From the IMG/VR virus record IMGVR_UViG_3300033997_000478, positions 62,001 through 126,000 of that record: a stretch of DNA of 64,000 bases, one strand, 5' to 3'. This document shows positions 1-64,000 of this stretch, one piece after another; the stretch's first letter is position 1; every line of letters starts with the position of its first letter. The notes beneath the pieces were generated by a model. That model ran no database searches and was not told the DNA's origin. It worked only from the letters and a program-made list of their open reading frames with translations. The position numbers and the translations under genes were made by a program.

Positions 1-1
1 T

Positions 2-133
2 AATTCCCGCTTCCAGTCCAACACCGGCAGTGGCTGGGGTCGGGACAACGGCACCATCTCTCGGGGTGGTGGGCGAGTCTTCGGTGGTGGCGGTAGCAGC
101 CGTGGCGGTTGGGGTGGCGGTTCTTCCCTGTAA
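2..133 (+). CDS. 3' end of a gene truncated by the window edge; Gly/Arg/Ser-rich tail (by synteny possibly the phiKZ gp69/PicA position)
   Basis: Open frame NSRFQSNTGSGWGRDNGTISRGGGRVFGGGGSSRGGWGGGSSL* ending at TAA 131-133, followed by a terminator hairpin; identity inferred from gene order only. Confidence 0.6.
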   Translation, partial: NSRFQSNTGSGWGRDNGTISRGGGRVFGGGGSSRGGWGGGSSL

Positions 134-145
134 GGCGGCATAAGC

Positions 146-169
146 GCCAGGCCCCTCCGGGGGCCTGGC
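146..169. terminator. Bidirectional intrinsic terminator hairpin
   Basis: GCCAGGCCCC-TCC-GGGGGCCTGGC between convergent genes, preceded by GGCATAAG. Confidence 0.7.
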
Positions 170-183
170 AACTCAGGACATTT

Positions 184-522
184 TCATTTTGCCAAGGACC
201 GATACACTTGGTACAGGCGATTGAGGGTTTCGGTCGTAGGAATCATGACCGTACCTCGACTGCCATCAAACTCGGTGGGGTTGGTCATGCCATTGACCCG
301 CAGTGCTACCCAGTGACGCTCAGGTGGGACTCCCAGTTCCAGCAGGGCTCCATCAAAGTCGCCGCGGTACTTGTAACCCAAGTGGTCGTCAATGATCACC
401 ACGTCCATCTCCGCACTGCTTCGCAGCCATTGGAGATGGTCTTCCACCAGCTTCCTCCATTCGGGGGTGTAGTAAACAGCACCACCGGAAGGGGTAAGCA
501 GGCCCAAAACCGACATGGTCAT
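184..522 (-). CDS. Conserved phiKZ-like hypothetical protein (gp70 position)
   Basis: 112-aa ORF with typical codon usage, divergent from the nvRNAP beta gene as in phiKZ-like synteny. Confidence 0.75.
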   Translation of the reverse strand: MTMSVLGLLTPSGGAVYYTPEWRKLVEDHLQWLRSSAEMDVVIIDDHLGYKYRGDFDGALLELGVPPERHWVALRVNGMTNPTEFDGSRGTVMIPTTETLNRLYQVYRSLAK

Positions 523-586
523 CGCGACCTCCTAAAAAATCTTAGACACATACTATCATGGGGAGAGTACTCCTGGTAGAATTGTA

Positions 587-1168
587 ATGCACAAAACCAA
601 ATCGCCGAATTACCAGCGTTGGGTCATGATGGTGCGCAGATGCACCAATCCCCAAGACCCCTCATACGGAAACTACGGTGCACGTGGTATTCGAGTTTGC
701 GAAAGGTGGATGTCTTTCGAGAACTTCGACGCCGACATGGGATTGCCACCAACGCCCGATCATTCGATCGAACGTCTTGACGTCAACGGCCATTATGAGC
801 CGAACAATTGTTGTTGGGCCACTCCCCAGGAACAAGCAAGAAATCGCAGAAGTAACGTTCTGCATGAGCATGACGGGGAGAAACACTTCCTCGATGATCT
901 GGCTGATAAGAACAACATCCCTAAGCGCACCGTGATCGATAGGATGCGTCGAAAGGGAATGAGTTTGTCCGAAGCACTGACAATGCCGAGGATGCGCGAA
1001 GACGTCTACATTGAAGTGGACGGCGTAAAGGTGAAAAGGGCTGATCTCTTGCGTAACGCCAAGATTTCCATACCCACTTTCAACAAACGACTCAGTCAAG
1101 GAATGTCGGTCGAAGAGGCACTGAAGGCGCCCGTCGTTAGGGGTCGCCCGCGTAAAACACCTAAGTAG
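587..1168 (+). CDS. Free-standing HNH homing endonuclease
   Basis: W..M..RC...Y..YGARGIRVCERW, SIERLDVNGHYEPNNCCWAT..EQ..N; C-terminal R...GMS.EEAL DNA-binding repeats; lower GC than flanking genes. Confidence 0.88.
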   Translation: MHKTKSPNYQRWVMMVRRCTNPQDPSYGNYGARGIRVCERWMSFENFDADMGLPPTPDHSIERLDVNGHYEPNNCCWATPQEQARNRRSNVLHEHDGEKHFLDDLADKNNIPKRTVIDRMRRKGMSLSEALTMPRMREDVYIEVDGVKVKRADLLRNAKISIPTFNKRLSQGMSVEEALKAPVVRGRPRKTPK

Positions 1169-1239
1169 GGTCGGTTAGAACTACTGTATCCGCTGCCGCC
1201 GCAGCACGTCGTAAAAGCTACTGGGGTAGAAATAAGACC

Positions 1240-3639
1240 ATGAAACAGGTCAACGAACACCGCGCCGAATTGGCGTCCTCAGCATCGTTCAACCCGTTCA
1301 TCGCCCATGATTCCTCTGCCCGCGTGCAGATGATGGGCTCGCATCTTTCGCAAGCACTCCCCGTCAAGGATTGCCAACCGCGCCGGATTCTTACCGGCAT
1401 GGAACGGGAATTTGGCCGGGCCACGTTCAATGTCGAGATTCCGGTGGATGCGGAAATCATCGACATCATTCACAAGTTCACCGATACAGCCGGTGCAGGT
1501 GGTATTCGCATCAACCCCACCACCGTGATCATCTACATGGATGCTCGCACCAACCAGTTCGATGCCGTGGAGTTCAACAGCTACCACAGCATGCACCAGT
1601 CGTTCGGCTTCAACTTCGTCCGCACCCAGGCCATGCGCAACCTGCGTCCTGAGCAGTCGATCCCGGCCGGCACCGTACTGGGTCGTTCGCCGACACTGGA
1701 TGATCAGGACAACTACCGGATCGGTCTGAACGTCAAGTCGGCGTTCATGTCCATTCCCGGCGTTACCGAGGACGGCTTCATCGTCTCCGAAAGCCTGTGC
1801 AAGCGCATGACCACCACGTGCATCAAGAAGACCAGCTTCAGCTGGGGCAAGACGTGGTATCCGCTGAACTTGTACGGCGATGAGAAGAACTACAAGCCGA
1901 TGCCCGACATCGGTGATCGCATCCGTGACGATGGCCTGATCTGCACCCTGCGCCGCATGGACCAGGATACGGACATCATGTACTATCCGCTGGAGATGTC
2001 CAACGAAGCCCTGCAACGGGTGGACTACTTCTTCGACCAGCGCGTGTACGGCAAGAAGGGCGCCAAGGTGATCAACATCACCTCCCGCCACGGTCAGCGT
2101 GCATGGCCACGTACACCTGATGGCATGGAAGTGCAGGCCAAGAAGTACTACGACGCCGAGTGTGAGTTCCACCAGGCCATTCTGGACAGCCACCGCAAGT
2201 TGGCTCGTCGCTACGGCGATCGTGTGGCACTGGGTGGTACGTTCTCGATGTTGTTGCGCGAGGCCCGGCTGTTCCTGCCGTGCGAGCAGCGCGCCAAGTC
2301 GACCCAGATGTACCAGCTGCAACCGCTGGACGACTGGCGCATCGACCTGACCTACGAGTACGACTTCGTTCCGACCATCGGCTCCAAGCTGACCGGTCTG
2401 CATGGCGACAAGGGCGTGATCTGCCAGATCTGGCCGGACGAAGACATGCCGGTGGATGAGTGGGGCAATCGCGTTGAAGCGATCTCGCCTGCGTACTCCT
2501 CCATCGACCGCATGAACGATGGCCGACCGATCGAGCATGAGATCAATGGCTCGATGGAAATGATGACCGAGGCGGTTCGTATGGGCATGGGCGCACCGCT
2601 CAAGTTCATCGACCCGGCAACGCATCAGGCCATGCTGGAAGTGCGCGCCGAGCGTGAACGTCGTGGACTGCCGGTGCCCGATGGGCAGGTGGCCGCCGAA
2701 CAGATCGCAGCACGGATCAACGGCGACTACAACAACGCCTTCCACGAGGTCAAGGAGTACTACAAGACCATGTCCCCGAAGTTCGGTGCGATCTTCGATC
2801 GTCCGGATTACCTCAATGCAGGCGGTGGTGCGAAGTACCACATCGACGACCTGCTCAAGGATGGGATGTACTTGTGGGCACCGCTGGATACCCCCAAGAT
2901 CTGGCCGGATGTCATCGACGACATCGATCCGGATACCAAGGCGCGCATGATTGCTGAAAGCATCGTTGCCTCGGATCAGACCTTGGGCATGGTGGTCGGG
3001 GACAAGCAGCTCTACCCGGCACGCCGTTCGATCCTGCGGTTCCGTGGTCGCTCCGGCAAGATCCGTTTTACCGAAGAGCCGATCATGGTGGCTGATCTGT
3101 ACCACATCCTGCTGGAGAAAACCGGCAGCGACTGGTCCGGTGTATCCACGGCCTACCACCAGCACTTCGGCCTGCCAGCCAAGCAATCCAAGCAAGACCG
3201 TGATAGCAGTCCGGGTCGTGCCAATCCGGTGCGCATCTTCGGTGAGGCAGAAGTTCGCCTGACCAGTGCCGTGCTCGATAGCAAGATCGTGGCTGAGACC
3301 ATGGAAATGTCCACCAATCCTGCTGTGCACAAGAACGTGGTGTACAACATCCTCAAGGCACCCCAGCCGTCCAACATCGAAGAGGTGGTGGATCGCAGCA
3401 AGGTCCCGATCGGCAACAGCCGCTCGCAGTCGTTCGTGGCACACGGCCTGCAGTGCGCAGGTATCGAGCTGCGGTACGTCGACCATACCACCGAAGGCGA
3501 GGTCTATCCGGCCGATCCGGGTGGTGCTGCATCGGATCTGGGTCTACTCACTGGGGATGAGGAGGATGACGATGATGATGTCAATGAAAACGAGGACGGC
3601 GACGACAGTGCCGATGATGGCGATGACAGCGACGATTGA
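1240..3639 (+). CDS. Non-virion RNA polymerase beta subunit, C-terminal part (phiKZ gp71-73-like)
   Basis: SSARVQMMGSHLSQA (beta NRALMGSNMQRQA equivalent), GSKLTGLHGDKGVI (beta GDKxxGRHGNKG equivalent), RIFGEAE; acidic C-tail. Confidence 0.92.
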   Translation: MKQVNEHRAELASSASFNPFIAHDSSARVQMMGSHLSQALPVKDCQPRRILTGMEREFGRATFNVEIPVDAEIIDIIHKFTDTAGAGGIRINPTTVIIYMDARTNQFDAVEFNSYHSMHQSFGFNFVRTQAMRNLRPEQSIPAGTVLGRSPTLDDQDNYRIGLNVKSAFMSIPGVTEDGFIVSESLCKRMTTTCIKKTSFSWGKTWYPLNLYGDEKNYKPMPDIGDRIRDDGLICTLRRMDQDTDIMYYPLEMSNEALQRVDYFFDQRVYGKKGAKVINITSRHGQRAWPRTPDGMEVQAKKYYDAECEFHQAILDSHRKLARRYGDRVALGGTFSMLLREARLFLPCEQRAKSTQMYQLQPLDDWRIDLTYEYDFVPTIGSKLTGLHGDKGVICQIWPDEDMPVDEWGNRVEAISPAYSSIDRMNDGRPIEHEINGSMEMMTEAVRMGMGAPLKFIDPATHQAMLEVRAERERRGLPVPDGQVAAEQIAARINGDYNNAFHEVKEYYKTMSPKFGAIFDRPDYLNAGGGAKYHIDDLLKDGMYLWAPLDTPKIWPDVIDDIDPDTKARMIAESIVASDQTLGMVVGDKQLYPARRSILRFRGRSGKIRFTEEPIMVADLYHILLEKTGSDWSGVSTAYHQHFGLPAKQSKQDRDSSPGRANPVRIFGEAEVRLTSAVLDSKIVAETMEMSTNPAVHKNVVYNILKAPQPSNIEEVVDRSKVPIGNSRSQSFVAHGLQCAGIELRYVDHTTEGEVYPADPGGAASDLGLLTGDEEDDDDDVNENEDGDDSADDGDDSDD

Positions 3640-3651
3640 GGGAGATAAGTA

Positions 3652-5643
3652 ATGCGTCGTTTCCATGCTCGTGAACTGGCTGCCATGCCCAAGGCCGAGC
3701 TCTGGGAGATCCCTCAGGAAAGGATCATCGTTGTCTTCGACGACGGTGAGGTGGAATGCTGGACCAGTGAGGCGCTGTACTCGGCCTACATGTGGGGGTT
3801 CTACGTGGACTTCCCCGAAACGCCGGCACTGAAGAAACATCACCTGGGCAAGCGCAAGATTGGAACCAGCACGCATCTGAACATGATCAACGAAGTTCGT
3901 TGGGATTGCCATGATGCCTACGATGGCCAGATTCGTTCGGACATCTTGAACAAGAAAGCGCTGGAATACATCAACATTGCCTACAATGACCTGAGCGAAG
4001 GAAGCGAAGCGTGGGCCACCACGCTGAGCCAGCTGGACATCAACGCGGTGATGCATCACCCGGAGATCAAGGCTGCCAACGAACAGGTCACCATCGCCGA
4101 CAAGACCATCGTGCATGCACATCGCACGATCGAACGGGTCTTGAAGGACGCCAAAGAGCTGGTGGGTAACTCCCTGGCTCTGGCGGTACAGTGCGGGCTG
4201 GTGAAGCTGGGGCAGGTGTTGCAGGTGATTGGTCCGCGAGGATCGGTGACCGACAACGACTCCAACATCTTCCCCTACCCGGTGCAGGTGGGTTTCGCAC
4301 AAGGCCTCTACCGGTTCTACGACAGCTTCATCGAGTCGCGGACGGCCTCCAAGTCGCTGACCTTCACCGAAAAGCCGCTGCAGGATACGGAGTACTTCAA
4401 CCGTAAGTTGCAGCTGCTGGCAGCGACCCTGCGTGATCTGTACGATGGCGACTGCGGTACTGAGCAATACCTGCTGTGGCAGATGGGGCCGGGCGATCTG
4501 GAAGCCTTCAAGGGTAAGTACTACCTGAAGGACGACGGGACGCTGGGCATGATTCAGAACAACGATGAATGCCGTAAGGAACTGGTAGGTAAATCGGTGC
4601 GCATCCGCTCGCCGCTGTACTGCGCCACCCCTGACTCCACGATGGTCTGTACGACCTGCTACGGTGAGATGGAGAAATCCATCCCCCACGGCACCAACAT
4701 CGGCCACGTGGCTGCCACTGCGTTGTGTAAGCAGGCCTCCCAGCGCGTGCTCTCCACCAAGCACTTGGATACCTCCGCTTCCAGCTCGGGTCTGCGCCTG
4801 TCTGAATTCGAACAGCGTTACGTTCGTCTGGGCAATGATCCGAACCTGCTGTTCCTGGCACACCGCCTGGCAGAAGGAGCGAAGATCAAGTTGTACATCT
4901 CCGCCGATGAAGCCGAGCGCATTGCAGAGGTCAAGTCGGCAGAGAACGTGGAGATCCTGCTTCCCAGCCACATCAGTGCGCTGACGCAGGTGACCTTCGT
5001 GGTGACCAAGAACGGCAAGGAAGAAGCCGAAGTCGTGCAGGTGTCCAATGGTAGTCGTACCAGCTCGCTCTCGCGCGAAATGCTGGTGCACCTGCGCACC
5101 CATGGCTGGAAGCTGCTCACCTCCGATCGTGGTGGTAGCAATGACATCGAGATCGACCTGACCGAGTGGGATCCGGATCAGCCGCTGTTTGCAACACCGC
5201 GGCGTCAGGAGAACATGCTCGATTACATGGCGACCATCGAGAAGTTCCTGAAGGCGGCGAAGAAGGGCTCTGCCCATAAGTCGCTGAAGGACTTCATGAC
5301 GGTCGATGGTGCAGCACGGGGTCTTTACGATCTGGTCAGTTCTCGCCTGTTCGTGAACTTCGTGCATCTGGAGATCCTGGTGAAGGTCTGTCAGGTCCGC
5401 TCCACGCATCACCGTGATTCGCGCATCCCGTTGATTGGCAACAAGGTGGAATTCGGTCGTTTCGACTTCACCATCTTCAGCCGCTCGGCCGGTGCGAGCA
5501 TGGCGTATCAGAATCATCGTCAGCAGTGGAATTCGCCGACGACGTATCTGACGCACCTGCGTCCGCCCCATCCGCTGGATCCCATCCTGATGCCGTTGCC
5601 GCAAACGCCATCGGTCCACTGGAAGGCGGGTAATTCGTTGTGA
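3652..5643 (+). CDS. Non-virion RNA polymerase beta' subunit, C-terminal part (phiKZ gp74-like)
   Basis: DGDCGT, IRSPLYC, CTTCYG, GTNIGHVAATALCKQASQRVLSTKH (trigger-loop region), VHLEILV. Confidence 0.92.
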   Translation: MRRFHARELAAMPKAELWEIPQERIIVVFDDGEVECWTSEALYSAYMWGFYVDFPETPALKKHHLGKRKIGTSTHLNMINEVRWDCHDAYDGQIRSDILNKKALEYINIAYNDLSEGSEAWATTLSQLDINAVMHHPEIKAANEQVTIADKTIVHAHRTIERVLKDAKELVGNSLALAVQCGLVKLGQVLQVIGPRGSVTDNDSNIFPYPVQVGFAQGLYRFYDSFIESRTASKSLTFTEKPLQDTEYFNRKLQLLAATLRDLYDGDCGTEQYLLWQMGPGDLEAFKGKYYLKDDGTLGMIQNNDECRKELVGKSVRIRSPLYCATPDSTMVCTTCYGEMEKSIPHGTNIGHVAATALCKQASQRVLSTKHLDTSASSSGLRLSEFEQRYVRLGNDPNLLFLAHRLAEGAKIKLYISADEAERIAEVKSAENVEILLPSHISALTQVTFVVTKNGKEEAEVVQVSNGSRTSSLSREMLVHLRTHGWKLLTSDRGGSNDIEIDLTEWDPDQPLFATPRRQENMLDYMATIEKFLKAAKKGSAHKSLKDFMTVDGAARGLYDLVSSRLFVNFVHLEILVKVCQVRSTHHRDSRIPLIGNKVEFGRFDFTIFSRSAGASMAYQNHRQQWNSPTTYLTHLRPPHPLDPILMPLPQTPSVHWKAGNSL

Positions 5644-5654
5644 TGTTATGACAA

Positions 5655-5680
5655 CGGCGGCGGGGTAACACCCGCCGCCT
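5655..5680 (+). terminator. Intrinsic terminator
   Basis: GGCGGCGGGG-TAACA-CCCGCCGCC hairpin followed by T-rich tract. Confidence 0.6.
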
Positions 5681-5715
5681 GAGTCGTTTCTTCTTATTTT
5701 GATTTGGAGGTTTGC

Positions 5716-7335
5716 ATGTCGGCTCCTTCTGCGGAGGGCGCAAGCAGCACGTCGAGCTTCACCCCAGCCGACATCATCAAGGCTGTCACCGTTCCCCGCG
5801 TCCGCTTGGACGTGTACAGCCATGGCATTAAGGTCAGTCGGTTCGGCGGAGAAATCCGCGCATTGCTGATTGACATGTGCCGTACCGAATGGGCCGAGTA
5901 CGGGGTGATGCAAAATCGCCACACCGGCCGTCGTGAATCGAAGATCAAGCGGGTGTTCGTTGGCACCAACCGAGCCCGTGACGTCTTCCACATCCATCGC
6001 AATCAGCTGGACCTGCTGATCCTAAGGCTGCGTCGAGCTGGGATCTCCGATCAACGTATCGAGATCATCAAGCACGAGATGTACGAACCGGTCAAGTGCG
6101 AACACAAGCGCGTGGACACCCGTCCCCCGCGAGACGTGCAGGTACCGGTGATCGAATACGTCCTAGCACCGCCTGATGCGCGCTATGCGCCGTCCAAGGT
6201 GGTTACCCTACAGACGGGTAAGGGCAAGACCTTCTTGGGCCTGTACTGCATGCGAGAGCTCGGCTCGCGCATCTGTATCGTCCTACCGGCCCGCTACATG
6301 AAGAAGTGGGTGGGCGACATCGAAGACGCCTACGGAAAGGAGAAGGGTAGCATCCTGACCATCTCCGGTCTGAAGGATCTGCGCAACGCTTTCCAGATGG
6401 TCAAAGACGGTGAGTTCAAGGCCCGCGTGGTACTGATCTCCACCACGACCATGTTCATGTATTTCAAGTACATCGAGCAGTTTGGCGTGGACGACATTGT
6501 CAAGGTCGACCCGTATGACTTCTACAAGTACTTCGGCTTTGGCGTTCGCCTGATCGACGAAGTACACGAGGAGTTCCACTGCAATTACCGCATGGACTGC
6601 TACGGCCATGTACCGTTGACGATCTCTCTGTCAGCTACCCTAGAGGCTGACCAGGAGTTCACCAACAAGATGTACCACATCGTCTGGCCGGTGGGTACGT
6701 GGGCGCCGAAGATCGAGCACCACAAGTACATCGAGATCCAGTCGCTGCAATACCGCTTCAAAGACGAGCATCTACCTAAGATCCGCTACCTGAACTTCAT
6801 GCGCCAGTACAGCCATACCGAGCTGGAAAAGTCGATCATGAAGCACAAGCCGATCTTGCGCAACTACGTGGAGATGATCCACGACATCGTCGATAAGAAG
6901 TTCATCCAAGTCCACCAGCCGGGCCAACGCTGCTTGGTGTTCGTGGCCACCAAGGACATGGCTACGATCGTGTCTGACCACCTCAAGAGTTCCTATCGGG
7001 ACAAGCTGGTTAACCGGTATATCTCTGAGGATGACTACGACCGCTTGACCGAAGCAGACATTGCGGTGTCTACGCTGAAGTCGGCCGGTACCGCAGTTGA
7101 CATCCCAGATCTTCGCGTTACCTTGATGACGACGGCCCTGAGTACCAAGCAGGGCAACGAGCAAGCGTTGGGGCGTACCCGTCCGTTGGTTAGCTATCCG
7201 GACGTTAACCCTGAGTTCCTCTTCCTCACGGCGATGAATATCGACAAGCACGTGATCTACGAGCGTGAGAAAAAAGAGAAACTGTATGGGAAGGCTTTGT
7301 CCTTTACGCCCGTCCGTACGCATTTCGTTATCTAA
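5716..7335 (+). CDS. SF2 (UvsW-like) DNA helicase (phiKZ gp75-like)
   Basis: Walker A LQTGKGKT, DEVH motif II, SAT motif III, QALGR motif VI; start moved to ATG 5716 after GGAGG. Confidence 0.92.
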   Translation: MSAPSAEGASSTSSFTPADIIKAVTVPRVRLDVYSHGIKVSRFGGEIRALLIDMCRTEWAEYGVMQNRHTGRRESKIKRVFVGTNRARDVFHIHRNQLDLLILRLRRAGISDQRIEIIKHEMYEPVKCEHKRVDTRPPRDVQVPVIEYVLAPPDARYAPSKVVTLQTGKGKTFLGLYCMRELGSRICIVLPARYMKKWVGDIEDAYGKEKGSILTISGLKDLRNAFQMVKDGEFKARVVLISTTTMFMYFKYIEQFGVDDIVKVDPYDFYKYFGFGVRLIDEVHEEFHCNYRMDCYGHVPLTISLSATLEADQEFTNKMYHIVWPVGTWAPKIEHHKYIEIQSLQYRFKDEHLPKIRYLNFMRQYSHTELEKSIMKHKPILRNYVEMIHDIVDKKFIQVHQPGQRCLVFVATKDMATIVSDHLKSSYRDKLVNRYISEDDYDRLTEADIAVSTLKSAGTAVDIPDLRVTLMTTALSTKQGNEQALGRTRPLVSYPDVNPEFLFLTAMNIDKHVIYEREKKEKLYGKALSFTPVRTHFVI

Positions 7336-7346
7336 GGGGAAGGTCG

Positions 7347-7940
7347 ATGGAGACCGCAGAACAGATCGTCAACGAAAACTTCGAAGCGGCCGCTCAAGTT
7401 GCCCCCGCCCTGCGGGAGTACCCGGACGCTTTGATTGAGCGCTACCATGCTGAAGGGGTCGACATCGACCCCGTCGCTGTCCGAGAGAACGTCATCGGCG
7501 GCATCAGCGTGCTGTGGTTGCTGATGGAAGAAAACATCACCTTCCTGATGGAGGCGTTCCCCAAGGACATGCCCGCTTCGATTGAACACTTCGGCGAGCG
7601 CTACTCGCTGGGGCATTCGCTGCTGGATGTGCCCGAAATGGAAGAAGGCTTCTCCATGTTGGCGCACTTTGTGGTCTGTTTGGCCATGAACACCTACACC
7701 ACCGAACTGTTTGACATCTACCAGGAAACTGGCGAAGGTGAGGACGATGAGTTCGATGAGTTCAGTGGTTGGCCGGTCAAGGCCGATCCCCTGATGGTCA
7801 TGGGTCACATTGAAGTGGCCCTGGCCACCATTCCCTTCGACGCCCGCTCCTTGACGGGTGTGCGAGCCTACACCAACCGCTGGTTGGGTGAGGTGTTGAT
7901 GTATCACACCAAGCCGCCGGCGAAAAGTAAGTACCACTGA
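7347..7940 (+). CDS. Hypothetical protein, acidic
   Basis: 197-aa ORF, GGAAGG RBS, host-type codon usage. Confidence 0.8.
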   Translation: METAEQIVNENFEAAAQVAPALREYPDALIERYHAEGVDIDPVAVRENVIGGISVLWLLMEENITFLMEAFPKDMPASIEHFGERYSLGHSLLDVPEMEEGFSMLAHFVVCLAMNTYTTELFDIYQETGEGEDDEFDEFSGWPVKADPLMVMGHIEVALATIPFDARSLTGVRAYTNRWLGEVLMYHTKPPAKSKYH

Positions 7941-7952
7941 AAGAGAGTCGAC

Positions 7953-8492
7953 ATGGATAGAACGTCGCAAACCCCCGATTCCGAGCGTTTGCTGGCCTAC
8001 CTGCGTGCTGACCCCAGCACGATCAGTGACGTCTACGCCCACAACCCGCATCTGCGTCAAGTGGCCACCCACGCCATCTCCCATCGTCTGCGCATGCAGC
8101 ACACCTATGGCGAGAAGGTCAGCGATCAGATCCTGGATGAGGCGGCCTCTGAAGCCTTTACGGCCACGATGCTGCTGACCACGTTGTACAACAACCGTGA
8201 GCGGGTTCTGCTGGTCAAGAACATGGGCGATGTCTTGGTATCTGAGGCGGCAACAACGTTCGTTCCTTTGGCTCGCTCCTTGCCCAGTCGCGTGTCCGAT
8301 CGAGCCCTTCCGTCGTTCGTGCGCGCGCAGATGGATGTTCATCTGTTGTGCTACTATGCCAACCAGATGCGCGAACCACGCGAGTACGTCCGTGAACTGG
8401 CCAGCGAGTTGATCATCGACAAGCAGTACATCGACAGGGCAGTGACTGAGGTCATGCAGCATCACCGCTACGTCGGCCAAACCTTCCATTGA
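7953..8492 (+). CDS. Hypothetical protein
   Basis: 179-aa ORF in operon, GAGAG RBS. Confidence 0.8.
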   Translation: MDRTSQTPDSERLLAYLRADPSTISDVYAHNPHLRQVATHAISHRLRMQHTYGEKVSDQILDEAASEAFTATMLLTTLYNNRERVLLVKNMGDVLVSEAATTFVPLARSLPSRVSDRALPSFVRAQMDVHLLCYYANQMREPREYVRELASELIIDKQYIDRAVTEVMQHHRYVGQTFH

Positions 8493-8555
8493 TTGCCCCA
8501 CCTGCGTCCTCGGGCGTAGGTGGGTTTTATTCACTACAGCAGGAGAGCAGTGCGT

Positions 8556-9107
8556 ATGAGCTTCTTTGAAACAGTTGAACTTTACTCCGAACATTACCCA
8601 GTCAAGCACCATCTGACCTTGGACCACTTCATGATGGGGCGCCTTGTCGATGCTGACACGGTAGAGGTCGAGCTCCTGTTCGGCAGTGACGGGGACAAGC
8701 CGAAGCAGGTGCTGTACAAGGACGGCCTGCTGGCCGATAGTTTTGGGGATACGATCTCCAAGGGACGGGTGACCCATCGCGCGCAGTCGATCATGACGGT
8801 GGTCCAAGGTCGGCATGGTGCGCCGTTCTATACCCCAATGGATGTGGGCGGGCTGGTTGCCTCACTGTTCTTCCAGTGGGACCAGAATCGCGAACACTAC
8901 CTCACCCATTCGCTGCAAGCCAAGGTCATCCGCGATCTGATGGGCGACCCCAATGCCGGTACCTGGACGTTGGATCGAATCCTGCAGATGGTACACAACG
9001 CCCACCGAGAGACCATCGTCCACATCAGCAACGACTATCCGGTCTCGGTACTGCTGCTTGGCTTCAACCAGAACAGCGACGACATCGCACCACCCATCAC
9101 CCGCTAA
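8556..9107 (+). CDS. Hypothetical protein
   Basis: ORF with AGGAGA upstream; start placed at ATG 8556 (MSFFETVELY). Confidence 0.75.
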   Translation: MSFFETVELYSEHYPVKHHLTLDHFMMGRLVDADTVEVELLFGSDGDKPKQVLYKDGLLADSFGDTISKGRVTHRAQSIMTVVQGRHGAPFYTPMDVGGLVASLFFQWDQNREHYLTHSLQAKVIRDLMGDPNAGTWTLDRILQMVHNAHRETIVHISNDYPVSVLLLGFNQNSDDIAPPITR

Positions 9108-9117
9108 GGAGAGTTGT

Positions 9118-9507
9118 ATGCCCACTCGTTTGTTGCTCCATACGGCTGTGGAAGGTCTGCCCGCCTCCCATCGTAGCTTGGCACTCCAACGCGGCTGCAT
9201 CCTCCACCTGCGGTTGATCAATGCCAAGAAGGCCATCGCCACATGGTACTCCCCGCTCGGAGATGGTGAACTGCTGTCGTATGCGAAAGACTCTTTCTAC
9301 CGCAACGAGAAAGAAGACGAAGAGATCTACGAGGTCTGGGACAATCCCTTGACGGTGCTGTTGCCTGACGGCTTGCTCAGGCACCTACCCTTCCCCTACG
9401 TTGGCGATGGCACCTACCTGCGCCGTGTACGGCATCGATTGGAGCACACCCCGATCCTGCGGCGTTACCTGAAGGAATACCATCGCTGCGAGATCTACCG
9501 CAGTTGA
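9118..9507 (+). CDS. Hypothetical protein
   Basis: AAGGAG RBS then ATG 9118 (MPTRLLLHT...), ends before a terminator. Confidence 0.75.
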   Translation: MPTRLLLHTAVEGLPASHRSLALQRGCILHLRLINAKKAIATWYSPLGDGELLSYAKDSFYRNEKEDEEIYEVWDNPLTVLLPDGLLRHLPFPYVGDGTYLRRVRHRLEHTPILRRYLKEYHRCEIYRS

Positions 9508-9515
9508 CGGCATAA

Positions 9516-9540
9516 GCCCCCTCCCAGACGGGAGGGGGCG
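9516..9540. terminator. Bidirectional intrinsic terminator
   Basis: GCCCCCTCCC-AGAC-GGGAGGGGGC between convergent genes. Confidence 0.75.
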
Positions 9541-9563
9541 TTGTGCTGCCTTTTCTTTTTGGT

Positions 9564-9821
9564 TTACGCAGCCACCGGGATATTCGGCGCCTTGTCCATC
9601 AGGTGCTTGCGGAACTCGGTCAAGACATCTTCCATCGACGGGGCCGAATGGATCTGCTGACAGATTTCCACCGCATTGACGAAACCACCCGACAGATTGA
9701 CACCTGCGGCACGCCGATAGATCTCCGGGATGTCGCGGATCATGCACAGTTCCTGAGCCGTGGTGGCCTTGGAGATGTTCATGATGATCTCAACGTTGGG
9801 ATATGTACCTTCTACGTCAAG
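9564..9821 (-). CDS. Family B DNA polymerase (exonuclease/motif-A half, phiKZ gp82-like), exon 3
   Basis: Begins LDVEGTYPN; joined to exon 2 (...HVAD) it rebuilds PolB motif A D-L-D-V-E-G-T-Y-P-N; preceded by intron terminal G at 9822. Confidence 0.88.
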   Translation of the reverse strand, partial: LDVEGTYPNVEIIMNISKATTAQELCMIRDIPEIYRRAAGVNLSGGFVNAVEICQQIHSAPSMEDVLTEFRKHLMDKAPNIPVAA

Positions 9822-11520
9822 CGAAATCTTCACATAGATTCGCTAGATCTATGTCGACGACATTTATTTTGTCGTCTGCTCCAGCTTTCACTGGATGCCG
9901 AGACTATATCTTCTACCTCTTGGGTAGGTCACTATTTCGGGACCGCTTGGTCCCTACTCCCCGCTACGGGATAGTCGTTGAACGTTCACCCTCGCAGCGT
10001 CTCACGACGGGGCGAGGTAGCTTCGCTGCTGATTGCCCATTGTAGCATCCGTCGACTTTTCAACCTTTCACGCTCGTCCTTACGGACCACGTTGTAGGGC
10101 GACGACTTTAGGGGGTTCCAGCAATTAAATGACATTCACGCTATCGATTGCTCGATAGGTGGACCTAGTTCTTCTTTCAGTTTGAAGAGGTTGAAACGAT
10201 ACTTGGATTGGTAGGTCTTCTCACCTTGAGCAAGATTGAAGACGTACACGGGCGACAAGTCGAAGTGGTGAGCTGCGGCTTGCCTGGAGGTGAAGAACTG
10301 TTCCTCATTGGTGGTGAGGTCAGTGACGACGATCCCGTCTGGTGATTTGATAGGATGGTCTTTGTAAACTGCAAGATGTCTGGCGCTGTGGTTGGGGAAT
10401 GGATCTCCACCTATCACATAGCGGAAATTGTACCCGTATGCCGGTAGGACGAGATTATCCCGAGCATGCTGGAGGATAGTGCCTGACTTTACACCGAGTA
10501 AGTCTTCCAGATGTTGGGCGCTGGTTCCGATGACGAGATCGCCAGTGAATACATTGCGGGCGACGATACCTCCGCCCGACCCATGACGACTCACCGAACC
10601 TGCATCGACTTCCGACCAGTTTGAACCGTCGTCGTATTTGAACAACAGGCGGTCGGAGAACACCTTGTTGGGACATTTACTCAACCGATACTGGATGATG
10701 TTGGGAGTCAACTTACCAGTTTGCCGATGGCATTCTGCAATACTCGGGAAGAGGTGTTCCTCGCCGGTGTTGAGGTCACGCATCCAGACAGATTGGAGAC
10801 TGGCCCTCAGGCCTGTGTCGTAGGCGTGTTGGTTATTGGTCGCATGCGTCGCCCACTCCAGGTTGTCGAGACGATCATCGCCCTTTTGACCGTTTTTATG
10901 GTTGACGACGATCTGGTTGACAGAGGCATTATATCGCTTGAACGTTAGCGACAATGCGCGATGTCTAAAAATAGTTCGACTAAAACCGCTCTCGTTGCTA
11001 ACTCTGGCGGCGCGATAACCCCCGCTGCGAACATCTTTCTCCTTCGTGACGTACCAACTCAAGACCTGCCCAGTTTCAATGTTTCTCAACTCGCCATCAC
11101 GATTGATCGCGTAGCGCGTGAAGAATGGAACGTAAAAGAATGCAGGCATTCCCTCTACTTCCAGAGGACCATGTCGAAAGCGATACGTCAGGTTTACCAC
11201 GTTGAGGTTCTTGGGGTCGCCGTCCTTAAAGAGCGGTTCGATCTCCTCCCACAGGTGCTCTTCCAGAGCAATCTGCCTATACGCTACCAGAACCACCATT
11301 CCGGCAGAGTATTTCTTTGTTCCGCCGACCCACGTCAGCTCGACCCAATGTTCACCATTTTCAAAGACAAGTGGTAGGGTTCGACCAGCACTGTCTTTGA
11401 TTTCACCGTATTGTGTCACCAAGTATCGCCGGGCTGAACCCGGCAGGTATTTCGTTTCTTCAAACATGAGATTCTCACCAAGATATGTTCACCATAACAT
11501 AGGTGAGTTAAGAACTATTA
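9822..11520 (-). mobile_element. Group I intron (IA2-like) no. 2 of the DNA polymerase gene, with HNH ORF
   Basis: Minus-strand core: P AATTGCTGGAA, Q GGCAATCAGCAGC, R GTTCAACGACTA, S AAGATATAGTCT; 5' exon ends in U (GAT), intron ends in G; splicing restores frame. Confidence 0.9.
10136..11467 (-). CDS. Intron-encoded HNH homing endonuclease
   Basis: RHRAL..TF, VNHKNGQKGDDRLDNLEWAT...N.QHA; C-terminal NUMOD1-like repeats; lower GC. Confidence 0.9.
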   Translation of the reverse strand: MFEETKYLPGSARRYLVTQYGEIKDSAGRTLPLVFENGEHWVELTWVGGTKKYSAGMVVLVAYRQIALEEHLWEEIEPLFKDGDPKNLNVVNLTYRFRHGPLEVEGMPAFFYVPFFTRYAINRDGELRNIETGQVLSWYVTKEKDVRSGGYRAARVSNESGFSRTIFRHRALSLTFKRYNASVNQIVVNHKNGQKGDDRLDNLEWATHATNNQHAYDTGLRASLQSVWMRDLNTGEEHLFPSIAECHRQTGKLTPNIIQYRLSKCPNKVFSDRLLFKYDDGSNWSEVDAGSVSRHGSGGGIVARNVFTGDLVIGTSAQHLEDLLGVKSGTILQHARDNLVLPAYGYNFRYVIGGDPFPNHSARHLAVYKDHPIKSPDGIVVTDLTTNEEQFFTSRQAAAHHFDLSPVYVFNLAQGEKTYQSKYRFNLFKLKEELGPPIEQSIA

Positions 11521-11617
11521 ATCGGCCACGTGCGCACGGCCAAAGCTCTTGATGTTAGGCAGACCCTTCAGAAGGACCAGACCGTCATCAGAGACCAGAT
11601 GGGACGGCAAGGTGACA
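11521..11617 (-). CDS. Family B DNA polymerase exon 2 (97-nt micro-exon)
   Basis: T+GTC ACC TTG CCG TCC CAT... = (I)VTLPSHLVSDDGLVLLKGLPNIKSFGRAHVAD; host-type codons between two intron cores; absent from the ORF track. Confidence 0.88.
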
Positions 11618-13102
11618 CGTTATCTTCGACCGGGGGCGTAACGCCCGGCCCGCGCCGTTACGCGCAGCTGTAGGTCTCCCTACAGACGAGACTATATCTT
11701 CCTCTCCGAGAGAGGGACACCATTTCGAGTCACTTGACTCTACAGGCTGACTAGGCCTTAGTCGTTGAACCTTCTCCTGGGTACGGAGCTTGGCTGCTGA
11801 TTGCCCAATCCTGTTCGTTGTCAAACCGTCAATACGTGCTTTCGCCGTACTTGTGGTGAACAGGCTCTAAGGGGGTTCCAGCAATTAAATGTCTTATCAC
11901 TCAGCCGTTACCGGCTGAGGGGACTTCTTTTGTATGGTAAGTTGTCTATAGCGCAATCCTTGACGGACGGCGCCTTGCCTTGCCAAGGTCGCCACGCGGA
12001 TAGGAGAGATCCCCACCTGCGTTGCTACCTCAAACTTATCACCGAAGTAGACTTCTTCATTCGTGACCGCGTCCTCTACGATAATCGCATCGGATTGTAC
12101 GTTCACTCTGCCCTTGAAGAATTCTAAATGTTTCTCTGTAAACTCAGGCCACCCTTCAAAGCCCTCAAAGTGACGAAACAACCAGCCCTTATATGGGGTT
12201 ACTGTTTTTCGACTACACTGTTGGCTAATGGTGGACTGCTGGACACCGCTGATTTCAACGGCCATGGCCATCGTCGGAACAACCACTGTCTTTTTCTCAA
12301 AGACATTGTAGATGATCAGCTCTGTATTCCGAACGGACTTATTGGCATGACTGTCCAATTCCAACCAGTCCTGATCGGCGTACTTGAACCGCCAGCCATC
12401 GTGGTAACGTTTCTGATTACCCGTGCGGGTCCGGTAAGACACCACGGTGTGACTCAAGCCCAACCGATCCACTGCTTCTTGCATGGTGTTAAAGTGCAGT
12501 TGCGAGCCAGTGCGCCAGTTCCATGCATCCACCGGTACGACCTTTTCCGAATGGAGCCCTTGGTCGTAGGCGTGCTTAACGTTCTCAGAGGGCGTGACCC
12601 ACTCTAGGTTATCCAGACGATCATCCCCTGGAATGCCATTGCGGTGGTTCACCCAACGTTCTGCCGGATGGAAGTTGTAGTCGGTGAAGGTCATTAGGAG
12701 AAGGCGATGACGTCTACCCGGTCTCTTATTACCCACGTCGTCCAATAAATTCGCCACCGCATAGCCGCCAGTGATGCGTTTTTCAGGAATAGGTTTGGTC
12801 TTTCCCCACTTCAACTCTTTAGCGGTTGAGTTACTTCTCAATCGCCCGTCACGTGAGATCAGGTAGTTGCTGAAGCCTGGAATGAAGTAGAAGCCCTTAA
12901 ACAGCCAGTGCTCTACCGGAGCTTTGAATTTGTATGTGGTGGGGCGTTCCTCGTGCTCGAGGAGGGCGATTTGATCCCAGAGTTCGGCGGGCAGGCCGAT
13001 GCTAGGGAAAAGCGCTTTGATTCTTTCTTCGGTGTTCATGTGACGCACTCGTTGTCGGTGTCACATTATAAGGCGACTTAAATACCTTTTTACTATACTG
13101 AA
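11618..13102 (-). mobile_element. Group I intron (IA2-like) no. 1 of the DNA polymerase gene, with HNH ORF
   Basis: Core: AATTGCTGGAA, GGCAATCAGCAGC, GTTCAACGACTA, AGAGTCAAGTGACTCGAAA (P7.2-like), AAGATATAGTCT; exon ends TGGAT, intron ends ...GATAACG. Confidence 0.9.
11897..13039 (-). CDS. Intron-encoded HNH homing endonuclease
   Basis: RRHRLLLMTF, VNHRNGIPGDDRLDNLEWVT.SEN..HAY; paralog of the 10136-11467 ORF; start ATG 13039 or GTG 13048. Confidence 0.9.
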   Translation of the reverse strand: MNTEERIKALFPSIGLPAELWDQIALLEHEERPTTYKFKAPVEHWLFKGFYFIPGFSNYLISRDGRLRSNSTAKELKWGKTKPIPEKRITGGYAVANLLDDVGNKRPGRRHRLLLMTFTDYNFHPAERWVNHRNGIPGDDRLDNLEWVTPSENVKHAYDQGLHSEKVVPVDAWNWRTGSQLHFNTMQEAVDRLGLSHTVVSYRTRTGNQKRYHDGWRFKYADQDWLELDSHANKSVRNTELIIYNVFEKKTVVVPTMAMAVEISGVQQSTISQQCSRKTVTPYKGWLFRHFEGFEGWPEFTEKHLEFFKGRVNVQSDAIIVEDAVTNEEVYFGDKFEVATQVGISPIRVATLARQGAVRQGLRYRQLTIQKKSPQPVTAE

Positions 13103-14535
13103 ATCCAGTCAGTGATGTCAATCACGTACTGATCGTTCTCATCGACCATCTTGTTGGACGTAGACGCTGCCACCAGACCATGCTTTTGCACCATGAAGTG
13201 CAAGTCGTCACAGGTACGACGCGGCTGGCTGGGGAAGCGCTTGTACTCGGAGAAGGTGGTCATCAGCGAGATCATCGACCGCAGGTCGGTAATCTGCTCG
13301 TCCAGAATTTCCACCGAGACGCAGTCGAAGATGTTGTAAACGCAGTATTCGATCTTGTAGTTCTTCTGCATGAACCGGTGCCACGGGCCCCTACCCGAGG
13401 TCAAGTGATCTGCTTCCTTGAACTTCAGCTTTCGAATACCCAACTCCTTCTCAAGGATGGCATCCAGACTGTAGGACGGATCCTTACCGCCGGCAATACG
13501 CAGCTTCAGGTAGACGCACATTGCATCCAGTGCGTACCACTTGGCCGGACAGATCACTTCATGCCAACGCTCTGCCGGAGCCAACGCCATGGTCTTGCCG
13601 GAGGCGGTGACCTTCTGTGCCGGACCTTCCTTGTATTCGAAGTAACGGAACTCGCGCGGGATCGAGGGATCGGAGAACACATCGGGTAGGTTGTACCCAT
13701 AGCGCTCCAGCGCCTCGATCATCTTCTTCATATCGAAGTTGATGTTCCAGAAGCTGACAAAGTCCGGACCCCATTCATGGGCGGTTTCGATGATGCGTGC
13801 CGAGCACTGGCCGGCGTTGTCGACGAACTCGATCTCCAAGTTCAGTCCACGCTGCTCGATCAGATTGACCGCCACGGTCCGTGGCTGGCTGGGGTCTTTC
13901 TTGTGCTTGGGGTTGGGTGCTTCGATGTCGCCCAGGTAGTAGTTGAACTTCTGGTAGATCTGCCGAGTGGCCTCTTCGTCGGACATGCCTTCCAAGAAGC
14001 TACGCACCACCACCAGTCGTGCCCGATCACGCATGGTGATCGAGAGCATGATGATCTCGCCGGTCTCCTCATCGAACATGTCGGTTTCCGAGTCGATCAC
14101 GGCCACCAGATTGTCCGAGACCCGATTGGGCCAACGGTTGAGGTAGTGATGCTTGATCAGTACCGGCGCTGGCACGTCCGTGCCGTAGACGTACGGACTC
14201 TGGGCAATCTGACGCAGGTCATTGCGTCCGGTCGGAATGCGACCCAAGGCACGGGTGATGGCCTGGGGCATGTTGATGTCCGAGGACTTCCATTCCTGAA
14301 GTCGCTCGATCTTTTCCCACTCCTTCTTGTCCTTATGGTTGCGATAAGGCTCTTTGGTGATGTAGAAGGGGCGCTGGTAATTGTAGATCTGCCGCAGGCG
14401 CGATTCGCGCGTACCGTCGGGCTTGTATTCGTATTCCTTGACCACCACCAGGTCATTGGGCGAGCCATCGTTGGCGGTAAAGTACAACGCGTGCTTGCAC
14501 TCAAACTCGCTCTTGGGAGGCTGCTGGTCACTCAT
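13103..14535 (-). CDS. Family B DNA polymerase (phiKZ gp82-like), exon 1: 3'-5' exonuclease domain
   Basis: ExoI IDSETD, ExoII WNINFD, YSLDAIL, ExoIII YCVYNIFD; spliced product 595 aa (13103-14535 + 11521-11617 + 9564-9821). Confidence 0.9.
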
Positions 14536-14628
14536 CTGCCTGTTACCTGTCTCTTATTGTGTCCCGGTATAGTATTGATATGAAGCGTATCTTTTCATTC
14601 TCCCTTCTCCCTCTCAGGGTCTATACCC

Positions 14629-15978
14629 ATGAAAATTCATCGTCTCCCTCCGCACCGGAGGGTCTCCATGGAGGCCCTTCAGTACCAGGGCAAGTCGATG
14701 TTCTTCTTCGATCTCATTCAGGCTGTGAACCTGGTCCGTGAAACCCACGACCTGGAAAAATTCGCAGTGGATCTGGGGAACATCATCAACCGCCACACCA
14801 AGATCTTGGTGCGCATTGTGGTGGACGAGGAGTTCGGCGCCTGCTTTGCAGAGCCGGCCTTGTTTGACGCCAGCAACCCCTACGTCAAGCTGCTCACCGC
14901 CAGCAACATCTTCGACACCAAGCTGGACCCGATCGAGCGCAATGCGCGTGCCCTGAACTTCGCAGCTGAGCTGGACGGTTGGGTGGACCTGAAGAACAAC
15001 CAGGTCGGAGGTATCTTCTCCAAGATGCTCAACACCATCCACATCAGCCGTGATGTGATCCTGCCCAATGAAGGCTATCAGCTGGCCAGCGAAGAAGCTG
15101 CCGCGGTCATCGGTCACGAGGTCGGTCACCTGTGGAGCTTCTTTGAGAAGGCGGCCAGTACGGTGGCCACCAACGTGGTGGTGGAAACGGCCACGGCCGC
15201 ACTGGCGACCACGCAGAACCCGGTCCTGCGCATGCAGATCCTGACCAAGAGCGCGGCCCGACTGGGCGCGCCTGCCAACAGCGAAACCATCAAGGCAGCT
15301 GCAGAGTCCAACGACTCGGCCGTGGTCGGCCCGCTGTTGATTCGACTGGGCGAGGAAGGTCGTCTGGAACGTCTGGGACTCAAGCCCAATACGGCCCAGG
15401 AAGCTTACCACGCTCGTTCGATCGAATACCTGGCCGATCAGTACGTGGTGCGCTTGGGTGGCGCTGTGCCGCTGGCCTCGGCCTTGCACACGCTCTCGCG
15501 CTGGCACGTGGCCGACTACGGCAAGAGCAACGCGGCCTTCCTGGCTACCCAGCTCAGCCGCTACACCCTGGTCGGCCTGATCGGTGCAGGTGCCACGCTT
15601 GTGGGCGGGCCGGCGGCGATCACCTTCTACGGTCTGATGGGACTGGTGACGCTGGTGGCCGCTGCCACGGCGCATGAAGATGACTACGACATGGACCCGA
15701 CCGAACGTTTGGGCCGTATCAAGCAGGACCTGGTACAGCTGCTCAAGATCCGCACGCTGACCACCCAGCAGCGCAAGGCCATCCTGCAAGACGTGGATGC
15801 CGTGGATGCCCTGCGCGCTGAATCCAAGTCCCACGGCGGTGTGGTGCGGTTCATCTACCGCAACATGATGCCTGCCGGTCGTCGCGCCGCCAAGGTGCGC
15901 GAATATCAGAAGGGTCTGGAAGACCTGGTCAACAACGATCTTTTCGTCATCGGTCACCGCCTCGGCGGCAGCCGCTAA
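14629..15978 (+). CDS. Virion head protein with zincin (M48-like) motifs and hydrophobic hairpin
   Basis: N-terminal RVSME processing site, HEVGH, EYLADQY, Gly-rich hydrophobic segment. Confidence 0.7.
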   Translation: MKIHRLPPHRRVSMEALQYQGKSMFFFDLIQAVNLVRETHDLEKFAVDLGNIINRHTKILVRIVVDEEFGACFAEPALFDASNPYVKLLTASNIFDTKLDPIERNARALNFAAELDGWVDLKNNQVGGIFSKMLNTIHISRDVILPNEGYQLASEEAAAVIGHEVGHLWSFFEKAASTVATNVVVETATAALATTQNPVLRMQILTKSAARLGAPANSETIKAAAESNDSAVVGPLLIRLGEEGRLERLGLKPNTAQEAYHARSIEYLADQYVVRLGGAVPLASALHTLSRWHVADYGKSNAAFLATQLSRYTLVGLIGAGATLVGGPAAITFYGLMGLVTLVAAATAHEDDYDMDPTERLGRIKQDLVQLLKIRTLTTQQRKAILQDVDAVDALRAESKSHGGVVRFIYRNMMPAGRRAAKVREYQKGLEDLVNNDLFVIGHRLGGSR

Positions 15979-15997
15979 TCTCTAGGAAACCCTCGCA

Positions 15998-16390
15998 ATG
16001 CGAAACATCGACATCATCACCCGCCTGACCGGTCTGGGCATCGCCCCGGAAGTGCAGGCTCAGTACGTCACCGCCGCTGTGGCCCGCGTGATTGCCTATC
16101 GCGCCAAGCTGCCGGCCGAACCGGACGAAGGGTTCTTCGCCAGCCAAGTCGCTCCGACCATCGCCGCTGAGCTGGACTTCTTCAACGAGTCCATCCCGCT
16201 GGACTACCAGGCCGTCACCGAACTGGTGCAGCGCCTGTGGGAAGTGCGTTACCGCATGGTGCATCCGGGCGACAACATGCGTGACTGGGCCGCGCTGGAT
16301 TTCGTGGCCAACGAAAGCGGCATCGACTTCGGCGTGCTGCGTACCGATCCGGCCCTGACGATCCTCACCAACGAACTGGCCGGCGGTTAA
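15998..16390 (+). CDS. Hypothetical (probable virion) protein
   Basis: 130-aa ORF in structural operon. Confidence 0.75.
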   Translation: MRNIDIITRLTGLGIAPEVQAQYVTAAVARVIAYRAKLPAEPDEGFFASQVAPTIAAELDFFNESIPLDYQAVTELVQRLWEVRYRMVHPGDNMRDWAALDFVANESGIDFGVLRTDPALTILTNELAGG

Positions 16391-16393
16391 GTC

Positions 16394-17503
16394 ATGACCG
16401 CTGCGGTCTCCATTGACGCAGGTTTGGCTGAGCTTGCAGGTCTGGAGTCCACCGCCAGTGTTCTACTGCGCATGCGTGACCAGTGGCAGACCCGGCAACG
16501 GGTCGGCCGTCACGAAGTGCAGATCAGCATGGAACAATTCGGCGTTGACTACGGGCCTTATAAGCTCGGTGCATTCACTGCCGAGCCCAGCGCTGCGGGC
16601 CTGACCGTGGCCATGGAGAGCATGGGCAATCGGATCCGGGAGGTCTTCCGGACGATCTTGGCCAAGCTCAAGGAACTGATCAAGCGGGTGGTTGTCGAGA
16701 TCCGCAACTACTACGACTCGATCCGTAGTAGCAAAGACGCCGAGAAGGTCAAGGACATGCCAGAGTCTGTGCGCAATGCACAGGAGCTGATCGATGCGGT
16801 GGAAGAGTACCAAGACGCTCAGCTCTCGGCACTGGCCCATCGCGTCAAGCATCGTCTGGAGGTCTACGAGACCTGGTCGGTGCTCGACTTTGACCTGCTT
16901 CAAGACGGCAAGTACACCCAGGCCATGCGTTCGCTGGCTGACCCGATCAAGGAACTGCTGCGCCGCCTGAGCGTAACTGCCGATGATCTTGACCGTGTGG
17001 AAGATGCGCAGGAGATGCGCGGTCGTCCTGAGATTTACCGTGACGTGGTCTCCCTCCCCATTCCCGCTGAAGTCAGCCGCCTGGTCAAAGGCGAAGGCTT
17101 CATGGATACGATCGTCCGTCTGGTTCATCTGTTGGACATGGAATCGGAAACCGAATCCACCGATCGCCCGGTCTTGCACAACATGCCAGCCCAGCTGCGC
17201 AAGAACCCCAACCTCACCAAACCTCTCAACCCGCACATGGACAAGATCCGTGGGCAGCTGTTGGATATGGAGCGGTTGGTGGAAAAGGCGTCGCTACTGG
17301 ATACGCGTAGTGAGTTCAGCGAAGCCCATGCCAAGGAAACCCAAGAAGGCCTGCGCCTGATCTTGGATGCAGCCACTTCGGTGCGCCTGTATGTGACTTG
17401 GTGCGGCCGTCTGCAGCACTACCGCTCCCAGCGTATCGACTTCTTGCATCGCTACGTGACCGACATCATCAAGCTGACCAGCGGCATCAACGCTCGCCAG
17501 TAA
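16394..17503 (+). CDS. Putative internal head protein (SME-processed family)
   Basis: QISMEQ/VAMES sites followed by the amphipathic helix NRIREVFRTILAKLKELIKRVV seen in the other head proteins here. Confidence 0.7.
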   Translation: MTAAVSIDAGLAELAGLESTASVLLRMRDQWQTRQRVGRHEVQISMEQFGVDYGPYKLGAFTAEPSAAGLTVAMESMGNRIREVFRTILAKLKELIKRVVVEIRNYYDSIRSSKDAEKVKDMPESVRNAQELIDAVEEYQDAQLSALAHRVKHRLEVYETWSVLDFDLLQDGKYTQAMRSLADPIKELLRRLSVTADDLDRVEDAQEMRGRPEIYRDVVSLPIPAEVSRLVKGEGFMDTIVRLVHLLDMESETESTDRPVLHNMPAQLRKNPNLTKPLNPHMDKIRGQLLDMERLVEKASLLDTRSEFSEAHAKETQEGLRLILDAATSVRLYVTWCGRLQHYRSQRIDFLHRYVTDIIKLTSGINARQ

Positions 17504-17513
17504 GCGGCATAAA

Positions 17514-17533
17514 GCCGGGCCTTCGGGCCCGGC
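17514..17533. terminator. Bidirectional terminator, C(UUCG)G hairpin
   Basis: GCCGGGCC-TTCG-GGCCCGGC between convergent genes. Confidence 0.75.
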
Positions 17534-17542
17534 CTTGTGCTG

Positions 17543-18109
17543 TCAACCCATCGACCCCATGCGGGTCATGCCGCGTGGGGTGAAGGTGTCCATCGACGTT
17601 CCACCGGAGATCGAACCACTGCGCTGCAGCGTCTTCAGCAGACCCGTACTGACGGTCAGCTTGAACTGGGTGAGCGCATGCTTCATGAGCATGCCCTCCA
17701 CCTCGCGGACAAACCGCGCGTCCATGTCCAACGCTTCGCGCCGATCCTTCGGCTCACCGTAGGAGACCGGCAAGACGTACGTCTCCACGCGCAGGGGATT
17801 GCGTTGGGAATAGGCCTGGGTGAGGCGGCGGTGGGAATTCCGACTGTAGTAGTAGTCCTGCAGCGGAATGTCGGCCACACCTGCCTGCTTGAGCTGGTGT
17901 CCGTAGGCGCCCAGCGCTGCATTGTAGGTCGAGGGCAGGGATTGACCACGGCGAAGGAACTGCACATCCACCGGTCCGTAGAAGGTGAGCGTCCAGACCT
18001 GACTCGGGTGGCCCTTGGCCCACTTCTCCGTCACACGCTGACCGGAGTGACAGCTGTAGTAGGCCGTACGAGTCAGGCCCTTGGTTTCTTCCTTCTTTTT
18101 CTTCGCCAT
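17543..18109 (-). CDS. Hypothetical protein
   Basis: Start placed at ATG 18109 (MAKKKKEETKG); host-type codon usage. Confidence 0.75.
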   Translation of the reverse strand: MAKKKKEETKGLTRTAYYSCHSGQRVTEKWAKGHPSQVWTLTFYGPVDVQFLRRGQSLPSTYNAALGAYGHQLKQAGVADIPLQDYYYSRNSHRRLTQAYSQRNPLRVETYVLPVSYGEPKDRREALDMDARFVREVEGMLMKHALTQFKLTVSTGLLKTLQRSGSISGGTSMDTFTPRGMTRMGSMG

Positions 18110-18203
18110 GATCTTGAGTTCAAAGGGATACACAACCACAAGCTGAACGTGTAAGAAATAACAACCCGCCGTTAATATTTGAAACATTACTCCTTGGTGC
18201 AAG

Positions 18204-18677
18204 ATGAGCGACAAAACCTATATCCCCGATCCGCTGCTGCCGGTCGAAGACCAGATTGCCCTGCAGACCCTCGATGACCGACTGGTGAACTACATCACCA
18301 AGATGGCACCGGGCAAAGCCAACTCCGATGCGGATCTGGCTCTGCAGCAGAAGCTGCTGATGAACAACGTGTTTGAGTACGCGCTGAACCTGCCGGCCCA
18401 CCTGTTCCACAAGGCATGGGCACAGATCCTCAACCGCGTACACCAGAACATCACCGGCTGCTTCTCGTTGGCTTACTCGGCACGCGGTCTGGCCTACATG
18501 CAGGTCGATCAGAAGACCCGCCGCAACTTCGAGCGCCTGCTGACGCTGACCTACACCACTGCCGATCCGAAGGCGCGCCAGTACTCGATCAAGCAGGTTC
18601 ATCTCGACCTGATCCTGGCCGGCCTGCCCAGCGAAGTGCAGCGGCAGAAGCTGCAAGACTTCTACACCTTCCAGTGA
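18204..18677 (+). CDS. Conserved phiKZ-like hypothetical protein
   Basis: 157-aa ORF, strong codon bias, followed by hairpins. Confidence 0.8.
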   Translation: MSDKTYIPDPLLPVEDQIALQTLDDRLVNYITKMAPGKANSDADLALQQKLLMNNVFEYALNLPAHLFHKAWAQILNRVHQNITGCFSLAYSARGLAYMQVDQKTRRNFERLLTLTYTTADPKARQYSIKQVHLDLILAGLPSEVQRQKLQDFYTFQ

Positions 18678-18684
18678 ACCATGG

Positions 18685-18743
18685 CCTCCTGCTTTCGGGC
18701 AGGAGGCTTTATGCAGCATAGACCCCCACCCGAAGGTGGGGGC
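18685..18743. terminator. Tandem terminator hairpins
   Basis: GCCTCCTGC-TTTCGG-GCAGGAGGC TTTATGC, then CCCCCACC-GAA-GGTGGGGG. Confidence 0.7.
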
Positions 18744-18914
18744 TTAGCTGTTGAATCAAGCTCTGGACCAGAGTTTAACACCACACGAGTGGTGCGTAAA
18801 ATGCTTCGGCTTACTAGCCACCCCCGCTATGAGGTGGGAGTAGGTTTACGAAGCTGCTCGGGTTTGGAAAGACTTTCGAGGGGTCTTCCAAATGATTACC
18901 AGCCGAGTAAAGAT

Positions 18915-18971
18915 TTACGAGAAGACCTCGTCAAGATCCATATCGGCCGTGGTCAGGCTCTTACCGTGCAT
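18915..18971 (-). pseudogene. Displaced original 3' end of the virion RNAP beta' gene
   Basis: Encodes MHGKSLTTADMDLDEVFS*, 47/57 nt identical to 19806-19862, with GC3-rich codons. Confidence 0.85.
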
Positions 18972-19765
18972 CATTCCAGGTAGCGGTAGTCGTCACGTCG
19001 TGGATCGCGGACGCGGTTCCAAACAGTCTTTGGGTCGATACCGAGCTCACGTGCCGCGCCAGCCACACTATCGAACTGACGATTCTCAGCGATGACTTTC
19101 TTGGCAAACGGATTGTTCCCACCAGACCAAGCCTCTTTACTTCCCTCTTTACCCCAGCGGGTACTCTGACCCTCACGGATTTTCCTCGAGCGTTCAGCGA
19201 GCTGCTCAGGGGTCATTTCCTTCAGGGCCCGACGTCGCGCAACTGCCATCTTTTCTTTCATCCCCTCACGCCCCATCACGTGGGAGATAGGAGAACGAAC
19301 ATCGGTGACAGCATTTAACAGAAGCGACTTGTCAGCGTTGTCAATGCGCCGCTTCTCGTCTTCGTAGGCCTCCTCTCGGGTGCCAAAGACGAACACGGTC
19401 AGGGTCCATTTGTCCTCGCCAGGATCTTGATCCCACAGGGCCTGCATGGCTTTGTTGTTGTGCTTTCCTTTGCGCAGACTCCAGAAGTGCGAAGCTCTGC
19501 GGTTTTGGATGTTCTGCGTGCTACCCACATAGAAACGTCCTGTCGCTTTGTGGGTGAGCCAGTACGTATACCCGATCGGAATCTTCGCTTCCTCTGCGAC
19601 CTCCGGGTACACGCCATCGTCGAAGAGCCGCCATTGCGACCACTTCGGGTCTTCACTGTAGACGCGGGCAAGGATGTAAGTCTTACTCACACCCAGTGCC
19701 CGCGCAGCTTCAGCTACTGATTTATAGATCTTGTCGTCAATGGTGACGTTGAAATAGTTCCGCAT
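18971..19765 (-). CDS. Free-standing GIY-YIG homing endonuclease
   Basis: GYTYWL...FYVGSTQN...R..SH; NUMOD1-like motifs (YKSVAEAARALG, FDSVAGAARELG) at both ends. Confidence 0.9.
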   Translation of the reverse strand: MRNYFNVTIDDKIYKSVAEAARALGVSKTYILARVYSEDPKWSQWRLFDDGVYPEVAEEAKIPIGYTYWLTHKATGRFYVGSTQNIQNRRASHFWSLRKGKHNNKAMQALWDQDPGEDKWTLTVFVFGTREEAYEDEKRRIDNADKSLLLNAVTDVRSPISHVMGREGMKEKMAVARRRALKEMTPEQLAERSRKIREGQSTRWGKEGSKEAWSGGNNPFAKKVIAENRQFDSVAGAARELGIDPKTVWNRVRDPRRDDYRYLE

Positions 19766-19805
19766 GCCAACCGCCAGTATGATTGCTCATACTATTTCCC
19801 TAGCA

Positions 19806-21089
19806 CTAAGAAAATACTTCCTCAAGATCCATATCGGCTGTAGTTAAGCTCTTACCGTGCATCAATTTCATGAAGACATCCATGAGCAGCGAACCGATGG
19901 CTGCGGCGTACGTGCCCAGTGCCTGCGGGGTCGAAGCGATGCCCTCACCCATACAGCAGCGGCAGTAGTTGTTGGTGCCGGACGTACCTGCACCGGTCAG
20001 GCAGTAGGCCGGAGAACGCACGACGATCATCTCGCCGAACTTCTTCTGCACCGTCTGCTCATCGATCAGGATCGACTTACCGTTGATCAGCTCGTAATGG
20101 CCGATCAGGTACGGCTGGTTGATCTTGTCAATGCGCATGCGCAGGCCACGCTGACTGCCGCAGTCTTCCTTGTAGACCACCGAGTTCTGGTACATGCGGT
20201 TGTTGTTCTTCACCTCCACGCCGCCCAGTGCAGTCTGCGCACCACGACCATAGGAGCCGTCGCGCAGCTGGTTGATCATGGCCGGCAACTTCTTGATGTC
20301 CCAACCTTCGGCCAGCGAGGTGGTGATCAGATCCGGGTCCAGACCAAAGCCGGTGGAGAAGCCTTGCATGATGTACAGCTTGGCGCGCACCACGTCGTAG
20401 GCCTTGCCCTTGATGTAGAAGCGGGCACCTGGGTCGTTCTTCATCCAAGCCCGATCCATCGCGGTCAGTTCCTTCATGATCCCTGCCACGACCACCGGGT
20501 CGTGCAGTTCGTCCTTGTGCAGAGCCAGAAGCTCGTCACGACGCTTGATCATGTTCGGATCACAGGTCATCGTCTTGGGCGTGGCCGACGGCACGCACAG
20601 CTGGGAGAAGCCCGGCAACTGACCTGCAGCCATCTGGTAGCGCAGGAACTCGCTGGTGCGAATGGCGGTGGGATCATTAGAGCTATCGTCCCAGTGCTTT
20701 TCGATGATCTTCTCGATTGCACCGATACTGATCTCGCCATTCATGTAACCGATCTTGCTGCCGAAGGGCCAGACCAACAGAAGCTGGTTCACCAGCGCGG
20801 TGCCATAGGAGGTCACCACTGCTTCGGGCTGGTTCTTCAACGAACCGGCCGGCAGTTCCAGCTTACCCAGCGCCTTGAACACCGGTTGTTCCGGATCGGC
20901 ATCATCGATCAGTTCAAAACCACCTTCAGGCTTGTAGAACGCCCAGCGGTTGTCTTCGGTCTTGAACAGGCCGTACGGGTAAGGGTGGGGTTTGCCCGGA
21001 CGGAAGATGCTGAAGGCTTCCAACACCCAGCGCTTCCACAGGTAGTTCTCAGCCTGCAGGCAGAGCAGGAAATATTCGCGCTTGTTCAC
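19806..21089 (-). CDS. Virion RNA polymerase beta' fragment (phiKZ gp80-like)
   Basis: GRGAQTALGG, EDCGS, VRSPAYC, CRCCMG zinc motif, LMDVFMKLMH. Confidence 0.85.
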   Translation of the reverse strand: MNKREYFLLCLQAENYLWKRWVLEAFSIFRPGKPHPYPYGLFKTEDNRWAFYKPEGGFELIDDADPEQPVFKALGKLELPAGSLKNQPEAVVTSYGTALVNQLLLVWPFGSKIGYMNGEISIGAIEKIIEKHWDDSSNDPTAIRTSEFLRYQMAAGQLPGFSQLCVPSATPKTMTCDPNMIKRRDELLALHKDELHDPVVVAGIMKELTAMDRAWMKNDPGARFYIKGKAYDVVRAKLYIMQGFSTGFGLDPDLITTSLAEGWDIKKLPAMINQLRDGSYGRGAQTALGGVEVKNNNRMYQNSVVYKEDCGSQRGLRMRIDKINQPYLIGHYELINGKSILIDEQTVQKKFGEMIVVRSPAYCLTGAGTSGTNNYCRCCMGEGIASTPQALGTYAAAIGSLLMDVFMKLMHGKSLTTADMDLEEVFS

Positions 21090-21922
21090 GCCTTGGCCTC
21101 GTCTACGTACTGCTTGATTTGCCGGGAGATCTTAGCCGAGTCGATCATGGGAATGTCGAACAGCTCCTTGGTCTTGTTGGAGACTTCCTCCAGCTTATCC
21201 AAGGGCAACGCCGAAGCGGCGGCAAAGACCACCAGCTCACCAGCCAGTTGGTTGGGTTTGAGCTGCATCAATGCATCGATGTGTGGTGCGATGGTTGCGT
21301 TGTAGGACATACCCAGCCGCAGGCCGTCGTCCAGAGCCTTCAGGAAGACGCTGGTCTCCGAGACCAAGCCTACCTTGGGGATCAACACGCGCAGGCGCTG
21401 ACGCGCCGCTGCGGCGTTCTGAGCGTCTGGTTGCGGTTCATTGCCTTCGGCGCTGGTGGCTTCTCGGATGCGGGTGAGCAGATCCACCGAAACATCGTTG
21501 ACGTGTTCAAGGATCTCTGCCGACGGAACGTTGCTGACATACTCGATCACATCGGCAAAGGCTTCAGTTGCGCCTTCGTCGTAATCGGCCAGCGCGTAGA
21601 TGGCTTCGTTGTCGCCCCAGTCATCGATCTGGTTGAGCGACTCCATCGTCACGTTGAGCATCTTCAGCGGTGTCTCTTGATCCATGTACACGCCGAACTC
21701 AGCCAATGCCTGACGCATCAGCGGAGACAAGATCAGGTTGATCTGCTTGTAGACAACATCAAACTCCAGACCCTCGGCGGTGTCCAATTGCTGCTGCAGC
21801 AAGAACTCGTGGTCGCTTACCCCGCTCTCCGCAAGGACGCGGCAACTGGTCAGGATGATCGTTCCCAGCTCCGATGTCGTTGCTTGATCGAGGTAGGCCT
21901 CAAGATCTGCAATCATGTCCAC
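21086..21922 (-). CDS. Conserved hypothetical (probable virion) protein
   Basis: 278-aa ORF; AAGGAG RBS; stop overlaps the vRNAP gene start. Confidence 0.8.
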   Translation of the reverse strand: MDMIADLEAYLDQATTSELGTIILTSCRVLAESGVSDHEFLLQQQLDTAEGLEFDVVYKQINLILSPLMRQALAEFGVYMDQETPLKMLNVTMESLNQIDDWGDNEAIYALADYDEGATEAFADVIEYVSNVPSAEILEHVNDVSVDLLTRIREATSAEGNEPQPDAQNAAAARQRLRVLIPKVGLVSETSVFLKALDDGLRLGMSYNATIAPHIDALMQLKPNQLAGELVVFAAASALPLDKLEEVSNKTKELFDIPMIDSAKISRQIKQYVDEAKA

Positions 21923-22011
21923 TCCTTCTTACGTATGTTAAAAGTTAATACCAAACTGTTCTCATATGAGAAGCCACGTCTTCTACGTTTTTACACATCC
22001 GAGCCCCGCGC

Positions 22012-22446
22012 ATGAAAAGCGACAATCGTCAGGGTCACCGACCCGAACAGACGCCAGCGTGGGATACGCTGGCTGGTCTCTCAGCGGCAGCCGGCCAATT
22101 GCTCCATCTACCGAGTATTCTGATCCCTCTCTTGCGTGATGAGAAGGCGATGGAAGCGGTGGAAGACAAGGGTCGTCTTCAGTCACTGATGAAACTGATC
22201 CAACAGGACGTTCACCAATTCTCCCACACCTACAGCCAACTGCGGCAACGCCACAGTCATCGTAGCGGTGAGGAGACTGACTCCAACGACTTGATGGACT
22301 CCATCCAAGTTTACCAGGATTACGTTGAGTGGTCTGCCAGCTTTGAAGAGCTGGTGATGCCCAACGTGACCGACCTCCTCGAGCTGCTGCGCCGCGCTGG
22401 TGCCGACACCTCCCACATCCACCTGCCCCGCCTCGACTTCACCTGA
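22012..22446 (+). CDS. Hypothetical protein
   Basis: 144-aa helical ORF heading the chaperone operon. Confidence 0.75.
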   Translation: MKSDNRQGHRPEQTPAWDTLAGLSAAAGQLLHLPSILIPLLRDEKAMEAVEDKGRLQSLMKLIQQDVHQFSHTYSQLRQRHSHRSGEETDSNDLMDSIQVYQDYVEWSASFEELVMPNVTDLLELLRRAGADTSHIHLPRLDFT

Positions 22447-22465
22447 GCACCACCAAGGAACCACA

Positions 22466-24190
22466 ATGAGTGACGAAAACCAGACCCCCGAAACCCCCTC
22501 GCAGGGTTTCCTGGGTGAGACCAACCTCGACCAGAGTCCTGTACAGACTGAGACTCCGGTAGTGGAGGCCAAGCCGAGCGGTGCGATCATCGGCCTGGAA
22601 GCGGAGCCGGAATTCATCGACGTCGAAGAAGCCGTCGAACAGCCGGCTACCGAAGAAGCTGCCGAGCAGCCGACGCAGACCACCAAGGACGAGGTCGTGG
22701 CCATCCTGGTGCGCCGTGGCGTCAACCCCAATGCCGAATGCAACAAGGGCAGCCCGTCCAGCCCGCTGGACAAGAAGGACGCCTACCGCTTCCGTCCGGG
22801 CGAAGCCCTGGCTGTTCTGCCGGTGACCAACCAGGAACTGGAAGGTCTGCTGACCCACTACGAGAACATCGATCCGTCCAAGTCGGCACCGGGCCGCAAC
22901 TGGGTCAATACCGTCAGCGCCGGCCGTGACACCATTCCGCGTGGCGACACCGGCCTGGACGCACTGCTGCGCCCGGACAGCCTGTGGCGCCAGAGCGTGA
23001 CCTTCGACCCCAGCGACAAGGGTTCGATGGAACTGGGCGCGGGCGTGCCGCCGATCGGCGAGCGTGAAGGCAAGGGTACCCTGACCGGCGATACCGCCAT
23101 GCGCTACCTGAACCAGGTCCTGCACCGCGGTCAGTACGTGCGTGTGCCGCTGTGGCACTCGGGCATCTGGACCACCTTCCGTACCCCGGCCGAGCAGGAA
23201 CTGCTGGAGCTGGAACGTCGCGTGGCCAACGAGAAGATCACCCTGGGCCGCGTCACCAATGGTCTGGCGTACTCCAACGTCTCGATCTACCTCAATAGCT
23301 TCCTGTTCAACTTCGCGCTGGCACTGGTCACCGACGCCACCCTGCCGAACACGGACCTGAACACCCTCAAGGCCAACATCAAGGTCACTGACCTGCCGAT
23401 CCTGCTGTGGGCCATGCTGTGCACGATGTACCCCAAGGGCTACCGTCACCTGCGTCCGTGCGTGAACAACCCGGCCGCGTGCATGCACATCGTCGATGAA
23501 CTGCTGGACCTGTCCAAGCTCTGCTGGACCGACAACAGCTCCATCACCGAAGGTCAGCGCAAGCACATGCTCAAGCGCAACTCGAAGTTCACCGACATCG
23601 AGCTGACCAACTACCTCAGCAGCCATCGCAACAACCGCTACTCCACGATCAAGCTCGATGAGAGCGAGACCCACCTGACCGTGGTGGAACTGCGCGTACC
23701 GTCGCTGGCCGACTGGGAACGTTCGGGCACCTCGTGGGTGGACGGCATCGTGGCCAAGACCGACGCCGCCTTCGGCTCGCAGCTCAACGGCGAATCGCGC
23801 AACCAGTACATCATGGATGCGGCCGCTACCACCAGCCTGCGCCAGTACGGCCACTGGATCGAGCGTATCGTGATCACCGACAAGCGCAACAAGCGCCAGG
23901 AAGTGATCGATGACCGCGAGACCCTGGAGGAGACCATCGGTCATCTGTCGGGCAGCTCGCACATCCACGATGCGTTCTTCGAGGGTCTGAAGAACTACAT
24001 GAACGATGCGACGATCTCCCAGATCGCCATCCCACGCTACGCCTGTCCGGTCTGCGGCGCTGACCAGGGTGAAATCGATACGCCGGAGACGCTGATGCAT
24101 CCGCATCTGATTCCCCTCGACGTGGCGACGATTTTTTTTACCCTTCTCGACCAACGAGTGAGCCTGTTGTTGGATCAGGCCCGACTCTAA
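22466..24190 (+). CDS. Tail/baseplate assembly chaperone-like protein (T4 gp26 / lambda gpG analog)
   Basis: AAGGA RBS, ATG 22466; C-terminal CPVC motif and P.D...FF ending containing a T8 slippery run. Confidence 0.65.
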   Translation: MSDENQTPETPSQGFLGETNLDQSPVQTETPVVEAKPSGAIIGLEAEPEFIDVEEAVEQPATEEAAEQPTQTTKDEVVAILVRRGVNPNAECNKGSPSSPLDKKDAYRFRPGEALAVLPVTNQELEGLLTHYENIDPSKSAPGRNWVNTVSAGRDTIPRGDTGLDALLRPDSLWRQSVTFDPSDKGSMELGAGVPPIGEREGKGTLTGDTAMRYLNQVLHRGQYVRVPLWHSGIWTTFRTPAEQELLELERRVANEKITLGRVTNGLAYSNVSIYLNSFLFNFALALVTDATLPNTDLNTLKANIKVTDLPILLWAMLCTMYPKGYRHLRPCVNNPAACMHIVDELLDLSKLCWTDNSSITEGQRKHMLKRNSKFTDIELTNYLSSHRNNRYSTIKLDESETHLTVVELRVPSLADWERSGTSWVDGIVAKTDAAFGSQLNGESRNQYIMDAAATTSLRQYGHWIERIVITDKRNKRQEVIDDRETLEETIGHLSGSSHIHDAFFEGLKNYMNDATISQIAIPRYACPVCGADQGEIDTPETLMHPHLIPLDVATIFFTLLDQRVSLLLDQARL

Positions 24191-24675
24191 GCGATGACGA
24201 TCCGGAGGGGCACGTTCTGTACCCCTCCTTCGGTCAAGAGGAAACGCTCAACCTGACACCAGTGAAAAACCTGATGGCAGCGCTGCGTACCTTTGACCGA
24301 AAAGACCTCGACAGTATCAACACGCAGATCCTGCTGCGCGAACAGTACGACGAGGTCTTCCAGATCGCCAAGCATGGTGATCCCATGCGCCCGCTCTCCT
24401 TGGTGGCCAAACACCCCAAGGAGGATCTGTCCAATCGGGACTCGACCGCGCGAATGATGCGACGCTTTGGCGCGCTGAAGATCCGCGATCTGTTTGGGAT
24501 CTCATGGCCTGAGTTCATCAGGCAGTCACGGGCTGAAGTCGAGCAAATGTTCGAAGTGGCCGAGCATCTGGTGCTGGCCGAGAACAGTCGCCATGACGCC
24601 CTTCTCAACGCTCAGAAGAACGCTCAGCGTGAGAATGAGAGGGACATCCAGAACCTGCATAATCCCCCGACGTAA
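24139..24675 (+). CDS. Predicted -1 frameshift extension of the upstream chaperone (gpT / T4 gp51-like domain)
   Basis: The -1 frame is stop-free from the slippery site 24133-24139 to TAA 24675 (41 codons upstream of the GTG 24262 start in the track); FGISWPEFIRQSRAEVEQMFE motif. Confidence 0.7.
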   Translation, partial: YPSRPTSEPVVGSGPTLSDDDPEGHVLYPSFGQEETLNLTPVKNLMAALRTFDRKDLDSINTQILLREQYDEVFQIAKHGDPMRPLSLVAKHPKEDLSNRDSTARMMRRFGALKIRDLFGISWPEFIRQSRAEVEQMFEVAEHLVLAENSRHDALLNAQKNAQRENERDIQNLHNPPT

Positions 24676-24710
24676 GTCGGGGCTTTATGCTGCCAAAAAC
24701 GTTTGCAATG

Positions 24711-24734
24711 AAAAAAGTTTCATCGCTATAATAC
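24711..24734 (+). promoter_or_regulatory. Putative early (virion RNAP) promoter
   Basis: AAAAAAGTTTCATCGCTATAATAC; same motif at 42522 and 43867; resembles phiKZ early TATATTAC. Confidence 0.7.
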
Positions 24735-24791
24735 TCCCGTGAACCCTAGCAATAGAGTTCACTAACCTAACCCTTAAATGGAGAGCAACAC

Positions 24792-25196
24792 ATGAACCTG
24801 TCCCCTGAATTCAACGCCCTGATGACCATCCTCGAAATCGCCATCGCTGAAGGCCACAGCAACGTCCTGGAGCTGCGCGAGCGCGCCACGCGTGACCTCG
24901 CCATGCACATGTCAATGAAGCTGGTCGAAACGGAGATGCAGCGCAACACCCGTCGTTTCCAGTTGGAAGAACACGCGGAGATGGTCGCCAAGATCGTCGT
25001 CGAGATGCGCGGGCGCATCGATGATTCCATGACCAAATTCAAGCAGTTGGTGAGCTGGGGTGAGTCGGTGGAACTGGGTGAGCAGTTGGACGAAGCTCGC
25101 AACGCGATCCGCAAGCTGCGTGAAGTCAGTGCCGAATACGACTTCGTCGAACTTGGCTTGGTCGAAGTGCAGGCCAAGATCCAAGCCATGGTCTGA
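24792..25196 (+). CDS. Hypothetical early protein, helical/coiled-coil
   Basis: GGAGAG RBS, downstream of early-promoter motif. Confidence 0.8.
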   Translation: MNLSPEFNALMTILEIAIAEGHSNVLELRERATRDLAMHMSMKLVETEMQRNTRRFQLEEHAEMVAKIVVEMRGRIDDSMTKFKQLVSWGESVELGEQLDEARNAIRKLREVSAEYDFVELGLVEVQAKIQAMV

Positions 25197-25202
25197 CCTA
25201 CC

Positions 25203-25226
25203 CGGAGCCCCCTCGCAGGGGGCTCC
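25203..25226 (+). terminator. Intrinsic terminator
   Basis: GGAGCCCCC-TCGCA-GGGGGCTCC followed by TCTTTT. Confidence 0.7.
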
Positions 25227-25253
25227 TCTTTTATACCCTTCAAGGAGAGTAAC

Positions 25254-25727
25254 ATGAGTAACGACACCGACCGACAGCTGGAAGAAAGCACCCAATTCGC
25301 TATCGCCAAGCTGGAGCGCTTGCGCGAACAGATGGTGGAGACCATGAATGCGGTACAGAGCGCTGCACGTGTCGTGCGGGATTCCTACCACAGCAACACG
25401 AACCCGGACAAGGTGGGTCGTGCTGATACCTTCCGGACGCGCTTTGCATTGGAACACTCGGTGGAGGGCCTGCGAGATGAACTGACCAGGACTCGCAAGT
25501 ACCGGACTGAGCATATCGCGTTGCTGGAGGAAACAATCAGCAGCGGACGTGCGGGTCTTGCAGACATGATAGCAGACGATCCGACCGATCCGAAAATCGC
25601 AGTGCACCGCCATCACCTTGCAATACTGGAAGAACTGCTGGCCAGGAATGCGGCGATCTTGAAGATGTGCGATGACGCTGACGCGGTGGTTGTCGAAGCT
25701 GACGAGATCATCGTGACAATCCAGTAA
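25254..25727 (+). CDS. Hypothetical protein, coiled-coil
   Basis: AAGGAG RBS; 157 aa. Confidence 0.8.
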   Translation: MSNDTDRQLEESTQFAIAKLERLREQMVETMNAVQSAARVVRDSYHSNTNPDKVGRADTFRTRFALEHSVEGLRDELTRTRKYRTEHIALLEETISSGRAGLADMIADDPTDPKIAVHRHHLAILEELLARNAAILKMCDDADAVVVEADEIIVTIQ

Positions 25728-25735
25728 GGCATAAG

Positions 25736-25762
25736 CCCTCCTCCCCAATTGGGGAGGAGGGA
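25736..25762. terminator. Bidirectional terminator
   Basis: CCCTCCTCCCC-AATT-GGGGAGGAGGG between convergent genes. Confidence 0.75.
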
Positions 25763-25786
25763 CTCATGGGGTCTTTTCTTTTTTCC

Positions 25787-28705
25787 TTAGCTGGCCGTGT
25801 GTTGCAGCCAGACGAAGGCCACGTCATCTTCCACCGCCAGCGTGCCGTCAGCGCGAGCCACGGCCTTCTTGCGGATGGACAGACGCGCCGAGTCATCGAT
25901 GAGGGTGATGACATCGTACGGGGTGTTACCACCCAGACCAGTGATCGACACACCCACCGTATCGCCCTGCACACGTTCACGCAGTTCGCGGGTGATGTCA
26001 GACATGGACACCACAGCGTTCTGCAGCATGTCGTGGATGACCTCCAATGCGGTGGCCTCCAGTGTTGCACGCAGTTCCAGATCGCGGAAGGCCGCGCCGG
26101 AGAGGTGGAAGGTCACGTTGAAGCTCTGCGCCGAGTTCAGCGCCACGGTCTTGTTCTCCAGCACCTTGACGTTGATGTTACCCAGCGTCGATTTCGGATA
26201 GAAGAACAGGGTGGTCTGCTCGAGCAGTTCAGACTGCACTTGAGCGATGTCGTTCTTGAGCCAGCTATCGATCAGCGTCGGCAGGCGATCGCGGTATTCG
26301 CTGGAGTTGAACTCGGTGGCGAACCAGTAGATGCCATCGATCAGGAACATGTCCATCTGCCGCAGCAGACGACGTGAACCGATGATGATCGGGTTGCCTT
26401 CGATGTCGTGCTCGATGTCACCGGCGTAGTGGGCGATCACCTGGTTACCTTGGTCATCCAGCACCGGGTCACCCTTCTCGTGGAGAACCACGAAGGTGGG
26501 ATTGCCGTTGACGAAGACGACCTCGATCTCACCGTTGGCATCGCGCTTGTACACGGTCTGCTCCCACACCGCCGGTACGTCAGCGACGTAGCGCTTGTAG
26601 TCCTGCGCCGAGGCCACAGAGCGACTAGAGGACCACAGACCCTTGAGGGAGGAGCCCAGGGTGATTTCCAGACGATCCTGCGAGATGGCCTTGACATCGT
26701 TGGGCAGCAGGGCCCGACCCAGTGCGTCATCAACGGCCGCCTTCTGGTAGCCTTCGATTTCGATCTGGTTGACCGCAAAGTGCACATCGAAGCTGTTGGT
26801 CAGCGGGCACGGGTACTTGTGCACCGGATCTTCCAGCATCTGGAAGGAGTTGACGATCAGGTTGTCCTTGGCGTCCACGTCGAAGTCGGTGGCGATCAGG
26901 AAGGTGTAGACACGCTCCTCCGCGCCATCGGCGCCCACGTAACCCACCAGCGTACCGTTCTGATACGCACGCACGGTTTCACCGGCCGGCAGGAAACTCA
27001 TCTGGACAAAGATCTGATCATCGTCCAGATCCTTGAAGCTCTGGCCGGAGGTGAGCACGCAGGTCACCACGTAGCCTTCCGGCACGCGGTCCACCTTGTG
27101 GCTCTTGACCGAGACCGAGAAGGGCATGGTCACGTTCTCACCGACAAAGCTCTTGGCGTTGACGCTGGGGTTCTCGAAGTAGTACGGGCGATGCTCGAAC
27201 ACCGAGCCGGTCATGTCCAGCACGTAGTGGAACGGGCTGTACAGATAGGTGGCATCGTTCAGACGACGCGCACGCACGTCCACCTGCGTGGCCAGCAGCG
27301 AGTCGACCACCGCCTTGGGGACGATGGAGAGAATGCCGTTGGTGGACTGGTAGACCGTGTCCGGGGTGATCGTGATGCGATCGCCGTTGTCCTTGACCGT
27401 ATCCAGCTTGGCCAGGTTCTCCATGGACTCCGTCAGCGTCAGCATCGTTGAGCCCGCACCGGAGATGGTGGTGCCATCACCCGGATTGGGCAACAGGCGC
27501 GTGGCCAGCATCTGACGGTTGGTGACGTGGTCAACGTCGGTCACCATGTCAAAGCCCATGTCCGCCAGACGCGAGCCGATGTTGATGTTGGTGATCGGCA
27601 CGTTGGCCTTGCCCAGCGAGTTGGAGATCACTCGAGCGCGCAGCGTCTCGAAGGTCATCGCATTCTCACCGCCCGACACGGTCTGATCGTTGAAGATCGT
27701 CAGCGTGGACAGTTCGCGCAGCGGCTTGGAGTACGGCAGCTGACTGGTGTCAGCGTAGCTGGAATCCTTGAACTTGGCCTGGAACTGATTGATGGCGTAG
27801 TCGGACATGATCATCTGCATCGGACCGTGGGTCGTGTAGATGTCAATGCGCAGCTCGTTGGTCAGCTGTCGAGTGGTCTGGTAGATGGTCGGCACCGTCA
27901 CCGTCAGGATCTGGTCCACCACCTTCAGCTGCACCGTCGGCACACTCACGTCGTAGGTCTGATCGGAGTGGGTGGTCTTGATCTCCTTCCAGCTGCCGTT
28001 GGCATCGGTGTGATACGCACGGGCATAGTGGAACTGATCGCTGAAGGTGAACTGCTTGACCGAACGCTGGGACAGGTTCAGCGCGTAGCTGTGCGAGGTG
28101 ATCTCAAACTGGTACATCGGCACGCGCAGACGCAGCCACAGCACGCCTTGCCAGTTGACCCACTCCGGCTCGATCATGTTACTCTGCAAGGCTTGCAGCG
28201 GCGAAGGCTCGCTGGTGTCGTAGACCACGTTGATGGCGCCATGGGCTGCCACACGGATCTCGATGGGGTATTGCAAGGTGAAGGTCACCCCACCCACCGT
28301 CACCGCGGTATGACGCGGGATGACCAGCTTGTAGGTGCCCGTACTGCCCACCGGCACGGCCGCACGCAACACCTCATCACGATCGAACATGAAGGTGAAG
28401 GTGGACATGGCCGGCTGCGCAAAGCGGCCGGCGTAGTCAGCATCGGACATGTGCAGGTACAGGTCTTCTTGGGTCTGAGCCAGACTCGGATACTGCTTGG
28501 CCAACGTCACGCCCATCTCCTTGAAGAAGGCGGCGCAGTGGACGATGTTGGCTTCCTTCAGATGCATGAAGGGCGTATTGGGCGTGGACAGATCGTACTG
28601 TCCATCCAACATCTTCTCCAGACGGTTCAGGTCATCGACCAGCACTGCCTGGGGGTTGGCGAGCAACAGTTGAGCCTGGGCAACCCAGGCGGCTTGATCA
28701 CTCAT
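25787..28705 (-). CDS. Baseplate wedge-like virion protein (phiKZ gp87-like)
   Basis: 972 aa; GGENAMTFETLRARV motif typical of baseplate-J/gp6-like proteins; synteny. Confidence 0.75.
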   Translation of the reverse strand: MSDQAAWVAQAQLLLANPQAVLVDDLNRLEKMLDGQYDLSTPNTPFMHLKEANIVHCAAFFKEMGVTLAKQYPSLAQTQEDLYLHMSDADYAGRFAQPAMSTFTFMFDRDEVLRAAVPVGSTGTYKLVIPRHTAVTVGGVTFTLQYPIEIRVAAHGAINVVYDTSEPSPLQALQSNMIEPEWVNWQGVLWLRLRVPMYQFEITSHSYALNLSQRSVKQFTFSDQFHYARAYHTDANGSWKEIKTTHSDQTYDVSVPTVQLKVVDQILTVTVPTIYQTTRQLTNELRIDIYTTHGPMQMIMSDYAINQFQAKFKDSSYADTSQLPYSKPLRELSTLTIFNDQTVSGGENAMTFETLRARVISNSLGKANVPITNINIGSRLADMGFDMVTDVDHVTNRQMLATRLLPNPGDGTTISGAGSTMLTLTESMENLAKLDTVKDNGDRITITPDTVYQSTNGILSIVPKAVVDSLLATQVDVRARRLNDATYLYSPFHYVLDMTGSVFEHRPYYFENPSVNAKSFVGENVTMPFSVSVKSHKVDRVPEGYVVTCVLTSGQSFKDLDDDQIFVQMSFLPAGETVRAYQNGTLVGYVGADGAEERVYTFLIATDFDVDAKDNLIVNSFQMLEDPVHKYPCPLTNSFDVHFAVNQIEIEGYQKAAVDDALGRALLPNDVKAISQDRLEITLGSSLKGLWSSSRSVASAQDYKRYVADVPAVWEQTVYKRDANGEIEVVFVNGNPTFVVLHEKGDPVLDDQGNQVIAHYAGDIEHDIEGNPIIIGSRRLLRQMDMFLIDGIYWFATEFNSSEYRDRLPTLIDSWLKNDIAQVQSELLEQTTLFFYPKSTLGNINVKVLENKTVALNSAQSFNVTFHLSGAAFRDLELRATLEATALEVIHDMLQNAVVSMSDITRELRERVQGDTVGVSITGLGGNTPYDVITLIDDSARLSIRKKAVARADGTLAVEDDVAFVWLQHTAS

Positions 28706-28713
28706 GAAAGGTC

Positions 28714-29856
28714 CTACGGCGAGAAGAAGGGAATGATGGTGCGCGGGGGCATCGGCTCACCACTGGTGTTGGTCACCGGCTGATTGATCGGCTGCTGGGT
28801 CGTGGCTTGACTGCCGCCCTTGACCGCAGCGTAGTCTTCCTTGGACATCCACCACTGCAACTCGTTCTGCTGATCCATGTCAATGCGCGGATAGCCGTGG
28901 TAGTTCAGTGCCACCAGTTCGGTGCGCGGGATCTTGACCATGGCCTGTTCGCGACGACCATCGGCCATGTCCGGGTTGAAGATCTCAACCACGTCATTGA
29001 ATTCCTGCATGATGATCGGATCTTGGTACATCGCACCGATGGCTTGGAACGGCACCGAGATCTGGCTGGCACGATCCTGCATGAACGGAGTATCCGAGGC
29101 GAAGTCAAACGCCTGACCCAGCGCGCTGGACATGGGCCAAGCCACACCGCACGCTGCGATCTTCTGCACGTAGGAGCGGGTGGGGTCCAAGATCAATCGG
29201 TAGATGCGCGTTTGGTAATCGATCTCACGCAGCATCTCACTGTCCGGGTACGGCAGCATCTTGCCTTGATACACCAGCGACATGTAGATGCGCCAGGCCT
29301 CAAGGAGTAAAGATATGGGGTCACCGGAAATATTGCGGAAGCTGGCGTTGAGCGTGTACTCGTGGTAGATGGTGTCAATGCCATCGACCATACCCCACGT
29401 CTCCTTGGCCAGACCTGCATCAGCGATGTAGTTCTCAGTGACCGGATCGGGCCAGCCGTTGAGGCTGATCAGATTGTTGGTCAACCACGGGATGAAAGCG
29501 CACTTCGGATCGACCAGTGGGAAACGGGTGTTGTGACCGTCAGCGACGATCTTGGCCACCTCAGGATCCAACCACTGACGCACCGCCTCATGGTAGTGCG
29601 TACGCGCTCGACCTTTACCTGCACCCAGCAGCGACATGCGGCGGTCGGCGGTGAGGTTATTGTATGACAAATTTAGGCGCGGCCGAGTGAAAAAAGTCAG
29701 GCCCTGATTGTCTTGGTTATACGGTACGGGGTTGCCCACACCGCGATGGTTAATGCCAACTGTGATGTTGGCAAAGGCTTCGCTCAGGCTACCAAGACCG
29801 CTGCCTCGCGACAGGTAGTCGATGGATTCGCCCAGCACATTGTCGTTATCACTCAT
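28714..29856 (-). CDS. Virion structural protein, tail-tube-like fold candidate (phiKZ gp88-like)
   Basis: GLTFFTRP.LNL, YQTRIYRLILD, ACGVAWP.S; synteny. Confidence 0.7.
   Translation of the reverse strand: MSDNDNVLGESIDYLSRGSGLGSLSEAFANITVGINHRGVGNPVPYNQDNQGLTFFTRPRLNLSYNNLTADRRMSLLGAGKGRARTHYHEAVRQWLDPEVAKIVADGHNTRFPLVDPKCAFIPWLTNNLISLNGWPDPVTENYIADAGLAKETWGMVDGIDTIYHEYTLNASFRNISGDPISLLLEAWRIYMSLVYQGKMLPYPDSEMLREIDYQTRIYRLILDPTRSYVQKIAACGVAWPMSSALGQAFDFASDTPFMQDRASQISVPFQAIGAMYQDPIIMQEFNDVVEIFNPDMADGRREQAMVKIPRTELVALNYHGYPRIDMDQQNELQWWMSKEDYAAVKGGSQATTQQPINQPVTNTSGEPMPPRTIIPFFSP
29663..29666 (+). promoter_or_regulatory. Possible late (nvRNAP) promoter TATG for the gp89/gp90-like operon
   Basis: AT-rich TTGTATG patch embedded in an antisense gene, as at 35153 (AATTGTATG); phiKZ late promoters are TATG. 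Confidence 0.35.
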
Positions 29857-29885
29857 GTGTGCATCTCAGCTAGGAACTACGAAAA

Positions 29886-31100
29886 ATGATTACCACCGTT
29901 GCAACCAAAGCGGGCATTGCGGGAGCCTTGACGGTTATCGCAACAGTCGCAAAGAAGCTGCTCAACATGCAGAAGAACGATTCGTTGGTGAGCTTCACCA
30001 AGGTTCTTCGCGTGGAGCCGGTCACGATGATCGACGAGCGGCTGAAGAACTACGACAACCTGCCGGACATCCTGCAGACGCTGCTGACCCTGTTCTGCGG
30101 CTACTACCTGCAAGCGGTGGCCTGCATGACCAATGTCGGCCAGATCAATGTCGTGCGCATGCTCGACACGCTGAACCCGAACCGCGACGGTGGCATGGCA
30201 GCTTCATCGTTGGTGGATGCCATCAACGGCAAGGCATCGCCCTCGATGCTGTCCATGGAATCGTTCGGCACCCATCTACCTGATCCAGTCGTGAGCATGG
30301 AATCCCCGCAAGACGTGGGCCGTGCTGTGGACTCGGCAATGTCCGGCGTTCGCGCCGCTGTGTCTGCGCATCGTCCGGCCATGGACAAGAACATGTACGG
30401 CTCGCTGTCCACCGGCGGGGTTGATCTGAGTCGCGGCATCAAGGCCGCTTCGGAAGCCGTCAACCTGGCCGTGGGCAAGCTGCTGGAAGTGCCGATCATC
30501 GGCGAGAACGGCCAGAAGGCTACCTTCCCGATCTCGGTCCGTCTGGCAACCATGACGGTCAATCCGGACGTCCTCACTCATATCCTTGGGACTTCGGGTA
30601 GCGACAATTCCTACCGCGAGCGCATCCATCGCTGGCGTGCTGGTGAGCTGTCGCTCGTGCAAGATCTGATCCTGTGCCGGGACATGATCCTGGCAGACAA
30701 GCGCCTGATGGCCAAGGACACTTCCGGCGCCATGAGCGAGATCGCTCGCCGCCGCGCAGCCAACACTGCGTCGGCCTTCACCACCGGCACCCCGTCGGTC
30801 GGTTCGGCCAGTGGTCTGGTGGTCCTGTCCAAGGACACCGCCGTCCAGCTCGAACGTTCGCGTCTGGGCCGCCTGGACGACCCGCAGTTCCGTGATGCGG
30901 TCTTCGCCGACTCGCTGAACATGATCATGGTCGTTGTCGACCAAGACCGTGATCTGGTCACCATCTACACCCGTGACATCGCACTGCCGGTCAAGCTGTC
31001 GGTGCGTGAGATCAAGTCGGGTAACTCCGGCAAGGGCGGTGGCTTTGACATCAACGAGATCATGAAAGCCTACCGCCTGGGCAACAGCGCGGTCTTCTAA
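29886..31100 (+). CDS. Inner-body/internal head protein (phiKZ gp89-like)
   Basis: SL..FT...RVEP..MID motif; internal LSME/VSME processing sites; synteny. Confidence 0.75.
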   Translation: MITTVATKAGIAGALTVIATVAKKLLNMQKNDSLVSFTKVLRVEPVTMIDERLKNYDNLPDILQTLLTLFCGYYLQAVACMTNVGQINVVRMLDTLNPNRDGGMAASSLVDAINGKASPSMLSMESFGTHLPDPVVSMESPQDVGRAVDSAMSGVRAAVSAHRPAMDKNMYGSLSTGGVDLSRGIKAASEAVNLAVGKLLEVPIIGENGQKATFPISVRLATMTVNPDVLTHILGTSGSDNSYRERIHRWRAGELSLVQDLILCRDMILADKRLMAKDTSGAMSEIARRRAANTASAFTTGTPSVGSASGLVVLSKDTAVQLERSRLGRLDDPQFRDAVFADSLNMIMVVVDQDRDLVTIYTRDIALPVKLSVREIKSGNSGKGGGFDINEIMKAYRLGNSAVF

Positions 31101-31120
31101 GCCCTGAGGTCCAAAAAGAA

Positions 31121-32026
31121 ATGAACAGCCTGAAAACCTTCTTCCAGAAGCTGCTGCCCTCGTTCGATCGCTCGCGCGTGATCGAGGACATCGACAGCAT
31201 GGCCACCAACATCGAAAGCAACCTTGCTCCGAACTACAAGGCCGCTGCCCAGCTGCTGCGTGGTAAGCAGCCGGCCTCCAAGTGGGGTCGGGTTGTGGAC
31301 GTGGCCTTCCACTACCGCAACAAGAACAACCGCGGTCAGAACTACGTCGGCTACTTCAACGAAGTGCTGCCGCGGATCGCCGAAACCCTGAAGATGCTCG
31401 AGCGTCTGGTCCCGGAGATCTTCGCTCGTGACGTCACCAAGGAATCGCTGACCTACAAGCGCGCTGCTGTGCTGCAGTTCCTGGGCCTGACCCGCTTCGT
31501 GCTGGACTACGCCGGTGTCAACCTGCGTGTGCTGCTGGCCGATGAAGCGGCCTTTGCGCTCAACGGCGCCGAGGCGGCTGAAGACGTGGCCAAGGCTGAT
31601 CGCGCCTACCTGAGCGACAACCTGGAAACCTTCATGCACGCGCTGAGCATCGTCGGTCAGCAGACCGTCGCGATCGCTGAGAACCTCGGCACGATGCAGG
31701 ACCTGCAGCTGATCGTTGACAAGATCAACGTGATCGCCCAGACCGCCGGTCCGGAAAACGTCGATCCGCTGCGCATGAACTTCCTGGGCTGGCAGGCCAC
31801 CTCCTCGCCGGTGTACATCCTGATGTCGGCTTGGGCCGGCTACCAGGACAAGAACCACAAGCGCCAGATCGAGGAGAGCAAGGCGCTCCAGCTGCGCCTG
31901 ATGGCGCTCAAGGAAGCCTACGCCCAGAAGCAGAGCCCGGCCATGCAGTCGCGCATCCAGTACACCGAAGATCGCCTGCAGCGGGTCATGGGTGAGCTGG
32001 ACGAATACCGCGCCAGCATCGCCTGA
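31121..32026 (+). CDS. Inner-body/internal head protein (phiKZ gp90-like)
   Basis: 301 aa, DPL.MNF and C-terminal coiled coil; synteny. Confidence 0.7.
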   Translation: MNSLKTFFQKLLPSFDRSRVIEDIDSMATNIESNLAPNYKAAAQLLRGKQPASKWGRVVDVAFHYRNKNNRGQNYVGYFNEVLPRIAETLKMLERLVPEIFARDVTKESLTYKRAAVLQFLGLTRFVLDYAGVNLRVLLADEAAFALNGAEAAEDVAKADRAYLSDNLETFMHALSIVGQQTVAIAENLGTMQDLQLIVDKINVIAQTAGPENVDPLRMNFLGWQATSSPVYILMSAWAGYQDKNHKRQIEESKALQLRLMALKEAYAQKQSPAMQSRIQYTEDRLQRVMGELDEYRASIA

Positions 32027-32046
32027 TCCCCACAAGGAGATAGATC

Positions 32047-32547
32047 ATGTCCTTCTACGTCTATCCCCGACATTACACCTCTCGCCGTTTCGACGGCGAT
32101 GAGGTTGTTGTGTCCAGTGGGGATGAATCGGTCGAGATGCTGTTTGCCTCGTATCTGGATCGCACCGTCAACATCGCCAGCTGGGACTTCCGTCGCGGCA
32201 TCTTGCTGCACGCCAAGCGCCTGTTCGGCGATCTGCATGAGTGGTTCCGCCTGCAGATGACCAACCCGAACGTGATCGGCTACAATCGCACGTTCATCCT
32301 CGACACGATCGAGTACCTCAACACCGGCACCCGGCAGATGTCGGTCACCACTTGGTTCGACCTGATCCAAGAAGGCGGCAAGGGCCATTCCGCCAATGCT
32401 GTCCCCACCGCCCTTCAGGGCCATAAGGGCGAAACCCTCTCCGCCAGTTCTGATGAACTGCTGCAAAAGTGGGTTTCGATGCCTAATGGTTTTGAGGATC
32501 TGCTCAACACCTTGCAACTGCTGTTCGGCCGCGCCCGAGCAGCGTAA
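32047..32547 (+). CDS. Conserved phiKZ-like hypothetical protein
   Basis: 166 aa, AAGGAG RBS. Confidence 0.75.
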   Translation: MSFYVYPRHYTSRRFDGDEVVVSSGDESVEMLFASYLDRTVNIASWDFRRGILLHAKRLFGDLHEWFRLQMTNPNVIGYNRTFILDTIEYLNTGTRQMSVTTWFDLIQEGGKGHSANAVPTALQGHKGETLSASSDELLQKWVSMPNGFEDLLNTLQLLFGRARAA

Positions 32548-32575
32548 GACCAACTAAAGTTCGGAGCCACTTTCA

Positions 32576-35098
32576 ATGAAGAACAACTCTGTTGCCCAGC
32601 GCCTGCGCGCGATCTCCCAAGGCGCCAAGCCGTCGATGGAAGACAACGGCGAAGGCCGTGTCAGCGCCACCCTGCAGTCGCCGGAAGAAACCGTCGCCAC
32701 CGGCGAAGCGCCGGGTGAGGACAAGGACCTGACCACCAAGATCGTCGAGGTCAAGGAAGGTCACGATGTCGAAGTCGCTGAAGTCGAGCGCACCGACAAC
32801 GCCCCGATGGTCGGCGCCGAAGTCGCCGACGGCGAAGCCACTCCGGTGGAAGGCGCCGACATCAACCCGAAGGAAGCCGCTCCGGTCGTCTCGACCGAAG
32901 ATGCCGGCGACGTCAGTGCCACCCTGAAGCCGGTTGACGAAACCCCGGCCGACGGCGAGCGCGCTCCGGGCGAAGACCAGGACCTGTCGACCAACATCGT
33001 CGAAGTCAAGGAAAACCAGCCGGTCGAATCGGCCGAAACCGAAGTCAGCGGTGACGTCGAAGAAGCCTCGACCGAAGTGTCGCAGGAAACCTACAACGAA
33101 GCCATCTCGATGGAAGGCTGGAAGGGCGCCCTGGGCGGCTTCCTGGCTGGCACCACCTCCGTCTGGGCTGGCGCAGCCGTCGGCGGTCTTGCCGGTCCGA
33201 TCGGTGCCACGGGCGGTGCCATCGGCGCCAACGTTGGTATCAGTGTCGCCGCCAAGGAACGCCGCGAGCGTCTGAAGGACGACATCCTGAAGATCTCCAA
33301 GGCGCTGGAAAGCCTGCGTCAGGGTGACCTCGAGCGGGCCAAGAAGGAAGGCAAGGTCGTCCCGCCCGAACAGCGCCGTCGCCTCACCCCGGCGCAGGTT
33401 GCGCTGACCGCCATCAAGGGCTTCGTGCCGTTCCACACCACCTACCAGGGCCACAAGATCGAAGAACTGCAGGATGAACTGCAGGACAAGCTGCGTGAGC
33501 TGAAGCGCGAATTCCGCAAGGCCGGCATCGACGTCTCCAACGAGTCCTACGACGCCGCCGAAGCTGCTGCCCTCTTCGCCGAAGGCGCCATGGCTGCTGC
33601 TGAAGCAGCTGCAGGTGCTGAAGCTGGTGACTCGGCTGCGGCCGAAGTCCAGGAAGGCGCTGCCGTGACCGACGTGGTCGCTGATGCGGTGCAGGAAGCT
33701 GGCGTGGCCGAAGTGGCCGGCGATGAAGCCGCCGCTGAAGTGGCTGATGCCTCGGCCGATCCGGCTGAGCCGATCAGCTCGGACGACGACTCCGACGCCT
33801 TGGACGGCCCGAACGAAGAAGACGCGGCCCTGGACGAGGAAATCGCCGGCGCCGAAGATCAGATCGAGGAAGAGGAACAGAACCTCGAAACCTTCGAAGA
33901 CGCCGAAGTCTCGGTGGAAAGCCTGATCGACACCCTGGAAGCTGCTCAGCAGACCGGTGGTCTGACTCCGTCGGGCGCGAAGATGTTCAACGTCGCGCTG
34001 AACACCGTCAGCCGTTCGCTGACCGGCGAAGGTCTCCCGGTGGGCCTGGTCCCGTCGCTGGAATCCTACGGCGGCACCGATACCCGTCGCAACGCCACCG
34101 CCATCTCGATGGAAGCGGCCGGCGACTGGTGGCAGAAGATCCTCGAAGCCATCCGTCAGACCTTCCAGGTCCTGAAGCAGTGGGCCCAGAAGTTCGTCAA
34201 GATGCTGTTCGACAAGTCCGAGCGCGTGCTGCGCCGTGCCAAGGGCGTTCGCGCCAAGGCTGGCCAGGCCAAGGGCGGTCAGATCAAGGCCGGCGGCTGG
34301 GCCAGTGCCATTGCCCACGAAGGCAAGGTGGACCTGAACGGTCTGCAGGTGCTGCCGGGTATCGTCGATGACATCGCCAAGCGCGGTGCCGACGGCGTGG
34401 CCGGTTACAACGCCTTGGCTGAGGCCATCAAGAGCCTGGCCGCCAGTGGCGATGCGGGTGAACGCGGCGATGCCATCTTCTCGATGCCGGACCTGCGCAA
34501 GGTCGTTGCCAACGCCCGCGGCCCGCTGTTCAAGGTCGAATCCTCGGCTGACACCAAGACCACGGACGGTACGGTCTACAGCACCGACGTGCTGCCGGGC
34601 AATGTGCGTTTCGAACTGGAAGTCCACGAGCTCAATCACGGCAAGCTGGCCTCCAGCGACGCCAGCTTCACGGAAGGCTTCAAGGGCGGGTTCAAGTCGA
34701 ACCAGTGGCCGAAGGTCACCAAGCACTCGGTGGAAGCCGAACGCCCGACCGAAGTTCGCGGCCTGACCTCGGCTGAAGTCAACACCGTCGCCACCCGCGT
34801 CATCACCGTGGTTGAGCAGGTGCGTCGTGTGCGTAACCAGATCGCTGAAGCCGAGAAGGCCGATGCGGCGATGCTGCAGGTCCAAGCGCCGGAAGGTGCC
34901 GAGCGCGCGCAGCGTCTGAGTCTGTGGATGTTCGTCAAGTCGGCCGAAAGCCTGCGCAAGATGATCGCCAACAACCAGGCGGTGATGCTGAAGTACGTGA
35001 TCGGTGTGGCCGAAGGCTACGTCAGCTACGCCGAAGCCTCCGTGGGCGGCGCTGCTGCTGAAGCCCCGGCTGCCAGCGAAGCTGCTGCGGCTGCGTAA
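32576..35098 (+). CDS. Internal head protein, paralog family (phiKZ gp93-97/162/163-like), multi-module precursor
   Basis: Acidic propeptides, several SME/SLE sites, mature-domain helix GDWWQKILEAIRQTFQVLKQW. Confidence 0.75.
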   Translation: MKNNSVAQRLRAISQGAKPSMEDNGEGRVSATLQSPEETVATGEAPGEDKDLTTKIVEVKEGHDVEVAEVERTDNAPMVGAEVADGEATPVEGADINPKEAAPVVSTEDAGDVSATLKPVDETPADGERAPGEDQDLSTNIVEVKENQPVESAETEVSGDVEEASTEVSQETYNEAISMEGWKGALGGFLAGTTSVWAGAAVGGLAGPIGATGGAIGANVGISVAAKERRERLKDDILKISKALESLRQGDLERAKKEGKVVPPEQRRRLTPAQVALTAIKGFVPFHTTYQGHKIEELQDELQDKLRELKREFRKAGIDVSNESYDAAEAAALFAEGAMAAAEAAAGAEAGDSAAAEVQEGAAVTDVVADAVQEAGVAEVAGDEAAAEVADASADPAEPISSDDDSDALDGPNEEDAALDEEIAGAEDQIEEEEQNLETFEDAEVSVESLIDTLEAAQQTGGLTPSGAKMFNVALNTVSRSLTGEGLPVGLVPSLESYGGTDTRRNATAISMEAAGDWWQKILEAIRQTFQVLKQWAQKFVKMLFDKSERVLRRAKGVRAKAGQAKGGQIKAGGWASAIAHEGKVDLNGLQVLPGIVDDIAKRGADGVAGYNALAEAIKSLAASGDAGERGDAIFSMPDLRKVVANARGPLFKVESSADTKTTDGTVYSTDVLPGNVRFELEVHELNHGKLASSDASFTEGFKGGFKSNQWPKVTKHSVEAERPTEVRGLTSAEVNTVATRVITVVEQVRRVRNQIAEAEKADAAMLQVQAPEGAERAQRLSLWMFVKSAESLRKMIANNQAVMLKYVIGVAEGYVSYAEASVGGAAAEAPAASEAAAAA
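32660..33013 (+). repeat. Degenerate intragenic duplication (units 32660-32758 and 32912-33013, period 252 nt)
   Basis: VSATLQSPEETVATGEAPGEDKDLTTKIVEVKE vs VSATLKPVDETPADGERAPGEDQDLSTNIVEVKE. Confidence 0.8.
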
Positions 35099-35113
35099 CT
35101 GAAGTAAGTGTGG

Positions 35114-35145
35114 AGCAGGGGCCTGAAAGGGCCCCTGCTTTATGC
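35114..35145 (+). terminator. Intrinsic terminator
   Basis: AGCAGGGGCC-TGAAAG-GGCCCCTGCT TTATGC. Confidence 0.75.
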
Positions 35146-35192
35146 TGCCAATTGTATGTACTGTCTACCCCTTTCCCTTTTAGGAGACTGCC

Positions 35193-36518
35193 GTGTCCAA
35201 GACCAATGCGCAGCGCGCATTTTTGAGGGCCTGTGAGTCACTCAAGCCTCAAACCCCAGTCGATGAGACCTCGGCGATCTTCGTGGACACCCTCAGTATG
35301 GAAATGCTGGAGGAACTGGACAACGCCGAAGTTTCGCTGGAGTCGATGCTGGAACTGATGGCCGCTATGGATCGCCCCGAAGGTGGCCGGTCTGTCACTC
35401 GTGAGCAGCTCATGGAGTTTGCTCAACGTGCTGAGGAGTGCCCGTTGTTTGAAGCACCGGTCATTCCTTCGCAGGAGTCTTTTGACAACTTCCCCGACAA
35501 CGCAGTGGCGGTATCGATGGAAGGACTGCGCGATTCGGTGAAGAAAGCCATCCGTTCGATCATCACCTACATGGTCGAAGTGTGGAAGCGCATGATGGCG
35601 TGGTTTGAAGAGATGGCTCGCTCCACTGCGCTGATCAAGATGCGCTCCACGCTGGCTCGCACCCGCATCAATGACGTGCAAGGCCGCTTCCCGCAGACCA
35701 AGACGTTGGATGTGGCTGCCTTCGTACCGCTGATCACCACCGACCGTATGCCAGTCATCGACTACCGTCGAGTGTCTGAGCACATGCTGAACATGAACCG
35801 TCAGCTTGAGCGCGTGCGACAGCAGTACCTGCCGATGGTCACTGGCGTAGCTCAGACCTTCATCACGCTCTACGATCGCGGTGCGGTGGGTAGCAGTGAA
35901 TGGCTGGCCGGTTTGAATGATGCTGCTCAACGGTACAACCCGGAAGCGGCGATCAATCTGAGTGAGGCGTTCACCAATACCGCCAACACCCTGTTCCCGA
36001 TCGGGGCCAAGATGGGTCGTCCTCTGCCGGGTCGTCGCTCGATCGTCTGCGTCAAGCCGGATGCTGAGCGTTTGAACGCTGCCACTTCCCCGGTGGAACT
36101 GGCTCGTGCGTTGCAGACCTCGCAGGTCCAGCTGGCAGAGCTGCGTGACGACACTGGTCGCGATGAAATCGAGATGGAGATGGAAGTGCTGGGTGTGACC
36201 CACCTGTACGCCATCTTGGACTCGGTGGACAACGTGATCCGGGAGATCGATCGTTCTGCCAATGACAATTCGCGCCGCACCATCCGTGCGCTGACCGTCC
36301 GCCTGGACACGATCACCCGTGGTATGGCCGACATGGACGACGGCACGGTCGAAGCCTTCCGTGCGGGCATGGCCTATGCGCGCTCTCTGGTGCGCTGGTG
36401 CCGCGAACCGTATTTCTCGCTGATCAATCACGCTGGTAATGTCTGCAACAACGTCATCCGGCTGTGCAACCTCAACACCAAGGCCTACTGGCCGGAATCT
36501 GAAGGATCCAACCCATGA
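35193..36518 (+). CDS. Internal head protein, paralog family
   Basis: LSME, VSLE, VSME sites, then GLRDSVKKAIRSIITYMVEVW helix. Confidence 0.75.
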   Translation: MSKTNAQRAFLRACESLKPQTPVDETSAIFVDTLSMEMLEELDNAEVSLESMLELMAAMDRPEGGRSVTREQLMEFAQRAEECPLFEAPVIPSQESFDNFPDNAVAVSMEGLRDSVKKAIRSIITYMVEVWKRMMAWFEEMARSTALIKMRSTLARTRINDVQGRFPQTKTLDVAAFVPLITTDRMPVIDYRRVSEHMLNMNRQLERVRQQYLPMVTGVAQTFITLYDRGAVGSSEWLAGLNDAAQRYNPEAAINLSEAFTNTANTLFPIGAKMGRPLPGRRSIVCVKPDAERLNAATSPVELARALQTSQVQLAELRDDTGRDEIEMEMEVLGVTHLYAILDSVDNVIREIDRSANDNSRRTIRALTVRLDTITRGMADMDDGTVEAFRAGMAYARSLVRWCREPYFSLINHAGNVCNNVIRLCNLNTKAYWPESEGSNP

Positions 36519-37936
36519 GTCACCTCGCCCTGATGGTGCGACGCGCCTCGACCAACGTGGCCCAACGCGTGTCGATGGAGCAGCTGCTGGAAGCAGCCGA
36601 GACCGACAACCTGAGCATGGAGCAACTGTTCGACGAACACGAACAGCTCAGCGCCCTGCATGAAGGTCTGTCGGCCACGGTCGTGTCTTTCGAGAACCTG
36701 AGCGATCCCACCGATCGCGACTACCAGAACGCACGCACCCAGATCGGCTCACAGCTGCGTCTGGTGGGCATGAGTGCTGGTGATGTGGCAGACATCGTCC
36801 CGTCGATGGAAAACCGCAGCAGTGCCTGGGAAAACTTCAAGGCGTTCCTGGAGCGCCTGTGGAAGATGATCACCGAACTGGCCAAGAAGGTCTGGACGTT
36901 CATCGCCACTGCCCTCAAGCGCTCCACCGAAGGTGAGAAGCTGGCCATGGCTCGCCTGAACTTCCTGGTCAAGCACGGCCTGAGTCTGGCCCGTGACGGT
37001 ATGACCGTCAACCCGACCATCCCGCTGACGATGGCTCACGCCTACCTGTTCTCTCCGCCGACCATGGAGATTGCACCGGGTCAGCATCAAGGTGGCGATG
37101 AGATCTCCACCACTTGGCGCCGCGGTCCGGTGCTGTCCGATCCGGAACATCTGGTGGCCAACGTGGCAGCCTTCGTCAAGGCACGCGATGCCTTCGAGGT
37201 GGGTTACGTCAACCACATCCACGCTCAAGTGGACAAGGTGATCGCCGCGCTCAAGCAAGGCACCGGCATGAGCTCCTCGGACCTGACCGGTGCGGTGGCA
37301 ATCCAGTCGGCCATTGCCGATGCGGTGCGCGAGCTTTCCCCGGACGCCATGCTGCGCGCCATGGGTGGGATGAAGAACCCGATCCCACTGGTCTTTGACC
37401 GCGCCCTGTTCGTGGAAGGCACGCCGGCCATGGCGGTGCGCTGGGATGACCCGGTTGCTGTCAACGAGTACATGAACAGCCTGGGCGTGGATGTGGTACA
37501 GGTTCCGGTCAAGCTGGATCCGGAAAACCTCGGCTCGTTCCCAGCCATGCGTTGGCGCGAACTGACCCGTACTGTGGAACGTGCGATCAACCTGATCGAT
37601 ACTGGCCATAGTGCAGATCAGCGCAAGCGTTGGAACCAGTTGCAAGATCGCATCGAAATGCTGGAGAGCCATACCAGCGCCATGCGTAACCTGACCAAGC
37701 GTCTGGACAACGTGGACCCCAACATCGCCGTCATCTTCGAGATGGCCTACCGCTTCTACCAGAACGCGCTCAAGTGGGCCACGGCTCCTTATCGCAAGAT
37801 GGGTGCGGTGAACATCATGGTGGTCAACTCGCTCATTGCCATGGTGCAGTCGCAGTTGAACAACTACCAAGATGCGCACAACTTCCAAAAGGCCGACGGT
37901 TCGGTCGGGGGAGCTGGTACGGCTGGCTGGCGTTAA
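36515..37936 (+). CDS. Internal head protein, paralog family
   Basis: VSME, LSME, PSME sites, then WENFKAFLERLWKMI helix. Confidence 0.75.
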   Translation: MSHLALMVRRASTNVAQRVSMEQLLEAAETDNLSMEQLFDEHEQLSALHEGLSATVVSFENLSDPTDRDYQNARTQIGSQLRLVGMSAGDVADIVPSMENRSSAWENFKAFLERLWKMITELAKKVWTFIATALKRSTEGEKLAMARLNFLVKHGLSLARDGMTVNPTIPLTMAHAYLFSPPTMEIAPGQHQGGDEISTTWRRGPVLSDPEHLVANVAAFVKARDAFEVGYVNHIHAQVDKVIAALKQGTGMSSSDLTGAVAIQSAIADAVRELSPDAMLRAMGGMKNPIPLVFDRALFVEGTPAMAVRWDDPVAVNEYMNSLGVDVVQVPVKLDPENLGSFPAMRWRELTRTVERAINLIDTGHSADQRKRWNQLQDRIEMLESHTSAMRNLTKRLDNVDPNIAVIFEMAYRFYQNALKWATAPYRKMGAVNIMVVNSLIAMVQSQLNNYQDAHNFQKADGSVGGAGTAGWR

Positions 37937-37945
37937 GTCGCATAA

Positions 37946-37972
37946 GCCCCGCCTTCGGGCGGGGTTTTATGC
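37946..37972. terminator. Intrinsic terminator, UUCG hairpin
   Basis: GCATAA GCCCCGCC-TTCG-GGCGGGGT TTTATGC. Confidence 0.75.
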
Positions 37973-38039
37973 TGTCTTTTCACTCATTCTATGGCATTTA
38001 CGCGCCGGTTGCCCATAAGGGCCGCCTAACACAGGAACC

Positions 38040-40343
38040 ATGATCATGGCAAACAACAAGATTGCAACTTCCCTTGCACGCGCGATGGCTGCTACCCATC
38101 GCGTGTCGATGGAAGCCAGCACCGATGCCGAGCAGGGCAAAGATGCTGAAATCACCGACAAGGAGCTGGACCAGGTCAACGCCGAAGCCAGCGCCGAAGT
38201 CACCGATCCGGCGACCGATGAAACCGCCGGTGCTACCAACGACGATGGCGAGCTGCCGCCGAGCGATCCGGCTGCTGAGCCGACCGCTGAAGAAGGTGCT
38301 GCGACCGATGTGGCCGCTGACACCACGCTGCCGCCGGCTGAAGACGCTGGGAGCGACACCGAAGAGGTGCCGGTCGATCAGATCCAGACCCCGGCTGAAG
38401 AAGAAGCCGCCGCACTGAGCGAAGAAGATCCGACCGCAGGCGCTGAAGCCAATGCCGAGATCGAAGCAGCCGACCTGGGTTCGGACCCGGCCGCTGCGCC
38501 GGCAGCGACTGCTGATGCTCCGGTGGAGGGTGATGTGACTGCTCCGGCCGCCGATGGTGCCGATGCGATCGCCGTGGATGCAGGTGCCGAAGCTGCGGTG
38601 GAACCGGCTGCGGATGTGGCTGCCCCTGCGCCGGCAGAAGGCGTGGAAAGCACCGGTACCCCGGAAGCTGCCGAGGGTGGCGACGTCCCCGCTGTCGTGA
38701 GCGAAAGCGCTCCGGACAACAGCGAGCAGACCACCAGCGAACCGGCTGAAGGTGCGCAGAAGGAAGCCAGCGAACCCTCGCAGGCCGCTGACGCCTCCGA
38801 AGCTGTGGCAGAAGTGGTTGAGGTCGTCGAAGCGGCTGCTGAAGCCCAGTCGGCCGAAGACGTGCTCAAGCAGGTTGCAGGCATCAACGAAGGTCTGAAG
38901 GATCTGCAGGGCACCGCCGAGTTCATCAACGAACAGGGCGGTGTGACCATGGAATCGATGGCCATGCTGACGCTGGCTGCCAACGCCTTCACCCATCACC
39001 TGGGCCGTGAGCCGATCAGCTTCGGTGTGACCATGGAGTCCTTCGAGGACGCCACCACCCGCAAGCGCGTGTCGCTGGAAGAGCTGCAGGACCTGATCAA
39101 CGAGCTGGACCTGAGCGAGCCGGAGCTGGAGCGCCAGGCGCTGCAGTCGATCGACCGCATGGTCGAAGGCCTGAAGGCGGCCATCCCGAGTACCCGTCAG
39201 CGCCTGCTGGACGTGCTCTCCATCGCCTCGGCCACCGACGACAGCCGTGAAGGTGCGCAGGTCAAGATCGGCGACGGCATCGAAGGTGCCCTCTGCATCG
39301 ACGGTGCATTCCCGCAGGACGTGTCCAACGAGCTGCAGCAATACGCCGCGCTCGGTGAGACCATCCTGACCACCTACCAGGAAGCCGCTGTGCGCGCCGC
39401 CAAGGGCGCCTCGATGATCCTGAACAACCTGGACTTCACCAGCCTGACCTCCTTCTGGGAAAAGATCGGTAAGGTCGTGGACAGCGTCACCGATCCGCGC
39501 ACCAACATCAGCCGTACCCAGATCGAGCGCCAGCTGCCGGGTGGCGTCTGCCTGTTCGGCGAAGCCAACATGACCCCGGAAGTCCCCAACCCGGTCCTGG
39601 CCACGCTGTTCACCTACAACAGCAACTATCCGCCGCTGGAAACCGCGGTGGCGTCCAAGGGCGCGGCCAACGCTGAAGCCACCGGTCCGGCGCTGAGCGC
39701 TTCGAAGATCCAGCTGATCGGCAAGGCCTTCAACGAGCTGATGTGCTCCGAGCGCATCGATGCCCTGCTGGAGGAAGGCTCCAAGCTGTGGCCGGAAGCG
39801 GCCGACGCTGTGCGTCATCTCCAAGAGAACCTGGAGAACGCTCCGCAGGAGATCGCCCAGACCGCAGGCATCGACTTCAGCCAGCTGACCAAGTTCGTCA
39901 AGACCAACTACGCTCTGGCCACCTGGCCGCTGCTGAACTACCTGAGCAACCTGGTGATCACCGCCAATGCGTTCGTGCTCTACGCCGATCGCTCGCTCAA
40001 GGCAGAAGCACCGAGCGAAGTGGCTGACGTGAGCGAAGTCCTGCCGGCCGAGTCGGCCATCGCTGCACCGGCTGCCGATCCGGTCGTTGACGGCATTCCG
40101 CCGGCCGACCCGGCTGCCGATGCCGCTGTCGACCCGGCGGGTGCCGGCGACCTGCCGTTGCCGGAAGGTGGTGAGGAAGCTGCGACGGCCGATGCTTCGG
40201 CTGAAGGTGGTGAGCTGCCCGATGCCCCGGCTACCGATGCGGAGGCAGGCGCTGAGCCGCCGGTCGCTGACAGTGGTGATGGCGCCGAGCCGAAGAAGGA
40301 CGAGACCAAGCCGGAAGATGAAATTCCGGACCCGACCGTCTGA
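38040..40343 (+). CDS. Internal head protein with long Ala/Glu/Asp/Pro-rich propeptide and tail
   Basis: RVSME, VTME, VSLE sites; low-complexity acidic N- and C-regions. Confidence 0.75.
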   Translation: MIMANNKIATSLARAMAATHRVSMEASTDAEQGKDAEITDKELDQVNAEASAEVTDPATDETAGATNDDGELPPSDPAAEPTAEEGAATDVAADTTLPPAEDAGSDTEEVPVDQIQTPAEEEAAALSEEDPTAGAEANAEIEAADLGSDPAAAPAATADAPVEGDVTAPAADGADAIAVDAGAEAAVEPAADVAAPAPAEGVESTGTPEAAEGGDVPAVVSESAPDNSEQTTSEPAEGAQKEASEPSQAADASEAVAEVVEVVEAAAEAQSAEDVLKQVAGINEGLKDLQGTAEFINEQGGVTMESMAMLTLAANAFTHHLGREPISFGVTMESFEDATTRKRVSLEELQDLINELDLSEPELERQALQSIDRMVEGLKAAIPSTRQRLLDVLSIASATDDSREGAQVKIGDGIEGALCIDGAFPQDVSNELQQYAALGETILTTYQEAAVRAAKGASMILNNLDFTSLTSFWEKIGKVVDSVTDPRTNISRTQIERQLPGGVCLFGEANMTPEVPNPVLATLFTYNSNYPPLETAVASKGAANAEATGPALSASKIQLIGKAFNELMCSERIDALLEEGSKLWPEAADAVRHLQENLENAPQEIAQTAGIDFSQLTKFVKTNYALATWPLLNYLSNLVITANAFVLYADRSLKAEAPSEVADVSEVLPAESAIAAPAADPVVDGIPPADPAADAAVDPAGAGDLPLPEGGEEAATADASAEGGELPDAPATDAEAGAEPPVADSGDGAEPKKDETKPEDEIPDPTV

Positions 40344-40394
40344 TCAATGAGCATAGGCGGGGCCTTCGGGTCCCGCTTTGACAAGGAAACGAAA

Positions 40395-41804
40395 ATGTCA
40401 TTGCTCAAGATCACGCTGGAAAACATGGCTGCCGAACGGGCAGTCCAGACCATCCTCGATGAATCGCAGGGTGAGCCCGGCAGTGTCCTGGAAGATGTGG
40501 TTCATGCCGGTGAGATCGCCCGTATTGAAATCGCTGCTGACGACTACGACAACGCCGCTGAAGATGGCAACAACCTGGATGAAAGTCTGGGTGGTGTGAT
40601 TGCCGAAATCGAACGACAGAACAGCTTGGGCGGTTTGAGCATGGAGTCGATGGCACTAGCCCATCTGGCCCTGCGCGCCCATGGCGTCAAGCTTTCGATG
40701 GAAACCGATCATGTACTGCCGTCCATGGAATCGCTGACGGAAGAACGCACCTACGTCGACACCGACTACTTGCAGGGTCTACACGTCAGTATGGAAGGTG
40801 TCTTCACCGACATCGGTCAGCGTGCTGCTGCCGAGTTCATCCGTGCATTTAACCTGGCCTGGGTTCGTGTGTTGCGTCATCGTGCGCGACAGGCTAATCT
40901 GGCCAAGGATGCAGCAGCAGCTGGCGGTAACACCTCCAGCCCGGAGATGATCACCGCCGGTATGAAGGGTCTGCACCGTGACGGTCAGGCGCCCAGGGAC
41001 ATGCGCGAGTACATGTTCCAGTATCTGCGGATCATCAACTACATGGCAGGTAGGTTTGGCTCGGACGGGGAGAAGGCGGCAGAGGCCAACTTCAATGCAA
41101 TCCATCGCATGGGGGTGACCACTGAAACCAACCCGGCTCAGTTTGACAGCGCTTGCCAGAACCTGCTGAGCAGTTGGCGCGATCCGCGTTCGGCTCTGCC
41201 GGCCAACTTCTTCTACTTCAACGCGCCCGGTGGTAAGCGGCTGTTTGAGGATACCACACCCAACTACAAGGGCCGTGATAAACTCACTGTTGCTTTTGAC
41301 GACATCGCCACCAAGAACCTGCCGACTCGCATCGGCAGTCAAGGTACGGGTGTGAAGTGGGACGGTAGTGCAGCGCCGTGCATGTCCAACCGTGACATCG
41401 TGGTGGTGTGTAACGAGTTCCTGAAGGTGCTTCAGCGCATCTCTGCGCCCAGCGCAGCAGCTGCCTCGATTCGCTCCTTCGGTAGTATCGCGCTGCCGGT
41501 GGTGAGCCTGCTGGCGCCCTTCCTGAGCCATCGTGATGCTCGTGCCAAGTTTGCCATGGTAGGTGCAGTTGCCGTGGCACAAGGCGTGCGTCGTGCTAAC
41601 AACACCGCACCGGTCATCGATGCGGCCAGTCAGCGCGCTGCAGCTCGTTCGCGTATCAACGCGATCAGCCGAGCCGTCAACACCGTCTATGGGTTCCGCC
41701 TGCGGACCCAGATCGATGCGATCAGCAACCTGTTGTCGGTCAGTGGGGCATTCATGTCCTACGCCCAAGCCTGCTTGGCAGCCAATGCCCGTGCGGCAAA
41801 ATAA
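40395..41804 (+). CDS. Internal head protein, paralog family
   Basis: AAGGA RBS, ATG 40395; four SME sites; hydrophobic segment near the C-terminus. Confidence 0.75.
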   Translation: MSLLKITLENMAAERAVQTILDESQGEPGSVLEDVVHAGEIARIEIAADDYDNAAEDGNNLDESLGGVIAEIERQNSLGGLSMESMALAHLALRAHGVKLSMETDHVLPSMESLTEERTYVDTDYLQGLHVSMEGVFTDIGQRAAAEFIRAFNLAWVRVLRHRARQANLAKDAAAAGGNTSSPEMITAGMKGLHRDGQAPRDMREYMFQYLRIINYMAGRFGSDGEKAAEANFNAIHRMGVTTETNPAQFDSACQNLLSSWRDPRSALPANFFYFNAPGGKRLFEDTTPNYKGRDKLTVAFDDIATKNLPTRIGSQGTGVKWDGSAAPCMSNRDIVVVCNEFLKVLQRISAPSAAAASIRSFGSIALPVVSLLAPFLSHRDARAKFAMVGAVAVAQGVRRANNTAPVIDAASQRAAARSRINAISRAVNTVYGFRLRTQIDAISNLLSVSGAFMSYAQACLAANARAAK

Positions 41805-41809
41805 GACCA

Positions 41810-41847
41810 AGAATAGAAGGGGGCCGTGAAGGCCCTCTTCTTATTCT
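41810..41847. terminator. Intrinsic terminator
   Basis: AGAATAGAAGGGGGCC-GTGAA-GGCCCTCTTCTTATTCT extended stem. Confidence 0.7.
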
Positions 41848-42018
41848 GTCAACTTGGTGTTCACATCTACATAAAACCACATAACGGCGCAGGATCGTCT
41901 GGAGAAACCGACTGATCATCGGGGGATCCAGTCCATCTTGAGGAAACGCAACGACTTAAGATGGTTTGGGGGAACAGTTGGGGCTATCACACCAAACAAG
42001 TTCCGAGAGGCGAACACC

Positions 42019-42456
42019 ATGCGTAACATTGAACTTTTGACCAACCACGGTAACGATGCCCTGCGTGTCTCGGCCGATTACCCGTCCCGTCGCGGGATGC
42101 CTTCCCATCGCTATGTGATCTCGGGGTTCGATACCTCGGACAATGGCGCTGCGCGAAGCGGTGGTTTCATTCCTCGGTTCCAAGATGTTTCGATCATCTT
42201 GCAATCTGAGGGCGCTGCCAACGACCTGCGGCCGGATGGCGTCTCCAGTGACGCACTTCTGGCTATCGTCGAAGATCATCTCAGTGGTCTGCAAGGTGGC
42301 CCGGATGCATCGTTGAACAAGCAACTGGCGATCGAATACATCAGCCATGCTCGTCAACTGCTGGCAGAAGAAGCGGCGGCCCAGTCCTCGCACTATTCCA
42401 ACAGCACCCGCTGGGGTGGTTCCGAACGTCGAGTCGGTAGCCATCACAGCCTGTAA
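42019..42456 (+). CDS. Tad1-like (anti-Thoeris/CBASS nucleotide sponge fold) protein, divergent
   Basis: H.YVI ... IILQ ... DGVSSDALLAIVEDHLSGLQGGP matches the Tad1 pattern GV...LL.IV.DRL..FQ.GPF; GAGAGG RBS before ATG 42019. Confidence 0.65.
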   Translation: MRNIELLTNHGNDALRVSADYPSRRGMPSHRYVISGFDTSDNGAARSGGFIPRFQDVSIILQSEGAANDLRPDGVSSDALLAIVEDHLSGLQGGPDASLNKQLAIEYISHARQLLAEEAAAQSSHYSNSTRWGGSERRVGSHHSL

Positions 42457-42471
42457 CCAAACGTCATAAAC

Positions 42472-42498
42472 GCCCCACCGACGGGTGGGGCTTTATGC
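42472..42498 (+). terminator. Intrinsic terminator
   Basis: GCCCCACC-GACG-GGTGGGGC TTTATGC. Confidence 0.75.
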
Positions 42499-42521
42499 TG
42501 CCTCGTAAATGAGCAACAATG

Positions 42522-42545
42522 AAAAGAATTTCAAACCTATATTAC
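42522..42545 (+). promoter_or_regulatory. Putative early promoter
   Basis: AAAAGAATTTCAAACCTATATTAC, contains the exact phiKZ early motif TATATTAC. Confidence 0.75.
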
Positions 42546-42600
42546 TCTCCTGAACACTGGCAGTAAAAACCAGTCCACCAACCCTTGCAAGGAGAGTTAC

Positions 42601-43836
42601 ATGAGTACGCCCCATTCCACCTTCGCCGATGCCACCGAGCTCTTCGCCACCCAGGCCTTCATCTCCCATCTGGCCGATGCGGTCGAGGAGAATGTTCGCA
42701 AGGGCGATCTGCCCAAGGACATCATCGTCGCCGTTGACGGTGACAACTTGGTCAAGTTCTCCGGTGATAACTTCACCGTCAGCTGCACCAAGGTGATCGA
42801 CGATGTGCCGATCTTCGTCGTCCAGATCGCCTGCAGTCCGTCGCTGCGCGCCAAGCTCAAGGAATACCACACGCTGGAGTTCATCCACAAGCGTCTGCCG
42901 GAGTTCTTCAGCACCAGTGCTGAACAGCCCGACAGTGAGCACAACGTGCACGACATGCTCAAGGCCGCAGCGCTGATTCAGGGACGTACCATCCTCACTT
43001 CCACCTACCGCGAACCGATCGCGCTGCTGGCGGCGAACGAGCAGGATCATCATCGCGCGGTGCGTCGACTGAAGCTGGTCGAGGCAGAGTTCGAGGACAA
43101 GACCATCGTACTGGTCGGCGAGGATTTCCTGAGCACGCTCAAGTCAGCGCTGCGTGGTAGCGAAATCGAAGGTATCACCATCTCTGTCGATGACTTGGGT
43201 AACAACTACATCAAGTGGGAAACAGGTGAGGTGCATTTCCTCAAGGACGATCCGGGTATCTACACGGTCGACTTCTACACCAAGGCCGAACTGGCTTCGC
43301 TGACTCGCACCATCCTGCGCTCGCAGTACATTCAAGATACGCTCGCCCCGTACCTGCGCAATCTGCTGGATGACAACGCCGCCACCCAAGAGGTCTTGGA
43401 AGGACTGCGCAAGATCGCCCTGGCTGTCCCCACCGATCCGGAGTCCATCTCCGAACCCTTCTTCTTCCTGTACGCCAACCCGGCCGATGAGGCCACCATC
43501 CTGGAGCACCACATGAACAGCCATCACAAGAGCGAAGCCAACAACAACAACAACAACGACAAGCCGACCGCCGATGCCATCCGCGAAGCGGCAGGCGATG
43601 CGGTGGACACCGCCAAGAGCGGCATCGATCGCGCAGCTGAAGCCATCGGCAGTGCCGCCGAGAAGGTCAACGATGCAGTGCACGATGCACGTGAGCACGT
43701 GGCCGAAGCCCTGCTGAAGGAACCGACCTTCTTCGATCGCGCCACGCAGTTCACCAAGGACCACGCACGCGACATGGTCTTCGGCGCCATCGGCTTTGCC
43801 GTGGGCGTGGTTGCCACCACCATCATCAAGCGCTAA
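42601..43836 (+). CDS. Early protein with C-terminal membrane anchor (ElaB/YqjD-like tail)
   Basis: (AAC)6 poly-Asn linker, Ala-rich amphipathic repeats, terminal TM MVFGAIGFAVGVVATTII-KR. Confidence 0.75.
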   Translation: MSTPHSTFADATELFATQAFISHLADAVEENVRKGDLPKDIIVAVDGDNLVKFSGDNFTVSCTKVIDDVPIFVVQIACSPSLRAKLKEYHTLEFIHKRLPEFFSTSAEQPDSEHNVHDMLKAAALIQGRTILTSTYREPIALLAANEQDHHRAVRRLKLVEAEFEDKTIVLVGEDFLSTLKSALRGSEIEGITISVDDLGNNYIKWETGEVHFLKDDPGIYTVDFYTKAELASLTRTILRSQYIQDTLAPYLRNLLDDNAATQEVLEGLRKIALAVPTDPESISEPFFFLYANPADEATILEHHMNSHHKSEANNNNNNDKPTADAIREAAGDAVDTAKSGIDRAAEAIGSAAEKVNDAVHDAREHVAEALLKEPTFFDRATQFTKDHARDMVFGAIGFAVGVVATTIIKR

Positions 43837-43866
43837 TCGCGCCCGGCCGGTAAAAGTGGTGGAAGC

Positions 43867-43890
43867 AAAAAACTTTCACCACTATACTAC
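43867..43890 (+). promoter_or_regulatory. Putative early promoter
   Basis: AAAAAACTTTCACCACTATACTAC, third copy of the motif. Confidence 0.7.
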
Positions 43891-43955
43891 CACCGTGATA
43901 ACCCCTAGTGAAGATTCTTCGCTAGGTCCCTCAGCACCACAGAAAGGAGTGTGTC

Positions 43956-44108
43956 ATGCAAGACAACGTACAGTTCATCGATCGCAACGCCGAAGTCAAG
44001 GCGTACTGCAAGGCGCTGTTCGTCACCGCCCTGTGGGTTGGTGGGATCATCGCCATCCGCACGGCGATCACCAGCGGCTTCGACAAAGTCCTGGACAGCA
44101 CCAAGTAA
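43956..44108 (+). CDS. Small membrane protein (50 aa)
   Basis: AAGGAG RBS; MQDNVQFIDRNAEVKAYCKALFVTALWVGGIIAIRTAITSGFDKVLDSTK*; below the ORF-track cutoff. Confidence 0.7.
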   Translation: MQDNVQFIDRNAEVKAYCKALFVTALWVGGIIAIRTAITSGFDKVLDSTK

Positions 44109-44139
44109 TACCTCCCTCCGTCATACAAGGACCGCAGTC

Positions 44140-44295
44140 ATGTTCAACAAGAAGAAGACCGTCACCCTCGACGACCTGCTGCCGAAGAATAAAAACATGC
44201 GCTACTTCATCGGCACCTTCGGTTTCCTCTGCGCCATGGGTGCGGTGATCGAGATCACCAGCCGCACCACTGCCGCTGTCATCGAAGCGCTGTAA
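44140..44295 (+). CDS. Small membrane protein (51 aa)
   Basis: AAGGA RBS; MFNKKKTVTLDDLL...YFIGTFGFLCAMGAVIEI. Confidence 0.7.
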   Translation: MFNKKKTVTLDDLLPKNKNMRYFIGTFGFLCAMGAVIEITSRTTAAVIEAL

Positions 44296-44391
44296 ACCAT
44301 GGCCGCCAGCATACGCGCAGAGCAGCTGCTGGCGGCTGCTCTGCGTCACCAAGATGTACCACCAGCCCATTCCAACGAGAACGAGAACATC

Positions 44392-44781
44392 ATGAACAAT
44401 TCCGCCAACAAGAACGCCTCCGCCACTGCCGATGCCCTGGACGCTGCTGCCGACAACCTGCGTGCCACCGAAGCCGACCTGCAGCGTGCCCGCCAGGAAG
44501 AGCTGGATCGCCTGACCTCACTGCGTGACAGCACCAACGCCCGCATCCAGGAACTGCAGGGCGAGAACAAGAACGCTGCCAACCTGCTGGCCGGCGCGGC
44601 CGAGCCGAGCATGGGCCGTACCGTCCTGAAGTACATGACCGTCACCGCCGCCGCCGTCGGCGTGGGCGCCCTGGGCCTGTGGGCCTACGGTCGCTTCAGC
44701 GGTCGTGGCGTCGAAGAAGTGGTGCAGTCGGCCGGCGAAGCCGTCGCCAGTGCCGGTGACGCCATCGCCAACGCCGCCTAA
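44392..44781 (+). CDS. Coiled-coil plus transmembrane protein
   Basis: Start placed at ATG 44392; TM YMTVTAAAVGVGALGLWAY; very strong codon bias. Confidence 0.75.
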   Translation: MNNSANKNASATADALDAAADNLRATEADLQRARQEELDRLTSLRDSTNARIQELQGENKNAANLLAGAAEPSMGRTVLKYMTVTAAAVGVGALGLWAYGRFSGRGVEEVVQSAGEAVASAGDAIANAA

Positions 44782-44804
44782 GGCGAGCGCTGAGCAGTAA
44801 CAAC

Positions 44805-44830
44805 GCCCTCCACCCTTCGGGGTGGAGGGC
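44805..44830 (+). terminator. Intrinsic terminator, UUCG hairpin
   Basis: GCCCTCCACCC-TTCG-GGGTGGAGGGC. Confidence 0.75.
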
Positions 44831-44913
44831 TTACGCCGGTGGTCTTTTCTTTTTCTCTCCAGCGACCAGAGCGATGATATGACTGACATTTAGAACCCAT
44901 CCTAGGAGCACGT

Positions 44914-46575
44914 ATGCCCCGGAACGTCATCGACGTCCAGCAGACGTTTGACAACATCACCCGTCCGGTGGCTCTGCAAATCGCAGAGCGTCTGGGTCGG
45001 GTAATGAACCTGCCACCCAACACCAAACTGCTGTTGCCTGATGCAGCTGAAGCTGCGTTGTTCCCCAACAGCGAACTGGGTGCCAAGGACCCTGCTAACC
45101 CTGCCACCTTTGGCCACACCGATCAGCTGCAGATCGAGATCCAAGAAAACCCAGTGGAAGGTTTCATCCTCTCCACGGCGGTCCATCAGGTAGACCAGCG
45201 TGCTATCTTCTTGGACCCGGAACTGAAGATCCGGATCTGGCCGGTGAAGATGCCAAAGGAGTTGGCCTTCAACTTCGTGGCTCGTTTTCAGAACCGCACG
45301 CGCGCACGTCAGTTCCGCGATGAGATCCTCAACCGCACCTCTGCGTTGCGCGAAGGGATCATGCATGAGCTGGACTACTACTACCACGTCCCCAAGATCA
45401 TGCAGGAGCTGTTGGTACACCTGCACACGCTGCGTGAGAAGACTGCTGGCTACGGTGAGGACTACCCCACCTGGCTCACCAAACACATCACTCCCACTGC
45501 CACGGAGCTGACCGATCAGATCGGTTGGATCGGTGCACTGGCCGTGGCGGAAAAGCAGGTCTACGATCTGGGCCACTTCGACTTCACCGGCACCACCGAC
45601 CCGGAAGAAGTCGACAAGCGTTCCGGTACGTGGACGGTGAGCTTCGGCTACAAGCTGGTCTATGACCAAGTCACCCAGCTGGTGATGGAGTATCCGCTGC
45701 AAGTCCATCAGTCGCTGGTCGACTCGTTGTGGTACGGCCGCCGCTATGCTTCCGGTGAACTGGTCGATCCGGATCGCCGCAAGCGCACCCAGACGCACTC
45801 ACGTGAGGCGATGGACTTCTTTACCAACAGCTTTATCAATCGCTGCCTGGAGACCTACCACAGCGGTCTGACACTGCCGGAGTTTGATGAGTGGAAGCCC
45901 AAGTTCGCTGTCCCCAACACCTCCACGCTGTACACCGCCATGCTTGGTCTGGACCCCACGGCCCCGCGTTCGCTGTACAACCTGTTTGACGATGATCTGT
46001 ACGGCTACAGCCTCAGCCCCAGCCTACGTGAGTTCATGGAAGGGGAGGCGCCGTATGTGTGCCGCAAGGGCGCTTCGATCTTCGACCTGCGCCTGTACCT
46101 GAACGACGACCCGATGGACGACGGTTGCCTGCTGCTCGATGCCGATGGCAACGTCACCTTGAACGTAGTGCCCGACTTCCGTCAGCGCTACCATGTTCGA
46201 CTGGCCTTGGTCAATAATCTGTTCACCTTGAACTCTGAGGCACAGATGCGCTTGCGTTCGGCCGGGCAGGTGGGCATTGACATCCTGAACACGCTGCAGT
46301 GGAAGTTGCTGGGTAAGGCTTTCACCCCACGCCTGCTCGGTGGTCGGGTCATCTCTCGCGAAGACTTCGAGACGATCGCGCAGCGGATCAACGATCTGAA
46401 GGTGCCACACCGCGGGCCATTCGAATTCAACATCTTGACCGTCAACGAAGCGGTCATCATCGCCCATCGGAGTAACAATGTCGGCAATCATCAAACCCAA
46501 CCCAACGGCTCCGGCTCCGCTGGATCCGGTGCAGGTTCAGATCCATTCACCGATCCAGCGCCATGCTGTAGTTGA
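44914..46575 (+). CDS. Virion structural protein (phiKZ gp99-region, neck/tail-terminator-like)
   Basis: 553 aa; YP..VHQ, LPEFDEW motifs; synteny. Confidence 0.65.
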   Translation: MPRNVIDVQQTFDNITRPVALQIAERLGRVMNLPPNTKLLLPDAAEAALFPNSELGAKDPANPATFGHTDQLQIEIQENPVEGFILSTAVHQVDQRAIFLDPELKIRIWPVKMPKELAFNFVARFQNRTRARQFRDEILNRTSALREGIMHELDYYYHVPKIMQELLVHLHTLREKTAGYGEDYPTWLTKHITPTATELTDQIGWIGALAVAEKQVYDLGHFDFTGTTDPEEVDKRSGTWTVSFGYKLVYDQVTQLVMEYPLQVHQSLVDSLWYGRRYASGELVDPDRRKRTQTHSREAMDFFTNSFINRCLETYHSGLTLPEFDEWKPKFAVPNTSTLYTAMLGLDPTAPRSLYNLFDDDLYGYSLSPSLREFMEGEAPYVCRKGASIFDLRLYLNDDPMDDGCLLLDADGNVTLNVVPDFRQRYHVRLALVNNLFTLNSEAQMRLRSAGQVGIDILNTLQWKLLGKAFTPRLLGGRVISREDFETIAQRINDLKVPHRGPFEFNILTVNEAVIIAHRSNNVGNHQTQPNGSGSAGSGAGSDPFTDPAPCCS

Positions 46576-47908
46576 TACCCGCTACACCCCACGCGCCTCG
46601 TTGATGCAGCACGTCGACGGCAGTTCGTGGGAAGTGGTGTATTACTCCCAGCTGCTGGGTGCCAGCAGTCAACCAGGTCCGCTGGACATCAACCGTTCGG
46701 CCACTGACCAGCAGTACTGCCGCATCCGTAACATGGAGATCAAGGTCACCACGCCCTTGACCCCTACTGAGGCAACTCCGGATCGCAGCCATACGCTGGA
46801 AGGTGTGGCTACGGTCTATCCGCACGTCAAGCCCAACTTCGGCGATATGTTCGTCGCTGACGTCGGTGACGGTCGTGCCGGTCTGTTTGCGGTGACCGCA
46901 GTGCGTCGCTTGACGCACCTGATGGAAACCTACAGCGAGATCGAATACAGCCTGGTCGATCTGATCGACACTCGTCCGGACATGAAGGCCAACCTCGAGA
47001 TCAAGACCAAGAAGAAGATGGTCTGGTACGAGGAGTTCCTCAAGTACGGTGAGAACCCGCAGATTCTGGAAAGCTTCTACGACGACATCATGTCGTTGAA
47101 TGCAGCCTACCAAGACCTGGCGCATTTCTACATGCGTGACTTCTTCTCCTCGCGTCTGAGTACGTTGCTGGTACCCGGTCAAAAGGGACCGACCTACGAT
47201 CCCTACCTGACCAAGGAACTGGTGCAGTGGTTGGTTGATGACATCCCGGAACTGCGCAAGGTCAAGATGCCCAGCATCACGGCCAACATCTACCACAACA
47301 ACTACACCCTCTGGGCGGCGTTGTCGGTGATGAAGCAGTCATACCTGACCAACTCGACCCAGCAGGCGCGCTTGATGTCCACCACTGCTTTCCGTGGCGT
47401 ACCGGACGTCAGCAGCATCTACTACACCGGTATCCAGTACGTGGTCTGCCCCAGTGACGCACCGGACAACGTGGACAGCGAGTACGACATCGATTCGTAT
47501 TGCTGCTGCAACACCGGCATGGGCAAGGGTTTTGACTTCACCAAGGGCGGTACGCTCTTGCAAGCCACTGGCCTGAAGTGGAAAGACCTGCTGCGCTATA
47601 TCCCCTCGGGCAATCTGGATGGTTTCACGGATGCCCCGAAGGATTCCCAAAAGCTCGAGAGCCTGCCCGACATCGTGCCTGTAACCTTCGATGAGTACTA
47701 CGTGCTCAGCGAGCCGATGTATCGGGGCGGTAAACTCAACTCCAAGTTGGAAGTGCTGGTCAAGCAAGCCTTGAACCAAGAACCCATCGACACGGTGACG
47801 TTGGTGGATCTGGTGCGTGGCGCCAGTAACTGGCCGAACTTGGAACGCTACTACTACCACCCGATTCTGTTTGCACTGATTAAGGTGGTGGTGCGGAGAA
47901 ATGCATGA
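46478..47908 (+). CDS. Virion structural protein (head-tail joining-like)
   Basis: SLMQHVDGSSW.V.YYSQ, PN.GDMF.AD.GDG motifs typical of phiKZ-like structural proteins. Confidence 0.65.
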   Translation: MSAIIKPNPTAPAPLDPVQVQIHSPIQRHAVVDTRYTPRASLMQHVDGSSWEVVYYSQLLGASSQPGPLDINRSATDQQYCRIRNMEIKVTTPLTPTEATPDRSHTLEGVATVYPHVKPNFGDMFVADVGDGRAGLFAVTAVRRLTHLMETYSEIEYSLVDLIDTRPDMKANLEIKTKKKMVWYEEFLKYGENPQILESFYDDIMSLNAAYQDLAHFYMRDFFSSRLSTLLVPGQKGPTYDPYLTKELVQWLVDDIPELRKVKMPSITANIYHNNYTLWAALSVMKQSYLTNSTQQARLMSTTAFRGVPDVSSIYYTGIQYVVCPSDAPDNVDSEYDIDSYCCCNTGMGKGFDFTKGGTLLQATGLKWKDLLRYIPSGNLDGFTDAPKDSQKLESLPDIVPVTFDEYYVLSEPMYRGGKLNSKLEVLVKQALNQEPIDTVTLVDLVRGASNWPNLERYYYHPILFALIKVVVRRNA

Positions 47909-48546
47909 CGGCTCGTACCGCTGTTGAGACCCGCTTTGTCAGGCGCGAGCGGGATCGTAGGAAGCACAGTCCGGCGTACAAGATCTTCTACTACATGTTC
48001 GACGTGTCGGTACCCTACGCGTACCACTTCACTGAGAACTACACCCGCTACTTGGGTGTGCCGGTCAGTGACGATCCAGAGTACAACAAGCGCCTGCCGT
48101 CGCAGATGGTGGGCGGTCGTTACACCGTGGCACAGATGGCCGAACTGTTTGACGAAGGCGCGCAGATCCTGCTGAGCAACCCCGAAGATGCGCTGACCAT
48201 CTATGAGATGATCTTCCAGCATCTGGAGGTGTGGTCCAGCAAGATCCGTTCCAAGGATCCACTGGATCTGGCCCAAGTCCCCGACCGTGATCTACTGGCC
48301 CTGTCGCGTCTGGGCGATGAACTGTATCGCCACGCCAAGCGCTTTGTGAAGATGCCGGTGCGTCGTGCCGGTGGTCTGATCTCTAAGCTGCAAGGCATGC
48401 GCGGTGGTCAGGTCAACGGCGGTCGTCACCGTGTGGTCGTACCGGTGGATGAAAAGGGTGTGCCCGAGCGTCCGCAGCTCAAGGACCACGCCGAGTTCAC
48501 CAAGGACATCATGTACGGTGGTAATGGGAGGACTCCGTGGAGCTGA
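47905..48546 (+). CDS. Conserved phiKZ-like hypothetical protein
   Basis: 213 aa, ATGA overlap with the previous gene. Confidence 0.75.
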   Translation: MTARTAVETRFVRRERDRRKHSPAYKIFYYMFDVSVPYAYHFTENYTRYLGVPVSDDPEYNKRLPSQMVGGRYTVAQMAELFDEGAQILLSNPEDALTIYEMIFQHLEVWSSKIRSKDPLDLAQVPDRDLLALSRLGDELYRHAKRFVKMPVRRAGGLISKLQGMRGGQVNGGRHRVVVPVDEKGVPERPQLKDHAEFTKDIMYGGNGRTPWS

Positions 48547-49922
48547 GGGATTCGGCACTGTGGGAAGAAATCAAAGCCATCGCCCTTCAGGGCGGTGGCG
48601 CTCCACTGATCTTTGGTTGGCGAGTTGAGTTCAAGGTCAAGGACAAGACCTACAAGCCGCTGAAGATGATCAGCATGGAGATCCTGCGCAACTACGCCAA
48701 TGCCATGGGCGATGAGATCGTCCTTGACGTGATGATGGGACAGGGTGATTTCCTCTACGACATCTACCCCAATCGCCAGAACCTGGTGGCCAACCTGTTC
48801 TGCGAACAGCGCGCTTACGATGAGAGCGTGGTCAAGCTGTCCTCGGACATCGAGACCCAGACGTTGCGCGCAACACTGATGGACGACCATTCGGCAGCTG
48901 TGGAGGCCAACACGTCCGCTGCTGCCAGTCGCGAAGACCTCAACCGTCTGGACCCGATCACGGTACGCTTCCAGTTGATCGATCAAGCGCTGGAGTATTC
49001 GCGCCTGCAATCGGTCCAAGTGTTGTTCCGCAACACCACCGTTGGTGACTGCTTGACCTACATCCTCACGGCAGCCAGCAAGGATGCCAACTTGGATGAG
49101 AACAACAAGGTCCTCGGTGTGGAGATGGTCGATCCGGCCAACACCGATGAGTACAAGCACATCGTCTTCCCCGGCGGCACCAAGCTCTCGCAGCTGCGTA
49201 ACTTCTTGCAGAAGAAAGTCGGTGGTCTGTATCCCACCGGCACCGGCCTGTACCTGCAAAAGCGAACGTGGTTCGTCTTCCCGCTGTTTGACCTGACGCG
49301 GTTTGACAAGAGCTTTGAAACGTTGACGGTGATCAATATCCCGCCCAACCAGTTGCCGAGCATCGAACGTTCATACCGCAAGACCAGCAACCAAACGCTG
49401 ATCGTGGCGACCGGACAAACCAAGCACATCGACCGTAGTGAGTCCAAGATCGCCAATGCCGGTAACGGTGTGCGTTACGCCGATGCGCGTAAGGTGATGG
49501 AGAACCAGCCCGCTGCCGGCGACAACAAGGCAGTGCTGAAACGATCTGAGACCAACAACGAGTTCATCACGGAAGAACGCCCCTCGGGGCTGAATAATGT
49601 GGTGACGTCTACCCGTCGCATCACGTCCAACAAGTTTGAAGAACTCTCCCAGATGTCTTCGCGCTACGGTGCGTTGGTGGAGACGTTGTGGGAAAACTCG
49701 GACCCCGGCTCCATTTGGCCTGGGATGCCGTTGAAGTTCCTCTACCTCAAAGGAAACGAGGTGAAGGAATTGAAGGGCGTTGTTCTGGGGGCACACCACT
49801 TCATTCAGACCTACGGACAGTCTGTGACGGATGGGCGACACATTTGCAATACTGCTCTGCAGCTTTTCGTTGAACGAGAAGACGTAGGTCCAGTAACCCC
49901 TCCCAGAGAAAGGAAACGCTAG
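48537..49922 (+). CDS. Baseplate hub-like virion protein (phiKZ gp101-like)
   Basis: Q...GG.Y.TG.G.Y, WENSD...I.PGMP motifs; synteny. Confidence 0.65.
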   Translation: MELRDSALWEEIKAIALQGGGAPLIFGWRVEFKVKDKTYKPLKMISMEILRNYANAMGDEIVLDVMMGQGDFLYDIYPNRQNLVANLFCEQRAYDESVVKLSSDIETQTLRATLMDDHSAAVEANTSAAASREDLNRLDPITVRFQLIDQALEYSRLQSVQVLFRNTTVGDCLTYILTAASKDANLDENNKVLGVEMVDPANTDEYKHIVFPGGTKLSQLRNFLQKKVGGLYPTGTGLYLQKRTWFVFPLFDLTRFDKSFETLTVINIPPNQLPSIERSYRKTSNQTLIVATGQTKHIDRSESKIANAGNGVRYADARKVMENQPAAGDNKAVLKRSETNNEFITEERPSGLNNVVTSTRRITSNKFEELSQMSSRYGALVETLWENSDPGSIWPGMPLKFLYLKGNEVKELKGVVLGAHHFIQTYGQSVTDGRHICNTALQLFVEREDVGPVTPPRERKR

Positions 49923-49925
49923 GTC

Positions 49926-50435
49926 ATGTCCAATCCCCTTACCTCCGAGAAGGTCATCCTGAACCTGATCAACGAGAAGGCCACCCGCCAGTTCGTTGCC
50001 GGTCAGCTCACCTTCGCCGCCCCGACCGTCATCAGCGACGGCGCGTTCAACACCAGCCTGGTGGTCTCCCCGGCCGCCGGTCAGCCGTACACCGGCACCC
50101 AGACCATCAAGTACACCCGTCTGGCTCTGGCCGACGCCCCGCAGGGCGCCAGCACCGAGTTCACCCTGGGCTCGCAGGCATCCACCTCGGACGTCCTGGC
50201 TGATCTGGTGGACCGCTACGGCGTGCTGCTGACCACCGAAGACATCATCGTCGAAGCCCTGCCGGCCGCTGACGAGTTCGGTGCCGTCAGCTTCAACCTG
50301 CGCGCCAACGGCGCTTCCAAGCTGTGGATCGGCCAGCTGGCCCTGGTCCTCAAGCCGGTTGAAGTGGCGCTCAACAGCGTCATCCCGACCGACATGGATG
50401 GCCTGACCATCACCGACGTGTCCACCGCCCCGTAA
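49926..50435 (+). CDS. Small beta-rich virion/tail-associated protein
   Basis: 169 aa; N-terminal LINEK, YTG...I.Y.RL.L, WIG.L motifs common in jumbo-phage tail accessory proteins. Confidence 0.6.
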   Translation: MSNPLTSEKVILNLINEKATRQFVAGQLTFAAPTVISDGAFNTSLVVSPAAGQPYTGTQTIKYTRLALADAPQGASTEFTLGSQASTSDVLADLVDRYGVLLTTEDIIVEALPAADEFGAVSFNLRANGASKLWIGQLALVLKPVEVALNSVIPTDMDGLTITDVSTAP

Positions 50436-50459
50436 GGGTCGACGGCATAAAAGCAGCAT

Positions 50460-50493
50460 AGCAGGAGGGCCGTGAGGCCCTCCTGCCTTATGC
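50460..50493. terminator. Bidirectional terminator
   Basis: GCAGGAGGGCC-GTGA-GGCCCTCCTGC CTTATGC, with GGCATAA upstream. Confidence 0.75.
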
Positions 50494-50497
50494 CGCC

Positions 50498-50938
50498 TTA
50501 GGCGTGCGCAGCGCGCTGCCACGGCCGGGTTTCACCGGCCTGGGGATTCCACGGACTGACTGAAACGATCTTGTACTTGGCGATGTCGGCGCTGGCAGCC
50601 AGACGCACGAAACGGTTGTCCAAGTAGTACGCTTCCTTGAAGTCGGACGAAGCCACTTCGCACAGGCAGTGACCTTCACCGTTCTCGGTGTAGCAGGTCA
50701 CCAGTCGTGCGTTGAACCCCAACCGCATGGCATTGTCCATTGCCACCATGGCGAACTCTTCACAGTCGCCAGTGAACTTGGTGACGCCCGAACTGCGCAG
50801 GTTACGCAGCGTGGAGCTGTCTTCCCAATGTTCCACCAGCCCCCACTTATCCTTGTCGGAGCGATAGGTGAACTTCTCGCGGATGTCGCGATGCAGAGAG
50901 GTGAGAGCGCCGTAGGCGCCGTGGTCGAAGCCGCTCAT
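50498..50938 (-). CDS. Transglutaminase-like cysteine peptidase (BTLCP/LapG-like)
   Basis: GDCEEFA (Cys), GEGHC (His), YYLDN (Asp) triad; Y.SD..KWG..EHW. Confidence 0.85.
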   Translation of the reverse strand: MSGFDHGAYGALTSLHRDIREKFTYRSDKDKWGLVEHWEDSSTLRNLRSSGVTKFTGDCEEFAMVAMDNAMRLGFNARLVTCYTENGEGHCLCEVASSDFKEAYYLDNRFVRLAASADIAKYKIVSVSPWNPQAGETRPWQRAAHA

Positions 50939-51102
50939 TAGCACTTCCCCCAACGACGACGCAGATCCAGACAGCCTGCCGGAGTCGGTGCCGGGCCGTC
51001 GGTTTGGATGGGTGCGCCGGTAGGACGCTTGGGTGCGGACTCACACCCGGCTACGAGTGCTACCCCAGCACACATGAGCGCATAAAGGACAAGACGTTTC
51101 AT
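50938..51102 (-). CDS. Small lipoprotein (54 aa)
   Basis: Signal peptide with lipobox VAG-C, Pro-rich, ends P.GC..LR.R..KC; TAATG coupling to the peptidase gene. Confidence 0.75.
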   Translation of the reverse strand: MKRLVLYALMCAGVALVAGCESAPKRPTGAPIQTDGPAPTPAGCLDLRRRWGKC

Positions 51103-51191
51103 TCCCCAGACTCCAGTTGAGATCACTATACAATTGGTGTAATTGATTACAGAGCTAAGAAATGCTGTGTCTATAACCTGTCAATAAGCTC

Positions 51192-51872
51192 ATGAACAAT
51201 CAAGGGAAGTTCCTCTGCGTAGAGGGTCCGGATGGCGCTGGCAAGACCACCCAGATGGAAATGCTGCGCGACTATCTGGTTGCTCGCGGCGTGGAAGTGG
51301 TGACCGTTCGTGAGCCGGGCGGGACGTTTATCGGTGAAGGCATCCGTTCGCTGTTCAAGCAGAACTTCGGACAGACCAACCCGATGGCCGAGGTCTACAT
51401 GATGCTCGCCGCCAAGACCCAGCTGTGGCACGAAGTCATCCAGCCGGCGCTGCGCCGTGGTGCCTGGGTGATCACCGATCGTTACACCCCGTCGCTGTAC
51501 GCCTACCAAGGCGGCGGCCATCGCGTCAGCCGCAACGTGCTCGACGGTCTGGTGCAGCGCGGTTACGCCGGTGGTGCGTTCGACGCCCCGCACGCTACGG
51601 TGCTGCTGCAAGTCTCCCGTGAAGAACAGGCTCGACGTCTGATGGGCCGTGCAGATAGCGAGGAGCTGGACAAGATCGATACCGCTGCTGCCGACTTCCG
51701 TGAGCGTGTGTACGCCACGTACGTCTCCATGGGGCAGCGTCAGGAAGGTTATCCGGTTGGCGTGGTGCATTTCCCCATCGACGCCGACCGCTCGCCGGAG
51801 GAAGTCCACCAGCTCGTCCTGACCGCCTTCAGCTGCGACCTACCGGAGTTCGATAGTGTCGAAGTCAACTGA
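51192..51872 (+). CDS. tmk: Thymidylate kinase
   Basis: FLCVEGPDGAGKTT, REPGGT..GE.IR, DRY..S..AYQG. Confidence 0.95.
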   Translation: MNNQGKFLCVEGPDGAGKTTQMEMLRDYLVARGVEVVTVREPGGTFIGEGIRSLFKQNFGQTNPMAEVYMMLAAKTQLWHEVIQPALRRGAWVITDRYTPSLYAYQGGGHRVSRNVLDGLVQRGYAGGAFDAPHATVLLQVSREEQARRLMGRADSEELDKIDTAAADFRERVYATYVSMGQRQEGYPVGVVHFPIDADRSPEEVHQLVLTAFSCDLPEFDSVEVN

Positions 51873-52365
51873 CATCCTGGAAGAGATCGAAACCCAACTG
51901 CGCAAGCCGGAAACGGACAAGCAGATGCTGTTGATGCAGTTGAAAGACTGCGTCAACGTGGCGGTTCTGGAGATGGACAAAGAAGACGGCCTGACCCGCG
52001 GTGCATTGGGCGGTGTGTTCTACTGTCTGGAGCGGTTGCGCAAGCACTGGAACCAAGACGGGCAAGCACCGTCCATGGAAGCGCTGACTGAGATCTACGC
52101 GCAGGTTGAACTGCAGCGTTTTGACTTCGACCAAGACCAGATCAAGCGCACTCAGCAGCACTACCGAGACGCCAACCTCTTGGCTCAGTTGCACCGAGTG
52201 GAACTGAAAGACGGGCGCAGCTGTTTTGTCCTGTCTTCGATACACAACCAAACCACGCTGGACGGTCGTTTGATCGCCAGGGGTGAGATGCTGCAATCGT
52301 CCCGCGCTCCTGTGCCGACCTTCGGTGAGATCGTGGACAAAGCCACTAACCGAGGGGGTAAGTGA
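51856..52365 (+). CDS. Hypothetical protein
   Basis: 169-aa ORF overlapping tmk and the next gene. Confidence 0.7.
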   Translation: MSKSTDILEEIETQLRKPETDKQMLLMQLKDCVNVAVLEMDKEDGLTRGALGGVFYCLERLRKHWNQDGQAPSMEALTEIYAQVELQRFDFDQDQIKRTQQHYRDANLLAQLHRVELKDGRSCFVLSSIHNQTTLDGRLIARGEMLQSSRAPVPTFGEIVDKATNRGGK

Positions 52366-53258
52366 TGGAAGACGTGGTGTGTCTTTTTCATGGGGACTGC
52401 TTTGATGGCATGGGTGCGGCGTGGACGGTCAGGCGCAAGTACCCCAACGCCAAGTTCATTCCGGTAGAATACCAGAAGGTTCCGCCGGTAGAAGAACTGC
52501 TGGGCAAGAACGTCCTGATCGTCGACTTCAGCTACAGCATCCATTGGTTGACTTACATCGCTGTGGCGGCCAAGTCGCTGGTGATCTACGATCACCACAA
52601 GAGTGCAGAGAACGACCTGCGCATGTACAACGACTGGGTCAAGACCGAGCGCCCAGACCTGACCGAACGCTTCCATGCCGTCTACGACGTCAAGCGCAGT
52701 GGTGCGCTGATCACCTGGGAGGAGCTCTTCCCGACGATCACCCCACCTCGACTGATCCAGCACATCAGCGATCGTGATTTGTGGACCAATGTCCTGCCGT
52801 CCACCCGAGAGATCATGGCCGGTGTGGGCGCATATCCGCTGGATCTGGACGTGTGGAATGCGGTGTTCCCTTATTACTACCCCGGTCACTTCGACATCGA
52901 ACAAGATGACCTGATGTGTGAACTGGCAATAGCGGGCACGCACATCCTGCGCAAACAGCAGACAGACATTGACCGATTGATCGCACTAACCAAGCGCGAG
53001 ATTACGATCGGCGAACACACAGTGCAGATGATCAACGTTCCTCGCCATCTGGTGAGTGAGGCAGTTGGTCAGCTCGCCAAAGGCGCACCCTTTGCGGTGG
53101 GCTACTTTGACACGGCCGAAGGCCGCGAGTTCAGCTTCCGCTCAACCAAGGGCGAGGGGTTGGACGTTTCCAAAGTCGCTGCCATCATCGGCGGCGGCGG
53201 TCACATGAATGCTGCCGGAGCTCGCGTACCGCGCGACCATCCGCTGGCTCAAATCTGA
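52362..53258 (+). CDS. DHH/DHHA1 family phosphoesterase
   Basis: FHG.C.DG, VDFS, YDHH, SGA..TW, D.DLW, FS.RS, GGGH..AAG. Confidence 0.92.
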   Translation: MMEDVVCLFHGDCFDGMGAAWTVRRKYPNAKFIPVEYQKVPPVEELLGKNVLIVDFSYSIHWLTYIAVAAKSLVIYDHHKSAENDLRMYNDWVKTERPDLTERFHAVYDVKRSGALITWEELFPTITPPRLIQHISDRDLWTNVLPSTREIMAGVGAYPLDLDVWNAVFPYYYPGHFDIEQDDLMCELAIAGTHILRKQQTDIDRLIALTKREITIGEHTVQMINVPRHLVSEAVGQLAKGAPFAVGYFDTAEGREFSFRSTKGEGLDVSKVAAIIGGGGHMNAAGARVPRDHPLAQI

Positions 53259-53266
53259 GAACTCCA

Positions 53267-54166
53267 ATGAACAACTTCTTCGTCAACCTCCATGCGTGGC
53301 TGAAGTCACAGCTGGTGTTCGTTGCCATGGCCGTCGTCTTCGGCCTGGTCGCGGGCTTTCTGCACTTCAACCACTCCCCGGTCACCTTCGTGGCCATCGC
53401 CACCCTCGTCGTCCTGACCCTCTACCTCACCTACGCCAACTACCGGCAGTACGAGCAGTTGGTGGGCGACCACGATGAGCAACTGGTGAGTCTCCATCGG
53501 GAACACAATGCCAAGGTAACCTCGATGGCTGATACCATCGAAGATCTGCGGGTCAAGCTGCACGGGGCCAACATCAACAACGCCACCCTGCGCAACCAGC
53601 TCGAATCCAAGGAGCTCGGCTACAGCCAAGCCCAGGCCGACCTGGCCGCAGGGGAGTTGAAACTGGCTGAGAAGCTCGCCCGCATCGAAGATCTGGAAGT
53701 GCAGCTCCAGACCGCGAAGGAGAATGCGCTCTTCAGTGACAATCGCCACAGCGTCGCCAAGATGGAAAGCGACTACCTGCGCCAGCACTCGCGTGAGCTG
53801 ATGATCTTCCTGGCCTCGGTCTACGAGTCCGGCACGCGCCAGGAGAACTACCTCGACGGCCTGCACTGGTTCCTGTACGTGGACGCCCCCGGTTCGCAGG
53901 TTCGCTTCCTGGTGCCGGAGCTGAGCGCCGAGATCTCCGCCTACGACAAGGACGCCAAGACCTTCGTGAACTTCCTCAAGGCCCTGCCGGCCTACGAGAA
54001 GGCCTGGGACGGCCACCTGCCGAACATGGTCTACGACCGACTGGTCGCACTGGCCGGCAAGCTGCACGACACCCGCCTGTCCCCGCCGATCGCTCTGGCC
54101 AGCACCGGCAAGGCGCCGACCAAGGCCCGCGTGGCCAAGAAGCGCGCTCGTGGCCCGAAGGCCTAA
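53267..54166 (+). CDS. Membrane protein with two N-terminal TM helices and a long coiled coil
   Basis: Hydrophobic residues ~16-55 followed by heptad-rich region. Confidence 0.75.
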   Translation: MNNFFVNLHAWLKSQLVFVAMAVVFGLVAGFLHFNHSPVTFVAIATLVVLTLYLTYANYRQYEQLVGDHDEQLVSLHREHNAKVTSMADTIEDLRVKLHGANINNATLRNQLESKELGYSQAQADLAAGELKLAEKLARIEDLEVQLQTAKENALFSDNRHSVAKMESDYLRQHSRELMIFLASVYESGTRQENYLDGLHWFLYVDAPGSQVRFLVPELSAEISAYDKDAKTFVNFLKALPAYEKAWDGHLPNMVYDRLVALAGKLHDTRLSPPIALASTGKAPTKARVAKKRARGPKA

Positions 54167-54410
54167 GCGCTACGGTAAGTGGGTACTGATCACCTGGGCA
54201 CTGGCGACCTTTGCCTACTTGGTGTCCTTCGTGTTCTGGATGATCGGTAACCAACCGCTTTACCGTGTCACTCAGCTGATTGCGGCCGGCCTCAGTTTCG
54301 CCTTGATCTACTTTGCCATCCAGTACAGCCATCAAATCAAGATGGAAGAGATTCAGGAGACGCTGGCGAACGTGCGGGCCCGCAAGAAGGTCGTCCCGAC
54401 CGAGGAATGA
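54150..54410 (+). CDS. Two-TM membrane protein, holin candidate
   Basis: Two hydrophobic helices and charged C-tail, directly upstream of the endolysin; function inferred. Confidence 0.55.
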   Translation: MARRPKRYGKWVLITWALATFAYLVSFVFWMIGNQPLYRVTQLIAAGLSFALIYFAIQYSHQIKMEEIQETLANVRARKKVVPTEE

Positions 54411-54413
54411 GAG

Positions 54414-54440
54414 AGCCCCCACCTTCGGGTGGGGGTTTTA
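54414..54440 (+). terminator. Intrinsic terminator, UUCG hairpin
   Basis: CCCCCACC-TTCG-GGTGGGGG TTTTA. Confidence 0.75.
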
Positions 54441-54477
54441 TTACGCAATCGTATGGTTAATACATCGGAGAACAACC

Positions 54478-55329
54478 ATGCTGTTGCGTCTGAATGACAA
54501 GAACTGCGCGGTCAAGGAGATGCAGCTGAAGCTGGGTCTGACCGCCGATGGGGCCTTTGGCCCTGCCACGCAGAAGGCCGTGATTGCCTTCCAGAAATCC
54601 AAGGGACTGGTCGCTGACGGCATCGCTGGTCCGGCCACCTTGGCCGCACTGGGCTTGACGGGTCTGGAGATCTGCTCGGCACCGGTGGGCGTGGGTACCA
54701 AGCTGGTCGAGCAGGATTACATCGACGCTGCCAAGCTGCTGTCCAAGCCAGGGCAAGCCTGTGAGGTGGCAGCCATCAAGGCGGTGGCGCTAGTGGAAGC
54801 CAAGGGTGTGGCTTTCCTGCCCAGCGGCAAGCCTAAGACCCTGTGGGAGCGCCACTGGTTCTGGAAGCTGATGACCGACACCAAGCTGCGCGACCGTCTG
54901 GCGCTGAGCGAACGCGACATCTGCTTCAAGTCGGCCAAGACCAACAAGAAGGTCGACGACGCCGGCAAGCCGATCCTGGAGATCGACCGCTACCAAGGCG
55001 GCGACAAGGAGTGGGAGTTCATCGATCGGGCCATGAAGTACGATGCCAATGCTGCCATGCAGTCGGCCTCGTTCGGCATGTTCCAGATCATGGGCTTCAA
55101 CTACCAGCGTGCCGGCTTCACCACCCCCAAGGCGTACTACGACTCCACCTTCCGTGGTGAGCGTGAGCACCTGATGGCCTTCGTCAACTTCATCAAGTCC
55201 GACGCCACCCTGTGGAACGCACTGCTGACGAAGAACTGGGCAGTCTTCGCCTTCAACTACAACGGTCCTGGCTACAAGGTCTACAGCTACGACACCAAGA
55301 TGGCCAACGCTTACAAGCAGTACAAATGA
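54478..55329 (+). CDS. Modular endolysin: PG_binding_1 plus N-acetylmuramidase (DUF3380-type)
   Basis: DG.FGP.T..AV..FQ...GL..DGIAGP.T; A.KAVA.VE..G, .ERH.F, S.SFG.FQIMGFN, W..FA..YNGP.Y. Confidence 0.93.
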   Translation: MLLRLNDKNCAVKEMQLKLGLTADGAFGPATQKAVIAFQKSKGLVADGIAGPATLAALGLTGLEICSAPVGVGTKLVEQDYIDAAKLLSKPGQACEVAAIKAVALVEAKGVAFLPSGKPKTLWERHWFWKLMTDTKLRDRLALSERDICFKSAKTNKKVDDAGKPILEIDRYQGGDKEWEFIDRAMKYDANAAMQSASFGMFQIMGFNYQRAGFTTPKAYYDSTFRGEREHLMAFVNFIKSDATLWNALLTKNWAVFAFNYNGPGYKVYSYDTKMANAYKQYK

Positions 55330-55342
55330 TCGACAGTATAGA

Positions 55343-55369
55343 GGCGGGCCTTCGGGCCCGCTTTTATGC
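55343..55369 (+). terminator. Intrinsic terminator, UUCG hairpin
   Basis: GGCGGGCC-TTCG-GGCCCGC TTTTATGC. Confidence 0.75.
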
Positions 55370-55477
55370 CATTGAAAAATTTCCGACGCCCTTACTATCC
55401 CTAAGAGAGCCCCTACTTCCGTAAAATCAAATTGTGGGCATCCATCATCTGAAACCTCTACCCGGCACACGAACCAC

Positions 55478-55801
55478 ATGAACGATACCGCAAAGCGCAA
55501 AGGCAAGTACCTGTACCAAGCTAACCGGGCAGCCCATGTTGCCGTCCTCTGGGCGGTCAATCAAGAACTTACCAGTGATGAAACCCTGCGCCTGCAGCGA
55601 ATGGAAGATACCCTGCGCAGTCATCCTGCGTTCGGACATCTGACCTTCGCACCGAAGGACGGCTACTGCGGAGTAGTCGAAGAATTTGATGTGCACCTGT
55701 ACAAGGGTAAGGAAATCTTCTACCCCCGCGGTGCCCACGTCCTGCCGTTGCCCCACTACATGCAGGTGGTTGGCAAGGGCTACTTCCAGTACGAGAAGTG
55801 A
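55478..55801 (+). CDS. Hypothetical protein
   Basis: 107-aa ORF. Confidence 0.75.
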   Translation: MNDTAKRKGKYLYQANRAAHVAVLWAVNQELTSDETLRLQRMEDTLRSHPAFGHLTFAPKDGYCGVVEEFDVHLYKGKEIFYPRGAHVLPLPHYMQVVGKGYFQYEK

Positions 55802-55802
55802 T

Positions 55803-56402
55803 ATGCCCCAAGGCCGTGATCTGATCGTTCGACAGGTTGCTGGAGTCGGCAGCCGGGAAACACCCGAAGAGATCAAGCCGCTGTTTTTGGACATCTTTGA
55901 ATGTCTGACCGATGACAACTACCAACTCACCAGTGGCGATGCACAAGGGCCCGACGAATGGGCCCACGAAGGAGCCATGCGTTCGTCTAACTATGGCTTG
56001 ATCGGTGCGAACATCTTCCTTCCGTGGAATGGCGTTCGTCGCCACGATGGTACCTACCGTTATGAGGACGGCAAGGTTTTCTTTGACGCCTCCAAGTTTG
56101 AGAACTGGGAACGTGCCGGCGAGATCTCTCTTGCTGCGCGCGGTTCATGGGAGGGTTTGGGTCGTGGTGGGATTGCCTTGCACACTCGCAATGCCTACCA
56201 AGTCCTCTCGCGCTCACTGGAGAAGCCTGTCAAACAGATCGTTTGCTGGGCCTTGCCGGTAGGTAAGAAAGGCCGGGTTAGGGGTGGTACCAACACTGCT
56301 CATCAGATTGGTTTGGACTACAATGTCCCAATCATCAACCTTGCCACCGAAGAAGGCATGCAGCGGGCGATGGACTATTTGCGACGTAAGGGAAGGCGCT
56401 GA
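55803..56402 (+). CDS. DprA/Smf-like Rossmann (SLOG superfamily) protein
   Basis: AGVGSR.TP, .SG.A.G.D.....GA, I.LPW.G, ..RN..Q.L, GGT..A...A...N.P..NL. Confidence 0.75.
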   Translation: MPQGRDLIVRQVAGVGSRETPEEIKPLFLDIFECLTDDNYQLTSGDAQGPDEWAHEGAMRSSNYGLIGANIFLPWNGVRRHDGTYRYEDGKVFFDASKFENWERAGEISLAARGSWEGLGRGGIALHTRNAYQVLSRSLEKPVKQIVCWALPVGKKGRVRGGTNTAHQIGLDYNVPIINLATEEGMQRAMDYLRRKGRR

Positions 56403-56581
56403 TGATTGCCTGGATAGATCGGGTCATCAATGAGACTCATGGCAGGCATTGGGCCGTGCTCTTTATCACCGGCCATGGCTTTCCCTTGTATTGGCTGATA
56501 CGTCATCCGCTCATTGCCTTCAGTGTTTATCAGCTGGCAATGTTTCGAATGAAGGAGTACCAAGGACGTGAACCTGACTGA
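56402..56581 (+). CDS. Small hydrophobic protein (59 aa)
   Basis: TGATG-coupled ATG; MIAWIDRVINETHGRHWAVLFITGHGFPLYWLIRHPLIAFSVYQLAMF...; below the track cutoff. Confidence 0.55.
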   Translation: MIAWIDRVINETHGRHWAVLFITGHGFPLYWLIRHPLIAFSVYQLAMFRMKEYQGREPD

Positions 56582-56918
56582 GAAGAGCCTCAAAGAAGCC
56601 TACTACCAGCGACTGCTGTCGCGGTTCTGGCTGTCGGTGCTGTTGGTGACCCTACTGGGGGTAGGGATTATCTCGAGCGTCTATACCGCCTTTACCCATC
56701 CGGAGTTCTTCATCCGACCCGGCGGGATTGCAATCGTTCTGGCGTGGACGCTACTCACCGGAATCGTTGCACTGTTCCACGGCAACAATAACCGATCTAT
56801 CCACGCGCTGGAGAACTACTTCGGTTATCAAGGGGATCGTGCCAAAGCACGACACGAGCACTTCTGCACCAACCTCCTGCACTGCGCCATGGTGCATAAC
56901 AGGATTGACGAGGAGTAA
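56568..56918 (+). CDS. Two-TM membrane protein
   Basis: Hydrophobic FWLSVLLVTLLGVGIISSVY and GGIAIVLAWTLLTGIVALF. Confidence 0.7.
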   Translation: MNLTEKSLKEAYYQRLLSRFWLSVLLVTLLGVGIISSVYTAFTHPEFFIRPGGIAIVLAWTLLTGIVALFHGNNNRSIHALENYFGYQGDRAKARHEHFCTNLLHCAMVHNRIDEE

Positions 56919-56925
56919 ATAGGGG

Positions 56926-57189
56926 ATGGGGATGGAAAAGATTGAAGAATCTGAGTACAAATATCGCACGGCCTATCTGATAGCGTTTGTCTTTGTACTA
57001 GCCATGACGCTGATTGATCTGGCCCTGTTGATCTGTGGTCTCAGGGGATGGGTGGAGATCTCTCTACTCACGGCGGGTAAGTTGTTTGTCTGCCTGCTCG
57101 TACTGGTGGTGGTCACTCGCCTGGTGTGGGAGTTCTACGATGCTCAGCGTGAAGCCTACCAACAGTTCAGGAGCCAGACCGATGCTTAA
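56926..57189 (+). CDS. Two-TM membrane protein
   Basis: AYLIAFVFVLAMTLIDLALLICGL and LFVCLLVLVVV. Confidence 0.7.
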   Translation: MGMEKIEESEYKYRTAYLIAFVFVLAMTLIDLALLICGLRGWVEISLLTAGKLFVCLLVLVVVTRLVWEFYDAQREAYQQFRSQTDA

Positions 57190-57421
57190 GCGTATCGCCG
57201 CCAGTGCTGCCCAAATCATCATCTGGGCCATGATGCTCGCCGTTTCAATTGCCATGGTCTGGGTGGCGTGTTGGGTCCGCCAAGCTGCACCGGAACTCAA
57301 GGACCAAGCCTACCTGACGGCAATCACCGCCGTGGCGATCGCCTTTGTCTGGATCATCGGACTGAGCACGATCAAGCGGCTCCGGTTCTACGACAGCCTC
57401 AAGGCTAAGGGAAGCGCATGA
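57182..57421 (+). CDS. Two-TM membrane protein
   Basis: ATG 57182 (MLKRIAASAAQIIIWAMMLAVSIAMVWVACW...). Confidence 0.7.
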   Translation: MLKRIAASAAQIIIWAMMLAVSIAMVWVACWVRQAAPELKDQAYLTAITAVAIAFVWIIGLSTIKRLRFYDSLKAKGSA

Positions 57422-57723
57422 AGGGCATGGGCAACTACACGCACCAGTCGCTGGTGTATGCAAGCGTCCACCGGGCGTGTGCGAGCGCTCGCACTGCCTG
57501 GCGCACCACGCTGCTGATAGCTTTGGTCTACGCAGGGATTACGATCCCGATGATCATCGCCAAGCCCGAGCGCACGCTGTGGACCTTCGTGGTCCCAACC
57601 CTGATCGCCCTCGTGTTCGGCGTTCTGGCATACGTCTTCTATCGACGTATGGTGCGTGCCCAACAGCAGCTGGACCATCTCACCGAGTCCTCCGGCATCG
57701 GACGACTGTGGGACGATCTGTAA
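57418..57723 (+). CDS. Two-TM membrane protein
   Basis: LLIALVYAGITIPMII and LWTFVVPTLIALVFGVLAYVF. Confidence 0.7.
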   Translation: MKGMGNYTHQSLVYASVHRACASARTAWRTTLLIALVYAGITIPMIIAKPERTLWTFVVPTLIALVFGVLAYVFYRRMVRAQQQLDHLTESSGIGRLWDDL

Positions 57724-57782
57724 CCGCATAGGGACGGCTGCGGCCGTCTCTTATGCCCTCAAAACACAACAGGAATGAAATC

Positions 57783-58544
57783 ATGGCACGCTACAAGAAA
57801 CGCACCTACGAAATCCACAGCAACGGAACGGTGGAGACGTTCACCGACGAGGACAAAGTGTTGTCCTTCCTGCTCAACAGGGCACGCGACGTCACGGCTC
57901 TGTACGTCATCACTGGTGGTGGGCGACGTGTCTTGAGTCCTCTGACTAAGGAACTCAACAAGCCGCTGGACCTGTACAAGTTCCGCCACTGGATGTGGAT
58001 GTATCAGGACCGGATCAAGGGTATCTCTCCAGACACGGCCCGTCGCATGGGTATTCAACAGTACCTGCGCGGTCGTGCGGCACCGCTGGATCACAGCGTG
58101 CGTGCTACCCGCGATGAACTCAAGTTCAAACGCGAACTGGCCGATCTCAAGTACGCCCACAAGAAGTTGGCCGAGGACAACGACCGCCTGCGCGCTGAAA
58201 ACAAGCAGACTCAGAGTCTGCTGAACGAAGCAATGAAACTGCACATCAAGCACTGGATGGTTGAGCAGAACGGCGGCCCTATCGCCAGTGACCAGTACCG
58301 TTTTGCCACGCTCTGGTTGCCACAGCCTGCCGTATTCAAGAGCGTAGCTGACGTACTGGCCTCCATGCACTATTTTGGTACGTCCGGTAAAGATGCTGTG
58401 CGTGATGTGTGGGATCGCAAATATAAGAAAGAGCCCAACTCCACCAGCCTCTATATCGCCGAGCTCAACGGTGACAAACTCACTCTGTGGTGGCAGGGCA
58501 ACTACGACGCACTGCGCTACCGCATCTCCAAATTTACCAGGTGA
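57783..58544 (+). CDS. Hypothetical protein with central coiled coil
   Basis: AGGA RBS, ATG 57783 (MARYKKRTYE). Confidence 0.8.
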   Translation: MARYKKRTYEIHSNGTVETFTDEDKVLSFLLNRARDVTALYVITGGGRRVLSPLTKELNKPLDLYKFRHWMWMYQDRIKGISPDTARRMGIQQYLRGRAAPLDHSVRATRDELKFKRELADLKYAHKKLAEDNDRLRAENKQTQSLLNEAMKLHIKHWMVEQNGGPIASDQYRFATLWLPQPAVFKSVADVLASMHYFGTSGKDAVRDVWDRKYKKEPNSTSLYIAELNGDKLTLWWQGNYDALRYRISKFTR

Positions 58545-58548
58545 AGAA

Positions 58549-59226
58549 ATGAAGAACAAAGACCTTACCGGTCGGCAGTTCGGTAAGCTTACGGTTCTTC
58601 GTGCAGATGGAGCTCGAGCGCGCCGGGACTACCGAGAGGTTTTGTGGCTGTGCCGCTGTGACTGCGGCGTGGAAAAGACCATCGGTAGTCGAGCCCTCCT
58701 TCACAAGGTCCACGGCAGTAAGTCGTGCGGTTGCGTGAGGAGCCAGAAGCTCGTCGCTGCCGCCTACAGTACCAAACACGGGCTCAAACAACACCGACTA
58801 TACCCGATCTGGAAAACGATGCGTATGCGGTGCAACAACCCGAATAACCATAAGTACGCCAACTATGGCGGTCGGGGAATTCGGGTCTGTGAACGCTGGT
58901 CAGACTTTAAGACCTTCTTGGATGACATGGGCCCATCATTTACAGAGGGTTTGAGTCTGGATCGCATTGACGTCAACGGGCATTACGAACCGGGTAATTG
59001 CCGCTGGGCGACTTACAAGGTCCAAGCCAATAATCGTGAAAGGTCGGGACGCCTCCAAGTTGTCGTCAAGGTTCCGGACACCTTGGACGATTCAGACCTC
59101 TCGAATTGGATGGATGTGGCTGAGGTGGTCAAAGTTCTCCAACCCATCCAGAAGCAACACGACAGCCCTTTCAAGTTTTATCGCCGCATCACATCAACCG
59201 ACGTTATCTACAGCCTGGAGCTTTAA
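58549..59226 (+). CDS. Free-standing HNH homing endonuclease
   Basis: DLTGRQFGKLTV, WLCRCDCG, SCGC, LYPIWKTMRMRC, YGGRGIRVCERW, SLDRIDVNGHYEPGNCRWAT. Confidence 0.9.
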   Translation: MKNKDLTGRQFGKLTVLRADGARARRDYREVLWLCRCDCGVEKTIGSRALLHKVHGSKSCGCVRSQKLVAAAYSTKHGLKQHRLYPIWKTMRMRCNNPNNHKYANYGGRGIRVCERWSDFKTFLDDMGPSFTEGLSLDRIDVNGHYEPGNCRWATYKVQANNRERSGRLQVVVKVPDTLDDSDLSNWMDVAEVVKVLQPIQKQHDSPFKFYRRITSTDVIYSLEL

Positions 59227-60696
59227 GTGAAGCAATATCTCGATCTTCTGCGTGACGTTCGCGAGAATGCACGTTACAAGCTGGACCGCACCAAGGTCGG
59301 CTGCTACTCAGTCTTCGGTCGACAGGTGAGGTTCAATCTTGCCGATGGTTTTCCGATGTGCACCACCAAGAAGCTGCACCTGCGTTCGATCATCCACGAG
59401 CTGCTGTGGTTCCTCAAGGGTGACACCAACATCGGTTACCTCAAGAGCCTGGGCGTGCGCATCTGGGACGAATGGGCCTCAGCGTCGGGAGATTTGGGGC
59501 CGATCTATGGGTTCGGCTGGCGGTACGCGCCCGTCGAAAATCCCAAGCATCTGGTCCAAGTTGCGATTCGCTCCGACCAAGATGCCGACTACGTGGAACA
59601 GATCCCCGCGTTCCAACCGCCCATCAAGTGCGATCTCAACAATGAACGCATGTGGGCCATCGAAGACCTGGGTGCAGACGGCGGGAACACCCGCTACAAG
59701 GTCCAGTTCGCCTCTGGTTTCATTGGTGAGATCTCGCGTCCGAACTGGCGTGCATTGACCGACTACGATGTGGTCGATGGTTACGCACGTACAGTGTGCG
59801 GTGTCGGCTATCTCGGTAATCCGGTCCTCAAGCACGACCGCCTGTACGCTCTTTGGCGTAACATGTTGGCCCGCTGCTACGACCCCGCACACCCCAGCTA
59901 TCCGTCGTATGGCGGTGCGGGCATCACTGTCTCGCCGATCTGGCATAGCTACGAGCAGTTCGTTCGCACGACAACGCGGCTACCGCTGTACGCACTGTGG
60001 AATATCCATCCGGGTAACTACGACCTGGACAAGGATTACTACGGAAGCGGCGTGTACTCGCCTAGCACCTGTGTGTTCATCCCACAGGAACTCAATGCCG
60101 CTCTCCCGAAGGACGGTATCGCGCTGGCCGTCAAGGGGCAGCTCTTTGCGAACTGGGAGGCCTTCGCGCGCCACAACCGTATTCGCCCGGATTACATCAA
60201 GGCTCGAATCTCTGAGGGGCATAAGTGCGGCGAATTCCACCCGGACGATTTTGAAGAAGTTCGTCCGAAGGAAGGGTTCTTGTATCGACAGAAGTTCTAC
60301 GTCGACCAGATCGCTGATGCCATCCATACGCTGCGAACGTCCCCGGCTTCCCGTCGGATCATCGTCAACGCCTGGCTACCGTCACTGATCGCAGACCAAG
60401 CACTTACCCCGTGTCATGCCATGTTCCAGTTCTACGCTGAAGAGCTGACCCTGCAAGAGCGCGCCACCCTGTACATCGCCAAGCAGTACCCGGAAGGCAT
60501 CAGTGCGGCGCAGTACAACGCTGACCACCTGCTGGGTCTGGTCAAGATCTACGAGGAAGAATCCAAGCTCACCTTCCATGGCGAGTACGGTGCTGCTGGC
60601 CAGCCGGAATTGGAACAGCGACTGGAAATGATCGAAGTGATCCTCGAAGAGCACAAGATCCCGAAGCATCGCCTGTCCTGCCAGCTCTACCAGCGT
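59227..60696 (+). CDS. thyA: Thymidylate synthase exon 1, with in-frame HNH-like insertion
   Basis: DRT.VG, TTKKL, ELLWFL.G, IWDEW, LGPIYG, SRRII, PCH, YQR; ends CGT at the intron 5' splice site. Confidence 0.93.
59527..60300 (+). mobile_element. HNH-type endonuclease domain (~258 aa) inserted in frame in ThyA
   Basis: [12 protein letters not shown]...[10 protein letters not shown]...W, LDKD....[14 protein letters not shown] between [10 protein letters not shown] and VDQI. Confidence 0.8.
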
Positions 60697-60799
60697 AAAC
60701 AACACTGCGCCATTGCAGCGTGAGCTGCATTGAAACACATTCCTTAAAGCAATACATGTCCAGGAAGTAGTGTTCCGGGGCAATGACAGGAGAATTAAT

Positions 60800-61387
60800 T
60801 TGAGCGAACCACCGTCTGAACCAGAGGAATTCTGGAAAAGAGTCGAGAAATTCAAAAGACTAGAAGTCTCCAATCTGGGTGGTGCGCGAACGGTGTGGCC
60901 GCACAAGGTTAAGGTTCTTCAGCCGATGAAGGCACCTTCCAGTAAGGATCATTACCTGAAAATTTCAGTTAGTCCTTCGGAAGGAGGTAAACAAAAACAG
61001 GTCATGATCCACACCCTCGTTGCTGAAGCTTTCATTGATCGACCATCGGGTATTGTCGATATGGAAGTCAACCACAAGGATGGGGTAAAGACGAACAATG
61101 TTGCGACGAATCTCGAATGGACAACCCACCAAGGGAATATCCAACATTCGTTCGAAAGCGGATTGAGGGCGGCGTGTGTCGGTGAACTTCATCCACAGGC
61201 GAAATCCGTCCGGGCTATAAATGTGATGGACGGCGAAATTATCGCTGCCGGGACCGTTGACGAGTTGGCTCAGAAACTGGGCGTCGAAAGATCCTTCATT
61301 CGAAGGAGATTAAATGGAACCGTCACATCCATAAATCCTAAATTGCCTTACCGAATCGAAGGTCTGGGAAAGGGCAACACTACCTGA
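60800..61387 (+). CDS. Intron-encoded NUMOD4-HNH homing endonuclease (P2 loop)
   Basis: EVSNLG..R, IHTLVAEAFI, VNHKDGVKTNNVATNLEWTT...N..H; AGGAGA RBS before TTG 60800 (GTG 60770 alternative). Confidence 0.9.
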   Translation: MSEPPSEPEEFWKRVEKFKRLEVSNLGGARTVWPHKVKVLQPMKAPSSKDHYLKISVSPSEGGKQKQVMIHTLVAEAFIDRPSGIVDMEVNHKDGVKTNNVATNLEWTTHQGNIQHSFESGLRAACVGELHPQAKSVRAINVMDGEIIAAGTVDELAQKLGVERSFIRRRLNGTVTSINPKLPYRIEGLGKGNTT

Positions 61388-61530
61388 GCTAAATCAGTGT
61401 CCTCACCCAAAGGAATGTGTAAACCTCTCTAAAACGGGAAACTCTCGACTGAGACAATCCGTTGCTAAATCGAAACAACCTGAATAAAGACCTACACTAT
61501 CCTCAGGCTAGTAATCAGAGGAGAATTGTG

Positions 61531-62307
61531 ATGACAATTGCCGCCTATATCCTGACTGACCCCATCTCTGGGTTCGAGTACTACGGCAGCAGTGAAAATG
61601 TGGAAGTACGTCTTGATCGACACTTCCGCGACCTTCAAGCCAACCAACACCACAACAGTAGACTGCAGGAGCTGTACAACGCAGGTCGTGTGTTGGACAA
61701 GATCATCTTTGAAAGTAGTACAATCGAAGATGCCCGTGAAACCGAACTGGCGTTTATCAATTCCCACCAAGGTAGCTGGAGAATGATGAACATTGGTCTT
61801 GGCGTTAACGGGGGCGATAATCTCTCGAACCATCCAGAGCGGGAACGCATCATTTCGAAGATTTCTGAGTCCGTCCGAACGAGAATGGCTCAAATGTCAC
61901 CGGAAGATCGCAAGGAAAAGTGGGGACGCCCAGGCGCCAGCAACCCCATGTTCGGTAGGACCCACTCTGAAGAGGTCCGCCTTGCAAGTTCCAAGCTTCA
62001 TCGGGGGAACACCCACGCTCTGGGAAACGAATGGTCCCCTGAAGCTAGGGCAAAGTTGTCGAAAATAGCTTCCGAACGGACAGGAGACAAAAATCCTTTC
62101 TTCGGTAAGACGCATTCGGCAGAGAGTCGCGAAAAAATAAGGCAGGCCAAACTCGGCGGGGGACCGCCGACGAATGCCATGAAGGTAATGGTCAAGGGTA
62201 TCGTTTACAATTCTGTCAAAGATGCTTGCGATGGTGTCGGGATCTCGTATCCGACCATGGCTAAGCGTCTGAAAAGTGACGACCCCGATTATTCATTTGT
62301 CTCGTAA
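61531..62307 (+). CDS. Intron-encoded GIY-YIG homing endonuclease with NUMOD3 repeats (P6 region)
   Basis: AAYIL...YYGSS....R...H, GGD, NPMFGRTHSEE, NPFFGKTHSAESREKI; GAGGAG RBS. Confidence 0.9.
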   Translation: MTIAAYILTDPISGFEYYGSSENVEVRLDRHFRDLQANQHHNSRLQELYNAGRVLDKIIFESSTIEDARETELAFINSHQGSWRMMNIGLGVNGGDNLSNHPERERIISKISESVRTRMAQMSPEDRKEKWGRPGASNPMFGRTHSEEVRLASSKLHRGNTHALGNEWSPEARAKLSKIASERTGDKNPFFGKTHSAESREKIRQAKLGGGPPTNAMKVMVKGIVYNSVKDACDGVGISYPTMAKRLKSDDPDYSFVS

Positions 62308-62501
62308 AGGCCTAACGACTATCCAAAGTACCCTAGGACTAAAAGGGTAACGAGTAGAGTAGACTCCAAGTGGAGTCGAAAAGAGAGGGGTCTCCAAGGA
62401 AGGAGATCGTGATATAGTCTAAACTGCATGGTGACATGTAGCTGTCAAGCTTGAAGAACTTGACGGGTTAGGAGTAACGATCCTAACTGAAGGTCGGCAT
62501 G

Positions 62502-62798
62502 AGCGCCGACATCTTCCTTGGCGTACCGTTCAACATCGCCAGCTACGCGCTGCTGACGCACATGGTGGCCCACGTGGTGGGCATGGCGCCGGGCGACTTC
62601 GTCCACACCTTCGGTGACCTGCACGTCTACTCCAACCACATCGACCAGATCGAGTTGCAGATGACCCGTGACCCGCTGCCGCTGCCCAAGCTGCTGCTCA
62701 ACCCGGACGTGAAGAACATTGACGACTTCACCTTCGATGACATCCGTGTGGTCGGCTACGAGTCGCATCCGGCCATCAAGGGCGACGTGGCGGTCTGA
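62502..62798 (+). CDS. thyA: Thymidylate synthase exon 2
   Basis: [29 protein letters not shown]...IDDF, Y.SHPAIK..VAV; spliced product 588 aa. Confidence 0.95.
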
Positions 62799-62800
62799 TC

Positions 62801-62908
62801 ATGTCTCACACTGGATTCTTCATCCTCTGCGGGTTTGTCATCCTCTGCCACGTTGGACTGTGCTTGGCACTCCACTTGGAGTACCGGAAGTACTACCGGA
62901 AGTGGTGA
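62801..62908 (+). CDS. Small single-TM peptide (35 aa)
   Basis: MSHTGFFILCGFVILCHVGLCLALHLEYRKYYRKW*; 2 nt after the thyA stop. Confidence 0.5.
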   Translation: MSHTGFFILCGFVILCHVGLCLALHLEYRKYYRKW

Positions 62909-62921
62909 AGTACAGACATAA

Positions 62922-62942
62922 TCCCCTCCCGATTGGGAGGGG
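62922..62942 (+). terminator. Intrinsic terminator hairpin
   Basis: CCCCTCCC-GATT-GGGAGGGG. Confidence 0.6.
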
Positions 62943-62954
62943 ACAGGAGGGCAC

Positions 62955-63149
62955 ATGCAACATGTCTTGGCAACACGAGCGAGCGGATCGCAGTTCCCCG
63001 TTCGTATCTACGACCAGCAGGTTACCGACCACGGCGTCAAGGTGACCCTACCTGCCTCTACGATGGAAACGCTGAAGCGTGAGAACGCAACCATCACACT
63101 GCGCATCCATGCCGTGGAGCAAACCACACACCGACTCATTGGGGGCTGA
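62955..63149 (+). CDS. Hypothetical protein (64 aa)
   Basis: AGGAGG RBS. Confidence 0.6.
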   Translation: MQHVLATRASGSQFPVRIYDQQVTDHGVKVTLPASTMETLKRENATITLRIHAVEQTTHRLIGG

Positions 63150-63200
63150 CATGGCCGAGCTCGAAAAGCGCCTACCCTCCACCGCAACTGGAACCGAACA

Positions 63201-63794
63201 ATGACCTGTCCCGAACACACGATCGCTCTCAAGCAGAGCTACCTCGCCTGGCTCAAGGATGCCAACATCGATCGGCAGCTGAACCAGGATCCGCACACCG
63301 TCAACACGCTCCAGCACATGTTGCCGGTACTGGAATGGATCCACACCAACCTGAAGCGCCAGGACATGGCCGCCAGCTTCTCCGGTGAGACGCACGATGT
63401 CGCCCTCGAGCACTACCGGACGTTCGTGCTGGACATGGGTCGTCAGGGTGGTAACGCCATGCTGGCGCAGCTGCTCTGCAACGAAGATACCCTGCTCTTC
63501 GACGCAACCGATTACAGCGACCTCGTCGGGTACCGCGTCCAAGGTATTCCGGCCATCGATGAAAGCATCTACGCCCACCTGAAGAAAGCCAAGGTCGTCA
63601 AGAACGACGCCGCCGCCTTCATGGCCGAGCTGGACACCAACAAGTACGTGACTGTGGTCATCTACGGAACTCGTTCGCTGTCGCGATTCATTGGCGAAGG
63701 TACGGCGAAAGAGTACACCACGCGCAGCTTCCGCGACACGCTGTTCTATTCGCCCAATCGCGAGAACCTCAAGCACGTCCTGATCATCGGGTAA
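63201..63794 (+). CDS. Hypothetical protein
   Basis: 197 aa, host-type codon usage. Confidence 0.8.
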   Translation: MTCPEHTIALKQSYLAWLKDANIDRQLNQDPHTVNTLQHMLPVLEWIHTNLKRQDMAASFSGETHDVALEHYRTFVLDMGRQGGNAMLAQLLCNEDTLLFDATDYSDLVGYRVQGIPAIDESIYAHLKKAKVVKNDAAAFMAELDTNKYVTVVIYGTRSLSRFIGEGTAKEYTTRSFRDTLFYSPNRENLKHVLIIG

Positions 63795-63800
63795 CCGGCG

Positions 63801-63980
63801 ATGTTCGGCCATTTCAACAACATGTCCCACTTCGAGTACGAGTTCTGGAAGTTCCAGATGACTGCGTTGGCGATGGGGTTCATCCTCCTCGTCCTCTTGA
63901 TTGTCTGGATCATCGACTCGTGCACGAAATGGTGTCGCAAGCGCGGCGCACGCTGGCGTCGTAAACAACCACGGAGATAA
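63801..63980 (+). CDS. Small single-TM protein with basic tail (59 aa)
   Basis: MFGHF...ALAMGFILLVLLIVWII...RKRGARWRRKQPRR*. Confidence 0.6.
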   Translation: MFGHFNNMSHFEYEFWKFQMTALAMGFILLVLLIVWIIDSCTKWCRKRGARWRRKQPRR

Positions 63981-64000
63981 TCATGGCTGACTTTTGGGCT

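What the first reader, a model, noticed from the sequence alone, without database searches (positions are those of the whole stretch)
42019..42456. Divergent Tad1-like anti-defence sponge with altered pocket residues
Seen: HRYVI...IILQ...DGVSSDALLAIVEDHLSGLQGGP.....QLAI..I..A..LL. Established: Tad1 sponges with the pattern GV...LL.IV.DRL..FQ.GPF..REN..AL sequester Thoeris gcADPR and CBASS cyclic oligonucleotides. Here FQ is LQ, GPF is GPD, REN is LNK, and the basic C-terminal helix is replaced. Inference: the fold is retained with changed ligand specificity, or it is a decoy or inactive copy. The alignment is from memory.
Basis: partly seen in the sequence, partly recalled or inferred. Interest (0 to 1): 0.6.

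Follow-up and report, generated by a model that had tools for sequence, protein, structure and literature searches.

The report
Rewired Tad1-like protein, jumbo phage
A 145-residue gene of a 324-kb jumbo phage is a true but strongly diverged relative of the Tad1 anti-defence "sponge": it keeps the fold and the dimer, but every residue known to hold the immune signals has been replaced, so it probably binds something else.

Summary
The ORF at 42019-42456 (+), 145 aa, is real and carries the quoted motifs. It is homologous to Tad1. A profile of its own clade matches a profile of canonical Tad1s, including SBSphiJ7 Tad1 and phiKZ gp184, at 99.2% probability and E 1.4e-19. Its three PHROG hits are the Tad1 families. 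The 20 best Foldseek matches in the PDB are all Tad1 structures, though weak. A homodimer model scores 0.80 against 0.00 for the best control.

It fails the functional definition of Tad1. The four gcADPR/dinucleotide contacts (CbTad1 F82, N92, R109, R113) are invariant in 49 canonical homologues. Here they are L91, K101, E118 and Q122. The two trinucleotide contacts are L99 and E106. Pfam's Acb2/Tad1 model does not detect the protein.

The changes define a small clade of nine proteins from Xanthomonas-type jumbo phages. The clade is under purifying selection (dN/dS 0.15-0.20) and has new invariant polar residues. This argues against a decaying copy.

The gene is the genome's only Tad1 homologue. 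It lies in the head-gene module and lacks the N-terminal extension of phiKZ's virion-packaged Tad1.

Most likely it is a neofunctionalised Tad1-fold binder, perhaps of another signal. This is a new variant of a known kind, and its function is untested.

The parts
42019..42456 (+). CDS of the Tad1-like protein (145 aa plus stop), stored as P0001
   Evidence: ORF and translation are. hhalign to canonical Tad1 gives 99.2% probability, E 1.4e-19. PDB searches hit phiKZ gp184 at 5e-7 with the single sequence and 6.6e-9 with the clade profile. dN/dS is 0.15-0.20.
42019..42240 (+). N-terminal beta part (residues 1-74). It holds the H30-x-Y32 and G36-F-D-T...N42 motifs shared with canonical Tad1, and the clade-specific invariant residues R25, R46, P52-R53-F54 and P72-D73.
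   Evidence: Column table and alignment. The AF2 model has strands at 2-4, 16-20 and 31-35, with pLDDT 66-86.
42241..42399 (+). Two-helix hairpin (residues 75-127), the Acb2/Tad1 hairpin equivalent and the core of the predicted dimer interface
   Evidence: AF2 helices at 77-92 and 99-128, with pLDDT 87-97. The hairpin superposes on CmTad1 residues 64-116 with rmsd 1.1 A over 53 residues, Z 6.4. Dimer contacts are listed.
42277..42279 (+). H87 codon. It replaces the R of the canonical D-R-L motif (R in 49 of 49 canonical sequences, H in 9 of 9 clade members).
42289..42291 (+). L91 codon, equivalent to CbTad1 F82 and SBS Tad1 F100, a gcADPR/dinucleotide pocket residue. Canonical sequences have F in 49 of 49; the clade has L, Q, I or K.
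42313..42315 (+). L99 codon, equivalent to CbTad1 R90, a cyclic-trinucleotide pocket and hexamer residue
42319..42321 (+). K101 codon, equivalent to CbTad1 N92 and SBS N110, a pocket residue. Canonical sequences have N in 49 of 49; the clade has K in 9 of 9.
42334..42339 (+). E106-Y107 codons. E106 is equivalent to CbTad1 T97 of the trinucleotide pocket. Both residues are invariant in the clade, and Y107 meets Y107' on the predicted two-fold axis.
42370..42372 (+). E118 codon, equivalent to CbTad1 R109 and SBS R127, a pocket residue. Canonical sequences have R in 49 of 49; the clade has E or D in 9 of 9, a reversal of charge.
42382..42384 (+). Q122 codon, equivalent to CbTad1 R113 and SBS R131, a pocket residue. 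Canonical sequences have R in 49 of 49; the clade is variable.
42400..42453 (+). C-terminal tail (residues 128-145). It is modelled with low confidence, is 10-17 residues longer than in canonical Tad1, and has invariant R138, near-invariant G140 and a C-terminal L. It may correspond to the Tad1 C-terminal lid.
   Evidence: pLDDT is below 50 for residues 131-145. The lid in CbTad1 is residues 116-122. The correspondence is inference.
42005..42010 (+). Ribosome-binding site GAGAGG, 8 nt before the ATG
   Evidence: Read directly from the sequence. It is conserved in relatives.
41842..42018 (+). Conserved non-coding leader between the upstream terminator and the start codon. It presumably holds the gene's own promoter.
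   Evidence: 87-91% identity to relatives, as high as or higher than the coding region. No Rfam match.
41815..41841 (+). Intrinsic terminator-like hairpin after the upstream 485-aa gene
42472..42491 (+). Intrinsic terminator-like hairpin directly after the Tad1-like gene, which makes the gene look monocistronic

Best explanation
The gene encodes a stand-alone, strongly diverged member of the Tad1 (Acb2/Tad1 hairpin) superfamily in a phiKZ-like jumbo phage of the Xanthomonas-phage group.

Shown here: it is homologous to Tad1. Its model has the Tad1 architecture of a beta part followed by a two-helix hairpin. It is predicted to form the same kind of intertwined homodimer. It is the genome's only Tad1 homologue. 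It is kept under purifying selection.

Also shown: every residue that experiments have tied to ligand binding in Tad1 is replaced. F82, N92, R109 and R113 of CbTad1 bind gcADPR and dinucleotides. R90 and T97 bind trinucleotides. The basic C-terminal half of helix 2 has become acidic, and new invariant basic and polar residues appear elsewhere: R25, R46, R53, H87, K101, E106, Y107, R112 and R138.

Inferred: the protein cannot work as a canonical gcADPR/cGAMP/cA3 sponge. It is a neofunctionalised Tad1-fold oligomer whose interface pockets now bind a different partner. The most likely partner is another small host immune or signalling molecule, which would make it an anti-defence sponge of changed specificity, made in the infected cell from its own promoter.
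For: Homology: hhalign of clade profile A2 against canonical profile A4 gives 99.2% probability and E 1.4e-19 over 124 columns. hmmsearch of A2 against the PDB gives phiKZ gp184 at 6.6e-9 and CbTad1 at 0.027. A bona fide Tad1 (OLIVR5 gp79c; 5e-15 to CbTad1) finds this gene alone in the whole genome at 1e-11. The three PHROG hits are the families of gp184, the 201phi2-1 type and SBSphiJ7 Tad1.

Fold: the AF2 model has pLDDT 76 and pTM 0.70. Foldseek ranks 1-20 are all Tad1. The hairpin fits CmTad1 at rmsd 1.1 A.

Dimer: ipSAE 0.80 against 0.00 for the best of 3 controls. That mark was reached by 20 of 30 proteins solved as pairs of one chain and by 1 of 23 solved as single chains. The runs agree in at least 85% of contacts, and partner pLDDT is at least 75.

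Rewired sites: the column table was validated by the SBS Tad1 numbering F100/N110/R127/R131. The roles of the residues come from Li et al., bioRxiv 10.1101/2023.11.15.567273.

Selection: dN/dS is 0.15-0.20 at dS about 0.5. Forty columns are invariant in a clade that is 47-99% identical.

Charge: the C-terminal half of helix 2 carries +3.8 in canonical sequences and -1.2 in the clade, while the beta part and the tail gain positive charge.

Plasticity of specificity within sponge families is documented (PMC12393519).
Against: No ligand or phenotype was or could be tested. The fold matches are weak in absolute terms: Foldseek E is about 0.05, TM is 0.42-0.52 and Z is at most 6.7, and only the hairpin fits well. 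The dimer pass may reflect the model's memory of solved Tad1 dimers. Positive pocket charge is typical of nucleotide sponges (10.1101/2025.07.12.664507), and it is reduced at the canonical site. The hexamer-interface residues are not conserved either. The position of the gene among head genes fits a structural role as well.
Confidence: 0.45

Rival explanations
1. It has a structural or cargo role in the virion. The protein would descend from the head-packaged Tad1 of phiKZ-like phages and would now serve as a minor head or internal-body component, or as a protein-binding adaptor, without binding any small molecule.
For: The gene lies in a conserved block of head genes. Upstream are internal head proteins (PHROG 'internal head protein', PF12699 phiKZ_IP). 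Downstream are virion structural and head-tail joining proteins. phiKZ gp184 is a minor capsid protein of the inner vertex complex (PMC11297242). 201phi2-1 gp280 was found in virions by mass spectrometry. In the tree the clade is sister to these fused jumbo-phage Tad1s, with support 92/86. The canonical pockets are dismantled.
Against: The protein lacks the N-terminal extension of gp184, gp280 and FLC9 gp131: about 100 residues in gp184, about 70 in gp280 and more than 200 in FLC9 gp131. According to 10.1101/2025.11.23.690004, that extension is the part wedged into the capsid, while the Tad1 domain is freed and injected. The gene is flanked by terminators and has its own leader, so it is not embedded in a head operon. 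There is no virion proteomics for this clade. The sister grouping may be long-branch attraction.
Confidence: 0.3
2. It is an inactive relic or a decoy. A former Tad1 would have lost ligand binding and would persist without a function of its own, or only as a harmless oligomer.
For: All six experimentally defined ligand contacts are lost. Pfam's curated Acb2/Tad1 model no longer detects the protein. In the sister phages LucasX and RTH11 an even more degenerate Tad1-like paralogue lies next to it, which shows that copies do decay in this lineage. Li et al. report that 12% of Tad1 homologues carry substitutions at the gcADPR/dinucleotide site.
Against: dN/dS is 0.15-0.20. The replaced positions are themselves invariant in the clade (H87, K101, E106, Y107 and R112, with E or D at 118). 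This is the signature of a new constraint, not of drift. The frame is intact in all nine clade members, and the leader and ribosome-binding site are conserved.
Confidence: 0.1
3. It is still a canonical Tad1 sponge for gcADPR, cGAMP or cA3, and binds them with other residues.
For: The fold, the dimer and the H-x-Y and GFDT..N motifs are shared with canonical Tad1. An R-x-G motif in the tail could act as the lid.
Against: In CbTad1 the double mutants F82A/N92A and R109A/R113A each severely reduce binding of gcADPR and 2',3'-cGAMP. R90A or T97A reduce cA3 binding. Here all six residues differ, and R109 is replaced by an acidic residue.
Confidence: 0.05

Closest known systems
Tad1 (Thoeris anti-defence 1) sponges: SBSphiJ7 Tad1, CbTad1 (PDB 7UAV, 7UAW, 8KBE-8KBH) and CmTad1 (8KBB-8KBD)
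   Same: Homologous over the whole domain. Same size class and same beta part plus two-helix hairpin. Predicted intertwined homodimer. Shared motifs include H-x-Y, GFDT..N, G74, LLAI, D86-x-L88, G94-P95, A104, A111, L115 and G140.
   Different: All gcADPR/dinucleotide contacts (F82, N92, R109, R113) and both trinucleotide contacts (R90, T97) are replaced. The hexamer-interface W is lost. The basic half of helix 2 is now acidic. The tail is 10-17 residues longer. Pfam PF24729 does not detect the protein.
phiKZ gp184 (packaged, injected Tad1 of a jumbo phage), 201phi2-1 gp280 and FLC9 gp131
   Same: These are the closest relatives with a solved entry or a published function: phmmer 5e-7 and profile 6.6e-9. 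The tree places them as sister, with support 92/86. All come from phiKZ-like jumbo phages, and the genes lie near virion genes.
   Different: gp184, gp280 and gp131 carry an N-terminal extension and keep an aromatic residue (Y in gp184, F in gp280 and gp131) plus N, R and R at the four pocket positions. The window's protein starts where gp184's Tad1 domain starts, at M101. It has no extension and none of these residues. The neighbours are not syntenic with phiKZ gp182-183.
Acb2 (anti-CBASS 2) sponge
   Same: Pfam treats the helical hairpin as shared by Acb2 and Tad1 (PF24729). Both are oligomers with interface pockets.
   Different: No sequence or fold match to Acb2 was obtained here. All significant matches are to Tad1.

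Membership tests
Tad1 superfamily (homology) | Significant profile-level sequence similarity to established Tad1 proteins over the whole domain | tested here: met
   hhalign of A2 against A4 (which includes SBSphiJ7 Tad1 and phiKZ gp184) gives 99.2% probability and E 1.4e-19 over 124 columns. The PDB profile search hits gp184 at 6.6e-9. The reciprocal search with OLIVR5 Tad1 finds only this gene, at 1e-11.
Tad1 superfamily (homology) | Match to Pfam PF24729 (Acb2/Tad1 hairpin) above the curated cut-off | tested here: not met
   The protein has no Pfam family at E up to 10. The whole genome has no PF24729 match. The model is weak in general: the canonical homologue P0040 scores 24.2 bits against a cut-off of 27, and P0007, P0008 and OLIVR5 gp79c get no hit in the local copy.
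Tad1 superfamily (fold) | N-terminal antiparallel beta-sheet followed by two long C-terminal helices | tested here: inconclusive
   The AF2 model (pLDDT 76.4) shows this order of elements. Foldseek's top 20 are all Tad1, but E is about 0.05 and TM is 0.42-0.52. With VIA-align, Z is at most 6.7. The hairpin fits at 1.1 A, while the sheet fits poorly.
Tad1 sponge (function) | Homo-oligomer: a dimer unit that assembles into a hexamer | tested here: inconclusive
   The dimer model passes: ipSAE 0.80 against 0.00 for the best of 3 controls. That mark was reached by 20 of 30 solved homo-pairs and 1 of 23 single chains. The pass may come from memory of Tad1 structures. The hexamer was not modelled, and the residues equivalent to the hexamer interface (CmTad1 M102, W103, K106) are not conserved.
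Tad1 sponge (function) | gcADPR/cyclic-dinucleotide pocket residues F82, N92, R109 and R113 (CbTad1 numbering) | tested here: not met
   The equivalents are L91, K101, E118 and Q122. Canonical sequences have F, N, R and R in 49 of 49. The clade has K in 9 of 9 and E or D in 9 of 9 at two of these positions.
Tad1 sponge (function) | Cyclic-trinucleotide pocket residues R90 and T97 (CbTad1) | tested here: not met
   The equivalents are L99 and E106. R90 is also not universal in canonical members: gp184 and OLIVR5 have E there.
Tad1 sponge (function) | Binds and sequesters gcADPR or CBASS nucleotides, and rescues phage from Thoeris or CBASS | not testable with these tools
   This needs ITC or native-gel binding and plaque assays.
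phiKZ gp184-type packaged Tad1 | N-terminal extension that anchors the protein in the capsid and is cut off by the head protease | tested here: not met
   The protein aligns to gp184 residues 101-214 only, with M1 on M101. The upstream 177 nt are non-coding and preceded by a terminator.
phiKZ gp184-type packaged Tad1 | Presence in the virion | not testable with these tools
   No virion proteomics exists for LucasX or for this phage.

The most novel reading that the evidence does not exclude
The clade is a Tad1-derived sponge that has been retargeted to an immune or signalling molecule that canonical Tad1 cannot bind. Candidates include canonical cADPR of type VII/VIII Thoeris, His-ADPR, N7-cADPR or a signal not yet described in Xanthomonas-like hosts. 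The ligand would be held by a pocket rebuilt from H87, K101, E106, Y107, R112, the new arginines of the beta part and the R138 tail. Co-purification or co-crystallisation with infected-cell lysate could then reveal a new bacterial immune signal, as Tad1 did for gcADPR.
Probability: 0.2. Interest if true: 0.8.

Novelty: new variant of a known kind. Interest (0 to 1): 0.5.

Why it matters
Sponge proteins have been the key to finding new bacterial immune signals. Tad1 crystals revealed gcADPR, and MoTad2 revealed His-ADPR (PMC12393519). A Tad1 clade that keeps the scaffold under selection but has exchanged every known ligand contact is a concrete candidate for a new specificity. Tad1 is so far the only anti-defence protein described in jumbo phages (PMC13282480). 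If the protein instead proves structural or inert, it documents how a packaged anti-defence domain is recycled or lost in jumbo phages of plant-associated bacteria. It also warns that annotating proteins as 'Tad1' by homology alone over-predicts anti-Thoeris activity.

Tried and rejected
- Pfam and NCBIfam scans of the protein gave nothing. Both libraries also fail on bona fide Tad1s, so this says little.
- The in-frame TTG start at 41938 was rejected, because relatives have frame-breaking indels in that stretch.
- The antisense ORF 41956-42447 (163 aa) and the other overlapping ORFs are treated as GC-rich shadow frames. The Tad1 homology is in the + frame.
- Synteny with phiKZ gp182-184 was tested and not found.
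- LUCX_114 as a split-off N-terminal packaging domain of gp184 was rejected. It is a second, degenerate Tad1-like copy.
- The upstream 485-aa and downstream 411-aa proteins have no PDB sequence match.
- A structured RNA in the leader was sought: there is no credible Rfam match. The leader's conservation is not exceptional for the locus.
- Expression could not be judged. Fragments of the region occur in wastewater RNA libraries, but only as short contigs scattered over the neighbouring genes too. This does not show transcription.
- Other sponge families (Tad2, Sequestin, Acb2/Tad1 hairpin) were not found in the genome at Pfam level.

Full report
**What is there.** The window is bases 62001-126000 of a complete 324,428-bp phage genome with direct terminal repeats. 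Its nearest GenBank relatives are the Xanthomonas jumbo phages LucasX and RTH11. LucasX has a tubulin-like protein and several RNA polymerase genes, so it is a phiKZ-like phage (PMC9009655).

The finding is an ORF from ATG 42019 to the stop at 42454-42456 on the + strand, 145 aa, stored as P0001. A GAGAGG ribosome-binding site lies 8 nt upstream. Terminator-like hairpins sit at 41815-41841 and 42472-42491, so the gene looks monocistronic behind a 177-nt conserved leader. The longer in-frame TTG start at 41938 is not conserved in frame in relatives.

**Homology to Tad1.**
- Pfam and NCBIfam give nothing. They also miss genuine Tad1s.
- The three PHROG hits of P0001 are 22140, 23843 and 2428. 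These are the families that contain phiKZ gp184, the 201phi2-1-type protein and the founding SBSphiJ7 Tad1.
- Against PDB sequences, P0001 hits phiKZ gp184 (8Y6V chain I) at 5e-7 and CbTad1 at 0.38.
- A profile of its own clade alone improves this to 6.6e-9 and 0.027. The clade's residue 1 aligns on gp184's M101.
- Agrobacterium phage OLIVR5 gp79c is a clear Tad1, at 5e-15 to CbTad1 and 2e-19 to gp184. It finds P0001 and nothing else in the whole genome, at 1e-11.
- A profile of the 9-member clade compared with a profile of 51 canonical members, including SBSphiJ7 Tad1 and gp184, gives 99.2% probability and E 1.4e-19 over 124 columns.

Homology is therefore settled.

**Fold and oligomer.** The AlphaFold2 model used a 58-row alignment and has pLDDT 76.4 and pTM 0.70. 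It shows short strands followed by helices at 77-92 and 99-128, and a disordered tail.

Foldseek ranks 1-20 against the PDB are all CmTad1 or CbTad1 entries. The scores are modest: E about 0.05, probability 0.75-0.97 and TM 0.42-0.52. The first unrelated hit is at E 1.7. VIA-align gives Z of at most 6.7. The helical hairpin (75-127) superposes on CmTad1 64-116 at 1.1 A, while the sheet fits poorly.

A two-copy complex model scores ipSAE 0.80 (runs 0.75, 0.80 and 0.81) against 0.00 for the best of three controls. That mark was reached by 20 of 30 proteins solved as pairs of one chain and by 1 of 23 solved as single chains. The runs agree in at least 85% of contacts, and partner pLDDT is at least 75. 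The interface of about 300 contacts is built from both helices, and Y107 meets Y107'. This supports a Tad1-like intertwined dimer, but it may partly reflect memory of solved Tad1 structures.

**The pockets.** According to Li et al. (bioRxiv 10.1101/2023.11.15.567273):
- CbTad1 binds gcADPR and cyclic dinucleotides with F82, N92, R109 and R113 plus a C-terminal lid (residues 116-122).
- It binds cyclic trinucleotides at the hexamer's three-fold interface with R90 and T97.
- The double mutants F82A/N92A and R109A/R113A, and the single mutants R90A and T97A, cut binding.
- The SBS Tad1 equivalents of the first four residues are F100, N110, R127 and R131.

My alignment places F, N, R and R at exactly residues 100, 110, 127 and 131 of SBSphiJ7 Tad1, which validates the column mapping. 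In 49 canonical homologues these four columns are invariant. In P0001 they are L91, K101, E118 and Q122.

Across the nine clade members, the first of these positions is L, Q, I or K. The second is K in all nine, the third is E or D in all nine, and the fourth is variable. The trinucleotide positions are L99 and E106, and E106 is invariant in the clade. The R of the D-R-L motif is H87 in all nine. The W at the hexamer interface is L or V.

The net charge of the C-terminal half of helix 2 falls from +3.8 (range +2 to +6) in canonical sequences to -1.2 in the clade. The beta part and the tail gain positive charge.

**A live gene, not a wreck.** The changes define a clade: P0001-P0006, P0009, P0010, P0019 and the RTH11 protein. 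All are 143-148 aa. None has a Pfam hit. Those with a long or complete record come from genomes of 305-327 kb.

The clade is monophyletic with 100/100 support, on a very long stem of 2.48 changes per column. It is sister, at 92/86, to the fused Tad1s of the jumbo phages phiKZ, 201phi2-1 and FLC9. Long-branch attraction cannot be excluded for that grouping.

Within the clade, identity ranges from 47% to 99%, yet 40 columns are invariant. These include residues that are not conserved in canonical Tad1: R25, R46, P52-R53-F54, P72-D73, H87, K101, E106, Y107, R112 and R138. Pairwise dN/dS against two relatives that are 83-87% identical is 0.15-0.20, at dS about 0.5. This is the pattern of a shift in function rather than of decay.

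**Context.** Gene order is conserved in close relatives:
1. Internal head proteins (PF12699 phiKZ_IP; PHROG 'internal head protein').
2. Two large acidic proteins.
3. The Tad1-like gene.
4. A fast-evolving gene of about 411 aa.
5. Virion structural and head-tail joining proteins.

In phiKZ, gp184 is a minor capsid protein of the inner vertex complex and is processed by the head protease (PMC11297242). It is called Tad1, is dispensable, and its freed C-terminal part is described as injected (10.1101/2025.11.23.690004; PMC13282480 citing Li et al. 2024). 201phi2-1 gp280 was detected in virions. FLC9 gp131 carries the Tad1 domain at the end of a 338-aa protein.

The window's protein has no such extension. 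It is the only Tad1 homologue in its genome. No Tad2, Sequestin or Acb2/Tad1-hairpin Pfam match exists in the genome.

**Interpretation.** It is certain that this is a diverged Tad1 homologue. It is nearly certain that it cannot bind gcADPR, cGAMP or cA3 in the canonical way.

The most likely reading (0.45) is a neofunctionalised Tad1-fold oligomer that binds another partner at rebuilt interface sites. The partner is probably a different small signalling molecule, because specificity shifts within sponge families are documented (PMC12393519) and many new TIR-derived signals escape canonical Tad1 (10.64898/2025.12.03.692087).

The rivals are:
- A virion-associated or structural role inherited from the packaged jumbo-phage Tad1 (0.3).
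- An inert relic or decoy (0.1).
- A still-canonical sponge (0.05).

Li et al. already noted that 12% of Tad1 homologues carry substitutions at the gcADPR/dinucleotide site and 6% at the trinucleotide site. The existence of such variants is therefore known. I found no study of this clade in the papers searched.

**Limits.**
- Only a dimer was modelled.
- Fragments of the locus occur in wastewater RNA libraries, but as short contigs that do not show transcription.
- Near-identical DNA occurs in subsurface, soil, indoor, fermentation and wastewater metagenomes from 13 studies.

Noticed in passing
L001:5532-5957 (LucasX LUCX_114) and L015:5542-5916 (RTH11): In the sister phages LucasX and RTH11, the gene directly upstream of the Tad1-like gene is a second, much more degenerate Tad1-like paralogue of 124-141 aa. 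It keeps the NG(V/L)..D..LAICED stretch. hhalign to the clade profile gives 94% probability, and a BLASTP segment matches gp184. The window's genome has no such copy.
   Followed up: partly
window 38040-40343 and 40347-41804: Two large proteins upstream (767 and 485 aa) have long acidic, Ala/Pro-rich regions and repeated S/T-M-E-S-like motifs. These resemble the S/A/G-x-E cleavage sites of the phiKZ head protease (recalled from memory, not tested). The 441-aa protein at 35193-36518 hits internal head protein PHROGs, and its orthologues in close relatives carry PF12699 (phiKZ_IP). This suggests a paralogous block of processed inner-body proteins.
   Followed up: partly
window 42601-43836: The 411-aa gene just downstream evolves much faster than its surroundings. 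Its nucleotide identity to close relatives is 48-78%, against 80-95% for the neighbours. It has an Asn run and a C-terminal hydrophobic segment, and no PHROG or PDB match.
   Followed up: partly
window 41842-42018: The 177-nt leader between the upstream terminator and the start codon is 87-91% identical to relatives, as conserved as the coding sequence or more. It has no Rfam match. It probably holds a phage-RNA-polymerase promoter, which was not identified.
   Followed up: partly
L011:4701-5393 (phiKZ gp184): The Tad1 domain of gp184 begins with a methionine (M101), which aligns with the start codon of stand-alone Tad1s. This suggests that the packaged form arose by fusion of a capsid-targeting segment to a complete Tad1 gene. 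8Y6V chain I did not appear among the fold matches, so the resolved part of gp184 is probably not the Tad1 domain.
   Followed up: no
window 41800-42600: Near-identical DNA (share of sampled words 0.74-1.00) is found in runs from subsurface, soil, indoor, food-fermentation and animal-gut metagenomes and in some isolate-labelled runs, across 13 studies. The phage lineage is therefore widespread.
   Followed up: no

What the first reader, a model, noticed from the sequence alone, without database searches (positions are those of the whole stretch)
59527..60300. Thymidylate synthase carrying an HNH nuclease domain in frame with no intein or intron signals
Seen: between [10 protein letters not shown] and VDQI, where bacterial ThyA has about 10 residues, there are about 258 aa. 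They contain [12 protein letters not shown]...YGGAGITV...W...LDKD...[12 protein letters not shown] (core 59842-60096), clearly related to the free HNH gene just upstream (LYPIWKTMRMRC...YGGRGIRV..W). There is no C/S start, no HN end and no group I core, so the insert should stay in the mature protein. Established: this loop tolerates inserts in eukaryotic TS. Inference: a homing endonuclease colonising an essential gene as a permanent protein fusion (splicing-free homing), or a domesticated DNA-binding or nuclease module coupling dTMP synthesis to DNA.
Basis: partly seen in the sequence, partly recalled or inferred. Interest (0 to 1): 0.8.

Follow-up and report, generated by a model that had tools for sequence, protein, structure and literature searches.

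The report
Homing-endonuclease module nested inside thymidylate synthase
A jumbo phage's only thymidylate synthase carries, in frame in a surface loop, a folded 258-residue module of a phage homing-endonuclease family with no intein or intron to remove it; over a hundred other phage thymidylate synthase clusters carry it too, which points to selfish DNA that spreads without splicing.

Summary
Window 59527-60300 is a 258-codon in-frame insert in thyA, where plain ThyA has about 10 residues.

- **What it resembles.** Its best family match is PHROG 2081 (E 1.6e-34). It is related to the free-standing gene just upstream (hhalign 97%).
- **It is translated.** Against a relative, 39 changed codons are synonymous and 6 are not. 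In the other two frames the counts are 4/41 and 3/40.
- **No route for removal found.** There are no intein signatures, no Hint fold and no group I core. The true group I intron downstream in the same gene is detected by the same search.
- **Predicted structure.** AlphaFold models the insert as a compact domain (pLDDT 93). The surrounding TS fold stays intact (TM 0.97 to E. coli TS).
- **It is widespread.** Of the 150 best 50%-identity clusters, 103 carry the module, at two different thyA sites.
- **Insert and host enzyme have separate histories.** Their pairwise identities are uncorrelated (R2 0.01). Near-identical enzymes carry different module subtypes.
- **The "HNH" label is unproven.** A Lys sits where I place the catalytic His (LDKD...N), and no HNH signature or convincing structural match was found. 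PHROG 2081 proteins are, however, reported inside phage group I introns.

Best reading: a homing-endonuclease-type module that invaded thyA and stays in the mature enzyme. Whether it still cuts DNA or has been domesticated is open. I found no paper describing it. The closest published parallel is an in-frame endonuclease insert in an actinophage methylase.

The parts
59227..60696 (+). thyA exon 1 (490 codons; the ORF reads on into the intron to a stop at 60721-60723)
   Evidence: Pfam PF00303 E 1.4e-55. Collinear with the intron-less 588-aa relatives P0002/P0003. Contigs with an intron-less thyA join 60695/60696 to 62502.
59527..60300 (+). In-frame 258-codon insert: homing-endonuclease-type module nested in the ThyA loop after the W-R motif
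   Evidence: PHROG 2081 E 1.6e-34. Homologous insert at the same site in many ThyAs. 39 synonymous against 6 nonsynonymous codon changes in this frame only. AF2 pLDDT 93.3, pTM 0.85.
59527..59646 (+). N-terminal adaptor of the insert (aa 1-40, strand at aa 9-13), specific to ThyA-embedded copies
   Evidence: Conserved among embedded copies. Free-standing homologs start matching the insert profile only at about position 32 or later. DSSP strand E9-13.
59647..59787 (+). Small beta-rich domain of the module (aa 41-87)
   Evidence: DSSP strands 42-51, 54-61 and 66-70. Only weak SH3/Tudor-like structural matches, Z 2.5-3.5. Present in free-standing homologs.
59818..60102 (+). Conserved core (aa 98-192), from the W..R-C-Y motif to a beta-beta-alpha unit with D168-K169-D170 (60028-60036) and N190 (60094-60096)
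   Evidence: Invariant or near-invariant columns. hhalign 97% to the upstream gene. Beta 165-168, beta 183-186, helix 187-191. PacI Z 4.2 only. No HNH_3 profile match.
60109..60264 (+). Helix-turn-helix DNA-binding unit of the NUMOD / I-TevI / I-HmuI kind (aa 195-246)
   Evidence: VIA matches: 8b6e Z 5.0, I-TevI DNA-binding domain Z 3.9, I-HmuI C-terminus Z 3.9. Foldseek top hit is the I-TevI DNA-binding domain. The same segment of homologs P0025/P0026 passes Pfam PF22083 I-HmuI_NUMOD-like.
60265..60300 (+). C-terminal adaptor strand of the insert (aa 247-258, conserved Arg254) leading back into the ThyA helix that starts at DQI
   Evidence: R254 is nearly invariant in full-length embedded copies and absent from 120 of 134 free-standing homologs. 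DSSP strand 251-255.
60445..60696 (+). Second, unrelated ThyA insert (84 aa, helical) between the FQFY and RLSCQL motifs
   Evidence: Pfam profile gap 161-169. Shared in varied form by insert-less phage ThyAs. Lower pLDDT, 54-72. No PHROG hit.
60697..62501 (+). td-like group I intron (1805 nt) splitting thyA at YQR|SAD
   Evidence: Absent from relatives L004/L005/L006. Rfam Intron_gpI partial hits at 61419-61480 (E 0.004) and 62290-62441 (E 0.018) flank the GIY-YIG ORF. Contig joints 60695/60696 to 62502.
60770..61387 (+). Intron ORF 1: canonical HNH_3 homing endonuclease
   Evidence: Pfam HNH_3 E 7e-07, PHROG 59 E 1e-36. Metagenome contigs show an intron form lacking it (joint 60734 to 61422).
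61462..62307 (+). Intron ORF 2: GIY-YIG / NUMOD3 / I-TevI-like homing endonuclease
   Evidence: Pfam GIY-YIG, NUMOD3 and I-TevI_DNA-bd. PHROG 314. A variant with a 588-nt internal deletion exists.
62502..62798 (+). thyA exon 2 (98 codons plus stop)
   Evidence: Pfam PF00303 positions 169-266, E 7e-40. Exon 1 plus exon 2 gives 588 aa, the length of the intron-less relatives.
58549..59226 (+). Free-standing relative of the module (LDRID...NN version) directly upstream of thyA
   Evidence: PHROG 374 E 6e-62. hhalign 97% to the insert family. It occupies the place of an unrelated 141-aa gene in relatives, and it abuts a 180-nt stretch of thyA that differs at 47-48 positions.

Best explanation
A complete homing-endonuclease-type module sits in frame in the variable surface loop of ThyA, just after the W-R motif and before the DQI helix. 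The module has a small beta domain, a conserved core with a beta-beta-alpha unit carrying D-K-D...N, and a NUMOD/I-TevI-like helix-turn-helix.

It is translated as part of ThyA and is not removed. It has no protein-splicing or RNA-splicing apparatus. Two ThyA-specific adaptor segments are modelled as strands (aa 9-13 and 251-255); I infer that they bring its ends together. The TS fold, and presumably TS activity, is kept.

The module entered thyA the way free-standing homing endonuclease genes enter conserved genes. It has moved or been replaced repeatedly among phage thyA genes. This is splicing-free colonisation of an essential gene, with the endonuclease made as an internal domain of the enzyme whose gene it occupies.

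Shown here: in-frame translation under selection, absence of splicing signatures, a folded-domain prediction, a wide and patchy distribution, two insertion sites, and decoupled histories.

Inferred: retention in the mature protein, DNA cleavage of empty thyA alleles, and present-day mobility.
For: **Translated and selected**
- 39 synonymous against 6 nonsynonymous codon changes versus L004 in the thyA frame; 4/41 and 3/40 in the other frames.
- TS catalytic residues are invariant in 26 insert-bearing ThyAs.
- This is the phage's only ThyA, and there is no ThyX.

**No splicing apparatus**
- No Pfam or NCBIfam intein hit.
- No conserved Cys/Ser/Thr or His-Asn at the junctions.
- No Hint fold by Foldseek or VIA.
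- No group I hit in 59480-60340, while the real intron downstream is detected.
- No hidden out-of-frame ORF with a family hit.

**Structure**
- Insert pLDDT 93.3, pTM 0.85.
- Full-length relative pLDDT 90.4, pTM 0.86.
- Its TS part superposes on E. coli TS with TM 0.97 over 264 residues.

**Homing-endonuclease kinship**
- PHROG 2081 E 1.6e-34. PHROG 2081 proteins are reported as ORFs inside DNA-polymerase group I introns of Bastillevirinae (PMC11878797).
- PF22083 I-HmuI_NUMOD-like is found in the homologous inserts P0025/P0026.
- Hundreds of free-standing phage homologs exist, some annotated as HNH, HTH or AP2 proteins.

**Mobility**
- 103 of the top 150 representative clusters carry the module: 87 at the window's site, 6 at a second site, 10 unclear.
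- Presence/absence needs 27 changes on the enzyme tree, and at least 6 are forced by well-supported branches.
- Insert and enzyme identities are uncorrelated (R2 0.01, 6515 pairs).
- P0011 and P0054 have enzymes about 71% identical but inserts 28% identical and of different subtypes.
- The same thyA is also hit by a free-standing relative and by a two-endonuclease intron, each bordered by a diverged tract of thyA, as co-conversion would leave.
Against: - No RNA or protein data: the public runs gave only DNA-like contigs.
- Nuclease activity is unproven. Lys replaces the canonical general-base His, no HNH profile matches, and structural matches to solved nucleases are weak.
- The AU test rejects a single origin only marginally (p 0.041), and the enzyme tree is poorly resolved.
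- Inserts are on average more diverged than the enzymes (29% against 47% identity), and no near-identical insert was seen in divergent enzymes. Recent homing is therefore not shown.
- The closest insert-less relative of the window's ThyA shares only about 59% identity over the matched stretches.
- The representative list was ranked with the insert in the query, so it is enriched for insert-bearers.
Confidence: 0.65

Rival explanations
1. Domesticated module. The insert descends from a homing endonuclease but no longer moves or cuts. It is kept because it gives ThyA a DNA- or RNA-binding function, for example tethering dTMP synthesis to replicating DNA or regulating thyA expression.
For: - Strong purifying selection.
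- ThyA-specific, conserved adaptor segments and Arg254, absent from free-standing homologs.
- High pTM of the whole protein, which suggests a defined packing against TS.
- Inserts are older-looking than a recently spreading element (mean identity 29%).
- The catalytic-type motif is less conserved in embedded copies than in free-standing ones: 73-87% against 94-98%.
- No canonical His.
Against: - Insert and enzyme histories are decoupled.
- There are two insertion sites and two subtypes at one site.
- Many close ThyA relatives do without the insert.
- D-K-D...N is still kept in most embedded copies, including this one.
- A domesticated function would be expected to track the enzyme tree.
Confidence: 0.2
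2. The insert is removed after all, by an unrecognised kind of protein splicing, by site-specific proteolysis, or by an unrecognised RNA-level mechanism. Mature ThyA would then be of ordinary size.
For: - Non-canonical inteins and unclassified in-frame insertions keep being found in phages (bioRxiv 10.1101/2025.01.02.630785; PMC11855218).
- No experimental data here exclude removal.
Against: - No Hint fold, no nucleophile at either junction, and no intein or intron model hit.
- The module is homologous over most of its length to free-standing proteins that have no splicing parts.
- The TS fold is predicted complete with the insert in place.
Confidence: 0.05
3. Decaying passenger. A dead remnant of a past invasion is merely tolerated in a permissive loop and is on its way to loss.
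For: - Some embedded copies have lost motif residues or whole sub-domains, for example the 212-aa versions P0015/P0016 and N-truncated forms.
- The loop tolerates unrelated inserts.
Against: - The window's copy is under clear purifying selection (39:6).
- It keeps all conserved residues.
- It is predicted to fold with very high confidence.
Confidence: 0.08

Closest known systems
In-frame endonuclease insert and ShiLan domain in actinophage DNA methylases (Gosselin et al. 2023, PMC9957025; Arsenault et al. 2025, PMC11855218)
   Same: Both are insertions in a phage enzyme gene that read through in frame and have no detectable intein or intron. Both have conserved insertion sites. Both have a patchy distribution and element and host-gene histories that do not correlate.
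   Different: - There the host is a non-essential methylase, and the elements are a LAGLIDADG domain or a frame-shifted hidden HNH.
- Here the host is the phage's only thymidylate synthase.
- Here the endonuclease-type module is itself in the host frame. It belongs to another family (PHROG 2081) and has dedicated adaptor strands.
- Here it is found in over a hundred 50%-identity clusters at two sites.
Intron-encoded and free-standing PHROG 2081 proteins of phages (for example in Bastillevirinae DNA polymerase group I introns, PMC11878797)
   Same: Same protein family by profile (E 1.6e-34). Same core motifs and NUMOD-like DNA-binding tail. InterPro finds no HNH signature in those proteins either.
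   Different: Those are separate ORFs in intron loops or between genes. The window's copy has no start or stop of its own and is an internal domain of ThyA.
Inteins with HNH endonuclease domains
   Same: An in-frame endonuclease-bearing insert at a conserved site of an essential nucleotide-metabolism or replication gene.
   Different: No Hint splicing domain, no junction nucleophiles and no terminal His-Asn, so excision is not expected.
T4 td / Bacillus phage thyA group I introns with I-TevI / I-BmoI-type endonucleases
   Same: Same host gene. This very gene also has such an intron, at 60697-62501, with an I-TevI-like GIY-YIG ORF.
   Different: The finding's insert lies about 130 codons upstream in plain-ThyA terms. 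It has no ribozyme core and is coding throughout in the thyA frame.
Lineage-specific ThyA loop inserts (eukaryotic TS insert after the W-R motif; Lactobacillus casei small-domain insert; recalled from established TS structural literature)
   Same: The same permissive surface region of the TS fold. Unrelated 30-95 aa inserts occur there in other phage ThyAs.
   Different: Those are short structural elaborations of 8-50 aa with no independent fold or mobile-element kinship.

Membership tests
Intein | Hint-fold splicing domain (blocks A, B, F, G) | tested here: not met
   No Pfam or NCBIfam intein model hit at E up to 0.1. No Hint or intein structure among Foldseek PDB matches or 48,161 VIA-aligned chains.
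Intein | Cys/Ser/Thr at intein position 1 and at +1 of the C-extein, with terminal (His-)Asn | tested here: not met
   The N-junction reads WRY|APV. The C-junction reads KFY|VDQ. The family alignment shows no conserved nucleophile or Asn at either junction.
Group I intron | Conserved ribozyme core (P3-P9) detectable by covariance model | tested here: not met
   cmscan of 59480-60340 at E up to 10 gives no Intron_gpI hit. The same search finds both core halves of the real intron at 61419-61480 and 62290-62441.
Group I intron | Sequence not constrained as host-frame coding across both boundaries | tested here: not met
   258 codons are open in the thyA frame in all homologs. Codon changes are 39 synonymous against 6 nonsynonymous in that frame only.
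HNH / His-Me finger nuclease | Beta-beta-alpha metal-finger topology | tested here: inconclusive
   The AF2 model has beta 165-168, beta 183-186 and helix 187-191. The best solved His-Me match is PacI at Z 4.2, below the level the tool calls meaningful. Model coordinates could not be inspected.
HNH / His-Me finger nuclease | General-base His at the end of the first strand | tested here: not met
   By manual comparison with the HNH_3 consensus (recalled), the corresponding position is Lys169 (LDKD). It is Lys in 97% of 134 free-standing and 86% of 113 embedded homologs, and Arg in the upstream gene's LDRID.
HNH / His-Me finger nuclease | Metal-ligand Asn/His on the helix and an acidic ligand before the base | tested here: inconclusive
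   D168 and N190 are conserved: 98% and 94% in free-standing homologs, 87% and 73% in embedded ones. Their role is inferred from position only.
HNH / His-Me finger nuclease | Match to curated HNH profiles | tested here: not met
   No Pfam or NCBIfam HNH hit. hhalign against the canonical HNH_3 protein of the same window aligns only the helix-turn-helix tail, probability 7%. InterPro finds no HNH signature in PHROG 2081 intron proteins (PMC11878797).
Homing endonuclease (functional class) | Family members encoded in self-splicing introns or free-standing next to conserved genes | tested here: met
   PHROG 2081 is the best match and is reported in Bastillevirinae DNA polymerase group I introns. 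Hundreds of free-standing phage homologs exist. Six copies are in this genome, one abutting thyA.
Homing endonuclease (functional class) | Modular DNA-binding tail of the NUMOD / I-TevI / I-HmuI kind | tested here: met
   PF22083 passes its threshold in the homologous inserts P0025/P0026. The window's own tail gives only weak structural matches to the I-TevI and I-HmuI DNA-binding domains, Z 3.9.
Homing endonuclease (functional class) | Patchy distribution and history decoupled from the host gene | tested here: met
   27 changes on the enzyme tree, at least 6 forced. AU p 0.041. R2 0.01 between insert and enzyme identities. Two sites and two subtypes. Caveat: the tree is weakly resolved and the sampling is biased.
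Homing endonuclease (functional class) | Site-specific cleavage of the empty allele and biased inheritance | not testable with these tools
   Needs enzyme assays and phage crosses.
Thymidylate synthase ThyA | Complete TS fold and catalytic residues (Cys of PCH, Arg pair of SRR, R-S-x-D, Asn of FNIASY, His/Tyr of HxY) | tested here: met
   Pfam PF00303 on both exons. Catalytic columns are invariant or near-invariant in 26 insert-bearers. Model TM 0.97 to E. coli TS.

The most novel reading that the evidence does not exclude
A large, undescribed class of splicing-free homing elements. The endonuclease has given up its own gene, intron or intein, and is made as an internal domain of the essential enzyme whose gene it targets. 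It cuts empty thyA alleles of co-infecting phages, possibly as a pair on the obligate ThyA dimer. Its beta-beta-alpha active site is non-canonical, with Lys in place of the HNH histidine.
Probability: 0.3. Interest if true: 0.85.

Novelty: new variant of a known kind. Interest (0 to 1): 0.72.

Why it matters
Homing endonucleases are thought to survive in essential genes only by hiding in self-splicing introns or inteins, or by sitting between genes. A third strategy has so far been reported, computationally, only for a dispensable actinophage methylase: staying in the protein as a tolerated nested domain.

Here that strategy appears in the sole thymidylate synthase of a jumbo phage, and in over a hundred sequence clusters of phage ThyA. 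These include cultured Escherichia (Asteriusvirus UE-S1), Klebsiella and Bacillus phages, so it can be tested directly.

If the module is active, three things follow:
- It defines a new route of selfish-gene spread.
- It defines a new nuclease active-site variant.
- It is a natural example of an enzyme with a programmable-looking DNA-targeting domain inserted in a loop.

If the module is domesticated, it links dTMP synthesis physically to DNA. Either way, automatic annotation currently calls these proteins plain "thymidylate synthase".

Tried and rejected
- **Rfam over 56000-64000 at E up to 1.** Nothing found. Only short-range rescans found the real intron's core halves, and none lay in the insert.
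- **PDB sequence search with the insert profile.** No hit at E up to 10.
- **Foldseek against PDB.** Nothing significant; mostly spurious kinase matches.
- **VIA wide search.** Only sub-threshold matches.
- **hhalign against the canonical HNH_3 ORF.** No core match.
- **Hidden out-of-frame endonuclease, as in the ShiLan domain.** Alternative-frame ORFs 59768-60385 (+), 59482-59946 (-) and 59983-60327 (-) have no PHROG hit and show no coding constraint.
- **Public sequencing runs.** The "RNA" runs behaved like DNA. They mostly held conserved thyA pieces of other organisms, so there is no evidence on splicing of the insert.
- **Recent presence/absence polymorphism.** All close relatives (P0001-P0004) carry the insert. 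The nearest insert-less ThyA is about 59% identical.
- **Module inserted in other host enzymes.** The longer hits were free-standing multi-domain or tandem proteins.
- **Literature.** Five full-text searches found no description of a ThyA with this insert.
- **hmmalign placement of the insertion site.** It was ambiguous between profile positions 83 and 105. I replaced it with motif-based and domain-coordinate mapping.
Full report
**Setting.** The window is bases 62001-126000 of a 324-kb phage record with terminal repeats. The ORF 59227-60723 (498 aa) matches Pfam Thymidylat_synt in two pieces. A third piece lies in a separate ORF at 62499-62798.

Aligned with insert-less ThyAs, the stretch between the [10 protein letters not shown] motif and V-D-Q-I is 258 codons, 59527-60300. 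Plain enzymes have about ten residues there. The insert has no Pfam or NCBIfam hit. It matches PHROG 2081, labelled "HNH endonuclease", at E 1.6e-34 over residues 81-230, and four related PHROGs. Its relation to the free-standing gene just upstream (58549-59226, PHROG 374) is real: BLASTP E 3e-11, and hhalign probability 97% over 78 columns.

**It is translated in the thyA frame.**
- Against the closely related contig L004, the insert has 46 base differences. In the thyA frame, 39 changed codons are synonymous and 6 are not. In the other two frames the counts are 4/41 and 3/40.
- Against L006, all 7 differences are synonymous.
- Alternative-frame ORFs in the region have no family hit. This is unlike the ShiLan element of actinophage methylases, where the endonuclease is hidden out of frame (PMC11855218).

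**Nothing suggests removal.**
- No intein model matches.
- The junctions (WRY|APV and KFY|VDQ) carry no conserved Cys/Ser/Thr or His-Asn across 26 aligned homologs.
- No Hint or intein structure appears among Foldseek or VIA matches of a very confident model.
- A covariance-model scan of 59480-60340 at a lax threshold finds no group I signal.
- Equally lax short-range scans find both core halves of a group I intron at 61419-61480 (E 0.004) and 62290-62441 (E 0.018), on either side of the GIY-YIG ORF. This serves as a positive control.

**Structure.**
- With the family alignment, AlphaFold2 models the insert alone at pLDDT 93.3 and pTM 0.85.
- It models the intron-less 588-aa relative P0002, whose insert is about 99% identical, at pLDDT 90.4 and pTM 0.86.
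- The TS part of that model superposes on E. coli TS with TM 0.97 over all 264 residues. The enzyme fold is thus predicted intact around the insert.
- The insert has five parts: an N-terminal strand (aa 9-13); a small beta domain (aa 42-70); a helical core ending in a beta-beta-alpha unit (aa 165-191); a helix-turn-helix (aa 195-246); and a C-terminal strand (aa 251-255).
- The first roughly 35 and last roughly 15 residues are conserved among ThyA-embedded copies but absent from free-standing homologs. I read them as adaptors that bring the two ends together. This is an inference, because coordinates could not be inspected.

**What the module is.**
- Structure searches against viral, AlphaFold DB and ESM Atlas libraries return other 550-aa "thymidylate synthases" first. 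Next come many free-standing phage proteins of 170-300 aa named HNH endonuclease, HTH homing endonuclease, I-HmuI-like NUMOD-like or AP2-domain protein.
- A profile search finds 381 such proteins. tblastn finds the module in 541 cultured-phage records.
- The C-terminal helix-turn-helix of the homologous inserts P0025/P0026 passes Pfam PF22083, I-HmuI_NUMOD-like. The window's own tail gives weak matches to the I-TevI and I-HmuI DNA-binding domains.
- PHROG 2081 proteins are reported as ORFs inside DNA polymerase group I introns of Bastillevirinae. There too, InterPro sees only DNA-binding signatures and no HNH signature (PMC11878797).
- Kinship with homing endonucleases is therefore well supported by context. 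The HNH assignment is not.
- By my manual comparison with the HNH_3 consensus, the general-base His position holds Lys (L-D-K-D ... N). This holds in 97% of 134 free-standing and 86% of 113 embedded homologs, and the upstream gene has Arg.
- hhalign to the canonical HNH_3 ORF of the same window aligns only the helix-turn-helix tail.
- The best solved His-Me match is PacI at Z 4.2, below what the tool calls meaningful.
- The near-invariance of D168, K169, D170 and N190 argues for a functional site. Its chemistry is unknown.

**It is widespread.**
- A word-indexed search with the insert found 31 proteins (90%-identity cluster representatives) with a homologous insert, nearly all annotated ThyA. 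Among them are a Lysinibacillus chromosome and a 907-kb contig. In Lysinibacillus the gene sits beside RNR, DHFR and a serine recombinase, which I read as prophage-like.
- An exhaustive HMMER search of 1.84 billion 50%-identity representatives with P0002 listed 150 best clusters. Of these, 103 carry the module.
- 87 have it at the window's site, after the W-R motif. Six have a shorter version at a second site about 15 residues upstream, before the L-G-P-x-Y-G motif. Ten are unclear.
- Cultured carriers include Escherichia phage UE-S1 (Asteriusvirus, 517-aa ThyA), Klebsiella phage KP13-7 and Bacillus phage 015DV002 (564 aa).
- All are annotated simply as thymidylate synthase. Five full-text searches found no description of the insert.

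**Evidence for mobility.**
- On a tree built from 219 enzyme-only columns, presence/absence of the module needs 27 changes. At least 6 are forced by well-supported branches.
- The window's clade (P0001-P0004) is sister to the insert-less P0056/P0088.
- On a 75-row subset, the best tree holding all insert-bearers together is 115 log-likelihood units worse. The AU p is 0.041, which is only marginal.
- Across 6515 pairs, insert identity and enzyme identity are uncorrelated (R2 0.01).
- P0011 and P0054 have enzymes about 71% identical, but their inserts are 28% identical and of two architectural subtypes at the same site.
- P0007 and P0008 show the opposite pattern. Insert and adjoining enzyme sequence are 85-97% identical, and the gene ends 43-64%. 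That is what a conversion tract would leave, but TS termini are variable anyway.
- Caveats: the tree is poorly resolved, the list was ranked with the insert in the query, and inserts are on average more diverged than enzymes (29% against 47%). No recent transfer was caught.

**Context in this phage.**
- The upstream free-standing relative takes the place of an unrelated 141-aa gene in relatives. It abuts 180 nt of thyA that differ at 47-48 positions from L004/L006, while the following 180 nt differ at 0-4 positions.
- The 1805-nt intron (60697-62501, at Y-Q-R|S-A-D) is absent from relatives. It is followed by exon sequence only 88% identical.
- Metagenome contigs show intron forms without the HNH_3 ORF, and forms with a 588-nt deletion in the GIY-YIG ORF.
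- The genome holds five further free-standing relatives of the module.
- It has no second ThyA and no ThyX.
- thyA here is a hot spot for four endonuclease-type elements, three of them using known lifestyles.

**Interpretation.** The best-supported reading is that a free-standing homing-endonuclease-type gene became an in-frame nested domain of ThyA at a permissive loop. It is retained in the mature enzyme, and it has been gained, replaced or lost many times among phage thyA genes. The data cannot decide whether the present copy still cleaves empty thyA alleles or has been domesticated as a DNA-binding appendage. Purifying selection and motif conservation fit both readings. The decoupled histories favour the first, and the ThyA-specific adaptors and deep divergence favour the second. 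Cryptic removal is unlikely but untested.

**Comparison with what is known.** The closest published case is the methylase family of actinophages. It carries an in-frame LAGLIDADG endonuclease domain without an intein, as well as the ShiLan domain, and both were analysed by the same kind of distribution and incongruence arguments (PMC9957025, PMC11855218). The present case differs in four ways: the host gene is essential, the endonuclease family is different, the module is itself in the host frame, and the scale is much larger. I therefore class it as a new variant of a known, and still barely documented, kind.

Noticed in passing
window 60697-62501: thyA is split at YQR|SAD by a td-like group I intron of 1805 nt. 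It carries two homing-endonuclease ORFs: HNH_3 at 60770-61387 and GIY-YIG/NUMOD3/I-TevI-like at 61462-62307. Rfam misses it in a whole-region scan. Short-range scans find the two core halves flanking the GIY-YIG ORF. Close relatives lack the intron.
   Followed up: partly
window 60734-61422 and 61548-62137: Metagenome contigs hold intron variants without the HNH_3 ORF (687 nt missing) and with a 588-nt deletion inside the GIY-YIG ORF. This suggests stepwise gain and decay of the two endonuclease genes.
   Followed up: no
window 58549-59406: The free-standing relative of the module replaces an unrelated 141-aa gene found in relatives. It borders a 180-nt tract at the thyA 5' end that differs at 47-48 positions, against 0-4 in the next 180 nt. 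That looks like a co-conversion tract from homing of the upstream gene.
   Followed up: partly
window 62514-62899: Exon 2, and sequence just past the thyA stop, is only 88% identical to L004/L005, while 56001-58552 further upstream is 95% identical. The protein differs from P0002 mainly near the splice site (YQRSADIF against MQRSGDEF). This fits co-conversion with the intron, or target-site divergence in intron-less relatives.
   Followed up: no
window 60445-60696: A second in-frame ThyA insert of 84 aa lies between the FQFY and RLSCQL motifs. It is helical, has lower model confidence and has no family hit. Variable versions (roughly 30-75 aa) occur in many phage ThyAs with or without the module, and P0001 carries a different version from P0002.
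   Followed up: partly
window 536-889; G000 29753-29893, 222538-223044, 304764-305117: Four further free-standing relatives of the module are in the same phage genome, besides the gene upstream of thyA.
   Followed up: no
proteins P0056, P0068, P0071, P0079, P0102, P0124, P0142, P0160: Many phage ThyA representatives of 400-490 aa lack the module but carry other unexplained inserts of 60-115 aa around the same small-domain region. ThyA seems to be an unusually insertion-tolerant or insertion-prone enzyme in phages.
   Followed up: no
L011 1931-3484 (Escherichia phage UE-S1); L012 1964-3658 (Bacillus phage 015DV002): Cultured, laboratory-tractable phages encode module-bearing ThyAs of 517 and 564 aa, annotated simply as thymidylate synthase. 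The UE-S1 copy keeps LDKD...N but has altered upstream core motifs.
   Followed up: partly

What the first reader, a model, noticed from the sequence alone, without database searches (positions are those of the whole stretch)
60697..62501. One group I intron hosting two unrelated homing endonucleases (NUMOD4-HNH in P2, GIY-YIG in P6)
Seen: a single catalytic core. The perfect 9-bp P2 stem encloses the HNH ORF, and the GIY-YIG/NUMOD3 ORF lies between the Q and R elements. Each ORF has its own RBS. Established: T4 td carries GIY-YIG I-TevI in P6, and phage introns usually carry one HEG. Inference: sequential double invasion. With the fused HNH and the upstream free HNH, four nucleases sit on this one thyA locus, suggesting an arms race at thyA between co-infecting phages.
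Basis: partly seen in the sequence, partly recalled or inferred. Interest (0 to 1): 0.7.

Follow-up and report, generated by a model that had tools for sequence, protein, structure and literature searches.

The report
Recombinant thyA intron with two nucleases

Summary
Window 60697-62501 is a single td-like group I intron in thyA at the codon junction YQR|SAD. It carries an intact I-HmuI-like HNH gene (60800-61387) and an intact I-TevI/I-BmoI-like GIY-YIG gene (61531-62307). No second ribozyme core was found.

Two corrections are needed. The stem around the HNH gene is an 11-bp extra arm in J2/3 (P2.1-like), not P2. A separate 6-bp hairpin with a GUGA loop occupies the P2 position.

The double occupancy is not simply two ORF insertions. 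A sister intron (L096) is 100% identical in the 5' part, including the HNH arm, and in the 3' end. Its whole centre (61433-62386) is different. The centre in this window matches GIY-only thyA introns best, and the flanks match HNH-only and ORF-less introns best. The intron is therefore a recombinant.

Public contigs show every stage at this one site:
- intron-less alleles
- ORF-less introns
- HNH-only introns
- GIY-only introns
- the double form, also seen in independent samples
- a decaying form with a 588-bp deletion in the GIY-YIG gene

A divergent tract from -9 to +232 in the exons marks recent entry into this phage lineage. Splicing and nuclease activity are untested. The "four nucleases" claim is only half supported.

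The parts
58549..59226 (+). Free-standing HNH-family ORF (225 aa) just upstream of thyA. It is specific to this lineage.
   Evidence: phrog_374 E=6e-62 and phrog_3377 E=2e-42. No Pfam or PDB hit. Close relatives L091-L094 and L096 carry a 141-aa or 163-aa two-transmembrane-like ORF in its place.
59227..60696 (+). thyA exon 1 (490 codons), ending in ...LYQR. It includes two large in-frame insertions.
   Evidence: Pfam Thymidylat_synt E=5e-55 in two stretches. Colinear with the 588-aa intron-less ThyA of relatives.
60697..62501 (+). Group I intron (td-like, with P7.1 and P7.2), 1805 nt, one catalytic core.
   Evidence: Helix complementarity. Partial RF00028 hits. Homologous introns at the same site score 62.5-95 bits. 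RNAalifold on the 3' halves finds 36 pairs, 22 with compensatory changes.
60705..60710 (+). Internal guide sequence CUGCGC. It pairs with exon 1 GCGU (60693-60696, with U-G at the splice site) and with exon 2 AG (62502-62503).
   Evidence: The same GCGC guide is present in OMKO1, JA29, L011, L095, L161 and L183.
60714..60729 (+). P2 hairpin UGCAGC-GUGA-GCUGCA.
   Evidence: Homologous hairpins with changed pairs are UGCCGC-GUGA-GCGGCA in L183/L184 and CUAGGA-GCAA-UCCUAG in OMKO1.
60735..61420 (+). Extra arm in J2/3 (P2.1-like). It has an 11-bp perfect closing stem (60735-60745 / 61410-20) and an inner 8-bp stem (60767-74 / 61376-83), and it encloses the HNH gene.
   Evidence: L095 has a different perfect 11-bp stem (CAUGUAAUCUA/UAGAUUACAUG) at the same position. 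ORF-less and GIY-only homologues lack the arm.
60800..61387 (+). HNH homing endonuclease gene (195 aa, TTG start; AGGAGA at 60788-60793), I-HmuI-like.
   Evidence: HNH_3 at 29.2 bits. phrog_59 E=1e-36. 1U3E E=8e-10, with the ...NHKDG...NN...NLEW... motif aligned. dN/dS about 0.08 against the 71%-identical L095 copy.
61433..62386 (+). Central block that differs from the sister intron L096: P4, P5, P6/P6a with the GIY-YIG gene, P7 5' strand, P7.1, P7.2.
   Evidence: L096 is 736/736 identical for 60697-61432 and 115/115 identical for 62387-62501. In between it is unalignable or 85% identical. The block 62313-62386 is closest to the GIY-only intron L184 (89%). The 3' end 62444-62501 is closest to L095 and L161 (79% and 78%).
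61531..62307 (+). GIY-YIG homing endonuclease gene (258 aa; GGAGA at 61520-61524) in the P6a loop (P6a strands 61471-78 / 62297-62304).
   Evidence: GIY-YIG, NUMOD3 and I-TevI_DNA-bd. 1I3J E=5e-6 and 1MK0 E=7e-4, with the Tyr, Tyr and Arg positions aligned. The protein has a single Cys, so it lacks I-TevI's zinc finger.
61549..62136 (+). Stretch missing in a natural variant: an in-frame 588-bp deletion that leaves a 62-aa ORF holding only the DNA-binding end.
   Evidence: Contig L099 and a contig of run X5.
62317..62487 (+). P7 (62317-22 / 62414-19), P7.1, P7.2, P3' (62383-88, pairing with 61424-29), P8, P9, P9.1, P9.2.
62502..62798 (+). thyA exon 2 (98 codons plus stop), starting [11 protein letters not shown].
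   Evidence: Pfam positions 169-266 of Thymidylat_synt. Alignment to relatives.
62502..62733 (+). Exon tract that entered with the intron. Together with 60687-60696 it is the only strongly diverged part of thyA compared with the intron-less relatives.
   Evidence: Against L094 there are 0 mismatches from -400 to -10, about 57 from -9 to +232, and 100% identity from +233 to +294.

Best explanation
This is one self-splicing group I intron in the phage's only thyA gene. It carries two intact homing-endonuclease genes in two different peripheral loops: an I-HmuI-like HNH gene in an extra arm between P2 and P3, and an I-TevI/I-BmoI-like GIY-YIG gene in P6a.

How it works (inferred):
- The ribozyme removes itself from the pre-mRNA and joins ...YQR to SAD..., giving a 588-aa ThyA.
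- Each ORF is translated from its own ribosome-binding site.
- The two enzymes attack thyA alleles of co-infecting relatives near the insertion site. Repair then copies the intron and the neighbouring exon sequence into those alleles.

How it arose (shown by comparison): it is a recombinant of two intron lineages that occupy the same thyA site.
- The 5' part (P1, P2, HNH arm, P3 5' strand) and the 3' end (P8-P9.2) belong to an HNH-bearing lineage (L096, L095; the ORF-less forms are L161 and L166).
- Everything between the two P3 strands (P4-P6, the GIY-YIG gene, P7 5' strand, P7.1, P7.2) belongs to a GIY-only lineage (L181, L183, L184, L011, JA29).
- The exchange points lie in short sequences that all these ribozymes share (J3/4 and P3'/P8).

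The element entered this phage lineage recently, bringing 10 nt of upstream exon and about 230 nt of downstream exon with it. It is already decaying in some populations.
For: One core with correct splice sites. The spliced length equals that of the intron-less homologues.

Both genes are intact and carry family hallmarks. The HNH gene is under purifying selection (dN/dS about 0.08).

The arm is real. ORF1 is enclosed by perfect 11-bp stems of entirely different sequence in ours and in L095, at the same J2/3 position.

Same site, different cargo:
- ORF-less: L128, L136, L161, L166.
- GIY-only: JA29, L011, L024, L181, L183, L184.
- ORF after P9: OMKO1, L012.
- HNH-only: L095.

Recombination. L096, L097 and L100 are 100% identical to ours outside 61433-62386 and different inside. 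Block-wise identities place the centre with L184 and the 3' end with L095 and L161.

Independent sightings of the double form: L098 (2529 nt, 99.96% identical, from another sample), a second contig with the same gene order, and run X4.

Recent entry. The exons of ours and L096 differ by about 5% while their shared intron parts are identical. The tract from -9 to +232 is diverged against intron-less relatives.
Against: - No RNA evidence for splicing. The one splice-like joint (60696>62502, run X13) rests on 27 letters and may come from other organisms' thyA. Exact fragments in RNA-labelled runs cross the exon-intron border unspliced and are probably DNA.
- No activity data exist for either nuclease.
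- The window itself does not reach Rfam's threshold (16.8 and 12 bits).
- The direction of the exchange is inferred from block similarities of 68-89%, not from a sampled GIY parent. The nearest GIY-YIG protein is only 56% identical.
- The 588-bp deletion allele shows the GIY-YIG gene is dispensable and may already be inactive.
Confidence: 0.78

Rival explanations
1. Two successive ORF-only invasions of one unchanged intron backbone. A GIY-only intron like L183/L184 received the HNH arm in J2/3. The L096 form arose later by replacement of the centre.
For: GIY-only introns L181, L183 and L184 can be aligned with ours along the whole length. The arm sits exactly at TGAA^(T)AAACC of their J2/3. 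The HNH arm looks like a self-contained cassette with its own stem.
Against: P9.1-P9.2 and P1-P2 of ours are closer to the HNH-lineage and ORF-less introns L095 and L161 than to L183/L184 (79%/78% against 66%/68% in 62444-62501). Even under this model the ours/L096 pair still requires an exchange of the centre.
Confidence: 0.17
2. One of the two genes is a dead passenger. Only the HNH enzyme still drives mobility, and the GIY-YIG gene is on its way out.
For: A 588-bp in-frame deletion allele occurs in two data sets. L096 holds only a 54-aa remnant of another endonuclease in P6. The short upstream (10 nt) and long downstream (about 230 nt) exon tract does not fit a cut 23-25 nt upstream, where I-TevI cuts (PMC2988022).
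Against: The 258-aa frame is intact, with GIY-YIG, three NUMOD3-type repeats and a helix-turn-helix end, and the aligned catalytic Tyr, Tyr and Arg are present. It is identical on five contigs.
Confidence: 0.3
3. Assembly artefact: the metagenome assembler joined two intron variants present in one sample.
For: Variants with identical flanks do co-exist in public data.
Against: A single 2529-nt contig from another sample spans exon 1, HNH, GIY-YIG and exon 2 at 99.96% identity (L098). A further contig has the same gene order. Run X4 tiles the locus with exact pieces. The deletion allele keeps both junctions.
Confidence: 0.03
4. Twintron: the HNH arm is a second, nested intron.
For: It is a discrete insertion bounded by a stem.
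Against: The arm has 686 nt, of which 588 are ORF. No second RF00028 match at E<=10 was found. The flanking 65 nt and 33 nt hold only two stems.
Confidence: 0.02

Closest known systems
Phage T4 td intron with I-TevI
   Same: Group I intron of the td type (P7.1 and P7.2) in a thymidylate synthase gene. A GIY-YIG endonuclease gene lies in the P6 loop. The core sequences are close (GACAAUCCGUUGCUAAAU, AACGACUAUCC, GAUAUAGUCU). The DNA-binding end matches 1I3J.
   Different: By my recollection of the T4 td junction (not checked here), the insertion site is 21 nt upstream of td's: YQR|S rather than FLG|LPFN. The protein has no zinc finger. A second endonuclease gene is present.
Bacillus mojavensis thyA intron with I-BmoI (and, from memory, the Bacillus phage beta22 thy intron)
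   Same: GIY-YIG enzyme with NUMOD3 repeats and no zinc finger, targeting thyA. PMC5009752 states that the td and thyA introns lie at different positions and carry their ORFs in different loops.
   Different: Whether the I-BmoI or beta22 site equals YQR|S could not be checked, because those papers are not held. Each has one ORF only.
phiKZ-like (OMKO1, PA02) and Dickeya JA29 jumbo-phage thyA introns
   Same: Same insertion site, the same GCGC guide sequence, and homologous core.
   Different: One ORF each: after P9 in the phiKZ group, GIY-YIG in P6 in JA29. None has the J2/3 arm.
Bacillus phage SPO1/SP82 DNA-polymerase introns with I-HmuI and I-HmuII
   Same: I-HmuI-type HNH enzyme (1U3E, E=8e-10). 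Intron variants at one site compete between related phages (Goodrich-Blair and Shub 1996, cited in PMC11620839).
   Different: Different host gene, and one ORF per intron.
'Biorfic' group I introns of Podospora anserina mitochondria (nad1-i4, cox1-i7)
   Same: One group I intron with two ORFs, occurring in one-ORF and two-ORF forms in nature. The optional ORF moves together with adjoining intron sequence (PMC4964425, citing Sellem and Belcour).
   Different: Fungal mitochondria rather than a phage, with a different mix of endonuclease families. Here the moved unit is the whole ribozyme centre, not an ORF plus a short tail.
Domain shuffling between T4 introns (Bryk and Belfort, Nature 1990; recalled, not held in the library)
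   Same: Recombination between different group I introns at short conserved core sequences, giving chimeric introns.
   Different: That was seen in laboratory crosses between introns in different genes. Here it is a natural product between introns at the same site, and it stacks two endonuclease genes.

Membership tests
Group I intron (Rfam RF00028; td-like subgroup with P7.1/P7.2) | Score at or above the curated Rfam threshold (50 bits) | tested here: not met
   The window gives only partial hits of 16.8 and 12 bits, because two ORFs split the model. Homologues at the same site pass: L095 62.5, OMKO1 69.4 and L012 95.1 bits.
Group I intron (Rfam RF00028; td-like subgroup with P7.1/P7.2) | P1 with a U-G pair at the 5' splice site, a guide sequence that also pairs with exon 2, and a terminal G | tested here: met
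   GCGU/GCGC, CUGCGC at 60705-60710, G at 62501.
Group I intron (Rfam RF00028; td-like subgroup with P7.1/P7.2) | Complete P3-P9 core, including the P3/P7 pseudoknot strands, P7.1 and P7.2 | tested here: met
   All strands are complementary. 22 of 36 pairs in the 3' half covary across 10 introns.
Group I intron (Rfam RF00028; td-like subgroup with P7.1/P7.2) | Self-splicing | not testable with these tools
   No reliable spliced read was found.
HNH homing endonuclease, I-HmuI type (NUMOD4 + HNH_3) | HNH_3 domain with the catalytic His and the Asn residues | tested here: met
   29.2 bits against a cut-off of 24.8. EVNHKDGVKTNNVATNLEW aligns to I-HmuI VDHKDGNKDNNLSTNLRW.
HNH homing endonuclease, I-HmuI type (NUMOD4 + HNH_3) | N-terminal NUMOD4 module | tested here: inconclusive
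   No Pfam NUMOD4 hit at E<=0.01. However, residues 12-40 align with residues 3-30 of I-HmuI, and homologues carry PF07463.
[quoted passage not shown] | GIY-YIG catalytic domain with Tyr, Tyr and Arg | tested here: met
   28.5 bits against a cut-off of 22.6. The alignment to 1MK0 keeps Y6, Y17 and R27. The Glu and Asn lie outside the aligned stretch.
[quoted passage not shown] | NUMOD3 repeats and a C-terminal helix-turn-helix DNA-binding domain | tested here: met
   NUMOD3 at 51.4 bits. I-TevI_DNA-bd at 24.9 bits, just below its cut-off of 27. 1I3J at E=5e-6.
[quoted passage not shown] | Zinc finger in the linker (I-TevI only) | tested here: not met
   The 258 residues contain only one Cys (translation). 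The architecture is therefore I-BmoI-like.
Twintron | A second ribozyme core nested in the first | tested here: not met
Two-ORF ('biorfic') group I intron | Two ORFs in separate loops of one core, with one-ORF forms of the same intron in nature | tested here: met

The most novel reading that the evidence does not exclude
The mobile unit here is not only the ORF or the whole intron. It may also be the ribozyme's central domain together with its endonuclease gene. In that reading, the GIY-YIG block spreads into thyA alleles already occupied by a rival HNH intron, using the conserved core sequences as homology arms, possibly helped by its own nuclease. A site that counts as 'immune' because it holds an intron would still be open to invasion. 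Two-nuclease introns would then be the visible product of intron-against-intron competition between co-infecting jumbo phages.
Probability: 0.2. Interest if true: 0.8.

Novelty: new variant of a known kind. Interest (0 to 1): 0.62.

Why it matters
Phage group I introns are usually described as carrying one endonuclease gene or none, and an occupied site is taken to be safe from further homing. I found no description of a phage or bacterial intron with two endonuclease genes of different families. The searches turned up only the fungal mitochondrial two-ORF introns.

This locus offers a natural series at a single gene site: empty, ORF-less, HNH-only, GIY-only, double and decaying forms. Two of the alleles are identical except for the ribozyme centre. 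That makes three questions directly testable:
- Can ribozyme domains be swapped and still splice?
- Do two nucleases widen the range of alleles that can be attacked?
- Do introns compete for a site that is already occupied?

It also adds a jumbo-phage case to the recent finding that intron endonucleases decide the outcome of mixed infections (PMC11620839).

Tried and rejected
- Rfam at curated thresholds found nothing at the locus.
- megablast against isolate phages found only conserved thyA pieces.
- RNA evidence. Two searches for runs and two read layings gave no trustworthy spliced read. The 60696>62502 joint in X13 has only 27 letters on one side. A joint at 60733>61421, which would be an intron without the HNH arm, has only 21. 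Both are leads, not findings.
- A semi-global identity table was discarded because free gaps inflated the values. It was replaced by a MAFFT-based block table.
- Intein reading of the ThyA insertion was rejected by inspecting the translation: no Cys, Ser or Thr at the boundaries and no His-Asn end. No intein or Hint profile was searched for specifically. The stretch is conserved as part of ThyA.
- The idea that the recoded junction of intron-less relatives is purely an escape patch was weakened. The diverged tract runs on to +232, so most of it is exon sequence imported with the intron. Even so, LMQRSGDE is unique among the 56 ThyA sequences in which the motif could be read, out of the first 59 listed.
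- Papers on SPO1/SP82 homing (PMC421625) and the beta22 intron (PMC45293) are not held.
- No structure or complex prediction was run, because sequence matches to solved structures sufficed.
Full report
**Context.** The window is bases 62001-126000 of a 324,428-bp viral record with direct terminal repeats, so it comes from a jumbo phage. The genome has a single thyA, five HNH_3 genes and two GIY-YIG genes. Four further group I introns reach Rfam's threshold.

- thyA exon 1 runs 59227-60696 and exon 2 runs 62502-62798. Joined, they give 588 codons. That is exactly the length of the uninterrupted ThyA of the nearest relatives (P0001 and P0002), whose DNA is 94-97% identical around the locus.
- The 5' splice site follows a U that pairs with G in P1 (GCGU/GCGC). 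The guide CUGCGC at 60705-60710 also pairs with the AG that opens exon 2. The intron ends in G.
- Complementary strands exist for P2, P3, P4, P5, P6, P6a, P7, P7.1, P7.2, P8, P9, P9.1 and P9.2.
- An RNAalifold run on the 3' halves of ten thyA introns from this same site recovers P7, P7.2, P8, P9, P9.1 and P9.2. It finds 36 pairs, 22 of which keep pairing through changes on both sides.
- Rfam's curated threshold is not reached in the window, because two ORFs interrupt the model. The permissive scan finds two partial matches, which by the hand-mapped helices cover P3-P6 and P7-P9 of a single core, and no other match.
- Homologous introns with less cargo pass the threshold: L095 at 62.5, OMKO1 at 69.4 and L012 at 95.1 bits.

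**The two genes.**
- ORF1 most likely starts at TTG 60800, after AGGAGA, the same start that gene callers chose for P0121. It has an HNH_3 domain and matches phrog_59 at E=1e-36. It aligns to the solved I-HmuI structure over residues 12-142, with the catalytic His-Lys-Asp-Gly and Asn positions in place. Against its 71%-identical counterpart in L095, pN is 0.18 and pS is 0.73, giving dN/dS of about 0.08. The gene has therefore been kept by selection.
- ORF2 starts at ATG 61531, after GGAGA. It has GIY-YIG and NUMOD3 domains and an I-TevI-type DNA-binding end. It matches 1I3J and 1MK0 with Tyr, Tyr and Arg aligned. It has a single cysteine, so it lacks I-TevI's zinc finger and resembles I-BmoI in layout.

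**Where the genes sit.**
- The HNH gene is not in P2. A hairpin UGCAGC-GUGA-GCUGCA (60714-60729) follows the guide sequence. It corresponds to the only hairpin between P1 and P3 in OMKO1, L011, L024, L128, L161 and L183.
- The HNH gene lies in an additional arm inserted into J2/3 at TGAA^(T)AAACC. The arm is closed by an 11-bp perfect stem (60735-45 / 61410-20) and has a second 8-bp stem just around the ORF.
- In L095 the same position holds a different perfect 11-bp stem (CAUGUAAUCUA/UAGAUUACAUG). Every pair differs and pairing is kept, which is the best evidence available here that the arm folds as drawn.

**Relatives at the same site.** The junction YQR|S is used by a whole family of phage thyA introns that share the GCGC guide.

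| Form | Examples |
|---|---|
| ORF-less, 280-337 nt | L128, L136, L161, L166 |
| GIY-YIG alone in P6 | Dickeya phage JA29, L011, L024, and the three closest homologues of our enzyme (L181, L183, L184; 52-56% aa) |
| ORF after P9 | phiKZ-like phages, L012 |
| HNH arm alone | L095 |

In a sample of 80 viral thyA loci, 76 were uninterrupted at this site, 4 held ORF-less introns and none held two ORFs.

The double form occurs only in this phage and in near-identical contigs from other samples. These are L098 (2529 nt, 99.96% identical), one more contig with the same gene order, and run X4. That excludes an assembly artefact.

**How the double form arose.**
- Contigs L096, L097 and L100 carry an intron identical to ours for 60697-61432 (736 of 736 bases, HNH gene included) and for 62387-62501 (115 of 115).
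- Between those points they hold 405 nt of a different P4-P6, followed by about 70 nt that are 85% identical to ours. That P4-P6 has the AAUUGCUGGGA...CAAUCAGCAGCGAAG sequence type, with a long P5 extension and a 54-aa remnant of a phrog_2081 / I-HmuI-type endonuclease in P6.
- The two alleles therefore differ by an exchange of everything enclosed by the two P3 strands.
- Block-wise identities show which part came from which lineage. The block 62313-62386 is closest to the GIY-only intron L184 (89%, against 69% for L095). The block 62444-62501 is closest to L095 and L161 (79% and 78%, against 68% and 66% for L184 and L183).
- P1-P2 also sits nearer to L095 than to L184, by my count of the sequences printed.
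- I therefore read the intron as flanks from the HNH lineage with a centre from the GIY lineage.
- The crossover points fall in sequences that all these ribozymes share: CCUCUCUAA at P3-J3/4 and GAGGGGUCUC at P3'-P8. This is inference. The GIY parent itself has not been sampled, and the reverse order (arm inserted into a GIY-only intron, centre later replaced in L096) keeps about one chance in six.

**Recent movement and decay.**
- The exons of ours and L096 differ by about 5%, while the shared intron parts are identical. The intron is therefore younger than the split between the two phages.
- Against the intron-less relatives there is no mismatch from -400 to -10 of the insertion site. About 57 mismatches fall from -9 to +232, and identity is 100% from +233 to +294. 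This is the footprint of exon sequence imported with the intron.
- The tract is short upstream and long downstream. That fits a break at or downstream of the insertion site better than a cut 23-25 nt upstream, where I-TevI cuts (PMC2988022). This is a hint, no more, that the HNH enzyme drove the entry.
- The intron-less relatives carry LMQRSGDE at the site, whereas the other 53 of the 56 ThyA sequences in which the motif could be read (out of the first 59 listed) have YQRS, usually followed by AD. The guide sequence could not pair with their exon. Whether that allele resists the nucleases is untested.
- A 588-bp in-frame deletion inside the GIY-YIG gene (61549-62136) occurs in L099 and in run X5. 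It leaves a 62-aa ORF consisting of the DNA-binding end.

**The side claims.**
- The upstream ORF (58549-59226) is a member of HNH-annotated PHROG families (phrog_374, E=6e-62). It replaces a small membrane-like ORF of the relatives. It is a lineage-specific free-standing element, although no Pfam or PDB match confirms a catalytic site.
- The 'fused HNH' in ThyA (about residues 113-345) matches phrog_2081. It shares only a 46-aa module with the upstream ORF. It has no Pfam hit and is conserved within ThyA of relatives down to about 50% identity. It is an old domain insertion, not evidence of a fourth active nuclease.

**Comparison with what is known.**
- Each part is of a known kind: a td-like intron, an I-HmuI-like gene and an I-BmoI-like gene.
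- Two-ORF group I introns with one-ORF forms in nature are described for Podospora mitochondria (PMC4964425).
- Recombination between T4 introns at core sequences was, as I recall, shown in the laboratory (Bryk and Belfort 1990; not held here).
- Competition between intron endonucleases of related phages is established (PMC11620839 and its references).
- What is new is the combination in a phage: two endonuclease families in one ribozyme, produced by exchange of the ribozyme centre between rival introns at one site, with the intermediate and decaying forms all present in public data.

**Limits.** Splicing, expression and cleavage were not observed. No host is known.

Noticed in passing
window 9385-14535, minus strand: The DNA polymerase gene (13093-14535, phrog_3011 E=4e-173) is followed by two group I introns that pass Rfam (11668-11951 at 71.8 bits; 9879-10180 at 63.2 bits). 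Each is directly preceded by a long ORF with an HNH_3 domain (11952-13048 and 10181-11467, phrog_59). An HNH gene placed 5' of the P3-P9 core, as in the thyA intron, seems to be the usual layout in this genome. A fourth case lies at G000 3120-4179.
   Followed up: partly
window 59530-60270 and about 60440-60670 (inside thyA exon 1): ThyA carries two large in-frame insertions. The first is about 245 aa after WRYAP, matches phrog_2081/953/374 and has a degenerate nuclease-like motif. The second is about 75 aa between FQFYA and LSCQLYQR. Both are kept in relatives' 511-589-aa ThyA. There are no intein boundary residues. Their function is unknown.
   Followed up: partly
L091-L094 (loci), position equivalent to window 60687-60696 + 62502-62513: The closest intron-less relatives have a junction in which 12 of 22 bases differ, including full codon-family switches (CGT to AGA, AGC to TCG). 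It reads LMQRSGDE instead of the near-universal LYQRSADI. This may be a homing-site escape allele.
   Followed up: partly
L096:4860-5021: The sister intron holds in P6 a 54-aa remnant (phrog_2081 E=4e-14; I-HmuI_NUMOD-like). P6 of that lineage was therefore once occupied by a third, different endonuclease gene.
   Followed up: yes
window 60733/61421 (run X13): One contig in a wastewater run joins 60733 to 61421. That is exactly the intron without the HNH arm. Only 21 letters lie on the shorter side, so it may instead be a related GIY-only intron.
   Followed up: no
window 60584-60768, 60998-61161, 62583-62795 (runs X16, X17, X24): Exact fragments of this locus appear at low depth in runs labelled with single organisms (coded A and B), some of them RNA libraries. 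This may be a clue to the host, or it may be contamination.
   Followed up: no
window 19337-19573, minus strand: The genome's second GIY-YIG domain gene (271-aa open frame). Its context was not examined.
   Followed up: no
L184:1629-2357: In a phage with a GIY-only thyA intron, a second, free-standing GIY-YIG / I-TevI_DNA-bd gene lies directly upstream of thyA. Free-standing GIY-YIG genes also lie next to uninterrupted thyA in L008-L010 and L018-L023. thyA attracts this enzyme family both inside and outside introns.
   Followed up: partly
L113, L118, L129, L156, L137: Some viral ThyA have FNMR|S, FTMR|S or VYIR|S in place of LYQR|S at the homing site, without an intron.
   Followed up: no
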